Of a stretch of DNA of 64,000 nt, positions 1 through 64,000 are shown piece after piece; the stretch's first letter is position 1; each line of letters begins with the position of its first letter. Location: contig CAVXGR010000012.1 of the NCBI GenBank assembly GCA_963761335.1, forward strand, positions 512,001-576,000, given 5' to 3'. The DNA comes from an uncultured delta proteobacterium (GTDB taxonomy: Bacteria; Desulfobacterota; Binatia; HRBIN30; BPIQ01). The notes beneath the pieces were generated by a model. That model was not told the DNA's origin. It did not search any database and saw nothing but the letters and a program-made list of their open reading frames with translations. Made by a program: the position numbers and the translations under genes.

Positions 1-566
1 TCCGATGCACCGATCTCGACGTAGCGAGCGTGCGCGCGGCGGAGCTCTTTGGCCTCTGCGTCGTGGTCGCCTCGCAAGGCCGCCAGACGGGCGTGCTCCT
101 CGATGATCTGCGGCTCGAGCGTATGCCCCCCGGTCTCGTGTACCAGGGCGAGCGCGCGGGTGAGACAAGCCTGGATCTCTCCGGCGGCACGGGCGCCCGG
201 ATCGGCGTGAAGTGCCCGCGCGAGAGCGAGCTGACCCATGCATTGGAAATAGAGTGCACCCTGTTTCTGTGCGCAGGCAATCGCTTCTTCAGCCGTGGTC
301 CGGGCTCGCTGTGCCTCACCTCGACCTAGATACGCGCGCGAGAGGTCGGCAAGCATCGAGGCCTCGGCGTCCAGGTTGTTCCGCCTCGCACGCGCCGTTG
401 CCAAAGACCATTCGAGAGCGCCCGCGGCCTCGGACCAGTCCCCGTGGAGCACGTGTGCCAGGCCGAGCCCGCGGCGTGCCATGATGCGCAAGAGGTTGCT
501 GCCGTGCTGCTCGGCGATTTGTTCGGGGACCTCGCGGGCCCGTTGGAGCTTGTCGACAAAACTCAT
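1..566 (-). pseudogene. Internally deleted STAND cyclase-TPR gene: N-terminal ~15 codons joined directly to a C-terminal TPR-like region; runs off the left edge
   Basis: ATG at 566 reads MSFVDKLQRAREVPEQ, as in the gene at 45568 (one mismatch), then Ala-rich helical repeats ending ...ELRRAHARYVEIGASG, typical of the C-termini of this family. No cyclase or P-loop motif in between. Confidence 0.65.
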
Positions 567-657
567 CGGGGCTCTTCTTGGCGCCACGTTTCCAGTACAG
601 GGTTTTCGCGGCAGGCATCCTTGCCCGAAACCGCGCCCGAAAGCGAACGGTGAAGCC
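519..657 (-). repeat. Copy 1 of a dispersed inverted repeat (upstream region plus first codons) shared with 45405-45615
   Basis: Reverse complement of 601-657 matches 45405-45461; reverse complement of 519-593 matches 45541-45615, near-identical. Confidence 0.9.
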
Positions 658-712
658 TCTCGTGCCCGTGGTACATCAAGGCGGCGATCGACGTGATGCT
701 GTCCCGCGGCGT

Positions 713-1159
713 CTACGCCGGAGTCCCCAGACTCACCTGCACGACGGGTGCACGGACTAATGGAGAAATGATCCCCAGCTTCGGAAAGTAGCTCCGGTAG
801 CGCGCCGCGTCCCGGGTCAGCAGCTTCATGCCCGAAACGCTGGCGTGCGCGCCGATGTAGAAGTCCGGCAACGGCGATGACCGGATTCCGCCTCGCCTGC
901 GGTAGGTCAGAAAGCACTTGCCGGCAAGGAACGCGGCTTCCCACGGGAGTGCCAAGCGGTGAAAGGTCCGCGGCGGGAGCGCGGCTTCGATCTCCTCGAT
1001 CCGCACGAATCCGATCGATACCTCTGCATAGATGATCGGGTTGATGGCCAACAGATCCCGGTCACCGTGCTCTGCCAGCGTCTCCATCGACCAAGGAGAC
1101 CAGCGCGGGTCCTCCGTGAGCACGTCGAGGAGAACGTTGCTGTCGACCAGGATCGGCAC
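713..1159 (-). CDS. vapC: VapC-type PIN-domain toxin
   Basis: ILVDSNVLLD start, conserved E (IYAEV) and D (LPDFYIGAHA, LLTRD); start overlaps the antitoxin stop. Confidence 0.92.
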   Translation of the reverse strand: MPILVDSNVLLDVLTEDPRWSPWSMETLAEHGDRDLLAINPIIYAEVSIGFVRIEEIEAALPPRTFHRLALPWEAAFLAGKCFLTYRRRGGIRSSPLPDFYIGAHASVSGMKLLTRDAARYRSYFPKLGIISPLVRAPVVQVSLGTPA

Positions 1160-1395
1160 TACTTCTCGCCGCGCGTGAGCGCGATGATCTGGTCGGTGGT
1201 CAGACCACTGGTCGCCTTGCCTCTGAGATGCTCAACGATGCTACGACCGCGTCGACGCTTGCGGCCGCCCCGCGCCTTTCTGATCCGTACCGCGGTACCT
1301 TCGACCGTGAACTCCACTTCGCTGTTGGGCAGCAGACCCAGCCGTTCCCGGATCTCGACCGGAATGGTGACTTGCCCCTTCGATGTGACGCGCAT
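1159..1395 (-). CDS. vapB: AbrB/MazE/SpoVT-family antitoxin (VapB)
   Basis: MRVTSKGQVTIPVEIRERLGL is the AbrB signature; GGAGG RBS; coupled to the PIN gene. Confidence 0.92.
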   Translation of the reverse strand: MRVTSKGQVTIPVEIRERLGLLPNSEVEFTVEGTAVRIRKARGGRKRRRGRSIVEHLRGKATSGLTTDQIIALTRGEK

Positions 1396-1638
1396 GACAG
1401 CCTCCCAATGGCAATACTTACATGAGTCTTACTATCGCAGGGCGCCTCGATGCGCGTCAAGCTCGGCGCATCGGGCGCGGTGGTCTTGGCGCCGAGGAGC
1501 GCCGTTCGGGACTACCTGCGCCAGCACCCGGAGGCGGCGCATCTCTCGTCGGGCCGTCGCACCATCGCCTGAGGTTGTCGTCTTGCGGACCTGGAGGCAA
1601 TTGCCGGCCCCTCCGCCGCTGTGGCAGATAGCTGCGAG

Positions 1639-2556
1639 ATGAAACTGCCCTTCATCTCCGCCGCGCCGCCGAAGCCCCTGAAGATCGTCGGCCTCGTTCC
1701 GGCGAAGAACGAGGCCAAGCGGATCGCGAGCTGTCTGCGCGTCCTCTGCCTCTTCTGCGACGCCATCGTCTACCTCGATGACAACTCACAGGACGAGTCG
1801 GCCGCCATCGTCCGCTCGCTCGCCGCAGAGTGCCGCATCGAGCGCATCGTCGAGAAGAAGGACGACGAGTTTCACGAGACGATCCGAAGGGCGACGCTGC
1901 TGCAGGCCGGACGCGAGCTGGGGGGAACGCATTTCATCGTCATGGACGCCGACGAGATGCCGACCGCGGCGTGCCGGCGCGGCGGCTTTCTGCGCCGTCG
2001 CGTCTCGTCGCTGCGTCCGGGAGACACCCTGCAGATGGTCTGGCTCCAGCTCTGGCGCTCCCCGATGCAGTACCGCTGCGATCGGTCGATCTGGACGAAC
2101 CAGTATCGGGGCTGCGCCTTCGCGGATGACCGGCGCTGCGCCTACCCCGAGACTTTCATTCATCTGGACCGTATCCCGGCCGGGCTCTCCGGCCGCGGTT
2201 ACCGCATCCGCGGCGACAAGTACGGCGTCATGCACTTCCAGTTTGCCAACTGGCCCAACCTGCTGGTCAAGCAGGCGTGGTACCGCTGCTTGGAGCGCGT
2301 GAATTATCCCCGCAAGCCCGCCGCGGCGATCAACGCGCTCTACGCGCCGAGCAAAGACGAGCGCGGCCTGCGGCTGCGCCCCGCGCCCTCCGCCTGGTTC
2401 GACGGCTATCCCTTCCTCGACCCGCAGTCCCTGGCGCGCCCGGAGCCCTGGCGTGAGCGCCAGGTCCTCGAGTGGTTCGACCGTTATGGCGCGGACTACT
2501 TCCGCGACCTCGATATCTGGGACATCGACTGGGAAACGAGCCGCCGCAGCAAGTAG
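1639..2556 (+). CDS. Glycosyltransferase family 2
   Basis: LVPAKNEA, VYLDDNSQD, DxD motif (MDADE). Confidence 0.85.
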   Translation: MKLPFISAAPPKPLKIVGLVPAKNEAKRIASCLRVLCLFCDAIVYLDDNSQDESAAIVRSLAAECRIERIVEKKDDEFHETIRRATLLQAGRELGGTHFIVMDADEMPTAACRRGGFLRRRVSSLRPGDTLQMVWLQLWRSPMQYRCDRSIWTNQYRGCAFADDRRCAYPETFIHLDRIPAGLSGRGYRIRGDKYGVMHFQFANWPNLLVKQAWYRCLERVNYPRKPAAAINALYAPSKDERGLRLRPAPSAWFDGYPFLDPQSLARPEPWRERQVLEWFDRYGADYFRDLDIWDIDWETSRRSK

Positions 2557-3338
2557 ACGGCAAGGCCGCTCCAGCCGCGCACTTCGACGAGAAGCTGGGT
2601 CGCGAGAAGACCCGCGGACCGCGGCCGCCGCCCAAAATTCGCGGCGCGGCGCTTCTCGAACACGCGCCTTCCAACGAACCAGGCGCGGAGCTGATTCTGG
2701 TGGCGATACGTGGCGTCGTGCGGGCTCAACCCGACGCTGTAGTGGCGGTGCGGAAACAGCAGCGAGCGGGCGTCGACGAGCGCGCCCTCCCGCGTGGCCA
2801 CCTCAGTGAGATCGTCGTCGGCAAATACCGACAGGTAGCCGGGGTAGTAGAGGTAGCCCAGCCGCTCGTAGAGCCCTCGTCCGACGATCGGCAGAGTCAT
2901 GATGCGGCCGTCGATGCCGTCGTCGACCAGCACCGCGACGTCGCGCCGGCCGGCGATGACATCGCGCAGCGCTGTATCCCAATGCTCCGGGCAGCCGAAG
3001 TCGTCGGAGACGACGATCATCACATCGCCGCCGGTCGAGGGCGCGGCCCGGTTCACGGCACCGACGACGGAGCGATTCGCGCCGATCACGACGCCAACCC
3101 CGCGCCGCGCCGCCAGGGAACGGTACTCATCCAGCGCCGGGTCGCCGGCGTCGACGCTCAGCACGTACTCGCATCCGCTCGGATCATCGCACTTCCCCGT
3201 CCACTCGAGGATCGCGGCCTCGGCCATCGTCACCCGCCCCCGCGACGGATGGATGAGACTGAACCGCAACACCTCACCTTCCACGGCCGGCCACCTCGAG
3301 AAAGCTTCCGCGTCCTCCGCTTTGCGCTCTGAATCCAC
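2496..3338 (-). CDS. GT-A fold glycosyltransferase (GT2-like)
   Basis: LIHPSRGR, IVVSDDF, YLSVFADDD, PHRHY motifs; last gene of the minus-strand glycan operon. Start uncertain. Confidence 0.75.
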   Translation of the reverse strand: MDSERKAEDAEAFSRWPAVEGEVLRFSLIHPSRGRVTMAEAAILEWTGKCDDPSGCEYVLSVDAGDPALDEYRSLAARRGVGVVIGANRSVVGAVNRAAPSTGGDVMIVVSDDFGCPEHWDTALRDVIAGRRDVAVLVDDGIDGRIMTLPIVGRGLYERLGYLYYPGYLSVFADDDLTEVATREGALVDARSLLFPHRHYSVGLSPHDATYRHQNQLRAWFVGRRVFEKRRAANFGRRPRSAGLLATQLLVEVRGWSGLAVYLLRRLVSQSMSQISRSRK

Positions 3339-4359
3339 TCTTCCACCGCAGCTCCATGTCGAGTGCGCCGCCGGAGCGCAGCTCGCGAATCCGCCTCAAG
3401 CGCACGTAGCGCCCGCTCTCGAATTCGCGCAGCGCCAACCGATTCGACTTGTACGCGTCGTACAGCTGCTCGATCCCGTCGCGCACCGTCCACTGCGGCC
3501 GGTACGATGGCACTTGCGCCGGCAGCTTGTCGCAGTTGACCCGGTAGCAGCGCGGGTCGGGGCCCCCGCCAGGCGCGTACACGACCTTGCTGCCGGTGAC
3601 GACTTCCTTGACCATGCTTGCCACTTCGCTGACCCGGAAGTTCTCCCCAGTCCTGCCGACGTTGAATGCCTGGTTGTGCACCGCCTCTCGCGGCGCCTGC
3701 AGGACCGCAAGAAAGGCCGCGGCGATGTCATCGACGTGGACCAGCGGACGCCAGGGGCTACCGTCGCTCTTGATCAGGACCTCGCCAGTCAGATACGCGT
3801 GCGCGACCAGATCGTTGACCATCACGTCGGTGCGCAGGCGCGGCGAGACGCCAAAGGCGGTGGCGTTGCGCAAGAACACCGGCGAGAACGAAGCGTCGGC
3901 CAGCTTGCCGAGCTCATGTTCGGCGCGGACTTTGGATGCGGCGTACGGTGTCGCCGGGTTGAACGTCGCCCGCTCGGTGAGCAGTTCGCCGCCGGCGACT
4001 CCATAGAGGCTGCACGACGACGAGAACAAGAAACGAGAGACTCCGGCGTCCTTGGCAGCCCGCGCCAGACCTACGGACGCGTTCAGGTTGATTTCTTCGG
4101 TCAACACCGGATCGAGGCTGCCGAGCGGGTCGTTGGAAAGAGCGGCCAAGTGAACGATGGCATCGACGCCGTCGATGTCGGCAGGGCCGACGTCGCGCAG
4201 ATCCTTGCGCACCGCGGCAACGCCGTTCCGAGCCTCGCCGAAATCGCATCCCTCGAAGAAGAACGTATCGAGGCCGACGACCTCGTAGCCCGCCTCGAGG
4301 AACATCGGGACGAGGACCGAGCCGATGTAGCCGTGATGCCCAGTGACCAGGACCTTCAT
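3274..4359 (-). CDS. NAD-dependent nucleotide-sugar epimerase/dehydratase (extended SDR)
   Basis: MKVLVTGHHGYIG, HLAALSNDP, SSSCSLYG, YAASK. Confidence 0.93.
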   Translation of the reverse strand: MKVLVTGHHGYIGSVLVPMFLEAGYEVVGLDTFFFEGCDFGEARNGVAAVRKDLRDVGPADIDGVDAIVHLAALSNDPLGSLDPVLTEEINLNASVGLARAAKDAGVSRFLFSSSCSLYGVAGGELLTERATFNPATPYAASKVRAEHELGKLADASFSPVFLRNATAFGVSPRLRTDVMVNDLVAHAYLTGEVLIKSDGSPWRPLVHVDDIAAAFLAVLQAPREAVHNQAFNVGRTGENFRVSEVASMVKEVVTGSKVVYAPGGGPDPRCYRVNCDKLPAQVPSYRPQWTVRDGIEQLYDAYKSNRLALREFESGRYVRLRRIRELRSGGALDMELRWKSGFRAQSGGRGSFLEVAGRGR

Positions 4360-4390
4360 CTTGCCGAGCCTGCGGTCGCCCTCCATGCGC

Positions 4391-5044
4391 TCAGCTCACG
4401 ACGATCTTGCGGGCGTGAAACGCCTCGGCGAACGCCGTGTTCGACTCGACGCCGCGCAGGCGCATGAGCGCCTGAAAGGTGTCGGCGGTGAACCACGGCT
4501 TGGCGTGCTGGCTCTTGAAGTGCTCGCAGATGAGCTCGACCTTCCGTGCGGCGAGATCGGCCGGCGCTGGAACGTAGCAGTTTGGTGTCCCGAGATCGCC
4601 ATCCCACTTGGGAATCTCGTACTCGAGGACGACGGCGTCGCGAAAGGTCTGCCAGGTGAGCTCAGCGATCGTGCGGTGATCCTGGTGCCGGTCCTGGCGA
4701 TCGTGGGTGAAGATGAGATCGGGACGGAACGCAGCTTTGATTTCTTCGAACCGCTCCTTGAGACGGGCGCCCGCGAACGGCAAGAAGCCGTCCCGGAAGC
4801 CCTCGATCGCGATCTGCGCCGAGCATGCGCCGTTCAGAAAGGCGCGCGCCGCCTCCTCCGCCTCGGCTCTTCGCTCGCCGCGGTCGGCGCCGAGCACCGC
4901 CCAGTAGAACGTGGCGGCTTCATATTGGCGGACGAGTCGCAGCACGGTGGCGCCGCAACCGATCTCGATGTCGTCGCCGTGCGCCCCGAGGCACAAGACC
5001 GCCAGCGGAGCCCTCGGATCGCGGCGGAAAGCCAGCTCAATCAC
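4391..5044 (-). CDS. PIG-L/LmbE-family deacetylase
   Basis: GAHGDDIEIGCG and HQDH metal motifs; GTGA overlap with the upstream stop. Confidence 0.9.
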   Translation of the reverse strand: MIELAFRRDPRAPLAVLCLGAHGDDIEIGCGATVLRLVRQYEAATFYWAVLGADRGERRAEAEEAARAFLNGACSAQIAIEGFRDGFLPFAGARLKERFEEIKAAFRPDLIFTHDRQDRHQDHRTIAELTWQTFRDAVVLEYEIPKWDGDLGTPNCYVPAPADLAARKVELICEHFKSQHAKPWFTADTFQALMRLRGVESNTAFAEAFHARKIVVS

Positions 5045-5766
5045 GGCTCTCCCCGCTCCTTCCACACCTCCCAAGGAGCTCGGCCGCTGGCGCAGAGCTC
5101 GTCGAGAGCTTGCTTGTCCTTGAAGGTATCCATGTTCTTCCAGAACCCGTCGTACAGATGCGCCTGCAGAGCCCCGCACCGTACCAAACGCTGGAAGGGC
5201 TCACCCACGAGATCCTCACCCTCGCGCAGATAGTCGAAGATCTGCTTGCGGAAGACGAAGTAGCCGCCATTCACGCGCAAATCCACCTCGTCCGCCGGGG
5301 CGATCTCGGTGACCACCCCGTCCGGCCGAGCCTTCACGAAGTGGTAGGTCAGCGACGGCTTCACGCAGAGGAAGAGGCCGATCTTGTCCTCCGCGAATGA
5401 GCCGATGAGCCTGGGGAGCGGGATGTCGGTGAGCCCATCGGCGTAATTGGCCAGAAAGATCTTCTCGCCTTCCAGGCAGCGCTTGGCCGCGTAGAGGCGC
5501 TCGCCGATGCTCGCCTCGATGCCGGTGGCGGTGCAGGTGACCCGCCATCCGTCCGTCTCGGGGCGATGCCGGCGAAAATACGCTTCGATCAATTCTCCCT
5601 TGTGGCCGAGACAGAGAATGAAGTCGGTGTGGCCGTAGTGAGCGTAGTAGCGCATGAGGTGCCACAGGATCGGCCGTCCGCCAATCTCGACGAGCGCCTT
5701 CGGCAGGTCATCGTAGACGCCGCGCAGGCGCATCCCCTGCCCGCCGCAGAACAACACGACCTTCAT
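5041..5766 (-). CDS. rfbF: Glucose-1-phosphate cytidylyltransferase-like sugar nucleotidyltransferase
   Basis: MKVVLFCGGQGMRLR, PKALVEIGGRPILWH, NYADG, NGGYF, FWKNMDT. Confidence 0.88.
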   Translation of the reverse strand: MKVVLFCGGQGMRLRGVYDDLPKALVEIGGRPILWHLMRYYAHYGHTDFILCLGHKGELIEAYFRRHRPETDGWRVTCTATGIEASIGERLYAAKRCLEGEKIFLANYADGLTDIPLPRLIGSFAEDKIGLFLCVKPSLTYHFVKARPDGVVTEIAPADEVDLRVNGGYFVFRKQIFDYLREGEDLVGEPFQRLVRCGALQAHLYDGFWKNMDTFKDKQALDELCASGRAPWEVWKERGEP

Positions 5767-7079
5767 TCGGCGAGCTTCTCCAGTAATCCGTGCGACAGCA
5801 AGGTGTGCGCTGCCCGCCGAACCGTCGCGAAGTCGATCCCGGCGCGTCGGGCAATCTCGAGCAAGCTGTGCCCGCCGTCCGAAAGGTTGAGCACCCAGAG
5901 CACGGCCATTTCGGCTCGCTCCGCCTCCGCCTGCCCCCCGATCGTTCGATACAAGCCGCGCCGGCCGAGCTGCGGCTCGCATTTCGGGCTGGTGCTGGCG
6001 TAGCGCAGGTCGTTCTCGACGACGTCGATAATCGCGAGGTACCGCCGCAGCGATTCCGCCAGATGCGGAGCGGCGACGAAACCGAGATCGTCGGCGGAGG
6101 TGTGGTACTCGGGGAAGCGACCGTGAGGCGTACGCGTGAGACTGCCGACCGGCAGGTCGAATCCGGGCGAGCAGTACTGTCGTTCGTCGTAGCCGTACGG
6201 CGAGAAGTCGCGGATTTCATAGTCGCCGCCACCGTGCCGCAGGACATGCTCCACGGTGCCGTCGATCGTCGCCGAGCCGCGGCGACTGCGTTTGTAACGA
6301 AACTTACCCCCGTCGCCGACGCAAGCGACGACCAGGCCGTGGCGGATGCGCGAGGCGCGCTGTTCGTTGCGGCTGAGCCAGGTGATCGCCCCGACGGTTC
6401 CGGGAACAAAGAGAAAGCGATAGGAGTGCCGCAGCTCGAGGTCGCCAAGAAGCCGCGCCACTTGCGCCGTCAGCGCGATACCCGACAGGTTGTCGTTGCA
6501 CAGCGACGGATGACAGATGTGACACGAGAAGAGAAACTCCTCTTCCGATGCCCCGGGAACCACGTACTCGCCGTAGGTGAGATGGCCGTCGGCGAGCGTC
6601 GAATCGATGCAGACGTCGTAGGCGTCCTCGTTGAGTTGCTGCCGCTTGTCGTGCTCGAGGCAAAATCCCCACCGTTCCTCGTAATAGGACGTGCGGTACG
6701 GGATCCAGCGCGGATGCTCGGGCAACGAGTACAGGTGGGCTTCCAGCTCCGCCCGACTCACCCGGCGCCGGATCGGCGTGCTGTACTGCAATACGTGCAG
6801 ATTCGATCTGCGGAAATCGATGAGGCGTTCGCCCGCAGGATTCGCTACCCAGGCGTCCCTGATGTTCCACTCCTTCGGAACCACCCAGTCGAAGACTCGG
6901 GTGCCGGTCGGCACCTCTTGCCGCGACAGCTCGAGATTGCGGCCGATAATGTCGAGTGTCCGGCGCACGCCGTTGCCGGTGATGCTTCGGCAGATGGGAT
7001 AGAGCTCGGCGATCAGGCCGTACATCTCGCGCCCGGCGGCATCGAAATCGACGCCCGCAATTCTCTCGTCGATTCTCAT
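5763..7079 (-). CDS. DUF4910/DUF2172 aminopeptidase-like polysaccharide biosynthesis protein with C-terminal HTH
   Basis: CRSITGNGVRRTL, DWVVPKEWNI, CHPSLCNDNLSG, DERQYCSPG, EYHTSAD, CEPQLGRRGLY. Confidence 0.9.
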   Translation of the reverse strand: MRIDERIAGVDFDAAGREMYGLIAELYPICRSITGNGVRRTLDIIGRNLELSRQEVPTGTRVFDWVVPKEWNIRDAWVANPAGERLIDFRRSNLHVLQYSTPIRRRVSRAELEAHLYSLPEHPRWIPYRTSYYEERWGFCLEHDKRQQLNEDAYDVCIDSTLADGHLTYGEYVVPGASEEEFLFSCHICHPSLCNDNLSGIALTAQVARLLGDLELRHSYRFLFVPGTVGAITWLSRNEQRASRIRHGLVVACVGDGGKFRYKRSRRGSATIDGTVEHVLRHGGGDYEIRDFSPYGYDERQYCSPGFDLPVGSLTRTPHGRFPEYHTSADDLGFVAAPHLAESLRRYLAIIDVVENDLRYASTSPKCEPQLGRRGLYRTIGGQAEAERAEMAVLWVLNLSDGGHSLLEIARRAGIDFATVRRAAHTLLSHGLLEKLAE

Positions 7080-7633
7080 CGAGGCATCCCTGGCACCCGC
7101 TTGTCTTCCCGGAAATCGGGGAACGAGCGGTCTCGGTCAGAAATCACCGACAGCTCGAGCGGCCACTCGATGCCGAAGGCGGGATCGTTCCAACGGAAGC
7201 CGGCCGCAGCCTCTGCCACATACGGACGTGACATCTGGTAGAACACCTCTGTGTCGTCGGCGAGACTCTGGAAGCCATGGGCGAAACCCTCCGGGACATA
7301 GAGCGCGGCGCGATTGCCGGCAGTGAGCTCGATGGCGAAGTACCGCCTGAACGTCGGTGAGCCGATCCGAAGGTCGACGATGACGTCGTAGATGCCGCCG
7401 GCAGTGCAGCGAACGACCTTGGTCTCGGCGTGTGGCGGCCGCTGCAGATGCAGGCCGCGCACGGTCCCGCGGCGACGATTGAAGGAGACGTCGCATTGCG
7501 CCACTTCCGGGCACAGCCCGTGCGCTTCCATCTCCCGGCCACAGAATGAACGTGCGAAGAAGCCGCGCTCGTCCTCGATCGGCTCCATGGCGATCACGAA
7601 CGCTCCTGCCAGCGACGTTTCTTCGAAGATCAC
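7076..7633 (-). CDS. rfbC: dTDP-4-dehydrorhamnose 3,5-epimerase (cupin)
   Basis: DERGFFARSF, GTVRGLH, VPEGFAHGFQ, WNDPAFGIEWP; GTGA-coupled start. Confidence 0.92.
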   Translation of the reverse strand: MIFEETSLAGAFVIAMEPIEDERGFFARSFCGREMEAHGLCPEVAQCDVSFNRRRGTVRGLHLQRPPHAETKVVRCTAGGIYDVIVDLRIGSPTFRRYFAIELTAGNRAALYVPEGFAHGFQSLADDTEVFYQMSRPYVAEAAAGFRWNDPAFGIEWPLELSVISDRDRSFPDFREDKRVPGMPR

Positions 7634-8865
7634 TCGACGACCTGTGGCACCGGGATGGGGACGATGAAGCGGCCGCCCCAGCGGCGAACCTGGGCCATCT
7701 GCGCCATGATCTCGTCCTTGAGATTCCACGGCAAGATGAACAGGTAGTCCGGTCTGGTTTCGGCGACCCGGCTCGGTGCATGGATCGGAATCCTCGACCC
7801 CGGGAGGAGCTGGCCATGCTTGTGAGGATTGCGGTCGACCGTGTAGCTGATGAAGTCGGTGCCGATGCCGCAATAGTTCAACAAGGTGTTTCCCTTGCCC
7901 GGCGCGCCGTAGCCCACAATGCTGCGCCCCCGCCGCCTCAGATCGATGAGCAGCTCCAGGATACGGCGCTTCGTCTCCTTCACGCGCTCGGCGAACACCG
8001 CATAGCTCTCGAGCTGGTCGAGGCCGGCGGCGCGCTCGTTCCAACGCAGCCCGGCTACCGCCGGTCCGTCAAGCTTGGAGGAATCCGCCGCGTGGCAGAA
8101 GTAGAGACGCAGCGATCCCCCGTGTGTCGGCAGCTCATCGACGTCGAAGCAGCGCAGCGCGTGGGTGGAGAACAGCCGCTCCGCGGCGAGGAAGGAAAAG
8201 TAGGAGTAGTGCTCGTGGTAGATCGTATCGAACTGGTTCCCCCGCATCAGCTGCAGCAGGTGCGGGACTTCGACGGTCACCACGCCGGCCGGGGCGAGAA
8301 GCACCTTGATGCCGCCGACGAAGTCGTGGAGCGTCGGGACCTGGGCGAGGACATTGTTGACGACGATGAGGTCGGCCTGCTGGCGCGTCGCCGCCCGACG
8401 CGCGTACTCTTCGTCGAAGAATGCGACCTCCGTCGGCACCATTTGTTGGCGCGCCGCGGCCGCGACGTTGGCAGCCGGTTCGATACCGAGCACGGGGATC
8501 CCGCCGGCGACGAAATGCCGGAGCAGGTAGCCGTCGTTGCTGCCGAGCTCGACCACGAAGCTGCGAGCCGTCAGACCAAAGCGCCGCCGCGCCATGGCGA
8601 CATACCTCCTGGCGTGCTCGACCCACGTGTCGGAGTACGACGAGAAATACGCATACTCCGTGAACACCTCCTGCGGGCTGACGAGCTGCTCGAGCTGGAC
8701 GAGAAGACAGTTGCCACAGACATAGGCATGCAGCGGATAGGCGAGCTCCGGATCATTGCGGCGGGCGAAGCTGACGAAGCTCTCGCACAGGGGAGTCGTC
8801 CCGAGGTCGACGAACGTATGCCGCAGCGGCTCGGCGCAGAGGCGGCACGCCGGCGGCGGGCTCAT
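7630..8865 (-). CDS. NDP-sugar C-methyltransferase (class I SAM, N-terminal zinc site)
   Basis: CRLC...CGNC zinc ligands, ELGSNDG, FDTIYHEH, HGGSLR, GYGAPGKGNTLLN, LPWNL. Confidence 0.92.
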   Translation of the reverse strand: MSPPPACRLCAEPLRHTFVDLGTTPLCESFVSFARRNDPELAYPLHAYVCGNCLLVQLEQLVSPQEVFTEYAYFSSYSDTWVEHARRYVAMARRRFGLTARSFVVELGSNDGYLLRHFVAGGIPVLGIEPAANVAAAARQQMVPTEVAFFDEEYARRAATRQQADLIVVNNVLAQVPTLHDFVGGIKVLLAPAGVVTVEVPHLLQLMRGNQFDTIYHEHYSYFSFLAAERLFSTHALRCFDVDELPTHGGSLRLYFCHAADSSKLDGPAVAGLRWNERAAGLDQLESYAVFAERVKETKRRILELLIDLRRRGRSIVGYGAPGKGNTLLNYCGIGTDFISYTVDRNPHKHGQLLPGSRIPIHAPSRVAETRPDYLFILPWNLKDEIMAQMAQVRRWGGRFIVPIPVPQVVE

Positions 8866-9809
8866 CCGTTGTGGTCCGGCTGTGCCGCAGCCACCCGTTC
8901 CTTGCGCAGGCCGGTGGGGAAATTGCCAACCAGCTCGGCCGCGAGAAGCGGCAGACGCAGGAGCGTCCACTTGAACAGCACGATGACGCAGCGGAGCCTC
9001 TCGTCGGCGGGCAGCGGTACCCGGTGGATCGTGCGAAGGTAGCGTGACAGATGGGTCCAGTGACGCCTCGAGGTCATCCCCGCGTTCCGCGGGTCGTAGA
9101 ACACCGCCAGCTCGGCGTCGTGGCGACAGACATGTTGCGGCCGGGACGGATGGTCGCGCCAATAGAAGAGCGGTTCGTGAACTTCGTGAAGCTCTCCGCG
9201 CAGCGCCAGCTCGGCGATCAGAATGACGTCGGAAGCGGGGTAGGACCCGTGCAGCTGGGTGCGCTTCAAGACCTCATGCCGGATCACACCGAACTGGAGA
9301 TGGCAGTAACCCGAATTCCTGACCACCGCATAAAAGCGTTCATGCGGGTGGGGCGAGGTCGCGTCGGCGGGTTCGCGATAGGTGCCCGTGACCTCGCCGT
9401 GGTCGTCGATGACGTACGATTGCGGATAGGCGAGGATCGCTCTCGGGTTGCGCTCGAGCACCTCGATACAGCGCCGGACGCAGTCCGGTGCGCACACGTC
9501 GTCGTATGCCGCCCACTTGAAGTACGGCGAGTGCGCCAGCTCGGAAACCCGGTTGAAGTTCCAGGCGGCGCCGCGGTTGTCGTTCGACCGATGGTATTGG
9601 ATTCGAGGGTCGCGGCGCACATAGGATTCGCAGATTGCTTCGGTCGCGTCGGTCGAGCCGTTGTCGGAGATGATCAAGACGAAGTCGGTGAATGTCTGGC
9701 CGAGCAGGGAATCGATTGCTTGCGCCAGGTAACGCTCGCCATTATACACCGGCAAACCGATGGAAAGTCGGGGTGACCGAGATGCACCGCAAGGTTCGGG
9801 ACGTTCCAT
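8862..9809 (-). CDS. Glycosyltransferase family 2
   Basis: SIGLPVYNGERYL, ISDNGSTD, WAAYDD. Confidence 0.92.
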   Translation of the reverse strand: MERPEPCGASRSPRLSIGLPVYNGERYLAQAIDSLLGQTFTDFVLIISDNGSTDATEAICESYVRRDPRIQYHRSNDNRGAAWNFNRVSELAHSPYFKWAAYDDVCAPDCVRRCIEVLERNPRAILAYPQSYVIDDHGEVTGTYREPADATSPHPHERFYAVVRNSGYCHLQFGVIRHEVLKRTQLHGSYPASDVILIAELALRGELHEVHEPLFYWRDHPSRPQHVCRHDAELAVFYDPRNAGMTSRRHWTHLSRYLRTIHRVPLPADERLRCVIVLFKWTLLRLPLLAAELVGNFPTGLRKERVAAAQPDHNG

Positions 9810-9880
9810 GACCTGCGGCGTTCGTACCCCGGCCTGAACCAGCCGGTCAAGATGGGAACCGCGAGAGCGCCCGGGATCGC

Positions 9881-11410
9881 ATGCTGTTGGATCTGACCCT
9901 CGGTCCATTGACCGAGCCGTTGAGCGGAAAGCATTGGGATCGCGCAACCGTCATCGAGCAATGGCGCCGGCGTTTGACCTTCTACGCCCGGAACAACCTG
10001 GCACCTGGCGACCGCGTCTTTCTTCATTGCGGCAACACCCCCGAATTCTTCGTGGATCTGCTCGCCCTCTGGACCCTTGGCGCCTGCGCCGTCCCGATCG
10101 ACGCCCGGCTCACCCCCTTCGAAGTCGAGACTCTCGCTGCAGCCGCCGCGCCGCGCTTCTCTCTGTGGCTCGCCACTCCCGACCCCGGTTTCGGACCTGC
10201 GCTCGCCGGCCTCGGCGTGGAGATCCTCGACGTTCGCGAAGCTGAAACCGAGACACCGTACGACGGCGCTCCGCCGGGATCGTTGCTCGGCCTCGACACG
10301 GATGCGCTCATTCTCTTCACCTCCGGCACGACCGGCGCACCAAAAGGCGTGGTGCACACGCATCGTTCGCTTCGCGCCCGTTGGGCGGCGCTGCGACAAT
10401 CGCTCGGGGTCGCCGCTTTTCGCAGAACCCTCTGCCTGCTGCCAACTCATTTCGGTCACGGATTGATCTGCAACGCCCTGTTCCCCTGGCTGAGCGGGCA
10501 GCACTTGTTCATCCTGCCGCCGTTCAAACCCGACCTCATCCTGCAGCTCGGTGCCCTCCTGGACGAGCATCAGATCACCTTCATGTCCTCGGTTCCGACC
10601 GTCTGGCGTCTCGCCCTCAAGACGGCGAAGCCGCCGCAATCATCGACCCTACAGCGCGTTTTCTGCGGCTCGGCGCCGCTGTCGGCACACCTGTGGGAGG
10701 ACATCCGCAGGTGGACAGGCACCGACGCGGTATGGAACGCCTACGGCATCACCGAGACCGGCAGCTGGCTGGCGGGGACGTCGGTCGGCGATTTCACTCC
10801 GCAGGACGGCCTGGTCGGCGAGGCCTGGGGCGGCCTGGTGCGCGTTCTCCGCACGAGCGAGACCCGCACCCAACTCGGCGTCGAAGACTCCTGCCCGCCG
10901 GGAGACAATGGACACATCTGGGTCAACACACCGGCCCTGATGCGCGGCTATCTCGACCGTGACGATCTCACAAAAGAGGTGGTGTCCGCCGGCTGGTTCC
11001 TGACCGGCGACGTCGGCTTCATCGACGATCGCGGCTGGCTCTACCTCCGCGGCCGCGAGCGCGAAGAGATCAACAAAGGCGGCATGAAGATCTATCCGGG
11101 AGACGTCGACGCCGTGGTCGAGCGATTCGACGAGACCGTCGACGTCTGCACCTTTGCGTTGGACGACGTGCTTCTCGGCGAAGAGGTCGGTATCGCCGTC
11201 GTGCTGCGAAGCCGCAAAGAACAAACCATGCGCGCTCTCCATCAGTGGATGGCGCAGCGTCTGGCGAGACATCAAATGCCGAAGCGCTGGTACGTGGTGG
11301 AGGAGATCCCGCGAACCTCGCGGGGCAAAGTCAACCGCGCTGCCGTCGCCGCACGCTGCGCATCACTCGAGGCGGTCGATCTCCGCGGTCTGCTGCGCGA
11401 ACCGGGTTGA
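9881..11410 (+). CDS. AMP-dependent acyl/aminoacyl ligase (ANL adenylation enzyme)
   Basis: LFTSGTTGAPKG, YGITE, TGD, GR..EEINKGG, PRTSRGK. Confidence 0.93.
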   Translation: MLLDLTLGPLTEPLSGKHWDRATVIEQWRRRLTFYARNNLAPGDRVFLHCGNTPEFFVDLLALWTLGACAVPIDARLTPFEVETLAAAAAPRFSLWLATPDPGFGPALAGLGVEILDVREAETETPYDGAPPGSLLGLDTDALILFTSGTTGAPKGVVHTHRSLRARWAALRQSLGVAAFRRTLCLLPTHFGHGLICNALFPWLSGQHLFILPPFKPDLILQLGALLDEHQITFMSSVPTVWRLALKTAKPPQSSTLQRVFCGSAPLSAHLWEDIRRWTGTDAVWNAYGITETGSWLAGTSVGDFTPQDGLVGEAWGGLVRVLRTSETRTQLGVEDSCPPGDNGHIWVNTPALMRGYLDRDDLTKEVVSAGWFLTGDVGFIDDRGWLYLRGREREEINKGGMKIYPGDVDAVVERFDETVDVCTFALDDVLLGEEVGIAVVLRSRKEQTMRALHQWMAQRLARHQMPKRWYVVEEIPRTSRGKVNRAAVAARCASLEAVDLRGLLREPG

Positions 11411-11420
11411 TCGGCGCACC

Positions 11421-11669
11421 ATGCCTACGCGTACCGAGCTCCTGACCGCGCTCGAAGCGAGCGGCGCCGACCTGCCCGGCGGTCTGGACGACGAAACGCC
11501 CCTGATCACCTCCGGCGTGCTCGACTCGACGGCCCTCTTCGAGCTTGCCCTGTGGGTCGAGGAACGCGTTTCGCCGGGCCTCGACCTGACGTCCTTCGAT
11601 CTGACGGCCGAGTGGAACACGGTCGCCCAGCTCTTGGCTTTCATCGAGCGCCATGCAGCGCCCCGATAG
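11421..11669 (+). CDS. Acyl carrier protein
   Basis: 82-aa acidic protein with PLITSGVLDS (phosphopantetheine Ser), directly after the ligase. Confidence 0.85.
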   Translation: MPTRTELLTALEASGADLPGGLDDETPLITSGVLDSTALFELALWVEERVSPGLDLTSFDLTAEWNTVAQLLAFIERHAAPR

Positions 11670-11698
11670 GTGCCCTCCGGGGAACGCGCAGGTCCACC

Positions 11699-12811
11699 AT
11701 GGATTGCGATATCGTCCCGTACAGCCCTGATCTCGACGACGAGATCGCCCGGCTCCAATCGCACTTGTGGGGGGACGACCTCGACCGCAACGCCGCCTAC
11801 CTGAAATGGAAGTACGCCGAGAACCCGTATCTTGACGACATCCTCATCCAGGCGGCGCGCTGCGACGGCGATCTGGTCGGCATGCGAGGAATGTTTGGAA
11901 CCCTGTGGGAGGTCGATGACGCCGGGTCTCGGCACCTTCTCCCCTATGCCGACGACTTCGTCATCAGTCCCGCGCATCGCAACCGCGGCGTCGCCTCGCG
12001 GATCATGCAGGCGAGTCACGAGGAGGCGCGGCGGCGCGGCTTTCGCTTGGCCATCAATCTCAGCGCCGGTCCAGTCACGTTCGTCAGCTCACTTGCCGCC
12101 GGTTGGCGCTGCTCGGGCTCGTTTCGACAGCTGGACTACCGCCGAGCGCCATCCGCCCCCATCCGTCCGCTCAAGTCGGTTGTTCCGCAACGTCTCTACC
12201 AGCGGGTCGCGACCATGGTTCGATCCATCGCGCCGCGAGGCGTCTTCGACCGGCTCGACCAGGCTCGGGCAGACGCCTCGTCGATGATCAGTGTTCATCG
12301 CCAGCCGCGGCCGCAGGCCATGGCGACGCTGGTGAGCCGCCTCCCGTGGGACGGCCGCATCCGCCACGTCCGCGACCAACGCTACTTCTCCTGGCGCTTT
12401 CGGAACCCGCTGCACGAGTACCGTTTTCTCTTCGCCGGCGCCGTCGACTGCCAGGGCTATCTGGTGCTGCAGCGACATCTGTCGAGATGGGCGGATCCCC
12501 ACCTCGTGAATATCGCCGACTGGGAAGCGACCAACGACGGCGTCGCCGCCGCCCTGCTCGACGCCGCTCTCGATTGGGGGCGGCTCGAGCGCGTCCGCGT
12601 CTGGTCGGTCAGCGCCTCGCCGGAGATTCGATCTCTACTCGGAGCGCGCGGCTTCAACGCCTCCGCCTCACCTGGCGTTCGCGCCCGCAGTGCCGGGCTT
12701 CTGCTCCGCTGGCTGAACGACATGCCCGAGGCGCCAGAGCTCCTGGGCAACCGCAACCCGCTGTCGATCGCCGACTGGGATCTGCGCATGCTCTACTCGA
12801 TGGCGGCCTGA
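11699..12811 (+). CDS. GNAT-family acyltransferase
   Basis: YLKWKYAENP, VISPAHRNRGVA (motif A), YFSWRF..P; tandem-GNAT length. Confidence 0.8.
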   Translation: MDCDIVPYSPDLDDEIARLQSHLWGDDLDRNAAYLKWKYAENPYLDDILIQAARCDGDLVGMRGMFGTLWEVDDAGSRHLLPYADDFVISPAHRNRGVASRIMQASHEEARRRGFRLAINLSAGPVTFVSSLAAGWRCSGSFRQLDYRRAPSAPIRPLKSVVPQRLYQRVATMVRSIAPRGVFDRLDQARADASSMISVHRQPRPQAMATLVSRLPWDGRIRHVRDQRYFSWRFRNPLHEYRFLFAGAVDCQGYLVLQRHLSRWADPHLVNIADWEATNDGVAAALLDAALDWGRLERVRVWSVSASPEIRSLLGARGFNASASPGVRARSAGLLLRWLNDMPEAPELLGNRNPLSIADWDLRMLYSMAA

Positions 12812-13803
12812 TGCCCACGCCCAGAGTCAGCATCATCATGCCGACGTACAACCGCGTCGCCTACCTTGGCGAGGCGATCGGAAGTGTACTGTCGCAGACG
12901 TGGACGGACTTCGAGCTGCTCGTCGTCGACGATGGGTCGACGGATGAAACCGCCGCCGTGTTGGCGAACGTCGTCGACCCACGAGTGCGCGTTCTGCGCC
13001 GCGATCACCGCGGCGTTTCGGCGACCGTGAACAGCGGCCTGCGCGAGGCCAGAGGCGAGTACGTCAGCCGTCTGGATTCCGACGACGTATGGATGCCGGA
13101 GGCGCTCCAGGTGCTCGTCGGCGTGCTCGATCACAGGCCAGAGGTCGGGGTCGTCTACGCCAAGGGTCAGGCGATGGATGTCGCCGGCCGGCCATTGCCC
13201 TATACCAACGGTCTGCCGCTGCGCTTCCCGGGGGAGAGTTTGCGCAGCCTGGTGTATGAAGACTTCACCTGCAACATCGCCACGCTGGCGCGGCGCTCGT
13301 GCTTCGACCGCGCCGGGGAATACGACGAGTCGTTGCCGGCCAACGAGGACTGGGACATGTGGCTGCGAATCGCCGAGCACGACCAGTTCGCCTTCGTCGA
13401 GCGCGTCCTGGCGCGCTTTCGCTGGCATGAGGGCAACATGACCGGCCCGGCGTCACCGCTGTTTCGGGCCACTCTCGAGACGCGCACGCGACCGCTGGAC
13501 AAGGTCTTCGCACGCCCTGCCCGACCCGCCGCCGTGATCGCCATGAAGGCGACGGCATACGAGAATGTCTACCTATTTCGCTGTCTCCGGTGGCTGCACG
13601 CCCGTGACATCGGCTCTTCCTGGCGCGAGCTCAGGCGCGCCCTGGGGGTGAGCGAGAACCGGCCGAGGACAATCGTTCGAACTGCCTGGTTCATTCTCAT
13701 ATCGGAGCTTCTCGGTCGTTCCGCGGTTGGCCGCCGCTTCGCTGACGGCCTGAGCGCCGCCCGCCACCGCTGGCTTCGCCGGGGCCAGCCCCAATGCCGG
13801 TAG
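12811..13803 (+). CDS. Glycosyltransferase family 2
   Basis: VSIIMPTYNR, VVDDGSTD, LDSDD, EDWDMWLR; TGATG coupling. Confidence 0.92.
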   Translation: MPTPRVSIIMPTYNRVAYLGEAIGSVLSQTWTDFELLVVDDGSTDETAAVLANVVDPRVRVLRRDHRGVSATVNSGLREARGEYVSRLDSDDVWMPEALQVLVGVLDHRPEVGVVYAKGQAMDVAGRPLPYTNGLPLRFPGESLRSLVYEDFTCNIATLARRSCFDRAGEYDESLPANEDWDMWLRIAEHDQFAFVERVLARFRWHEGNMTGPASPLFRATLETRTRPLDKVFARPARPAAVIAMKATAYENVYLFRCLRWLHARDIGSSWRELRRALGVSENRPRTIVRTAWFILISELLGRSAVGRRFADGLSAARHRWLRRGQPQCR

Positions 13804-13849
13804 GGTAAGCCGACGAGAGAGGACCTCCAAGGCGAGGCGGCCGTCGCCG

Positions 13850-13907
13850 ACGCGCCGCTCGGCGCCTGGCCGGTTCTCGTGGCCACACGCCGGACAGGTG
13901 TGGGTCA
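13850..13907 (-). pseudogene. Zinc-ribbon N-terminal remnant
   Basis: GTG ACC CAC ACC TGT reads VTHTCPACGHENRPGA, matching the first zinc ribbon of DZR-cyclase genes; similarity then stops. Confidence 0.5.
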
Positions 13908-13952
13908 CTGGTCTTGACTCTCGAAGGCCCGCCGCCATGGGAGAACCAGGCC

Positions 13953-15806
13953 TCAGCTGCGACTCGGATAGCGCCGGCGCATTTCCTCGAGCATCCACTC
14001 GCGCGCCGCGGCGTTGCCGGCGACCAGGGCCCGCAAGCGCTCGCGCGAGATGGCGTAGGTGATCATGTGCGTCATGGCGGTGACCGTGGCGGAGCGCACC
14101 GTATCCAGCAGCACGCCGCGCTCGCCGACGACGTCGTGCTCGCCGACCGACGCCACGCCCTTGCGCCCGATGGTAACCACGGCCTGGCCCTCCTCGATGA
14201 TGTAGCACTCGGGAGACTCGCCACCCTCCGTGCACAGGAGATCGCCGGGCTCGAAGCTCATCGGATACGCGGTCGCGGCGAGATGCTCGAGCTCCTCGGC
14301 GCTGCAAGGCGCGAACAGGCTGTTGCTCTGCAGCAGCCCGACCGTGGCCGCCAGGCGCGCGCCGGTGCGAACCGGGACGGAATCCTGCCGGGCCGGGTCG
14401 GTCTCGATGCGTTGCCGCAGCTCGGCGCGCCAGCGCAAGTCGGCACCGGTGTCACCGGCGCGCGGCCGCAGCCCGCGCTCGGCGTGCTCACCGGTTGACG
14501 CTGGGACAGGTGACTCCACCGCCGGCGCCGCCGCGACCGGCTCGGCACTCGCACGTGGACTCGATGACGTTCGGCAGGCGATGTTGAGGGCGGCGAGGCC
14601 GCGCAGCGTCAGACGGTCCTGAAAGCGCGGCTCTTCGCCGGCAAGCTCGATGTGATCGAAGCGCTGCAGCAGCGTGCGAAAGGTGATCTCGATCTCCGTC
14701 CGCGCCAGGGCCGCGCCGAGGCAGAAGTGCACGCCGCCCCCGAAGGTCAGCGGCTGGATGTCCGTGCGCGTCACGTCGAGCCGGTCGGGGTCGGAGAAGC
14801 GCGCCGGATCCCGATTTCCGGCGCCCAGCATGGCGAAGACCTGCTCGCCGGCGGGGATCGTCACCCCGCCGACCTCGACGCTGGCCTCGGTGACCCGGTT
14901 CGCCAGCTGCGCGGTGCCGTCGTAGCGCAGGAACTCATCCGGGAGGTTGGCGAACAGCGAGGCGTCGCGCCGCAGCAGCTCGAGCTGTTCCGGCTGGCGC
15001 AGCAACGCCAGCAAGCCGTTGCCGAACAGGTTGGTGGTGGTCTCGAACCCCGCCGCAAATAGCAGTGAGGCGAGGGTCACCAGCTCGTCGTCCGACAGGC
15101 GATCACCGCCGACCTCCGCCGTCGCCAGGGCGCTCAGCAGATCGCCCCCTGGCTGGCGTCGTTTCTCGGGGATCAGCTTCAGGAAGTAGGCGCGGATGCC
15201 GAGCTGTGCGGTGTCGGCCGCCACCATCTGCTCGTCCGTCGGCTGCATCTCGAAGATGGCCACCAGATCGCGCACCATGCCGCGGAACTGGGGCCGATCC
15301 GCCTCGGGGACGCCGAGCATTTCGCCGATGATCGTCACCGGAAGCGGAAAGCCGACGGCCTCGAGCACATTGCCGCCGCCGGCGTCGGCCACCGGATCGA
15401 GCAGCCGGTCGACGACGCGCTCGATGGTCGGCTTGAGGTTCTCGATCATGCGCGGCGTGAACGACTTGGTGACCAGCTTGCGCAGACGCGTATGCTCCGG
15501 CCCGGTGGTGTTGAGCATGGAGTGCTCGCCGGCCGTCAGCGACGGATGCTTTCGCCAGCCGGGCCCGAAGCGCTGCTCGATCTGCGGCGCGTAGTCCTTG
15601 CCGAGACGCGGATCGCGCATCGCCGCCCAGCAATCGTCGTAACGGCTGAGCAGCCACATCCCCATCTGGGTGCGATGCACCGGCGCTGTCTGGCGGAGCT
15701 GGTGGTAGAGCGGGTACGGATTGGCGCGCCCTTCGGCCGTTAGGAACAGCTTGTTGAACACCGCTTCTGCATCGCTCGGCATGGATTCGTGTGCCTCGCT
15801 GGTCAT
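13953..15806 (-). CDS. Cytochrome P450 fused to a C-terminal cyclic-nucleotide-binding domain
   Basis: P450: HTRLRKLV, AAGFETT, EFLR, NRDP..F, FGGGVHFCLG. After an Ala/Pro linker, cNMP domain: LF..., FEPGDLLCTEG, YIIEEG, VGERGVL...RSATV. Confidence 0.9.
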   Translation of the reverse strand: MTSEAHESMPSDAEAVFNKLFLTAEGRANPYPLYHQLRQTAPVHRTQMGMWLLSRYDDCWAAMRDPRLGKDYAPQIEQRFGPGWRKHPSLTAGEHSMLNTTGPEHTRLRKLVTKSFTPRMIENLKPTIERVVDRLLDPVADAGGGNVLEAVGFPLPVTIIGEMLGVPEADRPQFRGMVRDLVAIFEMQPTDEQMVAADTAQLGIRAYFLKLIPEKRRQPGGDLLSALATAEVGGDRLSDDELVTLASLLFAAGFETTTNLFGNGLLALLRQPEQLELLRRDASLFANLPDEFLRYDGTAQLANRVTEASVEVGGVTIPAGEQVFAMLGAGNRDPARFSDPDRLDVTRTDIQPLTFGGGVHFCLGAALARTEIEITFRTLLQRFDHIELAGEEPRFQDRLTLRGLAALNIACRTSSSPRASAEPVAAAPAVESPVPASTGEHAERGLRPRAGDTGADLRWRAELRQRIETDPARQDSVPVRTGARLAATVGLLQSNSLFAPCSAEELEHLAATAYPMSFEPGDLLCTEGGESPECYIIEEGQAVVTIGRKGVASVGEHDVVGERGVLLDTVRSATVTAMTHMITYAISRERLRALVAGNAAAREWMLEEMRRRYPSRS

Positions 15807-16595
15807 GTCGATCCCCCTATAACCGCGCACCTCGCCTACCTGGATCAGGGCCGCATGCCGCGCGGTGTCCCATGCCCCCCGGGTTCCATCCGGCGAACAT
15901 AGAACAGGCGGGAGAGCGAAAGCCAATCACGCAGACGAGGCAGAGGCCCGCAGCGAGCGGCGCCGCACGCCAAACGCGGCGACCGCGACCAGCAGAGCCG
16001 CCAGGGCAATCAGCCCCCAGCGCGATGCCGCCGGGGCGCTCGCCGACACCGGCAACGCCGGGCCACCGGGATCGACGATCATGCCGTCGCCGGCGGGCGT
16101 ATCGTCGCCGAGTTGGCCGTTGGTCAGCTTGAAGGTCGCCGTCGCCACCGTCGAACCCGTCGCCGGCGGGATCTGCGCCGTGCCAAAGGTCGCAGCGGGC
16201 AACGCGTAGAATTGGGGCGTGTCGAAGCCCGGCGGGATTGGTCCGAACTTCCGATACGCCGTCAGCGGCAGGAAGAACGGCTCGTGGAAGATCAGGGTCA
16301 CGTCGACGCTGGTGGCGCAATCGAGCTGGAAACCCACCATGCCGTACGGGTAGTCGTACTTCGAATCGGTGCCCAACGACGCCTCGCTCGCGGCGTGGAC
16401 CTCTTGCAGCCCACTGCAACCGCCGTTGTCCGCAGGGACCTCGACGGTGATGTACCCCTGCCCGGTCGCGGATGTCAGCGACGCGACGTTGCCCTGCTGG
16501 CTGTCCATGGTGCCGTCGCCGTTGCCGTCGCCGCCGTTCGGCCCGACGTCCTCCACCGCGTCCGGCACGCCGTCCTGGTCGGAGTCCATGGGGAT

Positions 16596-16915
16596 CGGCG
16601 TCACCGTCGGCGTCTCGGTCGGCGTCTCGGTCGGCGTTGCCGTCGGCGTCTCCGTCGGCGTCTGCGTCGGCGTCGCCGTCGGGGTGCTGGTCGATGTCAT
16701 CGTCGGGGTGCTGGTCGGCGTCGATCGTCGGCGTCTGGGTCGGCGTGTGCGTCGGCGTACTGGTCGGCGTCGTCGTCGGCGTGTCGGTCGGTGTTGACGT
16801 CGGCGTCATCGTCGGCGTCTCGGTCGGTGTGTACGTCGGCGTCAGCGTCGGGGTGGCGGTCGGCGTCTCGGTGGGGGTCTCGGTCGGCGTCTCCGTCGGC
16901 GTCTCCGTCGGCGGC
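16596..16915 (-). repeat. Low-complexity (gtcggc)n repeat encoding a Thr-Pro linker
   Basis: Repeated gtcggcgtc units. Confidence 0.9.
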
Positions 16916-16949
16916 GGCAGAGGCACATTGGTTCCCAGGATCGTTCCCA

Positions 16950-18550
16950 CGCCGCCCACCGCCTCGCAGTGGGTGGTTGCGGCGACGCAGCTCACGCCGA
17001 GGAGGCCGTTCGCCGACGGGCTGCTGTCGGCGCTCCAGCTCGAGCCGTTCCAGGACACGATCGCGCCGCCGTCGCTCACCGCCTTGCACCGCGAGGTGGA
17101 AGCGCAGCTCACGCCGTCCAGGGTGCCGGTGGTGTTGCTCGTGTCGCCGCTCCAGCTCGAGCCGTCCCAAGAGCGAATCACGCCACCATTGCCCACCGCC
17201 TTGCACAGCGTCGCTGACGGACAGCTCACGTCGTCGAGCGCGGTCGCGATGCCGCTGGTGTCGCCACTCCAGACACTGCCGTCCCACGAGCGAATCACAC
17301 CGACATTGCCCACCGCCTTGCACAGCGTCGCCGACGGACAGCTGACGCCGAAGAGCTGGGCCGTCGTATTGCTGGTGTCGGCGCTCCAGCTGGTGCCGTT
17401 CCAGGTGAGGATCGTACCGCTGTCGCCCACCGCCTTGCACAGCGTCGTCGAGAAGCAGGCGATGCCGTTGAGGTTCGCCGTCGTGCCGCTGGTGTCGGCG
17501 CTCCAGGTGGCGCCGTCCCACGAGAGAATCGCACCGCTGAAGCCAACTGCCTTGCACAAGGTGGTCGACGGACAGGCGACCCGCTGCAGAGTGACGTTGG
17601 GGGCGGTATCGAGGCTCCACACCGAGCCGTTCCAGGAGGCGACCGTGCCGAAGCCGCCCACGGCCTTGCACAGGCTGCTCGACGGACAGCTCACACCCTG
17701 GAGCCCAATCTCCGAAGTGAGGTTGGTCGGGGCTTCGAGGCTCCACGTGGTCGGGCTCCAGGAGAGGATCCTGCCATGGGCGCCCACGGCTTGGCACAGG
17801 GAGCCGGAAGGACACGATACGCCGCTGAGGCCGTCCGCCGTCCCCGACGACTCGGAGCTCCACGCCGAGCCGTTCCAGGAGCCGGCGATGCCGCTGTCGC
17901 CCACCGCCTGCACTGCGAGCTGGAGGAGCAGCTGACGCTGCGAAGGTTGCCGAACGAGCCGCTGTCCGCGGTCCAATTCGTGCCGTCCCACGAGACAATC
18001 GCGCCGGACAGCCCCACAGCCTTGCATGCCGTGGTCGAGGCGCAGCTCACGCCGAAGAGCTGGTTGGTCATCGACGGAAGCGTATCGGCGCTCCAGCTCG
18101 AGCCGTCCCACGACAGAGCCAGGCCGCTGGTGACGAAGATGTCGTGTCCCACCGCCTTGCACAGCCCCGGTCGAAGGGCAAGAGACGCCGCTGAGGGTGT
18201 TCATCGTGCCGCTCGTCTCGCCGCTCCAGCTGGTGCCGTTCCAGGAGAGAATCGTGCCGGCATCGCCCACCGCCTTGCACAGCATCCCGTCGAAGGGCAG
18301 GAAACGCCGTTGAGGGTGTTGCGTGTCGCTGTTGGTATCGGTGCTCCAGCTCGTGCCGTCCCAGGAGACGATCGTGCCACCGCTGCCCACCGCCTTGCAC
18401 AGCGTGGTCGAGGCAGCACGACACGCCGAGAAGCGAGCTGGTCGTCGGGCTGACGTCGGCGCTCCAGCTCGAGCCGTTCCACGAGTAGATCGTGCCCGCA
18501 TCGCCGACCGCCTTGCACAGCGTCGCCGATGGACAGCTGACGCCGTGGAA
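16950..18550 (-). repeat. Tandem ~117-bp coding repeat, 14 units
   Basis: Recurring caccgccttgcacag...ctccagct...ccgttcca at ~117-bp spacing. Confidence 0.85.
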
Positions 18551-18994
18551 GGTGTTCCCTTGCGGCAGCGGATTCTGCCAGACCCAGACGTCAGAGAGGA
18601 TCGCGAGGGCTCTGGGTACGGCGAGCACGCCGTTCACGAGCCCGATTACCAGGAGGACAAGGCCGATGGTGCGGAGACAAGGCGCCGAGCGCATGCGATT
18701 CCACCTCACGTTTCAAGCCACAGGCGGCCGGAGCCGCAACCTTCATTCGGGCGGGCCGCCTCGGCCTACCACCAGGGTGCGCCTCGAGACCTGCCTCAGG
18801 ACCGTCGTGGGCCTCGTGCCCGTTGGTGACCGCGGGGAGAACGACTGCCAGTGCCAGAAGCGTGCGAACCAATGTGCGACGGGAAGGCGACGATTTCTCT
18901 CTCAGGGACACCGGGTCTTTCAGATTTGCCGCATACCGTAAAAGCCGAATCGGGTGCCCATGTCAACTGGGAGAAGGTCCATCGGGTCGGGGTG

Positions 18995-20436
18995 CTAATT
19001 GATTATCCGGTAGACAATGGTGTAGTCGAATTTCGCAACGCGGCGGTACCGATCACTGTTGTCCGCGATAGGGATCAGCGCGTCATAAGGGGGGTACGTC
19101 GGCAGGACGATCCAATCGTTCGCGGCTCTCTTCACCAGAACGGCGAAATGCCCTTTCATTCTCGTCGAATTGCTCCACGACCTCGTAAGCACGCACGCCC
19201 TTCAGGTTGCCGTAGAAGATCAACGAGCGCGTATTGGGGGTGGCGACACGCCCCTCCGGGATTGTCGCCACGACACGGCCCCACTCCTGCGTATAGATCG
19301 CATCACGCCAGTCGAGACAGCGGCCCATCGCCGGATAGACACCGTACGCCTCGAAGTTCGGCACCAATAGACCAATGAGCCCCACCGCCGCGATAGCCGC
19401 CCGCCAAGCATTGCGTTGAACCTGAAAATGACTGACCACGCTTTCGTACAACTTCACGAGCCCGGCGACGCCGAGAACGATCAAGATCGGCAGAAAGGGC
19501 ACGAGGTATCGCTGGAAAGGGATCAAAACAGAACGTGGAGAGCAGAAACAACACACACAGCAGGAGGGTCGGCTGAAGTGCCTTTTGCCGGCGCTGGACG
19601 AACAGAAAGCAGATCCCTCCTCCCAGCAGTCCAAGCGAAAGCTGTCGCAGCATGTTGAGCCAATGAAACTCCCACCACCGCAGCCCGCTGACTCGGCTGG
19701 CGTGAAAGGCCAAGCCTTGCGCCGCTATCACAATCCACGGGGAATAGGCCGCGACGTACAGCGCCACTGTGCCGGCGACCTTTCTCCAATCGCCGTCATA
19801 CCGACGATAGTAGAAGAGCAAGAGTGAGGGCGCGAGATAGAAACCGAAATAATGGGTATAGATCGCGCCGAGAAAGCCACTGGCGATGCATCGTTCGTTG
19901 CCGGACATCAGGCCGTAGACGCAGAGAGTCACAAAGAACGTCAGCATGGCGTACATGGTCGCGGCCTGGGCATATTGCTGATGCAACACATTGAACGTGA
20001 GCAGCGCCGTTGCCCCGAGCGCGGCCCAGTGGGACAGCAGACGCCGGCCAAGAAAATATGTCAAAACGATCGTTGCCCCCGCAAACAACACGGAGGGAAG
20101 CCGCATCGAGACCTCCGCGTAGCCCACCATCCGCCCCCAAGCGGCGAGAAGAAGATAGTGCGCCGGTGGGTGCCGAAAGAAAATGGGATCCGGATAGAAG
20201 TCGCTGTGAAAAGGGTGCTGCGCAAGGTTGACGTATACCGCTTCATCATAAAAGAAGGGCGGCCCGAGGTGCCGGGCGCGAACGGCGACGCCGATGAGAA
20301 CGAGTGCCACGAGCCCGAGAAGTTCTCGGCCTCGGAGAGATTTCACGAGCGGCTGCGTTTCTTCCCCAAGCACGGCGCCGCTATCCCGGCGGCCGATCTT
20401 CGCGTACTTGGTTAGCAGGCGAATTGCGAGGAGCAC
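18995..20436 (-). pseudogene. Membrane GT-C glycosyltransferase (ArnT/PMT, GT39-like), frameshifted
   Basis: PFFYDEAVY, HPPAHYLLL, RLPSVL, YTHYFG, many TM segments; frame changes near 19510 and 19160; visibly more AT-rich than its flanks. Confidence 0.75.
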
Positions 20437-20769
20437 AAGCCGAAGCTCGGCCTACAGCCGCGGCGAGCCGCTCGCAGATTCGTATACCGCAGAACGACGG
20501 CGCGCTCCTTTCTTGGTGTCCGCCGGCGATCGACGTCCCCTCTATCCATCCGCAGGAATGGAAATCGCCGGGGAAACTCATTCCCGACATCGATACGAAG
20601 ACGCGCCGCCGCGGCGGCGGACTCGGGTTGGACAGCTCGCGGCCCGGCATTTGCTTACGCTTCCGGCGTCCGCTTGGACGCCAAGGTGGTGGTTGGCGCG
20701 CTGCGCGGCGATGCGACCCGTCAGACGGGTCGCAAGCCGAGCAGCGCGCCAACGAGAGGGAGTGGAACG

Positions 20770-23700
20770 ATGCCGCAAGCACAGGTCCGCTGCGCAGATC
20801 TCGCCGACGACGACACCGCGGTCGGGCTATCGGTGCTGAACATCCAGCGCACCTGCGTCCACGACGGTCCGGGTATCCGCAGCACGGTCTTCTTTCGCGG
20901 CTGCAACATGCGCTGCAGGTGGTGCCACAACCCGGAAGCGCAGCGGTTCGTTCGCCGCGACGACCGCGCCAGCCGCTGCTCGGTTGCGGAGGTCGTCCGG
21001 GCGGTGCGACGAGACCGGGAGTACTATCGCCACACGCACGGCGGCGTGACCCTGAGCGGAGGGGAGCCGCTGCTCCAGGACCAGGCGAGCCTGGTGAAAT
21101 TGCTCGCGGCGCTGAAAGAGGAAGGGATCGAAGTCGTTATCGAAACTGCGGGCGACGTTCCCTGGCGGGCCTTCCAGGCGTCATTGCCGTTCGTCGATCT
21201 ATTTCTGTTCGATCTCAAGGCGGTCGGCGACGATGCCCTGCATCTCCAGCTGACGGGACGGCCGCGACGGCGGGTCGCGGAAAACATCGCGCGTTTGGTT
21301 GGTGCCGGCGCCAAGGTTCGCTTCCGCATGTGCGTGGTCGCCAGCCTGAACGATTCGCCGGCGAATCTCGAAGCGGTGGCGGCTTTGTTGCACTCGCTCC
21401 GCTGTCCGCGCATCGAGCTGCTGCGCTACTACGACATGCACGAGCAGAAGGCCGCGCACTTCCACCTCGCCCAGGAACCGCTGCACATCACCGCCGAGGA
21501 GAGCGCCGCGGCGCTCGAACGAACGGCCCAGACGCTGACATCGTTGGGAATCGCGGTCGAGCACACCGGTGCGCCGGCCATGCGCCCAACGCCCGCATTC
21601 ACCCAGCGCGTCCACGAGCTGCAGAGGGCCATCCGCGACAGCGGCTATGCCGTCTGCCTCGAATCGGCGCGGCTCAAGACGGCATTCCACAAGACGCACG
21701 GCTTCCACGGCCCGCTCGCGGTGCAGCGCGCGAATTTGCTGCGCCACCTGCTGAACGAGAAGACCGTGGCGGTCTATCCGCACGAGCTGTTGGTCGGCAA
21801 CTTCACCGCAAAGCGGGTCGGCGGCAATGTCTGGCCGGAGTATTTCGGCACCGCCATGGCGGTGAACCTGTGGCGCATCGACCGCCAGAAGCCGGTGGCG
21901 TTCAAATGCTCGCTGGCGGACAAGCTGGCGTTCTACTTCGGCATCCTGCCCTTCTGGATCAGGCACGGGCTCGTCGCCCATGCTTTTCCGTCGCTGCGGC
22001 AGCTCGCGTCCTTCATGGCGCGCACGATCGAGCAACGCGTCGCCTTCAACAACAACATGGCGGCCATCGCTCACTTCATCGTCAATACCGAACGCCTACT
22101 GAAGCTTGGAACCAGCGGGATTGCCGAGGAGGTGAAGGCGCAGCAGCGTGAGAAGCGCGGTGCCGATGACGGCTTCTACGACGGCGTGCTCATCGCTCTC
22201 GCGGCCGTGGAGGCCTTCGCGGAGCGCTACGCCAAGCTCCTGGGCCAGATCCGCCGCCGCGAAGCCGATCCGCAGCGGCGAGCGGAGCTCGAGGCGATGC
22301 GGGAGGTCTGTGGCCGTGTGCCGAAACATCCAGCGCGCAGCTTCCATGAAGCACTGCAGAGCATCTTGTTCATGCACGTGGCGCTGTGCACCGAGTCCTT
22401 CGAGAACGCCATCTCACTCGGTCGGCTCGATCGCGTCCTGCATCCATACTACGCGGCCGACGTTGCCGCCGGCCGTCTCGACTACGACGCAGCCAAGGAG
22501 TTGCTGGCCTGCTTCATCCTGAAGCTGGACGAGATCGTGCTTCTCAACGACGGCGACACCGCCTTCCAGCTCGGCAAGCTCTTCGAGAGCCTGTCGCCGG
22601 TCGAGACGGTCACCATCGGCGGCGTCGATCCGGCGGGCAGGGATTCCACCAACGACGTCACCTACATGATCCTGGACATCTGCGAGCTGCGACCGATCGG
22701 GGTCAACATGGCGGCGCGCATTCACCGCCAGAGCCCGGACGAGTACGTGCGCCGGATCGCCGAGGTCTACCTGAACGGCTCGCCGATGCCGGCACTCTTC
22801 AATGACGGGGTCTACATCCCGGCGCTGCGCAAGCGCTACCCCACCCGGCTCGAGGAGGCGCGCAACTACGGAATCGTCGGCTGCGTCGAGCCGGTCGCCT
22901 CGGAGGATCACTTCGGCAACACCGACGCCGCCAACATCAACGTCGTCATTCCCTTTCTCCAGGCCCTGCAGGGCGACGAGCGACCCCTTTGGGCATACGG
23001 CGCCTTCGGCGAACTCGACCAGAAGGCCCGGCGGCTGCTCGGCTCGGCGATGTGGCGCCGAGGCGGCGCAGCGGCAAACCAGAATGGGTCGCGCCGACGC
23101 CCGCCGGCAACCATCGACGCCCTGATGAAGCGCTTCGGGGCGCGTCTCGACGAAGTCGTCGCCGCCGTCTTGGCCGACCAGCAGCGCATCGAGACGGCGC
23201 TGGCGCGCCATCTCACCACGCCGCTGGCATCCTCGCTCTTTCCCGGATGCGTCGCCTCGGGAAAGGATGCCTACGAAGGCGGCGCGACGTTCAACAGCAG
23301 CGGCATCCAAGCCGTCGGCGTCACCGACGTCGCCGATTCGCTCGTTGCCATCGACGAGGTCGTCTACCGCAGGAATCTCTACGCCATCGAAGACGTGCTG
23401 CAGGCCATCGATGCCAACTTCGAGGGCGAACGCCATGGGGACATTCGACAGGCGCTGCTCGCCGCACCCAAGTTCGGCGATGACACCGCGGTCGAGGCGC
23501 ACCAGTGGATGAATCGAGTCATGGAGCTATACGTGAAGGCGCTGAGCCGGGTCGCGCATCCATCCCGCAACGGCACGTATGTAGCCGGCTACTACGGGTT
23601 GAACGTGAACCGGGTGTACGGCGCCAGGACCCCCGCTCTGCCGTCGGGCCGGCGCCGCGGCGAGCCGCTGGCCAACAGTATCTGCCCGCATTTCGGCATG

Positions 23701-24066
23701 CAGATGATGGACCTGACCTCGGCGCTGAACGCCATTGCACGGGTCGACTTCGCGAGCTTCGCCCCCAACGGCACCACGGTGACGTCGACCATTGATGGCG
23801 CGCTTTTCCCCGGCAACAGCGGCAGCCGCAACCTCGCGGGCGTGATTCGCGGCTTCTTCGCGCAGGGGGGGATGCAGCTCCAGCCGAACCTGGTGAGCCG
23901 CGAGATTCTCCTCGATGCCTACAACCACCCGGGAAAGTACAAGGATCTCGTGGTCCGGATCGCCGGCTACTGCGGCTACTTCGACAATCTCTCGGATGAG
24001 CTGAAACGCGAGATCATCGAGCGCACCTACCACACCGCAAAGCTCGGCTCGACGGCCGGCCTCTGA
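20770..24066 (+). CDS. Fusion of glycyl-radical activating enzyme (radical SAM) and glycyl radical enzyme (PFL family)
   Basis: N-terminus: NIQR..VHDGPGIRSTVFFRGCNMRCRWCHNPE (CX3CX2C), GGVTLSGGEP, ETAG, DLK. C-terminus: ELLVG, SLGRLD, Cys loop IVGCVEP, APKFGDD, PSGR..GEPLA, PNG, Gly loop LVVRIAGY. GAGGG RBS before ATG 20770. Confidence 0.9.
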   Translation: MPQAQVRCADLADDDTAVGLSVLNIQRTCVHDGPGIRSTVFFRGCNMRCRWCHNPEAQRFVRRDDRASRCSVAEVVRAVRRDREYYRHTHGGVTLSGGEPLLQDQASLVKLLAALKEEGIEVVIETAGDVPWRAFQASLPFVDLFLFDLKAVGDDALHLQLTGRPRRRVAENIARLVGAGAKVRFRMCVVASLNDSPANLEAVAALLHSLRCPRIELLRYYDMHEQKAAHFHLAQEPLHITAEESAAALERTAQTLTSLGIAVEHTGAPAMRPTPAFTQRVHELQRAIRDSGYAVCLESARLKTAFHKTHGFHGPLAVQRANLLRHLLNEKTVAVYPHELLVGNFTAKRVGGNVWPEYFGTAMAVNLWRIDRQKPVAFKCSLADKLAFYFGILPFWIRHGLVAHAFPSLRQLASFMARTIEQRVAFNNNMAAIAHFIVNTERLLKLGTSGIAEEVKAQQREKRGADDGFYDGVLIALAAVEAFAERYAKLLGQIRRREADPQRRAELEAMREVCGRVPKHPARSFHEALQSILFMHVALCTESFENAISLGRLDRVLHPYYAADVAAGRLDYDAAKELLACFILKLDEIVLLNDGDTAFQLGKLFESLSPVETVTIGGVDPAGRDSTNDVTYMILDICELRPIGVNMAARIHRQSPDEYVRRIAEVYLNGSPMPALFNDGVYIPALRKRYPTRLEEARNYGIVGCVEPVASEDHFGNTDAANINVVIPFLQALQGDERPLWAYGAFGELDQKARRLLGSAMWRRGGAAANQNGSRRRPPATIDALMKRFGARLDEVVAAVLADQQRIETALARHLTTPLASSLFPGCVASGKDAYEGGATFNSSGIQAVGVTDVADSLVAIDEVVYRRNLYAIEDVLQAIDANFEGERHGDIRQALLAAPKFGDDTAVEAHQWMNRVMELYVKALSRVAHPSRNGTYVAGYYGLNVNRVYGARTPALPSGRRRGEPLANSICPHFGMQMMDLTSALNAIARVDFASFAPNGTTVTSTIDGALFPGNSGSRNLAGVIRGFFAQGGMQLQPNLVSREILLDAYNHPGKYKDLVVRIAGYCGYFDNLSDELKREIIERTYHTAKLGSTAGL

Positions 24067-24077
24067 TTCTCATCGCC

Positions 24078-24594
24078 CGCGGTGGAGTGGAGGCCCACGG
24101 CTCCGAGGTGTTGGCGCGCGCCGCCGCCTCCGGCTCGCGCATCGCCGAACGGCGGCTCTCCTCTCCCGATGCGCGCGGCTTGCTGGAAGGCCTGCGCCAC
24201 GCCCGCGACGCGGACGTGGTGAGCCTGCAATCACCGCTCTCGGCCGAGTCCATCCGCCTGCTCTTCCGGGTGTCGGATGCCGTGCTCGCCAACAGCGGTC
24301 ACGAGCCCTTCGGCCTCGTCGGTCCCGAGGCGATGGCGGCAGGAGGTCCTCGCCTGCACGGGGAGCACGGGAGAGGACTACGCCGTCGCCGGTTGGAACG
24401 CCTTGGTGCTGCAGAGCAACGATCCGCGCGAGTTCGTCGCCTACTACCACAGGTTGAAGACCGACGCGGGCGAAGAGTCGGCCCTGCGCCGCCGCGGGCG
24501 TCGCACGGCGGCGCGCTACGCCTGGTCGCAGGTGCTGCAGCGCAACATCCTGCCGGCATTGCACTTCCCCCGGCCGAAGCAGGTCGGCGCGTAG
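24078..24594 (+). pseudogene. C-terminal fragment of a GT4 glycosyltransferase, frameshifted
   Basis: DAVLANSGHEPFGLVG.EAMAAG then, after a frameshift, ACTGSTGEDYA; no N-terminal domain. Confidence 0.7.
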
Positions 24595-24621
24595 TCGCGC
24601 TAGCTGAACCGCAGGGCGCCC

Positions 24622-24918
24622 TCAGCTCTGTGGCAGCTTCTGCCCGCTTCGCCCCCCCACATCTCCCGGTGCCCGAAAATAGCCTCTCGGCCGGCCTTCG
24701 CGGTCCCAGTAGCACCCCTGCACGTCGATGTATCCGCGATAGATGCCGTGCTCATCGAAGAAGGCGCCGCTGTCGCTCACCGAGCCGCCAAAGGAGCCGT
24801 CCTGGCTGTAGTAGTGGCCGACCTCGTCGATGTACCCGAGACAGGACCCGAAACGGGTAAAGTGATAGCGCCTGGCGCGACTACCGCGCACCGGACTTGC
24901 GGTCTGGCCTCCGCTCAC
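24622..24918 (-). CDS. Small Gly/Tyr-rich beta-repeat protein (beta-flower-like)
   Basis: Repeated (F/Y)xxxGxxxGY(I/V) units. Confidence 0.5.
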   Translation of the reverse strand: MSGGQTASPVRGSRARRYHFTRFGSCLGYIDEVGHYYSQDGSFGGSVSDSGAFFDEHGIYRGYIDVQGCYWDREGRPRGYFRAPGDVGGRSGQKLPQS

Positions 24919-25293
24919 GTCACTCGCCTTCCATGTCGAGACATCGCGTCTCTCGAGCGTCTGAAAGTCCTTTTGCGTCTACAGCAATTTAAGGCGAGTG
25001 GATAGACCGCAGAATTACGCGAGTAGAACTACTCGGTAGCCGCCAGGCTGCATGCTTTTCGCCGGCTGTGTAGGCAGACAGCGTTTCCGGCGCAGGGCGA
25101 ACGATCCCCTCCCGACTCTGAGAACGGGCCACCCGACGGCGGGCAGGAACGCATTGGCGGCAAGCCGGCGGCAAATTTGCAGGAGGTCCGGCCCCGGCGC
25201 CGACCGGGTTCCCGAGCCCGAGATTGACCCATGCCTGCCCGCCATCCCCACAACGACCACCAATCCCTCGGCCACAGGCGCAACGGTAGAGCG

Positions 25294-25948
25294 GTGCCGC
25301 TGAAGCTGGTCACCTCCGCACCGCAACGAGTCACGTCGCAATCCGACCTCATCCCGTCCGTGTGTCTGGCCGTCTTCACAGCTCTGTGGGTCGGCCTCGC
25401 GATCGAGCCCCGCTACCCAGAGGACTGGCTGCTGGAAAATCTCCTCACCTTCGCCTGCGTACCGGCCGCCGTCTTGACGTATCGGCGCTTTCGCTTCACC
25501 GATCAGGCCTACGTCCAGGCCGCGCTCTTCCTGATCCTGCATATTGTCGGCAGCCACTACACATACTCGCACGTGCCGCTCGGCGACTGGGCGCTGGATG
25601 TCTTTGGCTTCTCCCGCAATCACTACGACCGCCTGGTGCCACTTCTCCTTCGGCGTATTGATGCTGCGGCCGATGCGTGAGCTCGTCATCCGCCGGCCGC
25701 GCGCGCTCGGGCGCACTGCGCTGTTCTTCCTGAGCTTTGCCACGATCGCCTGCGCCAGCCTCGGCTACGAGATGCTCGAGTGGTTGGTGGCGGCGGTGGT
25801 CGATCCATCCGCCGGAACCGCCTACCTCGGCACCCAGGGGGACGTCTGGGACGCACAGAAGGACTCGGCCTGCGCCTCCGCTGGCGCGCTCATTGCCACG
25901 GCCATCGACGGCTGGCAGCTACGCGCCGAGACCCGGACTGCAGAATGA
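25294..25948 (+). pseudogene. DUF2238/YjdF inner-membrane protein, frameshifted near 25640
   Basis: DWLLEN, HIVGSHYTYSHVPLG, RNHYDRLV/HFSFG, YEMLEW, YLGTQGDVWDAQKD. Start approximate. Confidence 0.8.
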
Positions 25949-26258
25949 GTCGTTCCGCTTTGACTCAACCACTCGGCCCGAGGCCCGACTCGGCCGCGGA
26001 ACCAGTCGGAGGCAGCAACGGCGATCGGTGCCGGCGCCGCCCGCAGGGGGCAAATTGACCGGGGCGCGCAAGACGGATACTCGTCCCTCAGCATGCAACT
26101 GAAGGCTCCCATGCATGGGAATGAATCTCGCGCCGAGCCGTGAAAAACTGCCAGTTCATTCGAGCCTGAAACCCGGTCCACATCTTGCCGCAGAAAAACG
26201 AGGACGCGACGGGCAAAGGACCAGCGGCCGTTTAGCGCCGTCAGACAGGAGAAGGGAT

Positions 26259-26447
26259 ATGATTCGCTTGGACCTCACCGAGAACGAAGGCGCCACACTG
26301 GTCAAAGTCCTGGATTACTATGTATCCGAGCTGCGCATGGAAGTGACGGACACCGATCTGAAGGACCTGCGCGACCAGTTGAAGGCCGAAGAAGGCGTTC
26401 TGAAGAAGATGCTGGCGACGCTCAAGGAACGGCTCGCGCAGTCCTGA
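26259..26447 (+). CDS. Small helical/coiled-coil hypothetical protein
   Basis: Purine-rich RBS (AGGAG/AAGGGA); MIRLDLTENE...ELRMEVTDTD; coding-like composition. Confidence 0.7.
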   Translation: MIRLDLTENEGATLVKVLDYYVSELRMEVTDTDLKDLRDQLKAEEGVLKKMLATLKERLAQS

Positions 26448-26488
26448 GGCGCGGGTGATCCCGCCGGCTCGGCTTACGCGAGGACACT

Positions 26489-28650
26489 GTGGGCCTCGTT
26501 TGGGTAATTCCGTTCTCCGCCCTGCTCTCCCTGGGCTTCGTCGCATACCTGGCCTGGGATGTCCTGCGGTCCGACAGCGGTACCCCGGAGATGCGGGCGG
26601 TGAGCGACATGGTCTACGAAGGAGCGGTCGCCTTCATCAAGAGGCAGTACACGACGATCGGTGCCATGGCGCTGGTCACGGCTGTCCTCATCGCGGTGCT
26701 GGTCGCCCATTTCGAGAGCTTCTCGGAGACGGCTATCACCGGCTGGCCGCTCGGGATTCGCACCGGCATCGCCTTCTTGGTCGGGGCTGCGGTCAGTACC
26801 CTCAGCGGCATCATCGGCATGTACGTCGCGGTCAAATCGAACGTGCGTACCGCGAGCGCCGCGGGCGGCGGCGTGGGGCCGGCGCTGCGCATGGCCCTCC
26901 GCGGCGGCGCCGTGAGCGGCTTTCTGGTCGTGACGCTGTCGCTCCTCGGCGTGTACGGAATGTTTCTCCTCTACGGTGGGCGCACCGCGCCGCAGCACGC
27001 TCCCTTCCTCATCGTCGGCATGGGCTTCGGCGCCAGCTTCGTGGCGCTGTTCGCTCAGCTGGGCGGCGGCATCTACACCAAGGCGGCAGACGTCGGCGCC
27101 GACCTCGTCGGCAAGGTCGAAGCGGGCATTCCCGAGGACGATCCGCGCAATGCCGGTGTGATCGCTGACCTGGTCGGCGACAACGTGGGCGACTGCGCCG
27201 TCGCGGAGCCGACCTCTTCGAGTCGACAGTCGCCGAGAACATCGGCGCCATGATTCTGGGCGTCACCCTGTTCACCGCCACGCACCGCGTCGAGTGGATC
27301 CTCTTTCCGCTCGTCGTGCGGGCCTGCGGGCTCATCGTCTCCATCGCCGGCGTCTTTGCCACGACCGCCTTCCCCGGGCTGAAATACCGGCCGGGAGAGG
27401 AGCCGACGCGGGCGCTCTATCGGGGATTTGCCGTGTCGGCCGGGCTTGCGGCGCTCTCGCTCTGCGCCGTGGAGGAATCGATGCTCGGCGTCAGGTGGTT
27501 CGCAGCTGCGGGGCTGATCGGCCTGCTCACCAGCGTGGTCTTCGTGCTGATCACCATGTACTACACGGAGGCGGGCTTCTCTCCGGTCCAGTCGATCGTG
27601 CACGCCAGCTTGCGCGGAGCCGGCCCCACCATCATCACTGGGCTCGCGGTGGGCTTCGAGAACGCCGCGGCCCCGGTGCTGACGATCGCCCTCGCCCTGA
27701 TCGGCTCCTACTACTGCGGCACTCAAGCGGCACCCGGTCTGCACGTCTCCGCCTACCAGGGAGGAGTGTACGGAACCGCAGTAGCGACCATGGGCATGCT
27801 CATGCCGGCGGCTTTCATTCTGGCGATGGACACCTTTGGTCCGATCGTCGACAACGCCGGCGGCATCGTGGAGATGGCCGGCGCCTCAGAGGAGATCCGG
27901 CGCGCTACGGACGCCTTGGACGCCGCCGGCAACACCACCAAGGCGCTCACCAAGGGTTACGCCATCAGCTCGGCCGCGCTGGCGGCATTTCTGCTCTTCA
28001 GCGCTTACCTCGACAAGGTCGAGCTCATCCGGCGTGCGCTCGGGCGACCCGCTGCCGAGATCGCCGCCTCGCACACGGTCGACATCGGGAAGATTACCGT
28101 CTTCATCGGCGCGATGATCGGCGTCATGCTGATCTTCCTGTTCAGCTCGCTGGCGTTGCGCGCCGTCAGCAAGACCGCGGAGCGGATCATCAAGGAGGTC
28201 CGGCGCCAGTTCCGGGAGATTCCCGGCCTGCTGGCGGGGACGGGGCGGCCGGATTACGCGCGCGCCGTCGACATCACCACGCGCGGCGCATTGCGCGCCA
28301 TGATCGCCCCGGGATTGCTGGCACTGGGCGTGCCGATCATCGCCGGCGTCGTGCTCGGGGCCGAGGCCGAGGCCGCGCTGCTGATGGTCGGGACGATCAG
28401 CGGAATCGTCCTCGCCTGCGTGATGAACAACAGTGGCGGTGCGTGGGACAACGCCAAGAAGTACATCGAGGTGCACGGCGTGCGGGACGACCAGGGGCAT
28501 ATGCAGGGCAAAGGCAGCGACGCCCACAAGGCGTCCGTGGTCGGCGACACCGTCGGCGCTCCGTTCAAGGATACCGCCGGCCCATCCCTGCACGTCCTGA
28601 TCAAGCTGTTGTCCACGATCACCCTGGTGCTCGCCGCCCTGTTCATCTGA
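26489..28650 (+). pseudogene. hppA: Membrane-bound H+-translocating pyrophosphatase, predicted K+-independent; frameshift near 27200
   Basis: GGIYTKAADVGADLVGKVE, EDDPRN, DLVGDNVGD, GNTTKA, GGAWDNAKK. One G is missing in the GDCAGRGADLFE segment. Confidence 0.9.
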
Positions 28651-28804
28651 AGCGAGGGAGAAACGCGCCTCATCGATCCATGTCCTGGAAGCCCATCGCC
28701 AAGCCGGCGGCGAGCTGGAAAATCGTCCCGAGCCCGTCACCCAACCCCAGCACGCGGGTGCCGTCGGTATCTGTCCAGATCCGCCGCGACCCCAGCTTTT
28801 TCAG

Positions 28805-29188
28805 CTACAGGCCGATCTCGCGGCCGTCATTCAGCGCCAGCCAACCGCGACCGATGCGATAGAGCACCCAGATACCGGTGACGACGACGATCAGCCAGGC
28901 GAACGGAATGCCGATGATGGTGAAGAAGAGAACCGCGGCAATGACGACCCAGAGCAGCGCGTACCAAAAGGTCCGGATCTGCCAGCGGAAGTGCGACGCG
29001 AGGTATGTGCCGCGCACATCGGAACGCCTGGCGTAGTTGAGAATGACCGCCAGGATCGACGGCCAGCCGGTGAGAAACGCGGTCACGACGGCCGCAGACG
29101 AGATCACTCCCATCACCGCGCTGAAGGCGTGCAGAGCATAGATGATGTGCGTCAGGCGGATGAGACCCTCGCGTGGCGTACCGTTCAT
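28805..29188 (-). CDS. DUF4870-type small membrane protein
   Basis: THIIYAL, SHFRWQIRTFW, WVLYRIGRGWL. Confidence 0.85.
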   Translation of the reverse strand: MNGTPREGLIRLTHIIYALHAFSAVMGVISSAAVVTAFLTGWPSILAVILNYARRSDVRGTYLASHFRWQIRTFWYALLWVVIAAVLFFTIIGIPFAWLIVVVTGIWVLYRIGRGWLALNDGREIGL

Positions 29189-29363
29189 ATCTCACTCTCT
29201 TACCGCACGGCGCCCCCGCATCCCACACCCTTGAATCGCTTCCTGCGCGAGGTCCCACCCCGCGCTTTCTCCGACCTTGCTGGGCGCAAACACGCGTTGG
29301 TCTGGTATACTAAAGGTGAATCCCTTCCGGCCAACGCAGAACCTGCGACGAGGAGAGTGAGCC

Positions 29364-30623
29364 ATGGCAACGCGATGCGAGCGGCAATCTCTGCAACTGA
29401 CACGGCGGCGCTTCACCGCTCTTGCGGCCGGCGGCATCGCCTCCCTGCTCTTGCCGGATACGCAACGGGGGCCCGCCGCAACGGGCGTCGAGGCGGGGGT
29501 TGCGCCGCTGCGCTACGCAACCGGCGACGGCTCCACGGCCGTTGCGCTGGTGGGTGTGCCGCGCGGCGGCGGTGACGATGTCGTCGAGCGCGCCGTGCAG
29601 CGTGCCGCGCTGGCGGTGACCGACTTTTCATGGCTCGGCCGCGGTGACACCGTACTGATCAAGCCGGTGTGCAACTCCGGCAACGATTACCCCGCCACCA
29701 CCGACCCGGCAGCGCTGCGCGCCATGATCCAGCTGCTCAAGCAGCGCGGCGCCGGACGGGTGCTGGTCGCCGACATGTCGGGGGTCCAATTCGTGCGCTT
29801 CTCGAAGGACCACCTGTCCGGGAGCACACGCGCGCTGATGCGCCGTAACGGCATGCTGCGTTCGATCGAGGCAGCGGGCGGGGAGATGTTCGCTTTCGAA
29901 GAAGCCGGTTGGGACGCCTTCTTCGAGGAGCGGCCGCGTGTCGCCGCGAGCTGGAAGCAGCCGATCCTGCTGCCCAGGCTTCTCGGTGAAGCGGACCACG
30001 TCGTCCTGATGCCGCGCTGCGCGCGCCACCTGCTGGCGGGCAGCACGCTCGGCTTGAAGGCCGCCGTGGGCTGGTGGCGCCACGATTCACGGCTCGAGTA
30101 TCATCACGACGCCACCACCTTCTCCCTCAAGACGGCGGAGGCGAATACGCTTCCGACCCTGCTCGCGAAGCAGCGCCTGGTGCTGACCAGCGCCACCAAG
30201 GTGCTCACCACCTTCGGACCCGACAACGGCTACGTCGTCGAGCCGCCGACCGGCTTGATCATCGCCAGCCCGTCCGTTGTCGCCCACGACATGGTCTCGC
30301 TCGCCTGGCTGCTGCAGACGCGCACCACGGTACCTGCGGCGCGCAAGGACGGCGTCTTCGACGACCCCAACCAGTCGGCCACCTACGTCGACCTCGCCAA
30401 CCGCGTGGTCAACTACTTCCTCGGTGGCGTCGGCGCGGCGCTGACCGCGGAAAGGTTGCCGCGCTACGACCTCGAACGCGTGTGGGACGATCGCGTGCTG
30501 CGCAGCGCCGCCGTGGCTTTCGGCGGCGTGCCGCGCGTCGAGCTCGTCGATGCCCAGGGCTCGGTGCCGGGGACGATCCGCGACGCCATCGCCGGCCAGA
30601 TCGCCTTGCCCGTTGGCGCGTAG
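29364..30623 (+). CDS. DUF362-domain protein with Tat signal
   Basis: TRRRF twin-arginine leader; VLIKP, TTDP, TLGLKAAVG; AGGAG RBS. Confidence 0.8.
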   Translation: MATRCERQSLQLTRRRFTALAAGGIASLLLPDTQRGPAATGVEAGVAPLRYATGDGSTAVALVGVPRGGGDDVVERAVQRAALAVTDFSWLGRGDTVLIKPVCNSGNDYPATTDPAALRAMIQLLKQRGAGRVLVADMSGVQFVRFSKDHLSGSTRALMRRNGMLRSIEAAGGEMFAFEEAGWDAFFEERPRVAASWKQPILLPRLLGEADHVVLMPRCARHLLAGSTLGLKAAVGWWRHDSRLEYHHDATTFSLKTAEANTLPTLLAKQRLVLTSATKVLTTFGPDNGYVVEPPTGLIIASPSVVAHDMVSLAWLLQTRTTVPAARKDGVFDDPNQSATYVDLANRVVNYFLGGVGAALTAERLPRYDLERVWDDRVLRSAAVAFGGVPRVELVDAQGSVPGTIRDAIAGQIALPVGA

Positions 30624-30862
30624 CGCAATTCCGGCCGCGGCAACGACCTCGCCGGCAACGTCAGCACAAGGGCGCGGCGGGGTGCCGAGGCGAGCGACCC
30701 CGATCGGGGTGCGGCAAGACGATCAACCTCCGCGTGCGTGCTGTGCGCCGCGGCTCATCGGCGCTCGAGGAGCGATGGACGCAAAGGCGCGAAGACGCAA
30801 AGCTGTCGCTGGTGGGCTGAGGCGATTCTGCCGCGGATCACTCGCCGCGAAAACCGCGCACG

Positions 30863-30922
30863 TCACCGTTCGCAGAAGCGGCGGTCGGAGCGGTTGTCGC
30901 GGTGACAGGAGGGGCAACGCAT
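30863..30922 (-). pseudogene. Zinc-ribbon N-terminal remnant
   Basis: MRCPSCHRDNRSDRRFCER-stop, 10 bp after the greB stop. Confidence 0.6.
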
Positions 30923-30932
30923 GGCGTGGGCC

Positions 30933-31490
30933 TCAGGGCAGCTCGTCGTAGCGGATCGCGATGATCTCGAGCTCTTCGCTGCCGCGCGGTGTTCGCATCG
31001 TGACGACATCGCCGACCGACGCTTTCCGCAGCGCGGTGGCGATGGGCGAGACCCACGAGACACGCCCGCGGCTGGGGTCGAGCTCGTCGACGCCCACGAT
31101 GCTCACGGTCTGTTCGCCGCCGGATTCGTCGGCCACGGTGACGGTGGCCCCGAAGTACACCCGGTCGTGGGTCTTGCCCGCATTGTCGACCACGACCGCG
31201 CTGTCGAGGCGCTTCGAGAGGAAACGGATTCGGCGGTCGATCTCGCGCAGCTTGCGTTTGCCGTAGATGTAGTCGCCGTTCTCCGAGCGATCGCCGTTGC
31301 TGGCCGCCCACGCAATCGTCTCGACGAGCTTCGGCCGGTCGACATGCCAGAGGCGAGCGAGCTCGTCGTTCAGCCGCTTGCGCCCGGCCGGCGTAATGTA
31401 GTTCGTGAATCCGCCGGCGATGGCGGGCTCGTCGGCGAGATCGCGGTCGACGTCGTCACCGTCGGATTCTTTCGTGAATGCTTTGCTCAT
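30933..31490 (-). CDS. greB: Transcription elongation factor GreB
   Basis: MSKAFTKE, NYITPAG, WAASNGDRSENGDYIYGKRKLREIDRRIRFL, VSWVSP. Confidence 0.95.
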   Translation of the reverse strand: MSKAFTKESDGDDVDRDLADEPAIAGGFTNYITPAGRKRLNDELARLWHVDRPKLVETIAWAASNGDRSENGDYIYGKRKLREIDRRIRFLSKRLDSAVVVDNAGKTHDRVYFGATVTVADESGGEQTVSIVGVDELDPSRGRVSWVSPIATALRKASVGDVVTMRTPRGSEELEIIAIRYDELP

Positions 31491-31537
31491 ACCTCGATCG
31501 ACCTCGCGTCGTTGTCCCAGCCGGTCGCGCCCGCCGC

Positions 31538-31680
31538 TGTTGAGTTGTTCGTTGTTGGGTTGTTGGTTGTTGGGTCAGAAGGGAGCGGAGGTGTTTTGGG
31601 GGTGTAGGAGCGGGGGTCGGGGGTCAGGGGTCGGGGGAAGAACTCTTTGCCAACCCCCGACCCCTGACCCCCAACCCCTG
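31538..31680. repeat. Short tandem (7-8-mer) repeats, including an inverted ggggtc(g/a)/(c/t)gacccc heptamer hairpin
   Basis: gttgttgg-type run at 31538-31576; ggggtcgggggtcaggggtcggggg...cccccgacccctgacccccaacccc at 31612-31679. Confidence 0.8.
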
Positions 31681-31746
31681 CAGTCCGGCGCCTGCAACGC
31701 TCCGAAACGCTTCACGACTGTCCGCGATGCTCTTGAGGTGGCGCGG

Positions 31747-32175
31747 TCAGCTTGCCGTCGGGCGAAAGAGATCGATGAGCTCTTTACAATAGCGGACGAC
31801 GGAGCTCAGGTGCTGCGGTGGGGTATTCCCGACTCGGACGACGATCAGGTCGAGCTTCGGGCTGATCAGAATGCGTTGGCCGAAAGCGCCGCTGTAGAAC
31901 AACCCGAGGCTGCCCGCGGCGTCGGCGTCTTGCCGATAGCGCTCGGCGACGATGGCGCCATGCTGTACGACGACGACCGCATTGGTGCGGCCGAGGTCGT
32001 CGGGTTCCGGATCGGTGAACGCATGGTCCAGCGTGCGCTCGAGAGCGGCGCGATCGACGCGCGAGTCGAGCCCCTCTCGCGGCCACACCGCGGTCGGCCA
32101 GGTGAGGTGAGGAGGATGCGGCCGCAGTGGCAGAAGAGCAGGGGGATCGACAGGCAGTGCTCCAAAGCGAGTCAT
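31747..32175 (-). pseudogene. Serine hydrolase (beta-lactamase/AmpC family) with the catalytic core deleted
   Basis: N-terminal WPT..WP and AVVVVQHGAIVAERY joined to C-terminal GAFGQRILISPKLDLIVVR; no SxxK or YxN. Confidence 0.7.
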
Positions 32176-32285
32176 CTTTCGACCATAAGTCGGTGACGGT
32201 CGGCTGTGCAATAGCCGCTAGCGCCCACTCTTCTTGCCGAGCTCTCGAATTGGCTCGTGGACCCGCCTTTGGGCTTGGCTCGGCC

Positions 32286-32362
32286 GACTGCCCTGGATCC
32301 GCTTCCTCAACCCATGCGATGAAGGGCGCAGAGCTTGTTTCCGGACGGATCGCGCAGATAGG
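32286..32362 (-). pseudogene. C-terminal scrap of a VOC/glyoxalase gene
   Basis: Reads AYLRDPSGNKLCALHRMG-stop. Confidence 0.6.
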
Positions 32363-32405
32363 CTCTCGGCCCGATGTCCGCAGGTGTTGCGTTCGGGGGT
32401 GTTAG

Positions 32406-32591
32406 TTAGGGACTTCGCATTCCCCCTAACACAGCCAACCCCTGGATCTCCGCGCCGCACTCCAGACAGAATTTCGCGTCCACCGGAAGCTCTGTCGCGC
32501 AGCTACTGCAGCGCAGCGCCAACGCCTGCCCGCAGTGCAAGCAGAGCTTGGCCTTCTCCGGGTTCTCATGTCCGCAGCTCGAGCAGTCCAC
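32406..32591 (-). pseudogene. Double zinc ribbon N-terminal remnant
   Basis: CSSCGHENPEKAKLCLHCG...CSSCATELPVDAKFCLECG, ending in a short-repeat hairpin. Confidence 0.7.
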
Positions 32592-32689
32592 CTTGGCACC
32601 TTAGCCGACTCAAACCTTCGGTTGCGACCCCCGGGGAGTGTCTATTTCTCGAGGCACGCGATCCACCCCGCGATCGATGACCCGGTTCA

Positions 32690-32770
32690 GCCTCGGCCCC
32701 GCGGCCAGCCGCTGCGCGTAGCCCTCGGCGCCGATCTCGCAGTAGAGAGCGAGCGCTTCATCGAGGCCCG
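32690..32770 (-). pseudogene. C-terminal remnant of a STAND-TPR gene
   Basis: LDEALALYCEIGAEGYAQRLA, same motif as at 1-60. Confidence 0.55.
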
Positions 32771-32910
32771 GGCAGGCGCTCTTGCGTGGGAATCTCGGCG
32801 CCGATGCCAGCGCTGGTTCGAGAACCACGGCTGTAGAAAGTTGGCGAATTTGGGGAACCAAGGCTTCGCACGCGTGCGGCTCCCGTGCCGATCGTGCTAT
32901 CCTCGGAAAC

Positions 32911-33180
32911 GTGCAAACGGTCGATGCGAAGATCCGTCTGGCACGCACCTACGTCTGGTGGCAAGCCCCCGAGATCACCTTGCGTGATCCGCACAAGCTG
33001 TTGTGTCAGGTCCTGCGCTACGGCCGCCCGGAGGACTACGTCGCGGCCGTCGAGCTCTGGGGGATCGAGGCCTTGCGCGCCGCGCTGCTCGCGGCGCGTC
33101 GGGGCGAAATCGACGCCAAGTCCACCCACTTCTGGAAGCTCTACCTCGGGGTCGCCGAGGACGTAGAGAGGTCGGCGTGA
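32911..33180 (+). CDS. Small putative antitoxin partner of the AbiEii gene
   Basis: YVWW..P...QVLRYG..ED...FW; GTGA overlap with the downstream nucleotidyltransferase. Confidence 0.7.
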   Translation: MQTVDAKIRLARTYVWWQAPEITLRDPHKLLCQVLRYGRPEDYVAAVELWGIEALRAALLAARRGEIDAKSTHFWKLYLGVAEDVERSA

Positions 33181-33827
33181 TCCGTATCGACACTCTGCCC
33201 GCGGCGCAACGGCGGTTCTGGGAACAGGATGCGCCGCAGCTTCCACCCCACTGGGTGCTCTACGGAGGGACGGGGATCGCCTTGCAACTGGGACACCGCA
33301 GCTCTGTCGACTTCGACTTCTTCTCGTCCGATCCGCTCGACCGGGCAGCCTTGCGGCGGAGCTGCGCTGCAGTGCGCGAGGCGAAAACGATTCAGGACGA
33401 ACCCGACACCCTGTCCGTCATCGCGGACATCCTTGGCGATCCAGTCAAAGTATCCTTCTTCGGCGGGATCGATTTCGGGCGGGTGGGTGACCCTGCCGCA
33501 GTCGGCGGGCGGCTCACCGCTTCGCTCCTGGACCTGTTCGGTACGAAGCTGGCCACGATCACCCAGCGCATCGAGAGCCGCGATTACATCGACATCGCGG
33601 CGCTGCTGCGCGCAGGTCTCGACATCAACCAGGGGGTGGGAGCACTCCTGGCCCTGTACGGGAACCAGGCCAGCGGTCTGCAGTCGGTAAAGACCATGGT
33701 GTGGTTTGGCGATGGCGACCTCGACCGCGCGCTGCCTGCCGACGTCAAGGAGGTACTCAGGCGTGCGGCAGCGCAATACGACGCACGGACCGGTCCCCTT
33801 CCAAAGAGGTCGCCGCGGCTCGACTGA
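33177..33827 (+). CDS. AbiEii/AbiGii-family nucleotidyltransferase toxin
   Basis: LYGGTGIALQLGHRSSVDFDFF, K..TI.QR...RDYID. Confidence 0.88.
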   Translation: MIRIDTLPAAQRRFWEQDAPQLPPHWVLYGGTGIALQLGHRSSVDFDFFSSDPLDRAALRRSCAAVREAKTIQDEPDTLSVIADILGDPVKVSFFGGIDFGRVGDPAAVGGRLTASLLDLFGTKLATITQRIESRDYIDIAALLRAGLDINQGVGALLALYGNQASGLQSVKTMVWFGDGDLDRALPADVKEVLRRAAAQYDARTGPLPKRSPRLD

Positions 33828-33879
33828 CCTCGGGATTCCGAAAAGATCGCCGCGAGTAGGAAGCTCATCTCCCTTTACA

Positions 33880-33963
33880 CCTGCTCCATGGCCTTGGCCG
33901 CGCGAGCGGGTTCGCGTGCCTGCAGGAAGCGCAGGCGGGTTGCAGCGCGGCACCGCAGCCCAT
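33880..33963 (-). pseudogene. Zinc-ribbon remnant
   Basis: MGCGAALQPACASCRHANP, just downstream of a TPR-gene stop. Confidence 0.45.
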
Positions 33964-33988
33964 CTCGTGCGCGTCCATTTGCGGCACT

Positions 33989-35060
33989 CACTCCGCCAGC
34001 AGCGCGTCGATCTGCTGCACGCGCAACGGCGCACCCAAGGATGCCGAGGCGGTAGTAGGCCACCGCACGGGAATAGGGGCTGCCGATCCTCTCGGCGATC
34101 TCGACGGCTCGCTGGCATGGGCCCAGACCGCTCTCGACATCGCCGGCGAGGTCCGCCGCCGCGCCGAGCCAGGTCAGGGCCCAACCCTCGGTCTCCGTAT
34201 CGTCGTACCGTCGCGCCAGCTCGACGCCCTGCTCGATCTGCGCTCTCGCGGTCTCCAGGTTGCCGACGTGCATCGTGAGCTGTCCCAGCACGAACTGGCC
34301 CCACGCCGCGGCGCTGAGACCCCAAAGGGAGAAGCCCCATTCGGGGTGTGCGGGCGTCGGCTCGAGCAACGCCTCGGTGAGCTCGCGCGAGCGGGTCAAC
34401 TGCCCCGCACAGAAGAGCGGGTAGGCGCCTGTCCACGGAGCGAGCGCTCGCAGCTCCTCGTCCTCGGCTTGCAACAAAGGCGCCGGCCATCGAGGGCGTC
34501 GTCGCCGATCTTGCCGACGATCACCTCGCCCGAGTTGATCCCGATGCGCGCCGAGAAGTTGAGGCCGCGGCGCAGGCGCAGCTCCTTGGCGTAGGCGCGC
34601 AGCCCGTCGAGCAGGTGCAGGGCTGCGTGGCAGGCGCGGCGGGCATGGTCCTCGTGCGCAATCGGCGCGCCGAAGAGCGCCATGATGCCGTCGCCGGTGT
34701 ACTGGTTCACCGTGCCTTCGAACCGGTGTATGCCCTCGGCAAGAATCTGGAAGAAGCGGTCGAGGATCTGATGCCATTCCTCGGGATCGACCTGGCTGGC
34801 CAGCTCCATCGAGCCCTTCACATCGGCGAACAGGACAGTGACCTGCTTGCGTTCACCTTCGAGCGCGGACTTTGATTGCAGGATTTTGTCGGCGAGGTGT
34901 TTGGGAGTGTACCTGCGCGGACTCCGGGCGAGGTTGTTAGTGTTCGGTTGTCGGGTGTCAGGTCGGAAGAGCTGCGTCCACCACCAGGCAGAGCAGTGCC
35001 GCACTCGAGGCAGAACTTCGCGCGCTCGGGGTTCGTGTGGCCGCAACTGGCGCAGTTCAT
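33989..35060 (-). pseudogene. Zinc ribbon-class III cyclase-(ATPase deleted)-TPR gene, with several deletions and frameshifts
   Basis: MNCASCGHTNPERAKFCLECG; YTPKHLADKIL..EGERKQVTVLFADVKGS..NQYTGDG..HEDHARRAC..GINSGEVIVGKIGDD; then TPR-like text ending LGAPLRVQQIDALLAE-stop. Confidence 0.8.
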
Positions 35061-35281
35061 AGGAGCCTCACTTGCCCGGCCTGTCGCAGGGCGGCGTTTC
35101 GGCGCGCGTCGATCTCGGGGCGCGAGACGCCGATGCCGCGCTGAAACAGCTCCAGCGACACACGCGGCTCGACGCGGCGCGCTTCGTTGGCGGCCGCGCG
35201 CGCTTCCTCGATCCGACCGAGCGCGGCGGCGCTCATGGCGACGTAGCCGTAGCCCCAGACATACGCGGGGCGCAGTGCCAC
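35057..35281 (-). pseudogene. C-terminal TPR remnant
   Basis: LGRIEEARAAANEARRVEP...AALRQAG; its stop overlaps the ATG of the next remnant. Confidence 0.6.
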
Positions 35282-35284
35282 TAG

Positions 35285-35467
35285 CTAGCAGCTAGCAGCT
35301 AACCCCGTAACCCCCAGCCCCGTGATCTGAGCGCCGCACTGGGCGCAGAACTTGGACGCCGGCATGAGCTCGGCGCCGCAGCTCTCGCAGCGCGGCGCGA
35401 ACATCGCTCCGCACTCGGGGCAGAACTTGGCCCCTTCGGGAGGGGCGTGGCCGCAGGGCGTGCTCAC
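35285..35467 (-). pseudogene. Double zinc ribbon remnant translationally coupled to the giant gene
   Basis: GTGA overlap; PCGHAPPEGAKFCPECG...CESCGAELMPASKFCAQCG, ending at a short tandem repeat. Confidence 0.7.
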
Positions 35468-38400
35468 GCGGTTTCCTCCGCCGCGGCAGCGGCGCACAGC
35501 TCGTTGAAACGCGCCACGGCGCGCTCGGCGTCGTCGAGGTCGAAGACCTCGACGATAAAGATGCGGTCGCCGTCGGTTAGCCAGACGACGATGAAGACGT
35601 TCTCGAACGGACCGCCGCCGGCAACCGTCCCGAATTGCCGCGTGCGCGCGACGTGGCCGTGGCCGTTCCACGCCAACGTACAAAATGCCTCGACGTGCAT
35701 CTCGTCGGCGAGATCCGATAGCGCCCGCAGCGACTCGACCCATGCATCACGCCCGAACGTGCCCAGACCGAGGTTGCGGTGGTCGTGATACGCGAGGTCC
35801 GGAGCGAGCGATGCGCGCACAGTCTCCCAGTCCCCGAGCCCCGCGGCGCGGAACAAGGCGGCGATGGGAGCCTGGCCGCCGGCGGCGCCCTCGGCGGCGA
35901 CGAAGCGGGCGTGCGCCTCGTCGAACGCGGCCGGGCGGTCGTCGGGGTCGAAGAGGATGGCCCTCCGAAAGCGTCCTTCCTCATCGATCTCGAGGACCCG
36001 GATACGTTCGAACTCGAACGCACCGCCTTCCGGAGCTCCCGACCAGAAGATCTGGTCGATGGAGATCCGTTCGCCGAACGTGCCGATCAGCGGCGTCTCG
36101 ATGCGAACGCCCGGCAACGAGGTCGTGAACTCCGCCGAGGCGATCCACGTTTCGACGTCGCCCTTCACCAGGGCACGCTTGCCGCGATCCTCAAAGACGA
36201 AGTCGGCGCGGACAAGGCCCCGCACCCCCTCCCAATCGCGCGCGCCGACCGCCCGTGCCCACTGCGCGCGCGCCCGCGTCGCCGCGTTCGGCGGGATGCG
36301 CAGCGGATCCTCCTTCGCAGGGCTCCGGAGGACGAGTCCGGGGCTTGTCCGCCGAAGCTCGAAGAGCGAAGGCGGGCGCAGCTCCTCGAAGCGTGCCAAC
36401 GCCGTGTCGAGCGCGTCGATCTCGAAGAACTCCGCGCGGGTGGAGCGGCCGTTGCGGGCCAGTCCGAGCAAGAGATACTCGCTCTCGAAAGGGCCACCGT
36501 CGGGGACCGTCCCTTCCCGTCGAATCGTGACCACAAAGCCGTGGCGGTCGACCGCCGGCCAGGACCAGCCGACCTCGAGCCGCTGGTCCGGCGCCAGCTC
36601 CCAGAGCGCCACGTTGCTGTCGAGATAGGCATCCGCACCTTCGATGCGGCCGAGGCCTGCATGCCGATGATCTTCGATGACGACGTCATCGGCGTAGCGG
36701 GCGCGTAGCCGCGGCCGGTCGTGGCTGTTCCACGCGTCGGTGATCTCCGTCAGCAGCTCCACCCACGGCGCCGCGACGGGATCGATCGCCGCCCAGCGTG
36801 CCCACGCCTCGCGCTGCGCGGCGCGCATGTCGTCGGGGTCGAAGAAGATCAGCGCGGTGCAGAGCCCGGCCTCGTTCACCTCGTGCACCGCGAGGAACTC
36901 GACCTCGAAGCGGCCATCCGGCGGTCCGCCCGCCCACAGTATGCGTCCGATGGCGACGCGATCGCCCGCGGTGCCGACGATCGTACGGCGCTGGTGACGG
37001 GCGCCCGAAGCGAGGCGCTCGCGTGCCGAGGCGAGCATCAGATCCAGTCCGCCCGAGAGTCCGACGATCCGCCGGCGATCCTCCCACACGAAGTCCGGGG
37101 AGAAGTGCTCGCGCGCCGTGGCGAGCGCCTCCTTGGCGGCCTCGAGGTCAACCAGGTCGAACGCAGCCCAGGCGCGCTCCAGGAACACCGTCGCCGAGTT
37201 TGGCTTCGCGAGCGCCGCGAGCGGATCTCTCCCTACCCCTTCCCTCGCAGGGAAGGGGGCCGGGCGGTTAGGTTCCGCCGCAATCTCCTCGAAGCGCGCC
37301 CGCGCCCGATCGAAGTGGTGCGGGTCGTAGAAGTCGATGCGTACGACCTTGCCGTCGGGATCAACCTCCGACACGACGAGGAACGGGCTCTCGAAGGCAC
37401 CGCCGTCGCGCGTTCCCACCCACATGCTCGACATGATCGATCCCCGAGCGCAGGCCCGGATGTGATCTCCCCGTATGCGCGCGTCCGGGGACAGCGCCTC
37501 CATCGACCGCAGCGATTGGAGGAAGTCGGTGCGCCCGCGCAGGGTTCCCCAGCCCACCAATCGATGATCGTGACCGACGACGGCGGGCGAGTAGAGAGCC
37601 GCCACCGCGTCCCAATCGCGGCGCCCGGCCAGCGCGCTGTGATCGCGCATCCATGCCACGGTGGGAAATTGCGAGCCTTCGCCGGCCTCCCAGCGCGCCT
37701 CGATCTCGGCCCGGGCGGCTTCCTGGTCGTCGATCTCGTAGCGGTCGTAGGCGACGATCGCGCCGCGCTCGCCGGTCTCGATCAGGAGCAGCGAGTCGAT
37801 GGCGCTCGGGCCGACCGAATCATCCGCCATCTCCAGCGTAGAGCGCATCAGCGCCAGCCGCTCGCCGCGCGTGGCGAGGAGGTCGTTGGAAGCGCTGTTC
37901 GAGCGCATCTCGAGCAGCGGACGCGTGAACGCCAGGAATTCGTCGCGATCGAGATCGAGCTGCACCAAGCGCCGATGGTCGCGATAGAGCAGCGCCGTCG
38001 GATGGAGCGCGGCGAAGCGCTCCCCGTCGCGCTGTCGCCACACCGCGATCACCTCGCGCCAGGCGCGCGAGGCGGCGTTCTCGAAGTGCGGTTCCGCGCT
38101 GGTGGGAGCCGCTAGCTCGGCGAGGTGCGCCAGCGCGCCGTCGCGGTCCTCGATGTCGTAGGTGTCTGACCTCGCGCTCCTACCCTGGTCGTCCACTTCG
38201 AAGACGACGAACATCGGCTTCTCGAACGCGCCTCCGTCGGGCGCGGGCTCCGCCTCGCGGCCGGCCAACTCCGCGAAGCGCGCCAGCGCCTGGTCGAGCT
38301 GCTCCACCTCCCACACGTCGGCACACCGTCCCCGGCCGTCCGCATCCAGCTCGATGAGGACGAGCCATAGGTTCTCGAAAGCGCCGCCCGCGTGCGTGCC

Positions 38401-41400
38401 GTGCCAGGCGTACTCGAGTAGCACCGCGTCGGCGCAGGTGCGGACGTGATCGACGCGTTCCTGCGTGTCCGGCGCCAGCTCGATCTGGGCTTGCAGCGTA
38501 GAAACGACAGCCGCCGGGCCGTACAGCGTTCCCCAGCCGACCAGGCGGTGATTCTCCCCTACCAGTTCCGGCACGAAGAGCGTGGACATGGCGTTCCAGT
38601 CACGAGCGGCGAAGAAGCGCAGATAGTCCGCGAGCCACTTCGACGCGCGCGGGTGCGCCGCGGCCTCGCCGGCCTGCCAGCGCGCGTCGAGCTCTGCGCA
38701 GGCGGCGTCGAGGTCGCCGAGGTCCCAGCGCACGTACGCGACGATCCGGCCGCGCGCATCCACCTCCGTAAGGATCAGGAAGGCGATCTCGCTGGGGCCC
38801 ACGTCGGTATCCATGAACACAAAGGTGGAGCGGTTGAGGGCCAGCCGATCCCCGCGGGTCGCCAGCACCTGCGAGTCGCCGCGAAGGGTGCGCCCGTTCG
38901 CGACCTCGCGAGTGAACACAACGTATTGATCCCGGTCGAGCTCGAGCTGCACGACGCGCCGGCGGTCGGACATGCGGAAGTCCTGCGCGAACAACTGCTC
39001 GAAGCGCTGCCAATCATGAGCGACCATGCAGGCGATCACTGGACCAGCCGTCCCGGTCGCAGCGTTTGCAAAGCGCGACTGCGAATATGCAGCGGGAGCC
39101 GCCAGCTCCTCGAAGCGCGCCAGCGCCTCGGCTTCGCGGTCGGGTTCCCACAGCTCGGCCCGCGTCAAGAGCCCATCAGCTCCGAAGGCGAAGAGCACGA
39201 GGAGCAGATGATCGAAGAAGCCCCCGGTGGTTCGTTCGTTGCCGAAATAGGTCTGGCGAACGAGCAAGGTGTCAGGCTCGAGGGCGAGCACGTCGTCGTG
39301 GCGCACGGATCCGGTGGCCAGGTCGAGTTGGCCGCGCCACTGTCCGAGGAACTCGTCCGCCCCTCGCGCGCTCCAGAGTTGAAGACTCCGACGGTCGACG
39401 CATTCGATGAGCGGGGCCGTTGTGGCCGCCACGCGATCGGGGTCGATCGAGCCGTTCCACACCGCAATCGTGCCTGCCGTCGCCTCGGCACGGATGCGTT
39501 CGGGACCATCGGGCAGCAGCTCGGCGTAGCGCTCGTAGAGGCGCGCGATCGCCTCGCCGAGGTGGTCGGTGGCGAAGACCTCGGCGCGCCGGCAACGGCC
39601 GCTCGCGTCGACCTCGAAAAGCTGGATCGCTTCGTTCGCGTACGCGCCGACGTCGTAGCGAGCGCTGGTGGCCCCCGCTGCACCCGAGCGGCGCCGGACG
39701 AGAAGAAGGAACTCGCCGAGCGTCGCGAGCGGCTCGACCTGGTAGTACGGATCGCGCGAGCGGAACAGGCGCTGGAGGGATGCGGTGCACGCGTCGCGTC
39801 CGTACGTCGATCCCGTCGGATGGTCGATTTCCTGATGGTTCTCATGAAAGAGAGCCGCGATCGCTTCGAAGTCGCGCGTGGCCAGGGCAGCGTCGAAGGG
39901 GGCCTGCATCGCGGTCGCCGCGTTGGCGCGCACGCGGCGGCGGACGGAAAGCTTCGGCGCGGCGCTGGCGACGATCTCCTCGAAGCGGGCGAGCGCCTCG
40001 GCTTCGCGGTCGGAGTCGAACCACTCGGCGCGCGCCAGCCGTCCGTCGGCATCGGTGGCGAACAGCACGAGGAAGGGCCGCTCGTAGGCGCCGCCGCCGA
40101 GGCGCGCGGTGCCAGAGTGCATACGCTGGATGAGCAGGGCACCCGGCCGGAGCGCCAGGACGTCGTGCGTGCCTATGACGACGTCGGCGGCGACCTCCTG
40201 CAGGGCGCGATTGTGCGCCAGGAACGCGCCGTCACCGCGCAGCGACCACGTGCTCAGGTAACGGTGATCGACGGACTCGAAGTCGGGCGCGATCACCGTC
40301 GCGTATCCATCGACGTCGCTGGGCGCGGTCAACGTGACGCCGAACGAGCGCGCCGTGGCCGTGGCGCGCTCGCGCTCGGGACCGTCGGGTAGCAGCTCCG
40401 AGTGGCGTTCGTAGAGTCGCGCGAGGGCCTTACCGAGCTGGCGTTCGTCGAACATCTCGACCCGCGCCGCACGCGAGTCCGGTGTCGCCTCGATGAGAAC
40501 GCTCCACTCCACTTCGAGGGCGCCCGCCGGGATCTCGGCGCTCGGCGCGCTCCCCGCGGAGCCGATGTGTACGCGGGCCAGAGCCAGCGCATCGCCCAGC
40601 GTCGCCAACGGCTCGTGCCGAAACGTGAGCCCGAGCTGACGTGCGACGAGGCCTGTGAGACCGTCGATGATCTCTCGTTGGCCCTGCTCTGCGGCGTTGA
40701 AATGCTGCTCGAAGACCAGGTCCTCCGTGTAGAGCGCGCGGATCCCGCTTCCGTCGCCGGTGCGCATCGCGACGTCGAGCCGGCGCACCTGCTCCGTCGC
40801 GGCGTTGGGCCGCACACGGCGTGCGAGCGTCGCGGACGGCACGGGGAGAGCGGCGACGTGCGCCAGAGCCCCAGCCTCGCGAACGTCAGCACGTCCATCA
40901 TCGCGCAAGGCGCGCTCGGCCAACAGGGTGGCGCCCTTCGCTTCCCACAGCTCGATGGCACGACGCCCCTCGGCATCGGCCTCGGCGGCGCGCCCGGCGG
41001 CGCGCAGCGCCACGGCGAGCGCGACACGCGCGTCAGCGTGATCGAGCAGCGCGTCGGTGGCGGCCGCGATGGCGACCGCCGCCTTTGCCAGCTCGACAGC
41101 GGCCGCGTGCTCGCCGCGCTTCGCCATCGCCTCGGCGCGCACGCCGCGCCAGGCGATGGCGGCCTGGAGATCGTCGCCGGCGAGAGCCTCGCTCTCGTGC
41201 GAGATCGCCTCGGCCTCGGCGATGCGATCCTGCGCCAGCAGCGTGCGACCAAGCAGCGCGCCGGCGCGCGCCGCATCGATGCCCAGGCCGAGATCGCGCA
41301 GGCCCAGGTAGGCGCCGCGCAGCAGCCGCTCGGCGGTGGCGTCGTCGCCCTCCATCGCCGCGATGCGTCCGGCGAAGGCATCGGCCTCGAAGAGACGGTG

Positions 41401-44400
41401 CGCGATGCCGAGATCCTCGACCATCTTGCGCGACGAGGCGAGCATGCGCCGCGCCGCCTCGGTGCGACCGCGCAGCGCTTCGAGGACGCCCTGGCACGAT
41501 AGGGCGACCGACTCGACCGCGGGCGCGCCCTGGGTGATGCGCAGCACGCGCACGACGTCGAGGCAGCGGCCGCTGGCGCGCGTCACCGGGCTCGGACCCC
41601 AGAGCGCCGCGAGCGGCGCCCCGGCCAGCACCGCGTTGGCGCGGCGTCGGTCGCCGCCCCGCCGCGCCGCCGCCAGCGCCTGGTCGAGCGCCGCCTCGCA
41701 GGCGCCCACCTTGCCGAGCCGCGCCAGCGCCGTGGCGTGCACCGAGTGCGCCTTCGCCTCGCCGGCGGCATCGCCGAGCGCGGCCAGTTGCTGCGCCGCC
41801 GCCGCGACCGCGTCGGCGGCGGCCTGGAGGTCCTGCGGCGCGGTGAGCGCGGTGAGCTGGCCGGCGAAGCAGGTGTGCCAGGCCTGAAGACGGTCTCTGG
41901 TTTCTGGCTTCTGGCTTCTGGTTGGTGATTGCTGGTCGGGCTGGTCGCCGATGAACCGACCCAACTCATCAACGGCCTTCCCGGCGCGCCCCACGTCGCC
42001 CGCCGCCAGCAGCGCCTCGCACCAGTCGAGCGCGAGGTCGGCACGCGACGCATCGTCGACGTCGAGCCGGTCGATGGCGCGCCCGAGCAGGTCCGCCGCG
42101 ACGGGAAGATCGTCGCGCCCCAGCGCTCGGCGGCCGGCGGCGGCGAGATGTCGCGCGGCGCGCTCTCCCAAGGTGCGACCGGCAGAGTCGAGCGGGCCGA
42201 GCTCGCGCAGCAGCTGGTGCGCCTGCTCGAGATGCCAGCCGATGGTCTCGTCGTACTCGGCTTCGCCAGCGCGCGCCGCGACCCAATCGGCGAAGCGGGC
42301 GTGCAGCTCGGCGCGCGTGCCCTTGAGCAGGCGCCGATAGGCCGCGTCGCGGATCAACACGTGGTGGAAGCGCAGCATCGGCTCGCCGAGGAACCAGCCG
42401 CTGTCGGGCTCGATCAGCTCGCCGCGCCGCAGCGCCTCCAAGCGCGCGTCGAGCTCGGAGGCTTCGCCAACGGCTTCGGCCCGCAGGCTGGTGCCGTTGT
42501 GCGACAGCAGCGCGGCGACGGCGCTGCGCGAGAAGAGGCGGCCAACCACCGCGGCGCGCTCGAGCACGCTGCGCTCCTCGGGCCGCAGCCGCTCGATGCG
42601 CGCGGCGAGCAGCGCATGGATCGTCGGCGGCATCTCCATCGACGCCAACGCAAGGCCGGTGACCCAGCGGTCGCCTTCCTTGGTGAGTGCTCCCTCGTCG
42701 ACCAGCATGCGCACCAGCTCACCGACGAAGAGCGGGTTGCCCTCGCTGGTGGCCAGTACCTTGGCCGCCACAGCGGCGGGCAGATCGGCGGCGCCGATGA
42801 CATTGGCGGCGAGCCGCATTGCCGCGCCGGCGTCGAGGCCGGCGAGCGTGACGACATCGGCGACCAGCGGCCCGGGCGTCACCAGAGAGGAACGGACGTT
42901 GCGCAGCTCCGGACGCGCGCCGACCAGGAGGAGGAGCGGCACGCCGCCACCCCACTGTACCAGGTGCTCGACGAGATCGAGCAGCAAAGGCTCGGCCCAC
43001 TGCAGGTCGTCGATCACCAGCACTACGGGCGTTTGCTGCGCCAGCGCGGCTAGAAAACGGCGGATGACGAAGAAGGTTTCCTCGGGCGATGCGGGGGAAC
43101 CGGCGAGCAGGGCGGCGATGCCCGCGGCGATGCGGGTGCGATCAGATGCATCGGTGGGCAGCACGGCATCAATTGCGGCCCGCAAGACTTCCGTCTCCGA
43201 TCTCCCCTCCTTACCAAGGAGGGGGTTAGGGAGTAATCGATCCGCCGCAACAACCGCCCCTGACCCCTCCTTGATCGGGAGGGGAGCCCGTGCGCTCCCT
43301 TCCCTACTCAGCAGCTCCCCGAACGCCGCCGCCAAGGGCGCAAACGTCGCACCGCCCGCCGCATCGCAATGCGCCGTCAGCACGCTGACCGACTCACCCT
43401 GGCGGCCTATGAACTCTTCGATCAGCCGCGACTTCCCCAGGCCTGGCGAGCCGAGCAGCACGGCGACGCGGGCCGCGGGTGTGCTCACCGTCGCCTCGTA
43501 CACCGCGGTCATGCGCGCCAGCTCGTCTGCGCGGCCGACGAACGCCGTGGCGGCCGCGCCCGTCGGCCGCTCGAGCGACATCACGCGGTACGCCGTCACC
43601 GTCTCGGCGCGTCCCTTGAGGGCGAACACGCCCGCCTGCTCGAGCGTGACCGCATCCGCCACCAGCCGCCGCGTCGTCTGTCCGATCAGCACCTCGCCGT
43701 CGCGCGCTTCCTGCTGCAGACGCGCCGCGACGTTGAGCGGGTCGCCGATGCCCGCCGGATGCTCGTCGCTGACGACCACCTCGCCGGTGTTGACGGCAAC
43801 GCGCAGACCGATGGGCACGCTCAGCCACTGCTGTGTGCCGAGGAACTCGCGGAAGGCCTGTTGAATGCCGGCCGCGGCGCGCACCGCGCGCAGGGCGTCG
43901 TCCTCGGCGATCGTCGGAATGCCGAAGGCGCACAGGACGCCGTCGCCGAGCAACTGCACCACCGTGCCGCCCGCTGCTTCGACGGGGTCGCGCACGGCCT
44001 GGTAGTAGGCATCCATCACGCGGTTGACCGATTCGGGATCGAGCCGCTCCTGCAGCGCGGTCGAGCCCATCAGATCGGCAAAGATGATGCTGATCACCTT
44101 GCGCGTCTCCACCTGCCCGGTATGGCGGGCGGCACCCGTGTGCGCCGCTCCGTCGGCCGGCTGCGCCTGCGGGCGCGTATTGCGCTGGGGAGCGGAGGGC
44201 GTCGCCGCGACCGGCTCCGGCCTGGCCGGTCCCGCCCATACCAGCACGTTCTCCTCGCGCCGGGCGACGCGCTGCACGTCGACCAGCTCCTCGATCAGCT
44301 CGTCGAGCGCCTCGTCGTCGAGCTCGTACTGGCGGCGCAGCATGCGCAGCGACACGCGCCCGTTCTCTTCGAGGTGGCGGCGGACCTCGCGGACGACGTC

Positions 44401-44412
44401 GAGGAGCTTCAT
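35464..44412 (-). CDS. Giant (2982 aa) signalling protein: small N-terminal HTH-like domain, class III nucleotide cyclase, STAND AAA ATPase, TPR region, ~12 tandem SnoaL/NTF2-like domains
   Basis: FADLMGST/GDG/NVAARLQ; Walker A GSPGLGKS; Walker B VIDDLQWA; GNPLFV; LLAARIERL; FHHVLIRDAAY; then ~125-aa repeats RDW...F..D....DHR...LATRG...GG.FE...ALARFEEL. Confidence 0.88.
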   Translation of the reverse strand: MKLLDVVREVRRHLEENGRVSLRMLRRQYELDDEALDELIEELVDVQRVARREENVLVWAGPARPEPVAATPSAPQRNTRPQAQPADGAAHTGAARHTGQVETRKVISIIFADLMGSTALQERLDPESVNRVMDAYYQAVRDPVEAAGGTVVQLLGDGVLCAFGIPTIAEDDALRAVRAAAGIQQAFREFLGTQQWLSVPIGLRVAVNTGEVVVSDEHPAGIGDPLNVAARLQQEARDGEVLIGQTTRRLVADAVTLEQAGVFALKGRAETVTAYRVMSLERPTGAAATAFVGRADELARMTAVYEATVSTPAARVAVLLGSPGLGKSRLIEEFIGRQGESVSVLTAHCDAAGGATFAPLAAAFGELLSREGSARAPLPIKEGSGAVVAADRLLPNPLLGKEGRSETEVLRAAIDAVLPTDASDRTRIAAGIAALLAGSPASPEETFFVIRRFLAALAQQTPVVLVIDDLQWAEPLLLDLVEHLVQWGGGVPLLLLVGARPELRNVRSSLVTPGPLVADVVTLAGLDAGAAMRLAANVIGAADLPAAVAAKVLATSEGNPLFVGELVRMLVDEGALTKEGDRWVTGLALASMEMPPTIHALLAARIERLRPEERSVLERAAVVGRLFSRSAVAALLSHNGTSLRAEAVGEASELDARLEALRRGELIEPDSGWFLGEPMLRFHHVLIRDAAYRRLLKGTRAELHARFADWVAARAGEAEYDETIGWHLEQAHQLLRELGPLDSAGRTLGERAARHLAAAGRRALGRDDLPVAADLLGRAIDRLDVDDASRADLALDWCEALLAAGDVGRAGKAVDELGRFIGDQPDQQSPTRSQKPETRDRLQAWHTCFAGQLTALTAPQDLQAAADAVAAAAQQLAALGDAAGEAKAHSVHATALARLGKVGACEAALDQALAAARRGGDRRRANAVLAGAPLAALWGPSPVTRASGRCLDVVRVLRITQGAPAVESVALSCQGVLEALRGRTEAARRMLASSRKMVEDLGIAHRLFEADAFAGRIAAMEGDDATAERLLRGAYLGLRDLGLGIDAARAGALLGRTLLAQDRIAEAEAISHESEALAGDDLQAAIAWRGVRAEAMAKRGEHAAAVELAKAAVAIAAATDALLDHADARVALAVALRAAGRAAEADAEGRRAIELWEAKGATLLAERALRDDGRADVREAGALAHVAALPVPSATLARRVRPNAATEQVRRLDVAMRTGDGSGIRALYTEDLVFEQHFNAAEQGQREIIDGLTGLVARQLGLTFRHEPLATLGDALALARVHIGSAGSAPSAEIPAGALEVEWSVLIEATPDSRAARVEMFDERQLGKALARLYERHSELLPDGPERERATATARSFGVTLTAPSDVDGYATVIAPDFESVDHRYLSTWSLRGDGAFLAHNRALQEVAADVVIGTHDVLALRPGALLIQRMHSGTARLGGGAYERPFLVLFATDADGRLARAEWFDSDREAEALARFEEIVASAAPKLSVRRRVRANAATAMQAPFDAALATRDFEAIAALFHENHQEIDHPTGSTYGRDACTASLQRLFRSRDPYYQVEPLATLGEFLLLVRRRSGAAGATSARYDVGAYANEAIQLFEVDASGRCRRAEVFATDHLGEAIARLYERYAELLPDGPERIRAEATAGTIAVWNGSIDPDRVAATTAPLIECVDRRSLQLWSARGADEFLGQWRGQLDLATGSVRHDDVLALEPDTLLVRQTYFGNERTTGGFFDHLLLVLFAFGADGLLTRAELWEPDREAEALARFEELAAPAAYSQSRFANAATGTAGPVIACMVAHDWQRFEQLFAQDFRMSDRRRVVQLELDRDQYVVFTREVANGRTLRGDSQVLATRGDRLALNRSTFVFMDTDVGPSEIAFLILTEVDARGRIVAYVRWDLGDLDAACAELDARWQAGEAAAHPRASKWLADYLRFFAARDWNAMSTLFVPELVGENHRLVGWGTLYGPAAVVSTLQAQIELAPDTQERVDHVRTCADAVLLEYAWHGTHAGGAFENLWLVLIELDADGRGRCADVWEVEQLDQALARFAELAGREAEPAPDGGAFEKPMFVVFEVDDQGRSARSDTYDIEDRDGALAHLAELAAPTSAEPHFENAASRAWREVIAVWRQRDGERFAALHPTALLYRDHRRLVQLDLDRDEFLAFTRPLLEMRSNSASNDLLATRGERLALMRSTLEMADDSVGPSAIDSLLLIETGERGAIVAYDRYEIDDQEAARAEIEARWEAGEGSQFPTVAWMRDHSALAGRRDWDAVAALYSPAVVGHDHRLVGWGTLRGRTDFLQSLRSMEALSPDARIRGDHIRACARGSIMSSMWVGTRDGGAFESPFLVVSEVDPDGKVVRIDFYDPHHFDRARARFEEIAAEPNRPAPFPAREGVGRDPLAALAKPNSATVFLERAWAAFDLVDLEAAKEALATAREHFSPDFVWEDRRRIVGLSGGLDLMLASARERLASGARHQRRTIVGTAGDRVAIGRILWAGGPPDGRFEVEFLAVHEVNEAGLCTALIFFDPDDMRAAQREAWARWAAIDPVAAPWVELLTEITDAWNSHDRPRLRARYADDVVIEDHRHAGLGRIEGADAYLDSNVALWELAPDQRLEVGWSWPAVDRHGFVVTIRREGTVPDGGPFESEYLLLGLARNGRSTRAEFFEIDALDTALARFEELRPPSLFELRRTSPGLVLRSPAKEDPLRIPPNAATRARAQWARAVGARDWEGVRGLVRADFVFEDRGKRALVKGDVETWIASAEFTTSLPGVRIETPLIGTFGERISIDQIFWSGAPEGGAFEFERIRVLEIDEEGRFRRAILFDPDDRPAAFDEAHARFVAAEGAAGGQAPIAALFRAAGLGDWETVRASLAPDLAYHDHRNLGLGTFGRDAWVESLRALSDLADEMHVEAFCTLAWNGHGHVARTRQFGTVAGGGPFENVFIVVWLTDGDRIFIVEVFDLDDAERAVARFNELCAAAAAEETA
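36309..36376. repeat. In-frame palindromic element in the giant ORF
   Basis: ccttcgcagggctccggagg...cttgtccgccgaagctcgaagagcgaaggcgg, encoding PPSLFELRRTSPGLVLRSPAKED. Confidence 0.55.
37228..37274. repeat. In-frame palindromic element in the giant ORF
   Basis: Hairpin ccccttccctcgcagggaagggg. Confidence 0.7.
41890..41945. repeat. In-frame heptamer repeat (ttctggc) in the giant ORF
   Basis: tctctggtttctggcttctggcttctggtt, encoding PTRSQKPETRD. Confidence 0.7.
43201..43286. repeat. In-frame double-hairpin element inside the ATPase domain
   Basis: cccctccttaccaaggagggg and cccctccttgatcgggagggg, 60 bp apart. Confidence 0.8.
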
Positions 44413-44754
44413 CGCCGGTCAGCCGATGCGGTGAACCCGAGACGGGCCGCGTTGCCGAATGCGTGCCCGACGGGGCCGAGCATCGTGGGGTCTGGGCAAG
44501 ACCGCAGGACGGAAGGGACCTCCCACTCGCCGCCCTCGGTAAAAAGCCGGCTCGGCGCCGCGCTGGTCCAGGCGTCGAGCGTCACCGCACGCCGGGCTCC
44601 TCACCCAGCGGATTGCCGACCTTCCGGTCCTGCAATTCTCAAGCTCCTTCAACGCGACGGCTCTCACCGCGGCAAGGTAGCGTCGCACCGCGACCGGAGT
44701 CAACGCGCGGTCGGGGAGCTCCCTCGCGCCCGGCACTCACCCCGCCCAACGGAC

Positions 44755-45000
44755 CGCGCAACATGGTTGTGACCGAGGCATCGGTGACGTCATAGACGTG
44801 CCGCGTCCATTCCATCTCCGCCTCGAGCGTCGGGACGATCTGCGTGATGCCACGTCCGCGCAGGTGCTCGATGCAGCGCGCAATCCAGTCCACATTTTGT
44901 TCGATGCAGCGCCCGGCGTTACAGAGCGCCGCAGCGTTGTGAGGGCCATTGACGATGAAGAAGTTGGGAAAGCCGTGTACAAGCATTCCGAGGTACGCGA
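44755..45000 (-). pseudogene. Fragment of a Baeyer-Villiger flavin monooxygenase
   Basis: AYLGMLVHGFPNFFIVNGP...IEQNVDWIARCI...EAEMEW; both ends missing. Confidence 0.75.
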
Positions 45001-45404
45001 TACAAATCGAGACAAGCGTGGATCGCGAGTCGTCGGACTCCATTTGCGTCGACAGGCTGTGGCATCGCTACGATTGAAAAATAGTCGCTCATCGGAGGGC
45101 CCGTGAAGGTTCAGCAATGGATCGCGTGGTCGTAAGCCTGTACGGATTTTCCCCGCTTCGGAACTCTGCAGGCGCGTTCCATGACCGTGCCTGCGGTAGC
45201 AAAGGCAATCCTCGCATGCTCAGGATTCGTTTGGACAGCTGTCACCAACCTCGTCACCAATCTCGGACCAGGCTAACCTCTACATTCCTCGCTTTGGCTG
45301 GGATTGACTGTGTCCCAGTTGACGGAGACTGACCTCGGGGAGTTCCGGCGAAACCGCCCGATTTCACTTGTTCTGAGTTGGGGCGCTCTATAGGCGACCT
45401 CCGT

Positions 45405-45615
45405 GGCTTCACCGTTGGCTTTCGGACGCGGTTTCGGGCAAGGATGCCTGCCGCGAAAACCTTATAGCACTATGCACTCGGGGCGAGCTCAAAAGACGCG
45501 CCCCGACAACCCGACGGAGAGCGGAACCCATCAACCTACGGGAAACGTGGCGCCAAGAAGAGCCCCGATGAGTTTTGTCGACAAGCTCCAACGGGCCCGC
45601 GAGGTCCTCGAACAA
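45405..45615 (+). repeat. Copy 2 of the inverted repeat shared with 519-657, with a 79-bp spacer where copy 1 has 7 bp
   Basis: Direct sequence comparison. Confidence 0.9.
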
Positions 45616-46513
45616 CAAGGGCGCCTTTCCGTCCGCGCACTCGTCCGCGAGCTCGAGTTGCCCGCGGAGGAGGTCGGGGAGATCATCGAAGAGCTCGTCG
45701 ATGTTCAACAGGTGGCGGAGCGAGTCGGGTCGGTGCTGATCTGGCGTGGGGCGGGCGTCGGTGCCTCGCGACCGGAGCCCTCCGCCGAGCTCCGAACCCC
45801 GCGTCCTGCACCCGGCTCCGCCGCCGCCGCCAGCCACGGCGAAGCCCGCAAGGTGGTCACCATCCTGTTCGCCGACCTCGCGGGATCGACGGCGTTGCAC
45901 GAGCGTCTCGACCCCGAATCGGTGCGCGCCTTCATGGAGAGCTACTACCGCGCGATGCGCGCCGAGGTGGAAGCCCACGGTGGGGTCGTGGTGAAGCTTC
46001 TGGGAGACGGCGTCATGGCCGCCTTCGGCGTGCCGCAGGTCGCCGAAGACGACGCGCTGCGTGCTGCCCGCGCCGCGGTAGCGATGCAGCGGGCGTTCGA
46101 CCGCCTGTTCGAGATCGTCGGCAAGCCCGGTGACATCGGCTTGCGGATTGCGGTGAACACGGGCGAGGTCGTGGTCAGCGGCGACAACAGCGACGTGGTC
46201 GGCGACCCGGTCAACGTCGCGGCGCGCCTGCAGCAGGAAGCGGGCGTCGGTGAAGTCGTGGTCGGCGCGGCGACGCAGCGACTCGTCGGTACCCTGATCA
46301 CCTTGGAGCCGCTTTCTGGCGGCGCTGGCTGCGTCGACGCCGGTCGTGCTGGTGATCGACGATCTCCAATGGGCCGAGCCGTTGCTGCTCGATCTCGTCG
46401 AGCATCTGGTGCAGTGGGGCGGCAGTGTTCCGCTGCTGGTGCTCATCGGGGCGCGTCCGGAGCTGCGCGACGCGCGTGCGTCGCTGACTTCGCCGGGTGG
46501 CTTCGTGGCGGAC
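45568..46513 (+). pseudogene. Truncated paralog of the giant cyclase-STAND gene, internally deleted and interrupted by the RAYT element
   Basis: Same N-terminal domain type, FADLAGST..KLLGDG..DVVGDPVNVAARL; jumps near 46310 to VLVIDDLQWAEPLLLDLVEHLVQWGG; ends at the element boundary. Confidence 0.85.
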
Positions 46514-47275
46514 GGAGTGGGGACGTAGTTTCATTTGTTTCACTTTTCACGGTTGTTTCGCTCAACGGCGGATCGGCGTGACTTCGTCCGCCGCGTCGCG
46601 GCGCTCGTGGACACGACGGGGACGCGGATCTATGCCTGGAGCCTCATGCCCAATCATGTCCACCTAGTTCTGGGCTCTGGGGCGGAGGGACTGTCGAGCT
46701 TCATGCGCCGGCTGCTTACCGGCTACGCGGTCAGCTTCAACCGGCGGCACCACCGCGTCGGGCACCTGCTGCAGAATCGGTTCAAGTCGGTGCTGGTTGA
46801 CGAGGAGCGATACTTCCTCGAACTCCTGCGCTACGTGCATCTGAATCCCGTGCGGGCGCGATTGGTCGGCGATGTGGCAGAGCTAGATGGCGGCTCCGTG
46901 GAGTGGGGACGTAGTTTCATTTGTTTCACTTTTCACGGTTGTTTCGCTCAACGGCGGATCGGCGTGACTTCATCCGCCGCGTCGCGGCGCTCGTGGACAC
47001 GACGGGGACGCGGATCTATGCCTGGAGCCTCATGCCCAATCATGTCCACCTAGTTCTGGGCTCTGGGGCGGAGGGACTGTCGAGCTTCATGCGCCGGCTG
47101 CTTACCGGCTACGCGGTCAGCTTCAACCGGCGGCACCACCGCGTCGGGCACCTGCTGCAGAATCGGTTCAAGTCGGTGCTGGTTGACGAGGAGCGATACT
47201 TCCTCGAACTCCTGCGCTACGTGCATCTGAATCCCGTGCGGGCGCGATTGGTCGGCGATGTGGCAGAGCTAGATG
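46514..47275 (+). repeat. 376-bp direct duplication (46514-46889 and 46900-47275)
   Basis: Identical except for one g/a difference that I noticed (V vs I codon); 10-bp spacer. Confidence 0.92.
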
Positions 47276-47926
47276 CGTACCCATGGACAGGACATGCGCG
47301 GCTCATGGGGCGGATCGACAATGGGTGGCAGGAAGCGGAGTTCGTCCTGCGGCAGTTCGCCCCCACGGTGACGGCGGCGCGGCAAGCATATCGCGCCTTC
47401 CTCGCAGAGGGCGTAGCGGCCCAGCCTCCGGAGCTGCTCGACACGGGCCTCGTTCATGCGGCGGACCGCTGGCAGATCAGCCCCAGCCTCCGCCGGGGCC
47501 GGGAGGAGTGGACGACCGCCGAGCGGGTATTGGGGACGGCGGAGTTCACCGAAGCGGTACGCGCCGAATTGGAACACGGCAGGCCGCTGCGGCCCGTGGT
47601 GACCACAGGAAATCCGCAGGAGGTCGTGCGCGAGCTTGCAGAGGCCCTCGCGCCTCACTGCGGGGTCTCACCGGCGGAGCTGCTCGCCGGCCGCGGTCGC
47701 CGCAAGGTCGTCGCTGCCCGCGCCGGCGTCAGCTACCTCGCTGTGCGACACGTGGGCCTGTCGTTGCGCGCCGTGGCCACCGCCTTTGGTGTTTCGCCGC
47801 CAACCATCCTGCGGGCAGTTCGCGTCGGTGCCCAATCCTTGCCCAACTTGGCGTTCGGCCGGAAGAGATCCTGCTACCATCTTCGCTTCGTCAGCAAAAA
47901 TGAAACAGATGAAACTACGTCCCCAT
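46514..47926 (+). mobile_element. 5'-truncated REP-associated tyrosine transposase (RAYT, HUH Y1) with C-terminal HTH, bounded by ~30-bp inverted repeats
   Basis: YAWSLMPNHVHL (HUH), FNRRHHRVGHLLQNRFKS, YVHLNPVRA, YPW; ends tggggacgtagtttcatttgtttca and tgaaacagatgaaactacgtcccca. Confidence 0.85.
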
Positions 47927-47942
47927 CCCCCAGAGCGAGGAC

Positions 47943-47981
47943 TTGACGCAGCACTCAGAATTGTACAGGGTTTCTGTACAA
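47943..47981 (+). promoter_or_regulatory. yefM-yoeB promoter/operator with paired TGTACA cores
   Basis: TTGACG -35-like hexamer; palindrome ttgtacag-ggttt-ctgtacaa touching the ATG. Confidence 0.75.
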
Positions 47982-48271
47982 TGGCGATTCAAACGACATA
48001 TAGCCAAGCACGAGCTGGTCTGGCGAAGTTGTGCGACGCCGCGGCCAGGGACAATGAGGTCGTGATCATCACCCGCCGCGGTGCAGAGGACGTCGCGCTG
48101 GTGTCAGCCGCCGAGCTCCGTAGCCTGCGGGAGACGGCACATTTACTGCGGTCGCCGCACAACGCGGAACGTCTCCTGAGGGCGTTGGCCCGCGCGCGAA
48201 CACGGAAGGAACGACCGCAGTCCGTGCGGTCGCTGCGGCGCGAGGTCGGCCTTGAGCAAGAAGGGGGCTGA
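47981..48271 (+). CDS. yefM: YefM/Phd antitoxin
   Basis: TTYSQARAGLA, VIITRR, ETAHLLRSP.NAERL. Confidence 0.92.
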   Translation: MAIQTTYSQARAGLAKLCDAAARDNEVVIITRRGAEDVALVSAAELRSLRETAHLLRSPHNAERLLRALARARTRKERPQSVRSLRREVGLEQEGG

Positions 48272-48527
48272 GCGCGATGCCGTCTTCCAGCTCGAGTTCC
48301 GTGAAGACCTGCGGTACTGGGTTGAGACTGACCGCCGGGTGGCGTTGCGCATCCTCGATCTTGTCGAGGGCATCATGCGGGATCCATTTCGCGGTGTCGG
48401 AAAGCCGGAACCCCTTCGCCATCTCGCCCCCAATACATGGTCCCGCCGCGTCACCCAGGAACACCGCGTCGTCTATCTGGTCCGGGTCGATCGAATCGAC
48501 TTCCTACAAGCCCGCTACCATTACTGA
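48252..48527 (+). CDS. yoeB: YoeB/Txe toxin
   Basis: EDLRYW, PFRGVGKPEPL, WSRRVTQEHRVVY, ARYHY. Confidence 0.95.
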   Translation: MSKKGAERDAVFQLEFREDLRYWVETDRRVALRILDLVEGIMRDPFRGVGKPEPLRHLAPNTWSRRVTQEHRVVYLVRVDRIDFLQARYHY

Positions 48528-48627
48528 ACATTGACCGAACAGGGCGAGACGCGGCATGCCATGTGAGCTCGCTGCTCCCGACCTCACCCGCCGCTAGGTA
48601 TGGAAGCGCTGGGGGCGGCGGCGTTTC

Positions 48628-48730
48628 GTAGGGGCGAGGCATTTCCCGTCAACCTGGCCGTGGCCCCCGAGGTCACGCACCCGTCGCTCTCGGCGCAACC
48701 CGCCGGCCGTGCTCGGAAATGCCTCGCCCT
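48628..48730. repeat. GTAG-type REP/REPIN-like inverted repeat
   Basis: gtaggggcgaggcatttcc ... ggaaatgcctcgccct. Confidence 0.6.
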
Positions 48731-49017
48731 CTTCCTGCACGGGGGCAGTCTAACTAATGGCTAAGGCCACACGGAGCCGTTGAACGAAAGGATTCTCACG
48801 CATCTTCAGACACTTGCCGAGGTCCGACCCCGATTCGGCCTGCCCCGATTCGTCCTGCCCACCCGGAGACGAAGCCGACGCACTCCCTTCTTGGCGCCTT
48901 GGCGCCTTTGCGTTTCTCCGTTCAAGCGGGCGCCGCCACTTGCGCCCGTACCTCATCAAAAGGGCCCAGGCGCGCCGCCTCTGTTGAAGTCTGACCATCC
49001 CGCAGGGCGCGTCAGAA

Positions 49018-49098
49018 TGCGAGAGGGGGGACTCGAACCCCCACGGTTGTCCCGCCAGATCCTAAGTCTGGTGCGTCTGCCAGTTCCGCCACTCTCGC
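49018..49098 (-). tRNA. tRNA-Leu (anticodon TAG)
   Basis: gcgagag acceptor stem, D-loop ggcggaactggcagacgc, anticodon arm ccaga-cttagga-tctgg, long variable arm, ggttcgagtcc; CCA not encoded. Confidence 0.95.
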
Positions 49099-49218
49099 CC
49101 GGGCGCAGATCTATCAAGCCCGGTGGCGGCGGCCAAGACGACGGCTGCCGGCGGCTCGCGCGGAGCGGCGCCCTCTCCGCCCGATCCGCTGCGGCCAGGA
49201 TGGCGGCGCTCCCCGGGG

Positions 49219-50898
49219 TCATGGAGCAAAGCGCAGAACGTAGAGCTTTGCCGGCGATAGCCACAGCCGCGGCCACGAGAAGACGCGCAGGACGCGGGCG
49301 CCGGCGAGCGGCGTGGTGCTGATCGCGTACGGCAGGCGCTCCTTCGAGTAGAGGAAGGGAACGTCCGGCGTCGGGAAACCCGGGGCGTACTCGTCGGCCT
49401 CGGCGTAGAGGCGAACACCGTTGAGGACGTAGCCCGCATCGATCTGCGCCGCCGGCACTCCCTGGCGACGCAGCCATGCCTCGGCCTCCCAGCTGGTGCG
49501 ACTGAGCGCGAAGTTCTCGCGCGTTCCCAGCACCGCGAGCGCCGCGAAGATTGCCAGGCCGGCGGCGAGCACGCGGCGGTTCACGCCGAGACGGGCGGCG
49601 CGCAGGCCCAGAAGCCACAGCACCGCCGGCACCAGAATCAGATAGTAGCGGTCCTGCCAGAGCCACAGCACCATGAGGAGCACCAACTGCGCCGCGGCGA
49701 ACAGCAACCACAGGGCATCCATGAGCGCCGCCGACCGGCGCCGAAGAAGCATCCACGTCTCCTGCGCAATCACCGTGAAGGAAAGCGCCGAGAGCAGCAG
49801 GGCGACAACGCGCAGCGCCTGACCCGCCGTCGAGAGCCGCGGCTCTCCCGGAAGCAGCACGCGGCTCATTCCCAGGCCGAGCGGCGACAGAACCTCACCG
49901 CGCCCGAAGGGGATGCCCTGCAGCGCCGCAGCCAGCACACAGAGGACGGCGGCGGCCGGCAAGGCGCGGCGCAGCGACTGGCGCCCCAAGGTCGCCAGCG
50001 CCAGCGGCGAAGCGAAGAAGGCCGTCGTCAGACCGAGATGGATGACGGCGCCCGAATAGACGAGCGGCGAGACATCGAGCAGGTAGCGGAGCCCTTGGGC
50101 GCGCACCGCGAGCCCCTCGGTGGGCGCTCGCACCCAGGCGATCCACGCCCACACGGCGGCAAAGCTCGCGACGACCCCGACCGCGAGCCCCAGGAGTCGC
50201 CGTCGCGAGACGCCGGGCGGACCGGCCACTGCCAGAGCGGCCAGCATGGCGAACGGCGCGGCAACCGCCAGCTCGCGCACCAGATACGCGGCCACCGCGA
50301 GCGAGAGCGCCGCCGCGGTCCAGCCCCAGCCGATCTGCGGGCGGCGAACACCGCGGTCGAAAAGCCAGAACGACAGGGAGAGCAGCCCGAGAAGCTGCAC
50401 ATCGGTCATGAAGGAGAGCGCCAGAGAGAAGAAGACCGGGTTGAAGGCAAGCACGGCGACGGCTGCCGCCGCCAGCCACGGCCTCTCCAGCCGGCGGCGG
50501 AGAAGATCGTACAGGGCGACAATGGCAACCGCGGCAAGCGCCAGCGTCGACATCCGCAGAGAAGCATTCGAGACGCCGTGCGGCAGGCTGAACAGCGCCC
50601 CCCAGAGGGTCTGCACGAGGTTGTAGCGGCACGAGAAATCGAGCACCTGAAAGCGTCCGCTCTCGAGCAGGCGGCGAACGCTGTAGGCATAGGCCCAGTC
50701 ATCGATCACCGGCACGTCGGTCAGCGGCGTGACCAGGGCGCAGGCGACGGCGAAGCCGAGCAGCACCAGGACGACCGGCAACACCTCCGCGGCGCTCCAG
50801 CGACTCGCCGCCCTACCGCACGCGCGGGCGCCGTCGCCGGCGGCGCCTGGCGCCTCCTGAGCCGCGGACCCCGCCGGCGAGGAGCCCGAGGAATGCAT
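49219..50898 (-). CDS. Membrane GT-C glycosyltransferase (ArnT/GT39-like)
   Basis: PVIDDWAY, FNP...SFMTD, many TM helices, DRYYL. Start uncertain. Confidence 0.78.
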   Translation of the reverse strand: MHSSGSSPAGSAAQEAPGAAGDGARACGRAASRWSAAEVLPVVLVLLGFAVACALVTPLTDVPVIDDWAYAYSVRRLLESGRFQVLDFSCRYNLVQTLWGALFSLPHGVSNASLRMSTLALAAVAIVALYDLLRRRLERPWLAAAAVAVLAFNPVFFSLALSFMTDVQLLGLLSLSFWLFDRGVRRPQIGWGWTAAALSLAVAAYLVRELAVAAPFAMLAALAVAGPPGVSRRRLLGLAVGVVASFAAVWAWIAWVRAPTEGLAVRAQGLRYLLDVSPLVYSGAVIHLGLTTAFFASPLALATLGRQSLRRALPAAAVLCVLAAALQGIPFGRGEVLSPLGLGMSRVLLPGEPRLSTAGQALRVVALLLSALSFTVIAQETWMLLRRRSAALMDALWLLFAAAQLVLLMVLWLWQDRYYLILVPAVLWLLGLRAARLGVNRRVLAAGLAIFAALAVLGTRENFALSRTSWEAEAWLRRQGVPAAQIDAGYVLNGVRLYAEADEYAPGFPTPDVPFLYSKERLPYAISTTPLAGARVLRVFSWPRLWLSPAKLYVLRFAP

Positions 50899-51194
50899 CG
50901 GCCGAGGCTTGCATTCCTCGGGACAAAGCTCAACGGGCGGCAATCCGTCCGGGACCCTCCCCCCGTCACCCCCTACGCAGACCCCGGGGAAGCGCCACTT
51001 TCGTGGCGGGAGTCAATTCTCGCTTTCCCCCGGCGGTGAAGCAGGAAAGTCGCGTGAGGTCGTCGGCACGCGGCGCGCAGGTCAGGATGCGGAGCGCGAT
51101 GACGCTGTGTAGCTCAGCCGACTGCGAATCGGTTCGAACCGACATCACCCTCTGGGAGGAAGCTCGAGCACCGTGATGAGGATCCGAACACCGC

Positions 51195-53486
51195 ATGTGG
51201 CCGAATGGGGTCTGCCGTCGCTTCGCGACCGTGCTGACCGTCGCTCTCGTGTGGGGATTGACCTCCCCCGCGCGCGCCGATGACTACCAGTGGACGATCA
51301 CCGGAAGTGTTTCGTCGCTGCGTCACGCCGAGCAGCTCTCCCCAGTGCCGGAGGACCAGCCGCTCGCCGTCACCATCGGTCTCGCCTGGCGGAATCAGGA
51401 TCGACTCGAGCAGATTCTCAACGAGATCACCGCGCCGCAGTCACCTCGCTATGAGCAATACCTGAGCGCCGAGGAGTTCGACGCCGACTTCGCACCCACG
51501 AGCGCCGAGGTCAGTGCGCTTGCCAGCTACCTGGAAGCGAACGGCCTGACGGTGACCGGCAGCAGCCCGGATCGCCTGCTCGTCGAGGCGGCGGGCTCCG
51601 CCGGCGCCATCGAGAAGGCCTTCGGCACCCGGCTCCTCTTCTACCGCCAGGGCGACGACTCGTTCATCGCGCCCGAATCCGACCCGGCGCTGCCGTCGGC
51701 GATCGGCCGGCGGGTGCTCAGCATCCAGGGCCTCGAAACCCGCACGCAGATGCGCTCACACATGGTGACTCTCTCACCCGGCTTGCAGCCGCACACCGCG
51801 GGGGTTCCCTACAAGCCAGGAAACATCGCCGTGGCATACGGGTTCTCCTCGGCATACGACAACGGCATTCGCGGCGACGACTCTCGCGCCGCCACCATCG
51901 CCGTGGTCACGGCACACGGCTTCGACAAGGCCGCGGCCGGGAGCTTCTGGAGGGCCTTCAATCTGGCGCGTCCGGCAGGCGGCCTGTCGGTGGTGTCCGT
52001 CGGCACGCCCGCTACGGAGACGAGCTTGGAGACGACGCTCGACGTCGAGTGGGCCGGGGCGATGGCGCCGGGCTCCCCGCTGGTCGTCTACCAGTCGGCG
52101 GATACCAGCATCGCCAGCTTCGTGGCGCTGTACGACCGCGCCGTCGCCGACAACCGCGCCGCCGTGATCACCACCAGCTGGGGCGCCTGCGAGGACTCCC
52201 TGCCCTCCGCCTATCTGGCCCAGGCGCACGCCATCTTTCAGAAAGCGACGGCGCTCGGCATCACGGTGCTGGCGGCTTCCGGGGACGCCGGCGCACACGA
52301 CTGCGGCCCGGGAATGGTCTCCGTGGACTTCCCGGCGAGCGATCCTCTGGTGACCGCGGTCGGCGGCACCTCGCTGCGACTGCTGCCGGACGGCAGCTAC
52401 GGCAGCGAGGACGCCTGGTCGGACAGCGGCGGCGGCATGAGCAGCTACTGGTCACAGCCGCTCTGGCAGTCCAGCGCCGAGGCTCGCCGCGGGCTCTCGG
52501 ACGTGGCGCTCAACGCCGATCCCGCCACCGGCTATTACACGTGGTTCGACGATCTCTGGTGGCAGGTGGGCGGCACCAGCGTCGCGGCGCCCATCTGGGC
52601 GGCCGCCATCGCGATGTCGAACCAGGCGCGCCAGACCGCCGGGTACCCGACGCTCGGCTTGGTGGCGCCGCGACTCTGTGAGCTGGCGCGCGCCGGCACC
52701 CCGGCGCTCCGCGACATCGTCCGCGGCGGCAACGGTGTCTACCAGGCCGCCGCGGGCTGGGACTACCTCACCGGATGGGGCACTCCGGACGTCGGCCTGC
52801 TCACCGAGGCCCTGGCGAGCGATCTGTCGCCCACCGGCGTCGACGGCGGCGCGGTGATCGCCACGACCATCCATTCGCCCGCGGGTACGCCCCCCGCTCC
52901 GGCCGGCCGCGTGTCGTTCTGCTCGCGCTGCGCCAACAGCGTCCTCGATCTGAAGCTCGCCCTGGACGCCGGAACCTACGACCTGATGATCGGCTCGCAG
53001 ATGATGAAGTCGTTCACCACCGCCACCTCCGGGATCACCATGCAGAGCATCGCCAACGTCGACGCCCGCGGCAAGCTGGTCACCGTGCGGCGCCGAGGCG
53101 ATGCCGACGCCATGCTCTCCGGAATGGTGCCCACGGCCAACGCGCCGCCGCAGAACGTGCAGATGCGTCTCCAGCCGGCAGAGGAAAGCGCCGCCTCGGG
53201 CTTCGCCCGCTACCGCAGCCGCGCCGGGCACTCGAGCTTCGAGGTGCGCGTCTACGGCTTACCCGCCACCGAGTATGCCCTCGCCGTCGGCCGCACCAAC
53301 GCCGGGACGTTCAGCGTGCAGAAACGCGGCTCGCGCACCATCGGCATCGCCCGCTTCAGCATCGGCAGCCGCAGCGGCGCCCCCCTCACCTTCGATCCGT
53401 CCTGCCAGACGATCATCGTCAGCCGGAAGGGCGTCATCTACTTGCAGATCCCGGTGTTTGCCGAGGACCCCAGTCGATGCGGCTAG
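51195..53486 (+). CDS. Secreted S53 (sedolisin/kumamolisin) peptidase with prodomain and C-terminal beta-rich extension
   Basis: Signal peptide; YLSAEEF prodomain; ETTLDVE, SGDAG, GGTSVAAP, GWDYLTGWG. Confidence 0.92.
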   Translation: MWPNGVCRRFATVLTVALVWGLTSPARADDYQWTITGSVSSLRHAEQLSPVPEDQPLAVTIGLAWRNQDRLEQILNEITAPQSPRYEQYLSAEEFDADFAPTSAEVSALASYLEANGLTVTGSSPDRLLVEAAGSAGAIEKAFGTRLLFYRQGDDSFIAPESDPALPSAIGRRVLSIQGLETRTQMRSHMVTLSPGLQPHTAGVPYKPGNIAVAYGFSSAYDNGIRGDDSRAATIAVVTAHGFDKAAAGSFWRAFNLARPAGGLSVVSVGTPATETSLETTLDVEWAGAMAPGSPLVVYQSADTSIASFVALYDRAVADNRAAVITTSWGACEDSLPSAYLAQAHAIFQKATALGITVLAASGDAGAHDCGPGMVSVDFPASDPLVTAVGGTSLRLLPDGSYGSEDAWSDSGGGMSSYWSQPLWQSSAEARRGLSDVALNADPATGYYTWFDDLWWQVGGTSVAAPIWAAAIAMSNQARQTAGYPTLGLVAPRLCELARAGTPALRDIVRGGNGVYQAAAGWDYLTGWGTPDVGLLTEALASDLSPTGVDGGAVIATTIHSPAGTPPAPAGRVSFCSRCANSVLDLKLALDAGTYDLMIGSQMMKSFTTATSGITMQSIANVDARGKLVTVRRRGDADAMLSGMVPTANAPPQNVQMRLQPAEESAASGFARYRSRAGHSSFEVRVYGLPATEYALAVGRTNAGTFSVQKRGSRTIGIARFSIGSRSGAPLTFDPSCQTIIVSRKGVIYLQIPVFAEDPSRCG

Positions 53487-53493
53487 GAGACGG

Positions 53494-53535
53494 GGGTTGA
53501 GGTGTTGAGGTGTTGGGTGTTGGGTGTTGGGTGTG
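53494..53535 (+). repeat. Heptamer tandem repeat (ggtgttg)n
   Basis: ggttgaggtgttgaggtgttgggtgttgggtgttgggtgtg. Confidence 0.8.
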
Positions 53536-53546
53536 AGGGGGGAACC

Positions 53547-54233
53547 ATGCAACTGACCGATGTCGCGCGCAACTACGACTGGGCGGCGCCGCGGTACGAC
53601 CGCTGGACCGATCTGGTCTTCGGCGGCCTTCTGCGCATCGAGAAGTATCGCGAGAAGACCATCGATCTGCTCGGGTCGCTGCACGGCGCCACCGTCCTCG
53701 ATATCGGCTGCGGGACCGGGAGGAACTTTCCCATCCTGGTTCCACGCCTCGGTGCCGGCGGACGAATCATCGGGCTCGACTACTCCGCGGGGATGCTGGC
53801 GCAGGCCCGCAGGCGGATTGAGACGCACGCATGGGGGAACGTGCATCTGCTTCGCGGCGACGCCGCCAGGTTCGGGGGCGTTCCCGAGAAGGTCGACGCC
53901 GTCGTCTCCATGTGGTGCCTCGGCATCGTCTACGATCTCGAGGCGGCGCTGCACCGCATCCTCGATGTTCTCCGGCCCGGAGGGCGCCTCGCCATCATGG
54001 ACTTCGCTCGGACCCGGCCCGACCGCGGGCTTCTCCATTGGCTCTACCCGTTCTACCGCTTTGCCCTCGTCGGCGCCGGGATCGATTCTCCCGAAGACAT
54101 GGACGATGCGGCGCTGCGGCGGCGCTGGGACGAGGGCCGGCGCTTCTTGCACCGCCGCCTCGATGCGGTGCACGAGGAGACGTACCTCTCCGGAGGCGGC
54201 CTGATCATCGCCGGCACCAAGCCGACCGGCTAG
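53547..54233 (+). CDS. Class I SAM methyltransferase (UbiE/PmtA-like)
   Basis: VLDIGCGTG, GLDYSAGML, LRPGG. Confidence 0.88.
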   Translation: MQLTDVARNYDWAAPRYDRWTDLVFGGLLRIEKYREKTIDLLGSLHGATVLDIGCGTGRNFPILVPRLGAGGRIIGLDYSAGMLAQARRRIETHAWGNVHLLRGDAARFGGVPEKVDAVVSMWCLGIVYDLEAALHRILDVLRPGGRLAIMDFARTRPDRGLLHWLYPFYRFALVGAGIDSPEDMDDAALRRRWDEGRRFLHRRLDAVHEETYLSGGGLIIAGTKPTG

Positions 54234-55678
54234 GATTGCCCGACGACCTCGAGCTGCAGCCTGCCGATCACGCCGATCATGGCGAGGTGGTCCTCGGGGC
54301 CGCCGGCCACGAACTTGACGTGGGTGACGTCGGCGGGAAACTGGCCGAAGACCGGGTCGACGGAGACCCAGCGGTCGAGCCACACCTCGTTCCAGGCGTG
54401 GTAGTAGAAGGCCCCGTTCAGATAGACCACGCCGGCCACGGCGCGCGCCGGCAGGCCCGCGGCGCGCGCCAGAGCCGCGAAGAGGACGGCGTGCTCGTTG
54501 CAATCCCCCTCGCCGCTGTCGAGCACCTGCAGGGCATTGGGCACGCTCACGGTCGGCACCTTGCGAAGCGTCTTGAAGACCCACCGCTCCAGCATCGCCG
54601 CCGCCTGCGCCGGCCGCGTCTCGCCGTGCAGGATCTGCGCCGCCAGGGCGCGAATGCGCGGGTGATCGCTCTGCAGCAACGGCGACGGCGAGATCTCCGC
54701 CCGCCACTGCGCTCCCCGATACGGGAGCGCGTACGACGTCTCCGCCGGAATGCTCTCGCGCACCAGCTCGAGCACCTGGCCGTCCCAGTGCTGGCGCTCG
54801 TCGGAGGGCACCTGCTGGGGGTCGACGCCGCTGACGCGCAGGCGCAGGCGCTGAAGCGAGCCGGGATCCTCGATCGGCTGCTGCACCGGGATCGCGGCCG
54901 AGGCCACCAGGTCCAACGCCGCCGCTCCCCAGTGAGCGGTGACCGCCTCCGCGGCCGTCTCCCGCTTGAGCACCAGCCCCATCGGACCTTCCTCGCGAAT
55001 CGCCCGGCCGTCATCGTCCACCCAGCTGCGCGAGGTGATGCCGGCGTACTGCTCCTCGAGGCGCCAGCCGGTGCGCCGCGGCTCGGTGTCCGGCACCGGC
55101 TCCTTCCGCACCACCGTGGTCACCACCCGCTGGTCCTTCATCATCGCCGGGTCGAAGACCAGCGACTCGTATCGCTTCCCGGGCTCCATCGGCCCGCGAA
55201 CCACCAGCTGCCGCACGCTGGCCGGAAGGTAGATCGGAGAGTCGAGATCCATCGAGGTGGTGGACTTCTCGCCGCCGATCTCGGTCTCCAGGAGAAAGGC
55301 GCGCCCGTCGCGGTGCGCCTCGGCGCGAAAGGTGGAGGGGCCGTTCTGCATCTCGAAGCGGACCCGCTCGAGGCTGTAATCGGCGGCGGTCTGCGCCGTC
55401 ATGTTGGTGCGCACCGTCTGCTGCGTCTCCATGACGTTGAGGCGCAAGAAGGAGCTCTCCTCGAAGTGGAAGCCGCCGCTGTCCGGCGAGATCGCCAGGT
55501 GCGCGTAGCCGATCTTCTCGCCGCCGTGATACAGACCCATCCACTCGTCGCCCGCGGCCGCTCCCGCCACCGGCGGCAGACGTTCGCCGCCGGCCCGGGG
55601 ACCGCGGTTGCGCTCTACCAGCACGGCCAGCAGCACGATCCAGACGACCACGATCCCCAGACGCAAGACTCTCTTCAT
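54230..55678 (-). CDS. Membrane-anchored transglutaminase-like domain protein
   Basis: GDCNEHA, HAWNEVW, WVSVD catalytic triad; N-terminal TM. Confidence 0.88.
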   Translation of the reverse strand: MKRVLRLGIVVVWIVLLAVLVERNRGPRAGGERLPPVAGAAAGDEWMGLYHGGEKIGYAHLAISPDSGGFHFEESSFLRLNVMETQQTVRTNMTAQTAADYSLERVRFEMQNGPSTFRAEAHRDGRAFLLETEIGGEKSTTSMDLDSPIYLPASVRQLVVRGPMEPGKRYESLVFDPAMMKDQRVVTTVVRKEPVPDTEPRRTGWRLEEQYAGITSRSWVDDDGRAIREEGPMGLVLKRETAAEAVTAHWGAAALDLVASAAIPVQQPIEDPGSLQRLRLRVSGVDPQQVPSDERQHWDGQVLELVRESIPAETSYALPYRGAQWRAEISPSPLLQSDHPRIRALAAQILHGETRPAQAAAMLERWVFKTLRKVPTVSVPNALQVLDSGEGDCNEHAVLFAALARAAGLPARAVAGVVYLNGAFYYHAWNEVWLDRWVSVDPVFGQFPADVTHVKFVAGGPEDHLAMIGVIGRLQLEVVGQS

Positions 55679-55723
55679 CACTTGCCCCTGCACCGGCGCT
55701 CCCGCTATCGTTTTTCACCCTCC

Positions 55724-56188
55724 ATGAAGCCTTCTCGTTTCGCCGCGGACGTCATGCTCGGACGCCTGGCCACCTGGCTGCGACTGATCGGACAGGACAC
55801 CGCATACGGCCCCCATCTTGCCGGAAGGACGCTGCTTCGACTAGCGCGCGCCGAGGGCCGCGAGATCCTGACCCGCAACACGGCTCTGATGCGGCGGGCC
55901 GACGTGCCGGCGCTGTACATCGAGAGCGACCACTTTCGCGAGCAGCTCCGCCAGGTGGTGCGCCACTACCACATCGACCCGTTCGCCGCCGCCTTCACCC
56001 GCTGCAGGCGCTGCAACGCCCTGCTCGAGCCGGTGCCGCGCCCGCAAGCCGCCGTCCGCGTCCCGCCCTACGTGGCGCAGACAGCCGGCGATTTCGTCCG
56101 CTGCCCCCGCTGCCGGCGCATCTACTGGCCCGGGACCCACCAGGAGCGCATGCGCGCTGAGCTGCGGGCCATGGAGCTCGCCTGCTGA
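55724..56188 (+). CDS. Mut7-C RNase domain protein (DUF82)
   Basis: DVMLGRLATWLR..G.D, LTR, RCRRCN...CPRC..IYWPGTH. Confidence 0.9.
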   Translation: MKPSRFAADVMLGRLATWLRLIGQDTAYGPHLAGRTLLRLARAEGREILTRNTALMRRADVPALYIESDHFREQLRQVVRHYHIDPFAAAFTRCRRCNALLEPVPRPQAAVRVPPYVAQTAGDFVRCPRCRRIYWPGTHQERMRAELRAMELAC

Positions 56189-56249
56189 GCCGACCGGCTT
56201 CCGCCCTGCTCTGGATTTCGGGGCATCGCGGCGATAGTATTTGCGGACC

Positions 56250-56534
56250 ATGGCGACCCCGACGATCGGCGACAGCGAGTTTGTCCTCGGCTGGTGCGCG
56301 GACTGCGAGAGGCGCGTGCTTCCCTACGTCGAGCTGGGGGAGGACGGCGCCGAGGTCTACCGCTGCCTGCACTGCGACTCGGCCACTCTCGAGGAGATGA
56401 GCGGCGCCAGCGCCGCCGAGATCGAGGAAGCGGGCTACGGCGTGGTCGAGGCGCGCGTCTGCGGCAACGGCGGCGGCTGCAGTAGCGGCTGCGGCAGCCG
56501 TGGCGAGAGAAACCCCAAGTCGCCGGAGCGATAG
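56250..56534 (+). CDS. Small Cys-rich zinc-binding protein
   Basis: CADC...CLHC and C-terminal CGNGGGCSSGC. Confidence 0.6.
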   Translation: MATPTIGDSEFVLGWCADCERRVLPYVELGEDGAEVYRCLHCDSATLEEMSGASAAEIEEAGYGVVEARVCGNGGGCSSGCGSRGERNPKSPER

Positions 56535-56541
56535 AGATCCG

Positions 56542-56727
56542 ATGCCCAGCGAGAAAGCCAAGGAGAACAAGCTGCTGACCGCGGAGTGCACCGCCTGCGG
56601 CAAGACTGTCTCGGTCGAGGTGATGACCGGCACGCTCGTCGGCCGCGGCCCGCACCGGCACACCGTTCCGGTCTGCGACGAATGCCGCGTCAAGGGCTGG
56701 GAGCCGCCCGAGGCCGCGGCCAGCTGA
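56542..56727 (+). CDS. Small zinc-finger protein
   Basis: CTAC...CDEC, 61 aa, GAG-containing RBS. Confidence 0.6.
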   Translation: MPSEKAKENKLLTAECTACGKTVSVEVMTGTLVGRGPHRHTVPVCDECRVKGWEPPEAAAS

Positions 56728-56765
56728 CGCCGCTTTGCCCACCAACCCGCCCATCCACCCTGCCA

Positions 56766-56840
56766 GGTTGTTGGGTTGTCAAGGTGTTGGTTGTTGGTGT
56801 GGAAGCGCCAGCAACCAACACCTTAACAACCTAACAACCT
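56766..56840. repeat. Short-repeat inverted hairpin
   Basis: ggttgtt...aaggtgttggttgttgg / ccagcaaccaacacctt...aacaacc. Confidence 0.75.
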
Positions 56841-56921
56841 TCGCCTGTCGCGCCGGCGGCTCGAATTCTTCGGCAAAGCGGCGTCTCGCCGCTTCTACCT
56901 GCTTCGAAAATGTCTTGGGTG

Positions 56922-57065
56922 AGGGTCTGGCGGAGCCCCGGCGCTTGGCGTGGAGGCTTATCGCCCCGAAGGGTCTGGCGGAGCCCCGGCGCTTGGCGTG
57001 GAGGCTTATCGCCCCGGAGGGTCTGGCGGAGCCCCGGCGCTTGGCGTGGAGGCTTATCGCCCCGG
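56922..57065 (+). repeat. Three tandem 48-bp repeats without spacers
   Basis: agggtctggcggagccccggcgcttggcgtggaggcttatcgccccg(a/g) x3. Confidence 0.92.
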
Positions 57066-57317
57066 AGGGGCGCAGGCATGTAGCCCCGGGTGTCAACCCG
57101 GGGACCGTGTTGGCCCAGATCAGCGCCCCGAAGGGGCGCAGGCGTGGAGGCCACGTGAATCACCTCGATGAGCTTCCCACGCACCCAGTGGTGATCATCG
57201 GCGTACGGGCGCGACATCGACGAAATTTGCCCGCGCCCCTGGCGGGGCGCCTATGACGGACCGTGCACTTTTCCCCGGGTTTCACCCGGGGCTACACGCC
57301 ACCGCCCCTCCGGGGCG
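57058..57317. mobile_element. Non-coding MITE/REPIN-like element with ~46-bp imperfect terminal inverted repeats
   Basis: cgccccggaggggcg...tgtagccccgggtg..aacccgggga at the left end; reverse complement at 57273-57317; internal gcccc/ggggc hairpins. Confidence 0.65.
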
Positions 57318-57462
57318 AACTTCGCCCAGGCCAGAACTGCCAAATCTCTTCCCGGGTCAGAACCCCGGCCTCATTTTCATCGTCTGCTGGCGAGCCGCAA
57401 GGCTCATGAGGCACTGCTTTCTGGACCGCGCCCGCGGGTAGCGGTAGACTGGCCGCGGCTTC

Positions 57463-58614
57463 ATGGCGAATCAGCGGCGTCGGCGGCTCTGGCTCGGTGC
57501 GGCGGGCATCGGTATCGCACTCGTGCTCGGCGGGCTCGTCCTGTGGACGGCCGGGGCTCTGCGCCCCGAGCCGGAGACCCCAGGGGCAGCGGCCCGGGCG
57601 GCAGCCCATCCGCCCCCTGCCGCGGCGGCCGCAGCCAGGCCCTCGCCGGGGGCCGTTGCCGTGGCCACTGCGACCGCGGCTGGGAACACCGGCGGCGTCG
57701 AGAGCGCCGCGAAAGCCTTCGGGCGCGCCACGGCGGAGGACTACCGGCGCCGCGCCCGCTATCCGCACTCTTCGCAGCCGCTCGCCGAGGGCGAGGATCC
57801 GCTGCTGCGCGACCGCGAGGTGTCGCCGATCACCGCCGCCGGCGAGGGGGGCGCGGAGCCGACGCTCACCGTTTTCCCGGAGCAGGTGAGCTTCCAGTCG
57901 CCGGAGCCGGTGCGGCTGTTCGCCTATCTCTCGGCAAGCGGCGAGCGGCTGCCGGCCGGCGAGATCACCGCCGAGGTGCTCGATCAGAACCTCCAGCCAC
58001 TCGCCTCGCTCGTCTATCGCGACGACGGCGAAGAAGGAGACGCCACCGCCGGCGATCGTCTGTACAGCGCCCTCTTTCAACCCGGCGACCTGCTCGGCGA
58101 TCGGCTGAGCGCCTCCTTTATGGTGCGGGTACGCGCCACCACCGCCGGCGGCGAGCGCCGCGACGCCACCACCGGGTTCCTGTACGGGTCCCCCGACGCG
58201 GTGCTCAGCGGCCGCTTCCGCGACTCGCTCGACGGCGGCGACCTGCTCATCGGCGCCGAGGTCGAGGTGCGCGCCGCCGGCCGCTTCCACCTCGAGGCAT
58301 CGCTCTACGCGCCTGACGGGCGCCCGCTCGCCTGGGCGCAGAACGCCGCCGAGCTGTCTCCCGGCCGGCAATGGATATCGCTGCGCTACTACGGCCTGAT
58401 TCTGCACGAGCAGGGAATCGACGGCCCCTACCGCCTGCGCTTCGCGGCGCTGTCGACGACCACGCGCATGCCCAACGCCAAGAACGACTTGCTGGAGAGC
58501 TCCTTCCTCACCCAGCCGTACGCCGCCGCCGACTTCACCAGCACGCCCTTCGACGATCCCGGACTGCTCGACGCGGCGCGCCGCGTCGAGCGCGACACGG
58601 GGGGTGGCGGGTGA
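57463..58614 (+). CDS. Membrane-anchored/secreted protein with a choice-of-anchor-X-like motif
   Basis: N-terminal TM; YRDDGEEGDATAGDRLYSA; IDGPY. Confidence 0.7.
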   Translation: MANQRRRRLWLGAAGIGIALVLGGLVLWTAGALRPEPETPGAAARAAAHPPPAAAAAARPSPGAVAVATATAAGNTGGVESAAKAFGRATAEDYRRRARYPHSSQPLAEGEDPLLRDREVSPITAAGEGGAEPTLTVFPEQVSFQSPEPVRLFAYLSASGERLPAGEITAEVLDQNLQPLASLVYRDDGEEGDATAGDRLYSALFQPGDLLGDRLSASFMVRVRATTAGGERRDATTGFLYGSPDAVLSGRFRDSLDGGDLLIGAEVEVRAAGRFHLEASLYAPDGRPLAWAQNAAELSPGRQWISLRYYGLILHEQGIDGPYRLRFAALSTTTRMPNAKNDLLESSFLTQPYAAADFTSTPFDDPGLLDAARRVERDTGGGG

Positions 58615-58701
58615 GGAGAGAATGTCTTCGCGGCTCGCAGAGAAATGTAGAATGAAGAACCGGTGACCGGGGATGGAGAACCGGTCAACAGGCTGAACCG
58701 G

Positions 58702-59211
58702 TCAACCCTCTGAGCCGGTGGCGTCGAGCTGGCGCAGGGCCTCGTAAAGGACGATGGAGACGGCGTTGGAGAGGTTGAGGCTGCGAACGTGCGGCGTGCG
58801 CATCGGAATCGCGTAGGTCGACTCCCGGTGAGCAACCAGCAGCGCCGGCGGCAGGCCACGCGTCTCGCCGCCGAAAACGAGCCAGTCGCCGGCTCGGTGC
58901 GCGACCGTGAGGTAGGAGCGCGGCCCCCTTGCCGAGTAGTAGAAGCAGCGCCGGCCCTCGAGCAGCGGCGCGAAGTCCTCCCAGCCGGGATAGATATGGG
59001 CGTCGACGTGCGGCCAGTAGTCGAGACCGGCGCGCTTCAGGTGCTTGTCGTCGATGCTGAAGCCGAGCGGTCCCACGAGGTGCAAGCGCGTGGCGGTGGC
59101 GGCGCAGAGGCGGGCGATGCTTCCCGTGTTGGGAGGGATCTCCGGCTGCACCAGAACCACGTGCAGCAGCGGCGCCTCAGTCGCGCCCGATCGGGTGGAC
59201 GACGCCTCCAC
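58702..59211 (-). CDS. trmL: tRNA (cytidine/uridine-34 2'-O)-methyltransferase
   Basis: PEIPPNTG, KRAGLDYW, FGGETRGLP, RSLNLSN. Start uncertain. Confidence 0.93.
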   Translation of the reverse strand: MEASSTRSGATEAPLLHVVLVQPEIPPNTGSIARLCAATATRLHLVGPLGFSIDDKHLKRAGLDYWPHVDAHIYPGWEDFAPLLEGRRCFYYSARGPRSYLTVAHRAGDWLVFGGETRGLPPALLVAHRESTYAIPMRTPHVRSLNLSNAVSIVLYEALRQLDATGSEG

Positions 59212-59638
59212 TGCGAATGCCGAAGCGGCCGGGGCGCTCCTCCTCGATGTACGGCGAGAGCTGATAGTACGCCGCCCGCAGGAAGCGCGCCCGCTCTCGA
59301 CCGCCCTTCACCCGGCCGTAGAGCACGTGGCCGTCGCCGATGTGCACGGTGTCGAGGGACAGTGGCTCCACCGTGCCGTCATTCAGCAGCACCTGAAAGC
59401 CGGAGTCCGGGTCGCCCTCGACCTGCACCACCACGTACGCGGTGTCCTCGACCTCGACCGGGGCGCGGTCGAAGCCGATCTCGATGCGATACGAGCCGTC
59501 CTCCTGGCGGACCAGGTTCTCGCTGAACAGGCGCGCAATCCGCTCGTTGGCGATCGGCTCGCCGTCGGCGTACCAGACGCCGTCGCGTCCGAAGCGGATC
59601 TTGCTGGAGCGGATCTCGTAGAAGCCGGCGCGCGGCAT
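59177..59638 (-). CDS. DUF1285-domain protein
   Basis: DGVWYADGEPI...LF, VEVEDT, ARFLRAAYYQL. Confidence 0.8.
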   Translation of the reverse strand: MPRAGFYEIRSSKIRFGRDGVWYADGEPIANERIARLFSENLVRQEDGSYRIEIGFDRAPVEVEDTAYVVVQVEGDPDSGFQVLLNDGTVEPLSLDTVHIGDGHVLYGRVKGGRERARFLRAAYYQLSPYIEEERPGRFGIRSGGVVHPIGRD

Positions 59639-59651
59639 GGCTTGACGACTC

Positions 59652-60098
59652 CTATCTCTCGCGGCTGTCGAGCCAGATGGTCACTGGTCCGTCGTTGACG
59701 AGCTCGACCTGCATCTCGGCCCCGAAGCGCCCGGTCTCCACCTTCAGTCCCTTGCCGCGCAGACAGGCGGTGAAGTGCGAGTAGAGCTCCACCGCACGTG
59801 CGGCCGGCGCCGCCCGGTGGAAGGACGGGCGCCGGCCCTTGCGACTATCGGCGTGCAGGGTGAACTGGGAAACCGCCAGGACCTCGCCGCCGAGATCCCG
59901 CACCGAGGCGACCCAGGCGCCTTCCGGTCCGTCGAAGATGCGCAGCTCCGCCACCTTCGCCGCCAGCCACTCTGCATCTCGCGGTTCGTCATCCACCGCC
60001 ACGCCGAGGAAGATCACCAGACCGGCGCGTATGGCGCCGACGACCTGCTCGGCGACCACCACGCGGGCGTTGCGGACCCGCTGCAGAAGAGCACGCAT
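59652..60098 (-). CDS. dtd: D-aminoacyl-tRNA deacylase
   Basis: [27 protein letters not shown]. Confidence 0.95.
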
Positions 60099-60107
60099 GC
60101 GCGTCGA

Positions 60108-60308
60108 TCACTCCCAGTCGTCTTCCTCCTCCTCGTCTTCATCGTCGTCGTCGTCCTCGTCCCAGTCCTCGTCGTCGTCCCAATCCTCTTCGTCGTCGTC
60201 TCCCTCCTCCTCGTCGTCCTCTTCCCAGTCGTCGGGCTCGTCTTTGCGCAGGGCTTCCCGCCAATCCTTCATGCCAAGCTCCTTTTCCATTCGGTACCCA
60301 TCCAGCAT
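60108..60308 (-). CDS. Small, highly acidic protein
   Basis: GGGGAG RBS; 66 aa with a D/E/W tail; fills the gap in a co-oriented run. Confidence 0.65.
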   Translation of the reverse strand: MLDGYRMEKELGMKDWREALRKDEPDDWEEDDEEEGDDDEEDWDDDEDWDEDDDDDEDEEEEDDWE

Positions 60309-60347
60309 CGCATCTCCCCCGTGCAGAATGTGCATTTGCAGCCTCCC

Positions 60348-60917
60348 CTACTTCTCGATGACGACGCGTGTGCCGACGTCCACCAGCGAGTAGAGATCCT
60401 CGATGTCCTTGTTCAGCAGCGAGATGCAGCCGCGCGTCCAGTTGTCGCCGCGGCGATTGACGGCGTCGTCGACGGTGCCGTGAATGCCGACCTGACCGCC
60501 GACGCCGGGATTGGTCGGCAGGAGACCGAACTCGCGGCTCCAGTCGTACAGGTGGACGTTCAACGGCGTCGGGTAGTCGAGCAACATGAACCGCGACCAG
60601 GCGCGGTGCGGATACTTCGCCAGGATGTGGTACTCGCCCTCGGGCGTGCGGTTGTCTCCCTCGTGCAGCTTGGCGCCGTAGGGATCGCCGCCGAGCACGA
60701 TCGGATAGCTCCGGATCGGCGTGGTGTCGTCGTAGACGGTCAGCCGCCGATCGAGCTTCTGCACCCGGATCCAACGACCGAGACGGGCCCCCTCGACCTC
60801 CCCCGCCTGCGGGACCTTGGGCGGCTCCACCACCGCCGGTGGCGGCTGCCGCAAAGCGCAGCCGGCGATCAGCGCCAGCGCCGCCGCCAGCCCGAGCGTC
60901 CCTCTTCGTGCGGTCAT
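60348..60917 (-). CDS. L,D-transpeptidase (YkuD) lipoprotein
   Basis: Lipobox IAGC; GDNRTPEG; IHG...WTRGCI. Confidence 0.9.
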   Translation of the reverse strand: MTARRGTLGLAAALALIAGCALRQPPPAVVEPPKVPQAGEVEGARLGRWIRVQKLDRRLTVYDDTTPIRSYPIVLGGDPYGAKLHEGDNRTPEGEYHILAKYPHRAWSRFMLLDYPTPLNVHLYDWSREFGLLPTNPGVGGQVGIHGTVDDAVNRRGDNWTRGCISLLNKDIEDLYSLVDVGTRVVIEK

Positions 60918-61027
60918 TTTCTCCCCCGTGCTTCTCACGCGCGGGCGGATTGTAACCGAACCGGCGCCGGAGTCTAGTCCGCGCGATGGGGGCTTCGCCC
61001 CCGCCGGGCACGGTGCCGCCGGCTTCC

Positions 61028-61075
61028 TTGACAATTCCCCGGGGGCTGTGAGACTTGATCAGTCGATTGAATCAG
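61028..61075 (+). promoter_or_regulatory. Promoter and likely TetR operator
   Basis: TTGACA at 61028; imperfect palindrome tcagtcgattga just downstream. Confidence 0.55.
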
Positions 61076-61093
61076 TTGCTGAAGCCTTCTGAC

Positions 61094-61729
61094 GTGGTGC
61101 GTTCGGTCGTACAGCAGGCGCGCGAGGCGCCCCACTCCACCAAGGCGCGGATTCTCGCCACCGCCGAGGAGGTCTTCGCCGCCCGCGGCTTCGACGGCGC
61201 CTCCACCCGCGAGATCGCGGCGCGCGCCGGCGTGAACATCTCCAGCCTGCATTACCACTGGGACTCGAAGGAGAGGCTCTACTTCGGCGTCTTCCAGAGC
61301 GTCTACCGGCGCATCGTCGAGCTGGTGCAGAGCGTCGACGACCCGCCCCCGAGCACCCCCGCCGCCGCGGTGATCGAGACGGCGATGGGGCGGCTCTTCG
61401 ATTTCTTCGACGACAACCCGAACATCCCCAAGCTCCTCCTGCGGCGGTTGCTCGAGGACGGCGAAACGCACGTCGAGATCGAACGCGACATCCTTGTGCC
61501 GGCGTGGCGGGTCTTCGAGAACGCCAGCCGCCGTTACCGCCAGCGCAGCGCCAGCGAACCCGACTCGACCCTGTTCATGCTGAGCGTTCACAGCGTCATG
61601 CTCGTCCTCCTGCTCGACAGCAAGGAGTTTCGCCGCCTGCTCGGGGGCAGCGTGCGCAGCGGCGAGACACGCCAGCGCAGCCGCGCCCACGTCATTCGCC
61701 TGGTCCAACGCCTGCTGGCCGCGGAGTGA
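61094..61729 (+). CDS. TetR/AcrR transcriptional regulator
   Basis: ILATAEEVFAARGFDGASTREIAARAGVN...YHW.SKE.L. Start approximate. Confidence 0.92.
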   Translation: MVRSVVQQAREAPHSTKARILATAEEVFAARGFDGASTREIAARAGVNISSLHYHWDSKERLYFGVFQSVYRRIVELVQSVDDPPPSTPAAAVIETAMGRLFDFFDDNPNIPKLLLRRLLEDGETHVEIERDILVPAWRVFENASRRYRQRSASEPDSTLFMLSVHSVMLVLLLDSKEFRRLLGGSVRSGETRQRSRAHVIRLVQRLLAAE

Positions 61730-61733
61730 CCAC

Positions 61734-62738
61734 ATGCGCGCCCTGATCACCGCCTCCTTTCACGCCGACGGGCTGGAACGCCTGCGCCGCCACATGGATG
61801 TCGTCCACGAAGACTGGCGAGAGACGAAGCACATCCACTTCGACGGCGTGCAGTTCGCCGAACGCATCCGCGCCGCCGGGGCCGAGGTGGTGATCGTCGA
61901 GGCCGACCTGCTGCGCGAGGAGGTCCTCGACACCTGTGCCCTGCGCCTGATCGGCTGCTGCCGTGGGGATCCGATCAACATCGCCCTGGAGCGGGCCACC
62001 GAGCTGAAGATCCCAGTGATCTTCGCGCCGGCGCGCAATGCCGACGCCGTCGCCGACCTGACCCTGGCCTTCATGCTGAGCCTGATCCGGCACGTCTATG
62101 AGGTGAACGCCGCCGTCAAGAGCGGCGCCATGCGCTTCGCCAGCACCCGTGATTACCTCGACGTGTACGGGCGCTACGGCGGCTTCGAGCTCGGCTCCGC
62201 CACCGTCGGCATCGTCGGCCTCGGGGCCATCGGCCAGCGGGTGGCGCGGCGAGCGCGCGCCTTCGGCGCGCCTGTCCTCGCCCACGACCCGGTGGCGAGC
62301 GACGCCGCCTTTGCGGAAGCGGGCGCCGAGCGCCGCGACCTCGACGCCATGCTGGCGGAGACCGACATCCTGACCATCCACTGTCCGGAGCTGCCCTCGA
62401 CGTTTCAGCTGATCGGCCGCCAGCAGCTGCAGCGGCTGAAGCCGGGGTCGTATCTGTTGAACCTGGCGCGCGCCTCGATCGTCGACGACGATGCCGCCTA
62501 CGAGGCCCTGAGCAGCGGTCATCTCGCCGGCGCCGCCTTCGACGTCTTTCGCGACGAGCCGCTGCAGCCCGAGAACCGCTTCGCGCGGCTGCCGAACGTG
62601 CTGGTCTCGCCGCACCTCGGCGGCGCCACCCGCGACGTCGTCCGCCATCAGACCGAGATGGTGGTCGACGGCATCGAGGCCTGGCTGCGCGGCGAGCGGC
62701 CGCGCCACCTCGCCAACCCCGACGTCGCCCTCGCATGA
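61734..62738 (+). CDS. D-isomer-specific 2-hydroxyacid dehydrogenase (PGDH-like)
   Basis: GIVGLGAIG, NLARA, DVFRDEP, SPHLGG. Confidence 0.9.
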   Translation: MRALITASFHADGLERLRRHMDVVHEDWRETKHIHFDGVQFAERIRAAGAEVVIVEADLLREEVLDTCALRLIGCCRGDPINIALERATELKIPVIFAPARNADAVADLTLAFMLSLIRHVYEVNAAVKSGAMRFASTRDYLDVYGRYGGFELGSATVGIVGLGAIGQRVARRARAFGAPVLAHDPVASDAAFAEAGAERRDLDAMLAETDILTIHCPELPSTFQLIGRQQLQRLKPGSYLLNLARASIVDDDAAYEALSSGHLAGAAFDVFRDEPLQPENRFARLPNVLVSPHLGGATRDVVRHQTEMVVDGIEAWLRGERPRHLANPDVALA

Positions 62739-64000
62739 GCCGGGATCGCCCCCTCTTTCTGGCGATCGACGCCGGCACCGGCGGCGGCAAATGCATGCTG
62801 CTGGATGCCGGCGGCCGCCGTCTCGCCGTTCACCGCCAGCCGTGGAGCTACCAGGTCTCCGTCAACCCGGAGATCCCCTTCGTCAAGGAGTTCGAGTTCA
62901 ACGGCCCCGAGTTCTGGGGCATCCTCTGCCGCTGCATCCGCGACGCCGTGCGCGAGGCCAACGTCGAGCCCGGCCGCATCGCCGGCATCGCCAGCACCAG
63001 TCAGCGGGAAGGATGCGTCTTCCTCGACGGCGCCGGGCGGGAGATCTACGCCGGGCCCAACCTGGACGCGCGCGGCTTCAACGAGGGCCTCGAGGTGATG
63101 GAGCGCCTGGGTCCGGCGCGCCTGTACGAGATCACCGGTCACTCGGCGCCCTTCATCTTTCCCATCGCCCGCTATCTCTGGCACCGCAAGCAGCAGCGCC
63201 CGCCGGTGGCGCGGCTGCTGATGATCAACGACTGGATCGCCTACCGGCTCACCGGCGCCTTCGCCGGCGAGCCGTCCAACGGCACCGAGTCGATGCTCTT
63301 CGACCTCCGCGCCCGCGCCTGGTCGGACGAGATCCTCGACCTGTTCGACATTCCCCGCGGCATCCTGCCGGCGATCCACGCCTCCGGGGCCCGCATCGGC
63401 GAGGTCTCGGCCGTGGCGGCGGCGGAGACCGGGCTGGCGCCGGGCACGCCGGTGTTCACCGGGGGCGCCGACACGCAGTGCTCGCTGCTGGGCGCCGGGG
63501 TCAGCGAGCCAGGTCAGGTGGGCGCCACACTGGGGACGACCACGCCGGTACAGATGGTCGTCGGTGCGCCGACGTTCGATCCGCGCGGCAATCTCTGGGC
63601 GGGATGCCACGTGCTGCCCGACCGCTGGGTCCTGGAGAGCAACGCCGGCGACACCGGCGACGCCTATCTCTGGATTCTCCGTCTGATCGGTGGCGATCAG
63701 AAGCCCGAGCGCCTGTTCCAGCTGGGCGAGGAGCTCGGCCGCGCCGAAACCGCGCCGCAGGTATTCTCGTTTCTCGGTCCCTCCATCTTCAACATGATGG
63801 ACATACGGCCGGACAAGCCCGGGGGCATCCTCTTCCACTTTCCGATGATGCACCACCGCCCCGATCACGCCGACCTGATGCGCTCGTTCCTCGACAGCAT
63901 CGGCTTCGCCATCCGCGCCAACTGCGAGCAGATCTCCGCGGTCACCGGCGTGCCGCCGACGTCGCTCACCTTGAGTGGCGGCCTGTCCCGCAGCGCCGCC
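62735..64000 (+). CDS. FGGY-family carbohydrate kinase, cut by the window edge
   Basis: LAIDAGTG, TSQREG, GGADTQC, TLGTT, LSGG; ATGA overlap. Confidence 0.9.
   Translation, partial: MSRDRPLFLAIDAGTGGGKCMLLDAGGRRLAVHRQPWSYQVSVNPEIPFVKEFEFNGPEFWGILCRCIRDAVREANVEPGRIAGIASTSQREGCVFLDGAGREIYAGPNLDARGFNEGLEVMERLGPARLYEITGHSAPFIFPIARYLWHRKQQRPPVARLLMINDWIAYRLTGAFAGEPSNGTESMLFDLRARAWSDEILDLFDIPRGILPAIHASGARIGEVSAVAAAETGLAPGTPVFTGGADTQCSLLGAGVSEPGQVGATLGTTTPVQMVVGAPTFDPRGNLWAGCHVLPDRWVLESNAGDTGDAYLWILRLIGGDQKPERLFQLGEELGRAETAPQVFSFLGPSIFNMMDIRPDKPGGILFHFPMMHHRPDHADLMRSFLDSIGFAIRANCEQISAVTGVPPTSLTLSGGLSRSAA

Follow-up and report, generated by a model that had tools for sequence, protein, structure and literature searches.

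Glycyl radical enzymes (GREs) are oxygen-sensitive and are normally switched on by a radical-SAM activase made as a separate protein. The gene described here, located in a 64,000-nucleotide stretch of DNA (the window), encodes both functions on one chain, and it is probable that the fusion is real and that the CXE-class GRE is activated by the activase domain joined to it. Translation of 20770-24066 (+) gives a single frame of 1098 aa with zero stops. Pfam places Fer4_12 at residues 32-126, Radical_SAM at 40-196, the PFL-like domain (PF02901, E 1.7e-131, profile positions 3-647 of 647) at 279-951 and Gly_radical (PF01228, the glycine-radical domain) at 971-1071. The motifs quoted in a first-pass annotation of this DNA were all recovered: HDGPGIR at residue 31, CNMRCRWC at 45-52, SGGEP at 96, GCVEP at 704 and RIAGY at 1063. 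An AlphaFold2 model of the whole chain has a mean pLDDT of 86.9, and its pTM of 0.89 suggests that the two domains are docked in a defined way. The features are collected in Table 1.

Table 1. Features of the fused gene, in window coordinates.
Feature	Position	Strand	Remarks
Whole fused gene	20770..24066	+	Activase, linker and GRE; 1098 aa plus stop
Shine-Dalgarno-like GGGAG	20758..20762	+	7 nt 5' of ATG 20770; read from the sequence, putative function
Radical-SAM activating-enzyme domain, PFL-AE-like, without ferredoxin insert	20821..21564	+	Residues 18-265; TIGR02494, superposition on 3cb8_A
HDGPGIR motif	20860..20880	+	Residues 31-37; D32, G33, P34, G35 and R37 invariant in 59 sequences
CX3CX2C motif (C45, C49, C52)	20902..20925	+	Predicted ligands of the SAM-binding [4Fe-4S] cluster; invariant in 59/59
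SGGEP motif	21055..21069	+	Residues 96-100; S96, G97 and G98 invariant
Linker	21565..21603	+	Residues 266-278; constant length, variable sequence; pLDDT 72-84
GRE domain	21604..24039	+	Residues 279-1090; PF02901, PF01228, fold match
His435	22072..22074	+	Counterpart of glycerol dehydratase (GD) His164, by hand count on the alignment; family-invariant
Cys loop GCVEP	22879..22893	+	Cys705, predicted thiyl radical site; Glu707, predicted CXE base
Asp719	22924..22926	+	Counterpart of GD Asp447 by alignment; invariant
Family-specific variable insert	22978..23124	+	Residues 737-785; pLDDT 42-67, 29.5% mean identity
Gly loop RIAGY	23956..23970	+	Gly1066, predicted radical site, followed by conserved Cys1068

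The fusion is almost certainly real, and the strong argument for it is its conservation across homologs. The first-pass annotation had read the frame as one polypeptide, had argued against an indel between two genes, and had called for a search for full-length homologs with the same domain order. Such homologs exist: Radical_SAM and PFL-like domains occur together, at 52-70% identity and mostly within 1002-1156 aa, in 117 of the best 120 clusters, and the remaining three, of 917-1029 aa, are N-terminally short, yet longer than a lone GRE. The competing explanation is an artefact, in which adjacent activase and GRE genes were joined at the junction by an assembly indel. Some local circumstances speak for it. 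Frameshifted genes lie nearby (the H+-PPase gene is split at about 27250 and a DUF2238 gene is truncated), the nearest unfused relatives are themselves one frameshift from fusion through an ATGA overlap, and no contig built from public reads spans 21540-21620 completely, one from run X1 diverging upstream of 21575. However, a contig from run X2 covers 21365-21586 without gaps, and 58 of the 59 aligned homologs, which come from independent assemblies and several phyla at 50-70% identity, show a continuous frame and a junction of 17-18 residues. The frame is also continuous at the loci of relatives in species-representative genomes, and the junction holds neither an in-frame stop nor a start signal. 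An artefact is considered extremely improbable. For the frame integrity of this particular copy, homology is the sole basis because public reads did not span the junction cleanly.

Two further arguments of the first-pass annotation concern the junction itself. The lack of a ribosome-binding site before the internal ATG at 21580 was borne out, no purine-rich site being found in the 24 preceding bases (GTCGAGCACACCGGTGCGCCGGCC). The statement that both other plus frames are stop-free from 21569 is true only over about 180 nt in one and about 580 nt in the other: the first stops at 21536 and then at 21752, and the second is stop-free from 20600 to 22149. As the DNA is 66% G+C, such open frames are a weak argument against an indel. 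None of the 13 linker columns is invariant (mean identity 31%), and the segment 262-279 measures 17-18 residues in the family, with a single outlier of 50. The linker aligns with the activase C-tail plus the GRE N-tail of the unfused pairs coupled by ATGA.

Judging by the homologs, the fusion is a widespread family that includes many uncultured anaerobes and is not peculiar to this gene. Among 155 pattern matches in species-representative genomes, 135 encode a relative, of which 80 were kept. These belong to seven named phyla, namely Thermodesulfobacteriota (23), Bacillota (20), Spirochaetota (17), Myxococcota (12), and Bdellovibrionota, Bacteroidota and Promethearchaeota with one each, in addition to five unplaced 'delta' members; one of the 80 is an Asgard MAG. 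A 59-sequence alignment indicates constraint on both halves of the protein: on average, family members are 54.7% identical to the query in the activase and 63-66% in the GRE, and the invariant columns (31 of 248 and 164 of 812, respectively) include every catalytic residue.

The joining of a GRE to its activase is not without precedent. The first-pass annotation named characterised GREs that use a separately encoded activase, and this has to be qualified by eukaryotic class III RNRs, for which PMC3019208 reports NrdD and NrdG in a single frame in fungi and oomycetes and explains these fusions as a help in the expression of a transferred operon. As in the query, a GRE and a radical-SAM activase share one ORF. 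In the NrdD-NrdG proteins described there, however, the activase follows the enzyme, which is of the RNR-like branch, whereas the query places the activase first and belongs to the PFL-like branch. A literature search found no paper on an activase fusion among PFL-like GREs, and the family is apparently unstudied.

The activase half was described at first as complete and devoid of a ferredoxin insert, and both points are upheld by its profile match, its CX3CX2C motif and its complete fold. It scores 203.1 bits against TIGR02494 (PFLE_PFLC, GRE activase; cut-off 174.35), the match being split in two and leaving out profile positions 40-101, the site of the ferredoxin insert, and 143.3 bits against the PflA equivalog TIGR02493, below the cut-off of 231.75. 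The SGGEP stretch contains the GGE motif, which we take to be the SAM binder. The model of residues 18-265 superposes on PFL-AE (3cb8_A) with Z 29.1 and an rmsd of 2.2 A over 240 of 244 residues, at 28% identity. E. coli PflA (3cb8/3c8f) is likewise a single-domain radical-SAM activase with CX3CX2C and no auxiliary clusters, but it serves PFL, whereas the query activase is joined to a CXE-type GRE. The role of the three cysteines is assigned from C29/C33/C36 of PFL-AE (PMC13450708 section 2). The ferredoxin domain is found on most non-PFL activases as an insert with, typically, eight extra cysteines, and its function is called unknown in a 2026 review (PMC13450708).

The fused sisters of the query, P0125/P0164 and P0132, share its domain order and its clade (1095-1136 aa; GREs 34-42% identical) but retain this insert of roughly 50 residues, which the query lacks at exactly the same position. 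All three keep CX2CX2CX3C, with two motifs each in P0125 and P0132, whereas the motif occurs in 0 of the 59 members of the query family. Because the sisters retain the insert and the TIGR02494 score exceeds that of TIGR02493, the query activase looks like a ferredoxin-type activase minus its insert, rather than a PflA orthologue.

A phylogeny calculated with IQ-TREE unites all 11 fused rows and one unfused row, P0128, in one clade (SH-aLRT 98); the stem branch of the query family is long, at 0.64 changes per site. A tree uniting all fused forms without P0128 is rejected (p-AU 0.0095, for a group named post hoc from the tree), and therefore fusion or fission would have occurred more than once. 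Four genomes from the same order as the window encode GREs of the P0128 type, 64-66% identical to P0128. In three of these, the stop of an insert-bearing activase gene, whose ORF measures 310, 309 or, counting an upstream extension, 462 aa, overlaps the GRE start as ATGA, so that the split pair is, as read from the sequence, one frameshift from fusion. The unfused pairs (L089, L090 and L091) resemble the fusion in gene order, clade and GCVEP Cys loop, and their GREs are 37-38% identical to the query; they differ from it in consisting of two polypeptides, in an activase with CX2CX2CX3C and in a Gly loop RVSGY, where the query family has R[IV]AGYC. The fusion would have arisen from an activase-then-GRE gene pair overlapping at ATGA, and the query family probably lost the two-cluster ferredoxin insert, a feature of the ancestral activase, after fusion.

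In its own genome, which is 99% complete, the fused gene is the only PFL-like GRE and the only intact activase. Neither NrdD (no PF13597 (NRDD) match) nor a further PflA-like match above 46 bits was found there, and the second activase-like gene is a truncated relic that stops after the SGGEP region and adjoins a decayed GRE tail. These observations bear on the possibility that the fused activase is vestigial, regulatory or intended for another target, and that the GRE depends on a separate activator. In favor of this possibility are the existence of the second gene fragment and the faster loss of the PFL radical in vitro at a 1:1 ratio of activase to GRE (PMC13450708 section 2.4), so that a permanent 1:1 link has no evident benefit. 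That fragment is nevertheless broken and lies beside a decayed GRE, the genome offers no other PFL-like GRE, NrdD or intact activase, and in the fused protein the activase fold is complete and the cluster and SAM motifs are all invariant over 59 sequences. A separate activator is very unlikely, and activation of the GRE by its own activase domain is likely.

The gene neighbourhoods of relatives do not define a consistent pathway. Aldehyde:ferredoxin oxidoreductase and Fe-alcohol dehydrogenase genes each lie beside the fused gene at three loci, and some Clostridia loci contain sugar- or inositol-type genes (AP_endonuc_2 barrels, KduI/IolB, glycoside hydrolases and MFS_2 transporters). The earlier statement that no transporter or microcompartment genes are close by stands for the microcompartment, PF00936 (BMC shell) having zero matches genome-wide, but has to be qualified by a truncated DUF2238 membrane-protein gene 1.2 kb downstream. 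A P450 gene is situated 5 kb from the fused gene.

We infer the radical transfer within the fusion, its course in cis or in trans, and the chemistry as follows. Cys45, Cys49 and Cys52 would hold a [4Fe-4S] cluster binding S-adenosylmethionine; reduction of this cluster by one electron from a cellular flavodoxin or ferredoxin would lead to SAM cleavage into a 5'-deoxyadenosyl radical, which would abstract a hydrogen from Gly1066, either in cis or across the expected GRE dimer. The stored glycyl radical would then generate a thiyl radical on Cys705, which would abstract a hydrogen from a hydroxylated substrate, while Glu707 (CXE) would deprotonate the substrate hydroxyl and His435 would protonate the leaving group. 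The outcome would be a net 1,2-elimination, in the likeliest case a loss of water that leaves an aldehyde or ketone. For Cys, Glu and His, these roles are taken from PMC13450708 section 5.6, where GD His164 is the proposed donor of the proton to the leaving hydroxyl (section 5.6.1); His164 and Glu435 of GD are both described in that review.

The assignment of the second half to the PFL-like branch of the GRE superfamily relies on its barrel domain, its RxxG[YF] loop and its Cys-loop cysteine, and a Glu two residues past the catalytic Cys (GCVEP, E707 invariant) places it in the CXE class. Throughout the family, C705, V706, E707 and P708 do not vary, and the Cys loop aligns with GD Cys433/Glu435; R1063, A1065, G1066 and C1068 are likewise invariant within the family's Gly-loop pattern [VI]R[IV]AG[YF]C[AGS]. 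The first-pass term 'eliminase-type' is correct as regards the CXE class, but CXE by itself is no label for eliminases, since the motif is defined for 1,2-eliminases and isomerases alike (PMC13450708 sections 5.6, 5.7). The hydrophobic segment LAFYFGILPFWI, singled out at the same time, is indeed located at residue 386 and turns out to be an ordinary core helix; a membrane segment at this position was rejected, as helix 382-399 is modelled at pLDDT 86-90 and aligns with an ordinary N-terminal GD helix.

The closest solved structures are dehydratases. The model of residues 270-1089 matches propanediol and glycerol dehydratases with Z about 50, in detail 49.5 for GD (C. butyricum, 1r8w) and 50.5 for 1,2-propanediol dehydratase (9rco), both with the same GRE fold, 769 residues aligned, 30% identity and an rmsd of 2.2-2.3 A. 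With 5i2a/5i2g, they are also the best solved-structure sequence matches (326-352 bits, 28-30% identical), and they share the CXE Cys loop of the query. Their activase, however, is separately encoded, whereas that of the query forms the N-terminal part of the fused chain and has no ferredoxin domain. In addition, the query family carries past the Cys loop a variable insert (segment 735-790, 40-91 residues) which has no aligned equivalent in GD. The glycerol pocket of GD is presumably formed by His164, His281, Ser282, Tyr339, Glu435 and Asp447, the last of which we take to bind the substrate. Counterparts of GD His164, Cys433, Glu435, Asp447 and Tyr640 are kept, but by a hand count on the alignment the query has Asn, Ala and Val at the positions of His281, Ser282 and Tyr339, Asn546 and Ala547 being invariant in the family, so that the GD pocket is not reproduced as a whole. 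The Archaeoglobus fulgidus PFL2 (2f3o; 339 bits, Z 47.2, 31% identity) has at the His281/Ser282 position a loop, ENYEQAISMGRID, that resembles ESFENAISLGRLD of the query; its solved chain is a GRE only, of 776 residues, in contrast to the fused query, and its function is debated and unknown (PMC13450708 section 7).

That the GRE lies outside the characterised families, as first suggested, is confirmed by the profiles. The query reaches 0 NCBIfam equivalog cut-offs, HypD, CutC, HpfG, HpsG and PRK09983 being among those tested, and neither does any of its 58 nearest 50%-identity representatives. The best model of a characterised eliminase is HpfG (344.6 bits against 1000), and TIGR01774 (PFL2/glycerol dehydratase subfamily) gives 492.2 bits against a cut-off of 678.2, under which the relatives P0125-P0128, P0131 and P0132 fall as well. 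Solved structures are at most 31% identical to the query GRE.

The catalytic residues are consistent with a 1,2-eliminase of the dehydratase type, and elimination on a substrate of the diol or polyol type is slightly favored. A self-activating fusion could be just as real with a ring-opening or isomerase-type reaction (YbiW, PflD, HplG) or one of an undescribed class. The CXE motif common to isomerases, the fold matches of PflD and YbiW (Z 44-46 versus about 50 for the dehydratases), the stem branch length and missed TIGR01774 cut-off given above, and the sugar- or inositol-type genes of some Clostridia loci all point in that direction. Indeed, the chemistry could be of an undescribed kind because the GD His281, Ser282 and Tyr339 positions differ. 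Such a non-eliminase is nevertheless rather unlikely: glycerol and propanediol dehydratases are the best matches in both sequence and fold, the His164 counterpart is invariant, and aldehyde-handling genes adjoin the fused gene at some loci.

The new elements are the single clade of fused forms, its unfused ATGA-coupled member, the loss of the insert in the query family and the position of the gene as the genome's sole GRE and activase. They can be joined in a broader reading, which is doubtful as a whole: tethering would have made the ferredoxin domain dispensable, the fused GRE would be self-repairing, and split and fused states would interconvert repeatedly, as the ATGA-coupled pair is one frameshift from fusion. 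If this were true, the family would be a natural experiment indicating that the role of the ferredoxin domain is to locate or retain the partner GRE, not to carry out the chemistry. The fused enzyme would need no partner to install its radical or to restore it once quenched, which would suit a life under fluctuating oxygen, for which the neighboring P450 gene is given as support. To our knowledge, the GRE activation step has never been seen structurally, and the fusion could serve as a one-chain model of it.

The fused gene is translated without a stop over its whole length, and every motif quoted for this ORF in the first-pass annotation was found in the translation, together with the Pfam domains of both halves (see table). 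The search for full-length homologs with the same domain order that had been proposed at that stage was performed with a word index over 5.8 billion proteins, candidates of 603-1922 aa being admitted. The best 120 clusters are 52-70% identical to the query, except P0089, a 97%-identical fragment of 633 aa. Radical_SAM and PFL-like are both present in 117 of these 120 clusters, and all four Pfam domains in 111; the three clusters without a recorded Radical_SAM domain (917-1029 aa) are N-terminally short, yet exceed a lone GRE in length. A split form would be expected at about 800 aa, and no cluster of that size is found among the best 120. A species-level survey based on one genome per species (GTDB) located an encoded relative at 135 of 155 pattern matches, and nearly all of the 80 relatives kept align from about residue 20 to about residue 1089 of the query. 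According to the names in their records, these relatives belong to the Thermodesulfobacteriota (23, including 17 Syntrophales (Smithella)), the Bacillota (20, Christensenellales and other Clostridia), the Spirochaetota (17), the Myxococcota (12) and unplaced 'delta proteobacteria' (five), with one each in the Bdellovibrionota, the Bacteroidota and the Promethearchaeota (Asgard). All 80 originate from metagenome-assembled genomes, and a shared indel error is excluded because these genomes come from many assemblers. Judged by this set of homologs, the activase-GRE fusion is real and constitutes a conserved single chain.

Features of the fused gene and of the loci discussed in the text (window positions or residues of the fused protein, unless stated otherwise)
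Feature	Position (strand)	Basis or remark
Fused gene, 1098 residues	20770-24066 (+)	stop-free translation
GGGAG	7 nt 5' of ATG at 20770	read from sequence
HDGPGIR	residue 31	read from translation
Fer4_12	residues 32-126	Pfam
Radical_SAM	residues 40-196	Pfam
CNMRCRWC	residues 45-52	read from translation
SGGEP	residue 96	read from translation
PFL-like	residues 279-951	Pfam, entire profile
Hydrophobic segment LAFYFGILPFWI	residue 386	read from translation
Cys loop GCVEP	residue 704	read from translation
Gly_radical	residues 971-1071	Pfam
Gly loop RIAGY	residue 1063	read from translation
Cys1068 codon	23971-23973	
Cytochrome P450 frame, 657 aa	13953-15926 (-)	
DUF2238 gene	25231-25680 (+)	profile positions 2-65 of 140 only
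H+-translocating pyrophosphatase (PF03030), first frame	26489-27253 (+)	profile positions 2-210
H+-translocating pyrophosphatase (PF03030), second frame	27250-28650 (+)	profile positions 231-645
L002, decayed GRE/activase pair	1396-2200 (-)	on another contig of the same genome

The nucleotide sequence around the junction was inspected as well. No purine-rich stretch precedes the internal ATG at 21580, as expected from the earlier remark that it lacks an RBS. One of the other plus frames is interrupted by stops at 21536 and 21752, and the second is stop-free from 20600 to 22149; the argument that both are open at the junction is roughly correct, yet of small weight at such G+C (62-74% over the window, in 2-kb steps). 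A promoter and terminator scan of 20300-24500 gave nothing above shuffles. Reads over the junction were represented by short low-depth Logan contigs of four runs, three metagenomes from soil (shares 0.23-0.36) and one metatranscriptome from sediment. One contig of run X2 covers 21365-21586 with nine differences and without gaps, and extends into the junction; one contig of run X1 is unlike the window upstream of 21575. Among the low-depth contigs of the four runs, none spans 21540-21620 and no junction indel is listed. One metatranscriptome contig, of 214 nt, covers 21756-21966 and is no demonstration of transcription. Downstream of the fused gene, the H+-translocating pyrophosphatase is split over two frames by a frameshift near 27250, reflecting either a pseudogene or an assembly indel error, and the partial profile match of the DUF2238 gene indicates that it is truncated or frameshifted. 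With such broken genes nearby, the integrity of the window's fused frame rests on its colinearity with homologs.

The N-terminal part of the query belongs to the GRE-activase family TIGR02494 (NCBIfam; 203 bits for a cut-off of 174). The match consists of two stretches and skips profile positions 40-101, the site of the ferredoxin-like insert in such activases. The query family has a clean gap exactly at the insert of the fused sisters P0125, P0164 and P0132, and the CX2CX2CX3C motif is absent from all 59 members of the family alignment, in support of the initial description of an activase devoid of ferredoxin insert. Mean identity to the query in the alignment of 59 is 54.7% for the activase half and 63-66% for the GRE halves; invariant columns number 31 of 248 in the activase and 164 of 812 in the GRE. 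Those of the activase include D32-G33-P34-G35, R37, C45, C49, C52 and S96-G97-G98, and those of the GRE H435, C705-V706-E707-P708, D719, R1063, A1065, G1066 and C1068. The junction segment 262-279 measures 17-18 residues throughout the family, with a single outlier of 50, and contains no invariant column; the linker is thus short and of fixed length, and is variable in sequence. Two residues past the radical glycine, all members of the fused family have a cysteine, Cys1068, within the pattern [VI]R[IV]AG[YF]C[AGS], where the unfused sister GREs have RVSGY.

The AlphaFold2 model computed from the same alignment has a mean pLDDT of 86.9 and a pTM of 0.89. Low confidence is limited to residues 1-16, to a variable insert at about 741-780 and to the last ten residues; the 13-residue linker itself has a pLDDT of 72-84. 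The high pTM suggests that the two domains may adopt a fixed docking. With VIA-align, residues 18-265 superpose on the Escherichia coli activase PFL-AE (3cb8_A; Z 29.1, rmsd 2.2 A, 240 of 244 residues, 28% identity), and residues 270-1089 on 1,2-propanediol dehydratase (9rco, Z 50.5) and glycerol dehydratase (1r8w, Z 49.5), followed by CutC, HypD and A. fulgidus PFL2 (Z 47-49). None of the solved chains extends over both halves, the Foldseek TM-scores normalised to the query being at most 0.67. The hydrophobic segment mentioned initially proves to be ordinary: it lies in a confident helix (382-399) which aligns with an ordinary helix of glycerol dehydratase, and its role as a membrane anchor is ruled out.

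The GRE domain alone was also used as query in an exhaustive HMMER search of 1.84 billion representatives, which returned 1540 proteins at E <= 1e-30. When the best 150 of these were examined for an N-terminal activase, one was found in the query family (P0123, and P0122 which is 5'-short), in the database representatives P0125, P0164 and P0132, and in P0126, in which only the C-terminal part of the activase domain is matched, by the first 125 residues. An insert of about 50 residues is retained in P0125, P0164 and P0132, with two CX2CX2CX3C motifs in P0125 and P0132. Two GREs of 939-943 aa, P0143 and P0148, carry an N-terminal SCP2 sterol/lipid-carrier domain. Another eight of 984-1024 aa (P0154, P0171, P0173, P0201, P0227, P0237, P0242 and P0248) have an N-terminal extension of about 190-240 residues with neither a Pfam match nor CX3CX2C, and the first four of them form a clade (support 100, FastTree).

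In the main tree (IQ-TREE, 29 rows, LG+G4, SH-aLRT), all 11 fused rows and the unfused GRE P0128 (808 aa) form one clade with a support of 98, within which the query family has a support of 100 and a stem of 0.64 changes per site; a FastTree phylogeny of 90 rows is in agreement. At least two changes between the fused and unfused states are needed on the 29-row tree. A constraint that groups the fused rows to the exclusion of P0128 lowers the log-likelihood by 21 units (p-AU 0.0095, for a group chosen after the tree was seen), and its rejection indicates that fusion or fission took place more than once.

Both gene organizations are encountered in the window's own order. A fused orthologue is present in three of its 52 genomes, namely the window's own, G026 (68% identity) and G023 (77-83%), the last one with a frameshift within the GRE. 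Four of the 52 genomes encode a 37-40%-identical GRE of 805-822 aa, itself 64-66% identical to P0128. At three of these four P0128-type loci (L089, L090 and L091), an activase with the ferredoxin-type motif ends as ATGA on the GRE start codon; the activase ORF measures 310 aa in L089, 309 aa in L091 and 462 aa in L090, upstream extension included. At the fourth, L088 (G023, 3555-3971), the ATGA is kept at the GRE start and the upstream frame (138 aa) is not an activase. Besides its broken fused orthologue and the L088 GRE, genome G023 contains six further GRE matches. The linker of the fused protein aligns with the C-terminal tail of the unfused activase and the N-terminal tail of the unfused GRE. 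In the simplest history, the ancestral state would be an overlapping activase-then-GRE pair, one frameshift away from fusion, which became fused in the clade of the query, and the ferredoxin insert would have been lost on the long branch leading to the query family. The query activase scores 203 bits with the ferredoxin-type model versus 143 bits with the PflA model, which fits the loss of an insert and not a descent from PflA.

The kind of GRE was approached through a phmmer alignment with glycerol dehydratase, in which positions were counted by hand. The query retains His164 (His435), Cys433 (Cys705), Glu435 (Glu707), Asp447 (Asp719) and Tyr640 (Tyr942), and differs at His281 (Asn), Ser282 (Ala) and Tyr339 (Val). 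Asp447, His281, Ser282, Tyr339 and Tyr640 have roles in glycerol dehydratase, the first four in its glycerol-binding pocket. The query does not reach the cut-off of subfamily TIGR01774 (492 versus 678 bits) and falls far short of all equivalog cut-offs, even that of HpfG, its best match (345 versus 1000 bits); the 58 nearest representatives at 50% identity all stay under the equivalog cut-offs as well. In the GRE review of Imrich et al. (PMC13450708), the catalytic Cys is described as the hydrogen-abstracting thiyl radical, the glutamate of CXE as the base acting at the substrate hydroxyl, and His164 of glycerol dehydratase as the proton donor to the leaving hydroxyl. The conserved Cys, Glu and His fit the earlier designation as an eliminase-type GRE, but CXE is also kept by the GRE isomerases treated in this review. 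From these residues and scores, the query GRE is assigned to the CXE class, within an uncharacterised clade; dehydratase-type elimination is its most likely chemistry and glycerol an unlikely substrate.

By analogy with characterised families, a reduced [4Fe-4S] cluster bound to C45, C49 and C52 would cleave SAM, and the resulting 5'-deoxyadenosyl radical would abstract a hydrogen from Gly1066, either of its own chain or of the dimer partner. The radical would then be relayed to Cys705, which would act with Glu707 and His435 in a radical 1,2-elimination whose substrate bears a hydroxyl group. PFL at a 1:1 activase:GRE ratio is reported to receive its radical faster and also to lose it faster (PMC13450708); it may be speculated that a permanent 1:1 tether exchanges radical persistence for quick (re)activation.

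The window's genome (6.26 Mb, 29 contigs, 99% complete) encodes a single PFL-like GRE, the fused protein. Neither NrdD nor any BMC shell gene is found in it, and the lack of microcompartment genes noticed around the fused gene thus extends to the whole genome. Apart from locus L002, it contains no other activase-like gene, and no other PflA-like match exceeds 46 bits. The L002 gene, of 216 aa, ends soon after SGGEP and corresponds to a ferredoxin-type activase reduced to its N-terminal half; its identity to the activases of P0125 and of the unfused kin pairs is 46-51%. A GRE C-terminal remnant of about 45 residues with an RVTGY loop, behind a stop, precedes it, and hydrolase genes flank the pair. 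As judged from these remnants, L002 is a decayed canonical GRE/activase pair. In a genome without another PFL-like GRE, NrdD or intact activase, the fused protein has therefore no visible partner and its activase no other target. In the P450 frame, 5 kb upstream of the fused gene, a cytochrome P450 match is joined to a C-terminal cyclic-nucleotide-binding domain, an unusual pairing; the frame overlaps other long frames of this G+C-rich DNA. Its presence is a sign of oxygen-dependent metabolism in the genome and hints that the organism may meet oxygen.

Gene neighborhoods were surveyed at 81 loci, with at least 3 kb available upstream in 54 and downstream in 50; annotation concerned 135 neighboring proteins, six being left out for size, one of which was scanned separately. 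No general operon partner of the fused gene emerged among the 81 loci. The commonest neighbor, at 16 Syntrophales-type loci, is a regulator of the GntR/FadR type encoded immediately upstream in the same orientation. Others are an MFS_2 transporter (eight loci), an FAD oxidoreductase (six), a DUF2238 membrane protein (six), three clusters of metallophosphoesterases (five, four and one), GDPD (four), PI-PLC-type genes (four), aldehyde:ferredoxin oxidoreductase (three) and an Fe-alcohol dehydrogenase (three). DUF2238, found in the window and, intact, at five Smithella-type loci (L026, L035, L036, L037 and L038), is the sole neighbor of the window's fused gene that recurs elsewhere. The window has no flanking gene in common even with L010, the locus of an 83%-identical orthologue, which argues that the gene travels alone. 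As leads only, the aldehyde enzymes would fit an aldehyde-forming eliminase, and a few Clostridia loci, with genes of phosphodiesterase, inositol-like and sugar type, hint at a polyol or a head group as substrate; since the phosphodiesterase/inositol-like set is seen at no other loci, no substrate claim is built on it. At two Clostridia-type loci, L079 and L080, the fused gene is followed by genes for a corrinoid (B12-binding) protein, a RACo-type reductive activator and a URO-D-family methyltransferase, together a methyl-transfer module.

The statement made at first pass that GREs use a separately encoded activase has to be qualified. NrdD and NrdG occur in one frame in fungi and oomycetes, as described by Lundin et al. 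(2010, PMC3019208). For PFL-like GREs, full-text searching of the open-access literature gave no description of a natural fusion with an activase. According to the 2026 GRE review (PMC13450708), each GRE has its own activase, and the terms fused, fusion, single polypeptide, self-activ and bifunctional have no occurrence in it. Automated annotation has recorded both halves, one JGI name being 'pyruvate-formate lyase/pyruvate-formate lyase-activating enzyme', and the single-chain activase-GRE is apparently unstudied. The same review attributes a ferredoxin-like domain, of a function called unknown there, to most activases except PFL-AE and RNR-AE. On the access of an activase to the glycine buried in a folded GRE, the sole structural view is PFL-AE bound to a 7-residue peptide, a complex in which the glycine C-alpha is 3.9 A from C5' of SAM. 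According to the review, the field is held back chiefly by activases that are insoluble and by GRE:activase interfaces that are unstable, and the design of more stable interfaces is proposed.

A natural activase-GRE chain whose linker is short and fixed in length supplies a 1:1 complex ready for crystallography or cryo-EM, makes it possible to tell cis from trans activation cleanly, and provides an engineering template for self-activating versions of useful GREs. The insert-free fused family, beside fused and unfused sisters bearing the insert, allows a direct comparison for the role of the latter. This value is tempered by an architecture already visible in public databases and by the precedent of the NrdD-NrdG fusions; the appeal lies not in the novelty of the parts but in natural access to GRE activation and to what the ferredoxin domain of the activase does. 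The fused enzyme is widespread, from Smithella-type syntrophs, spirochaetes and Christensenellales to soil Myxococcota, so that an unrecognised anaerobic transformation may be hidden in these organisms.
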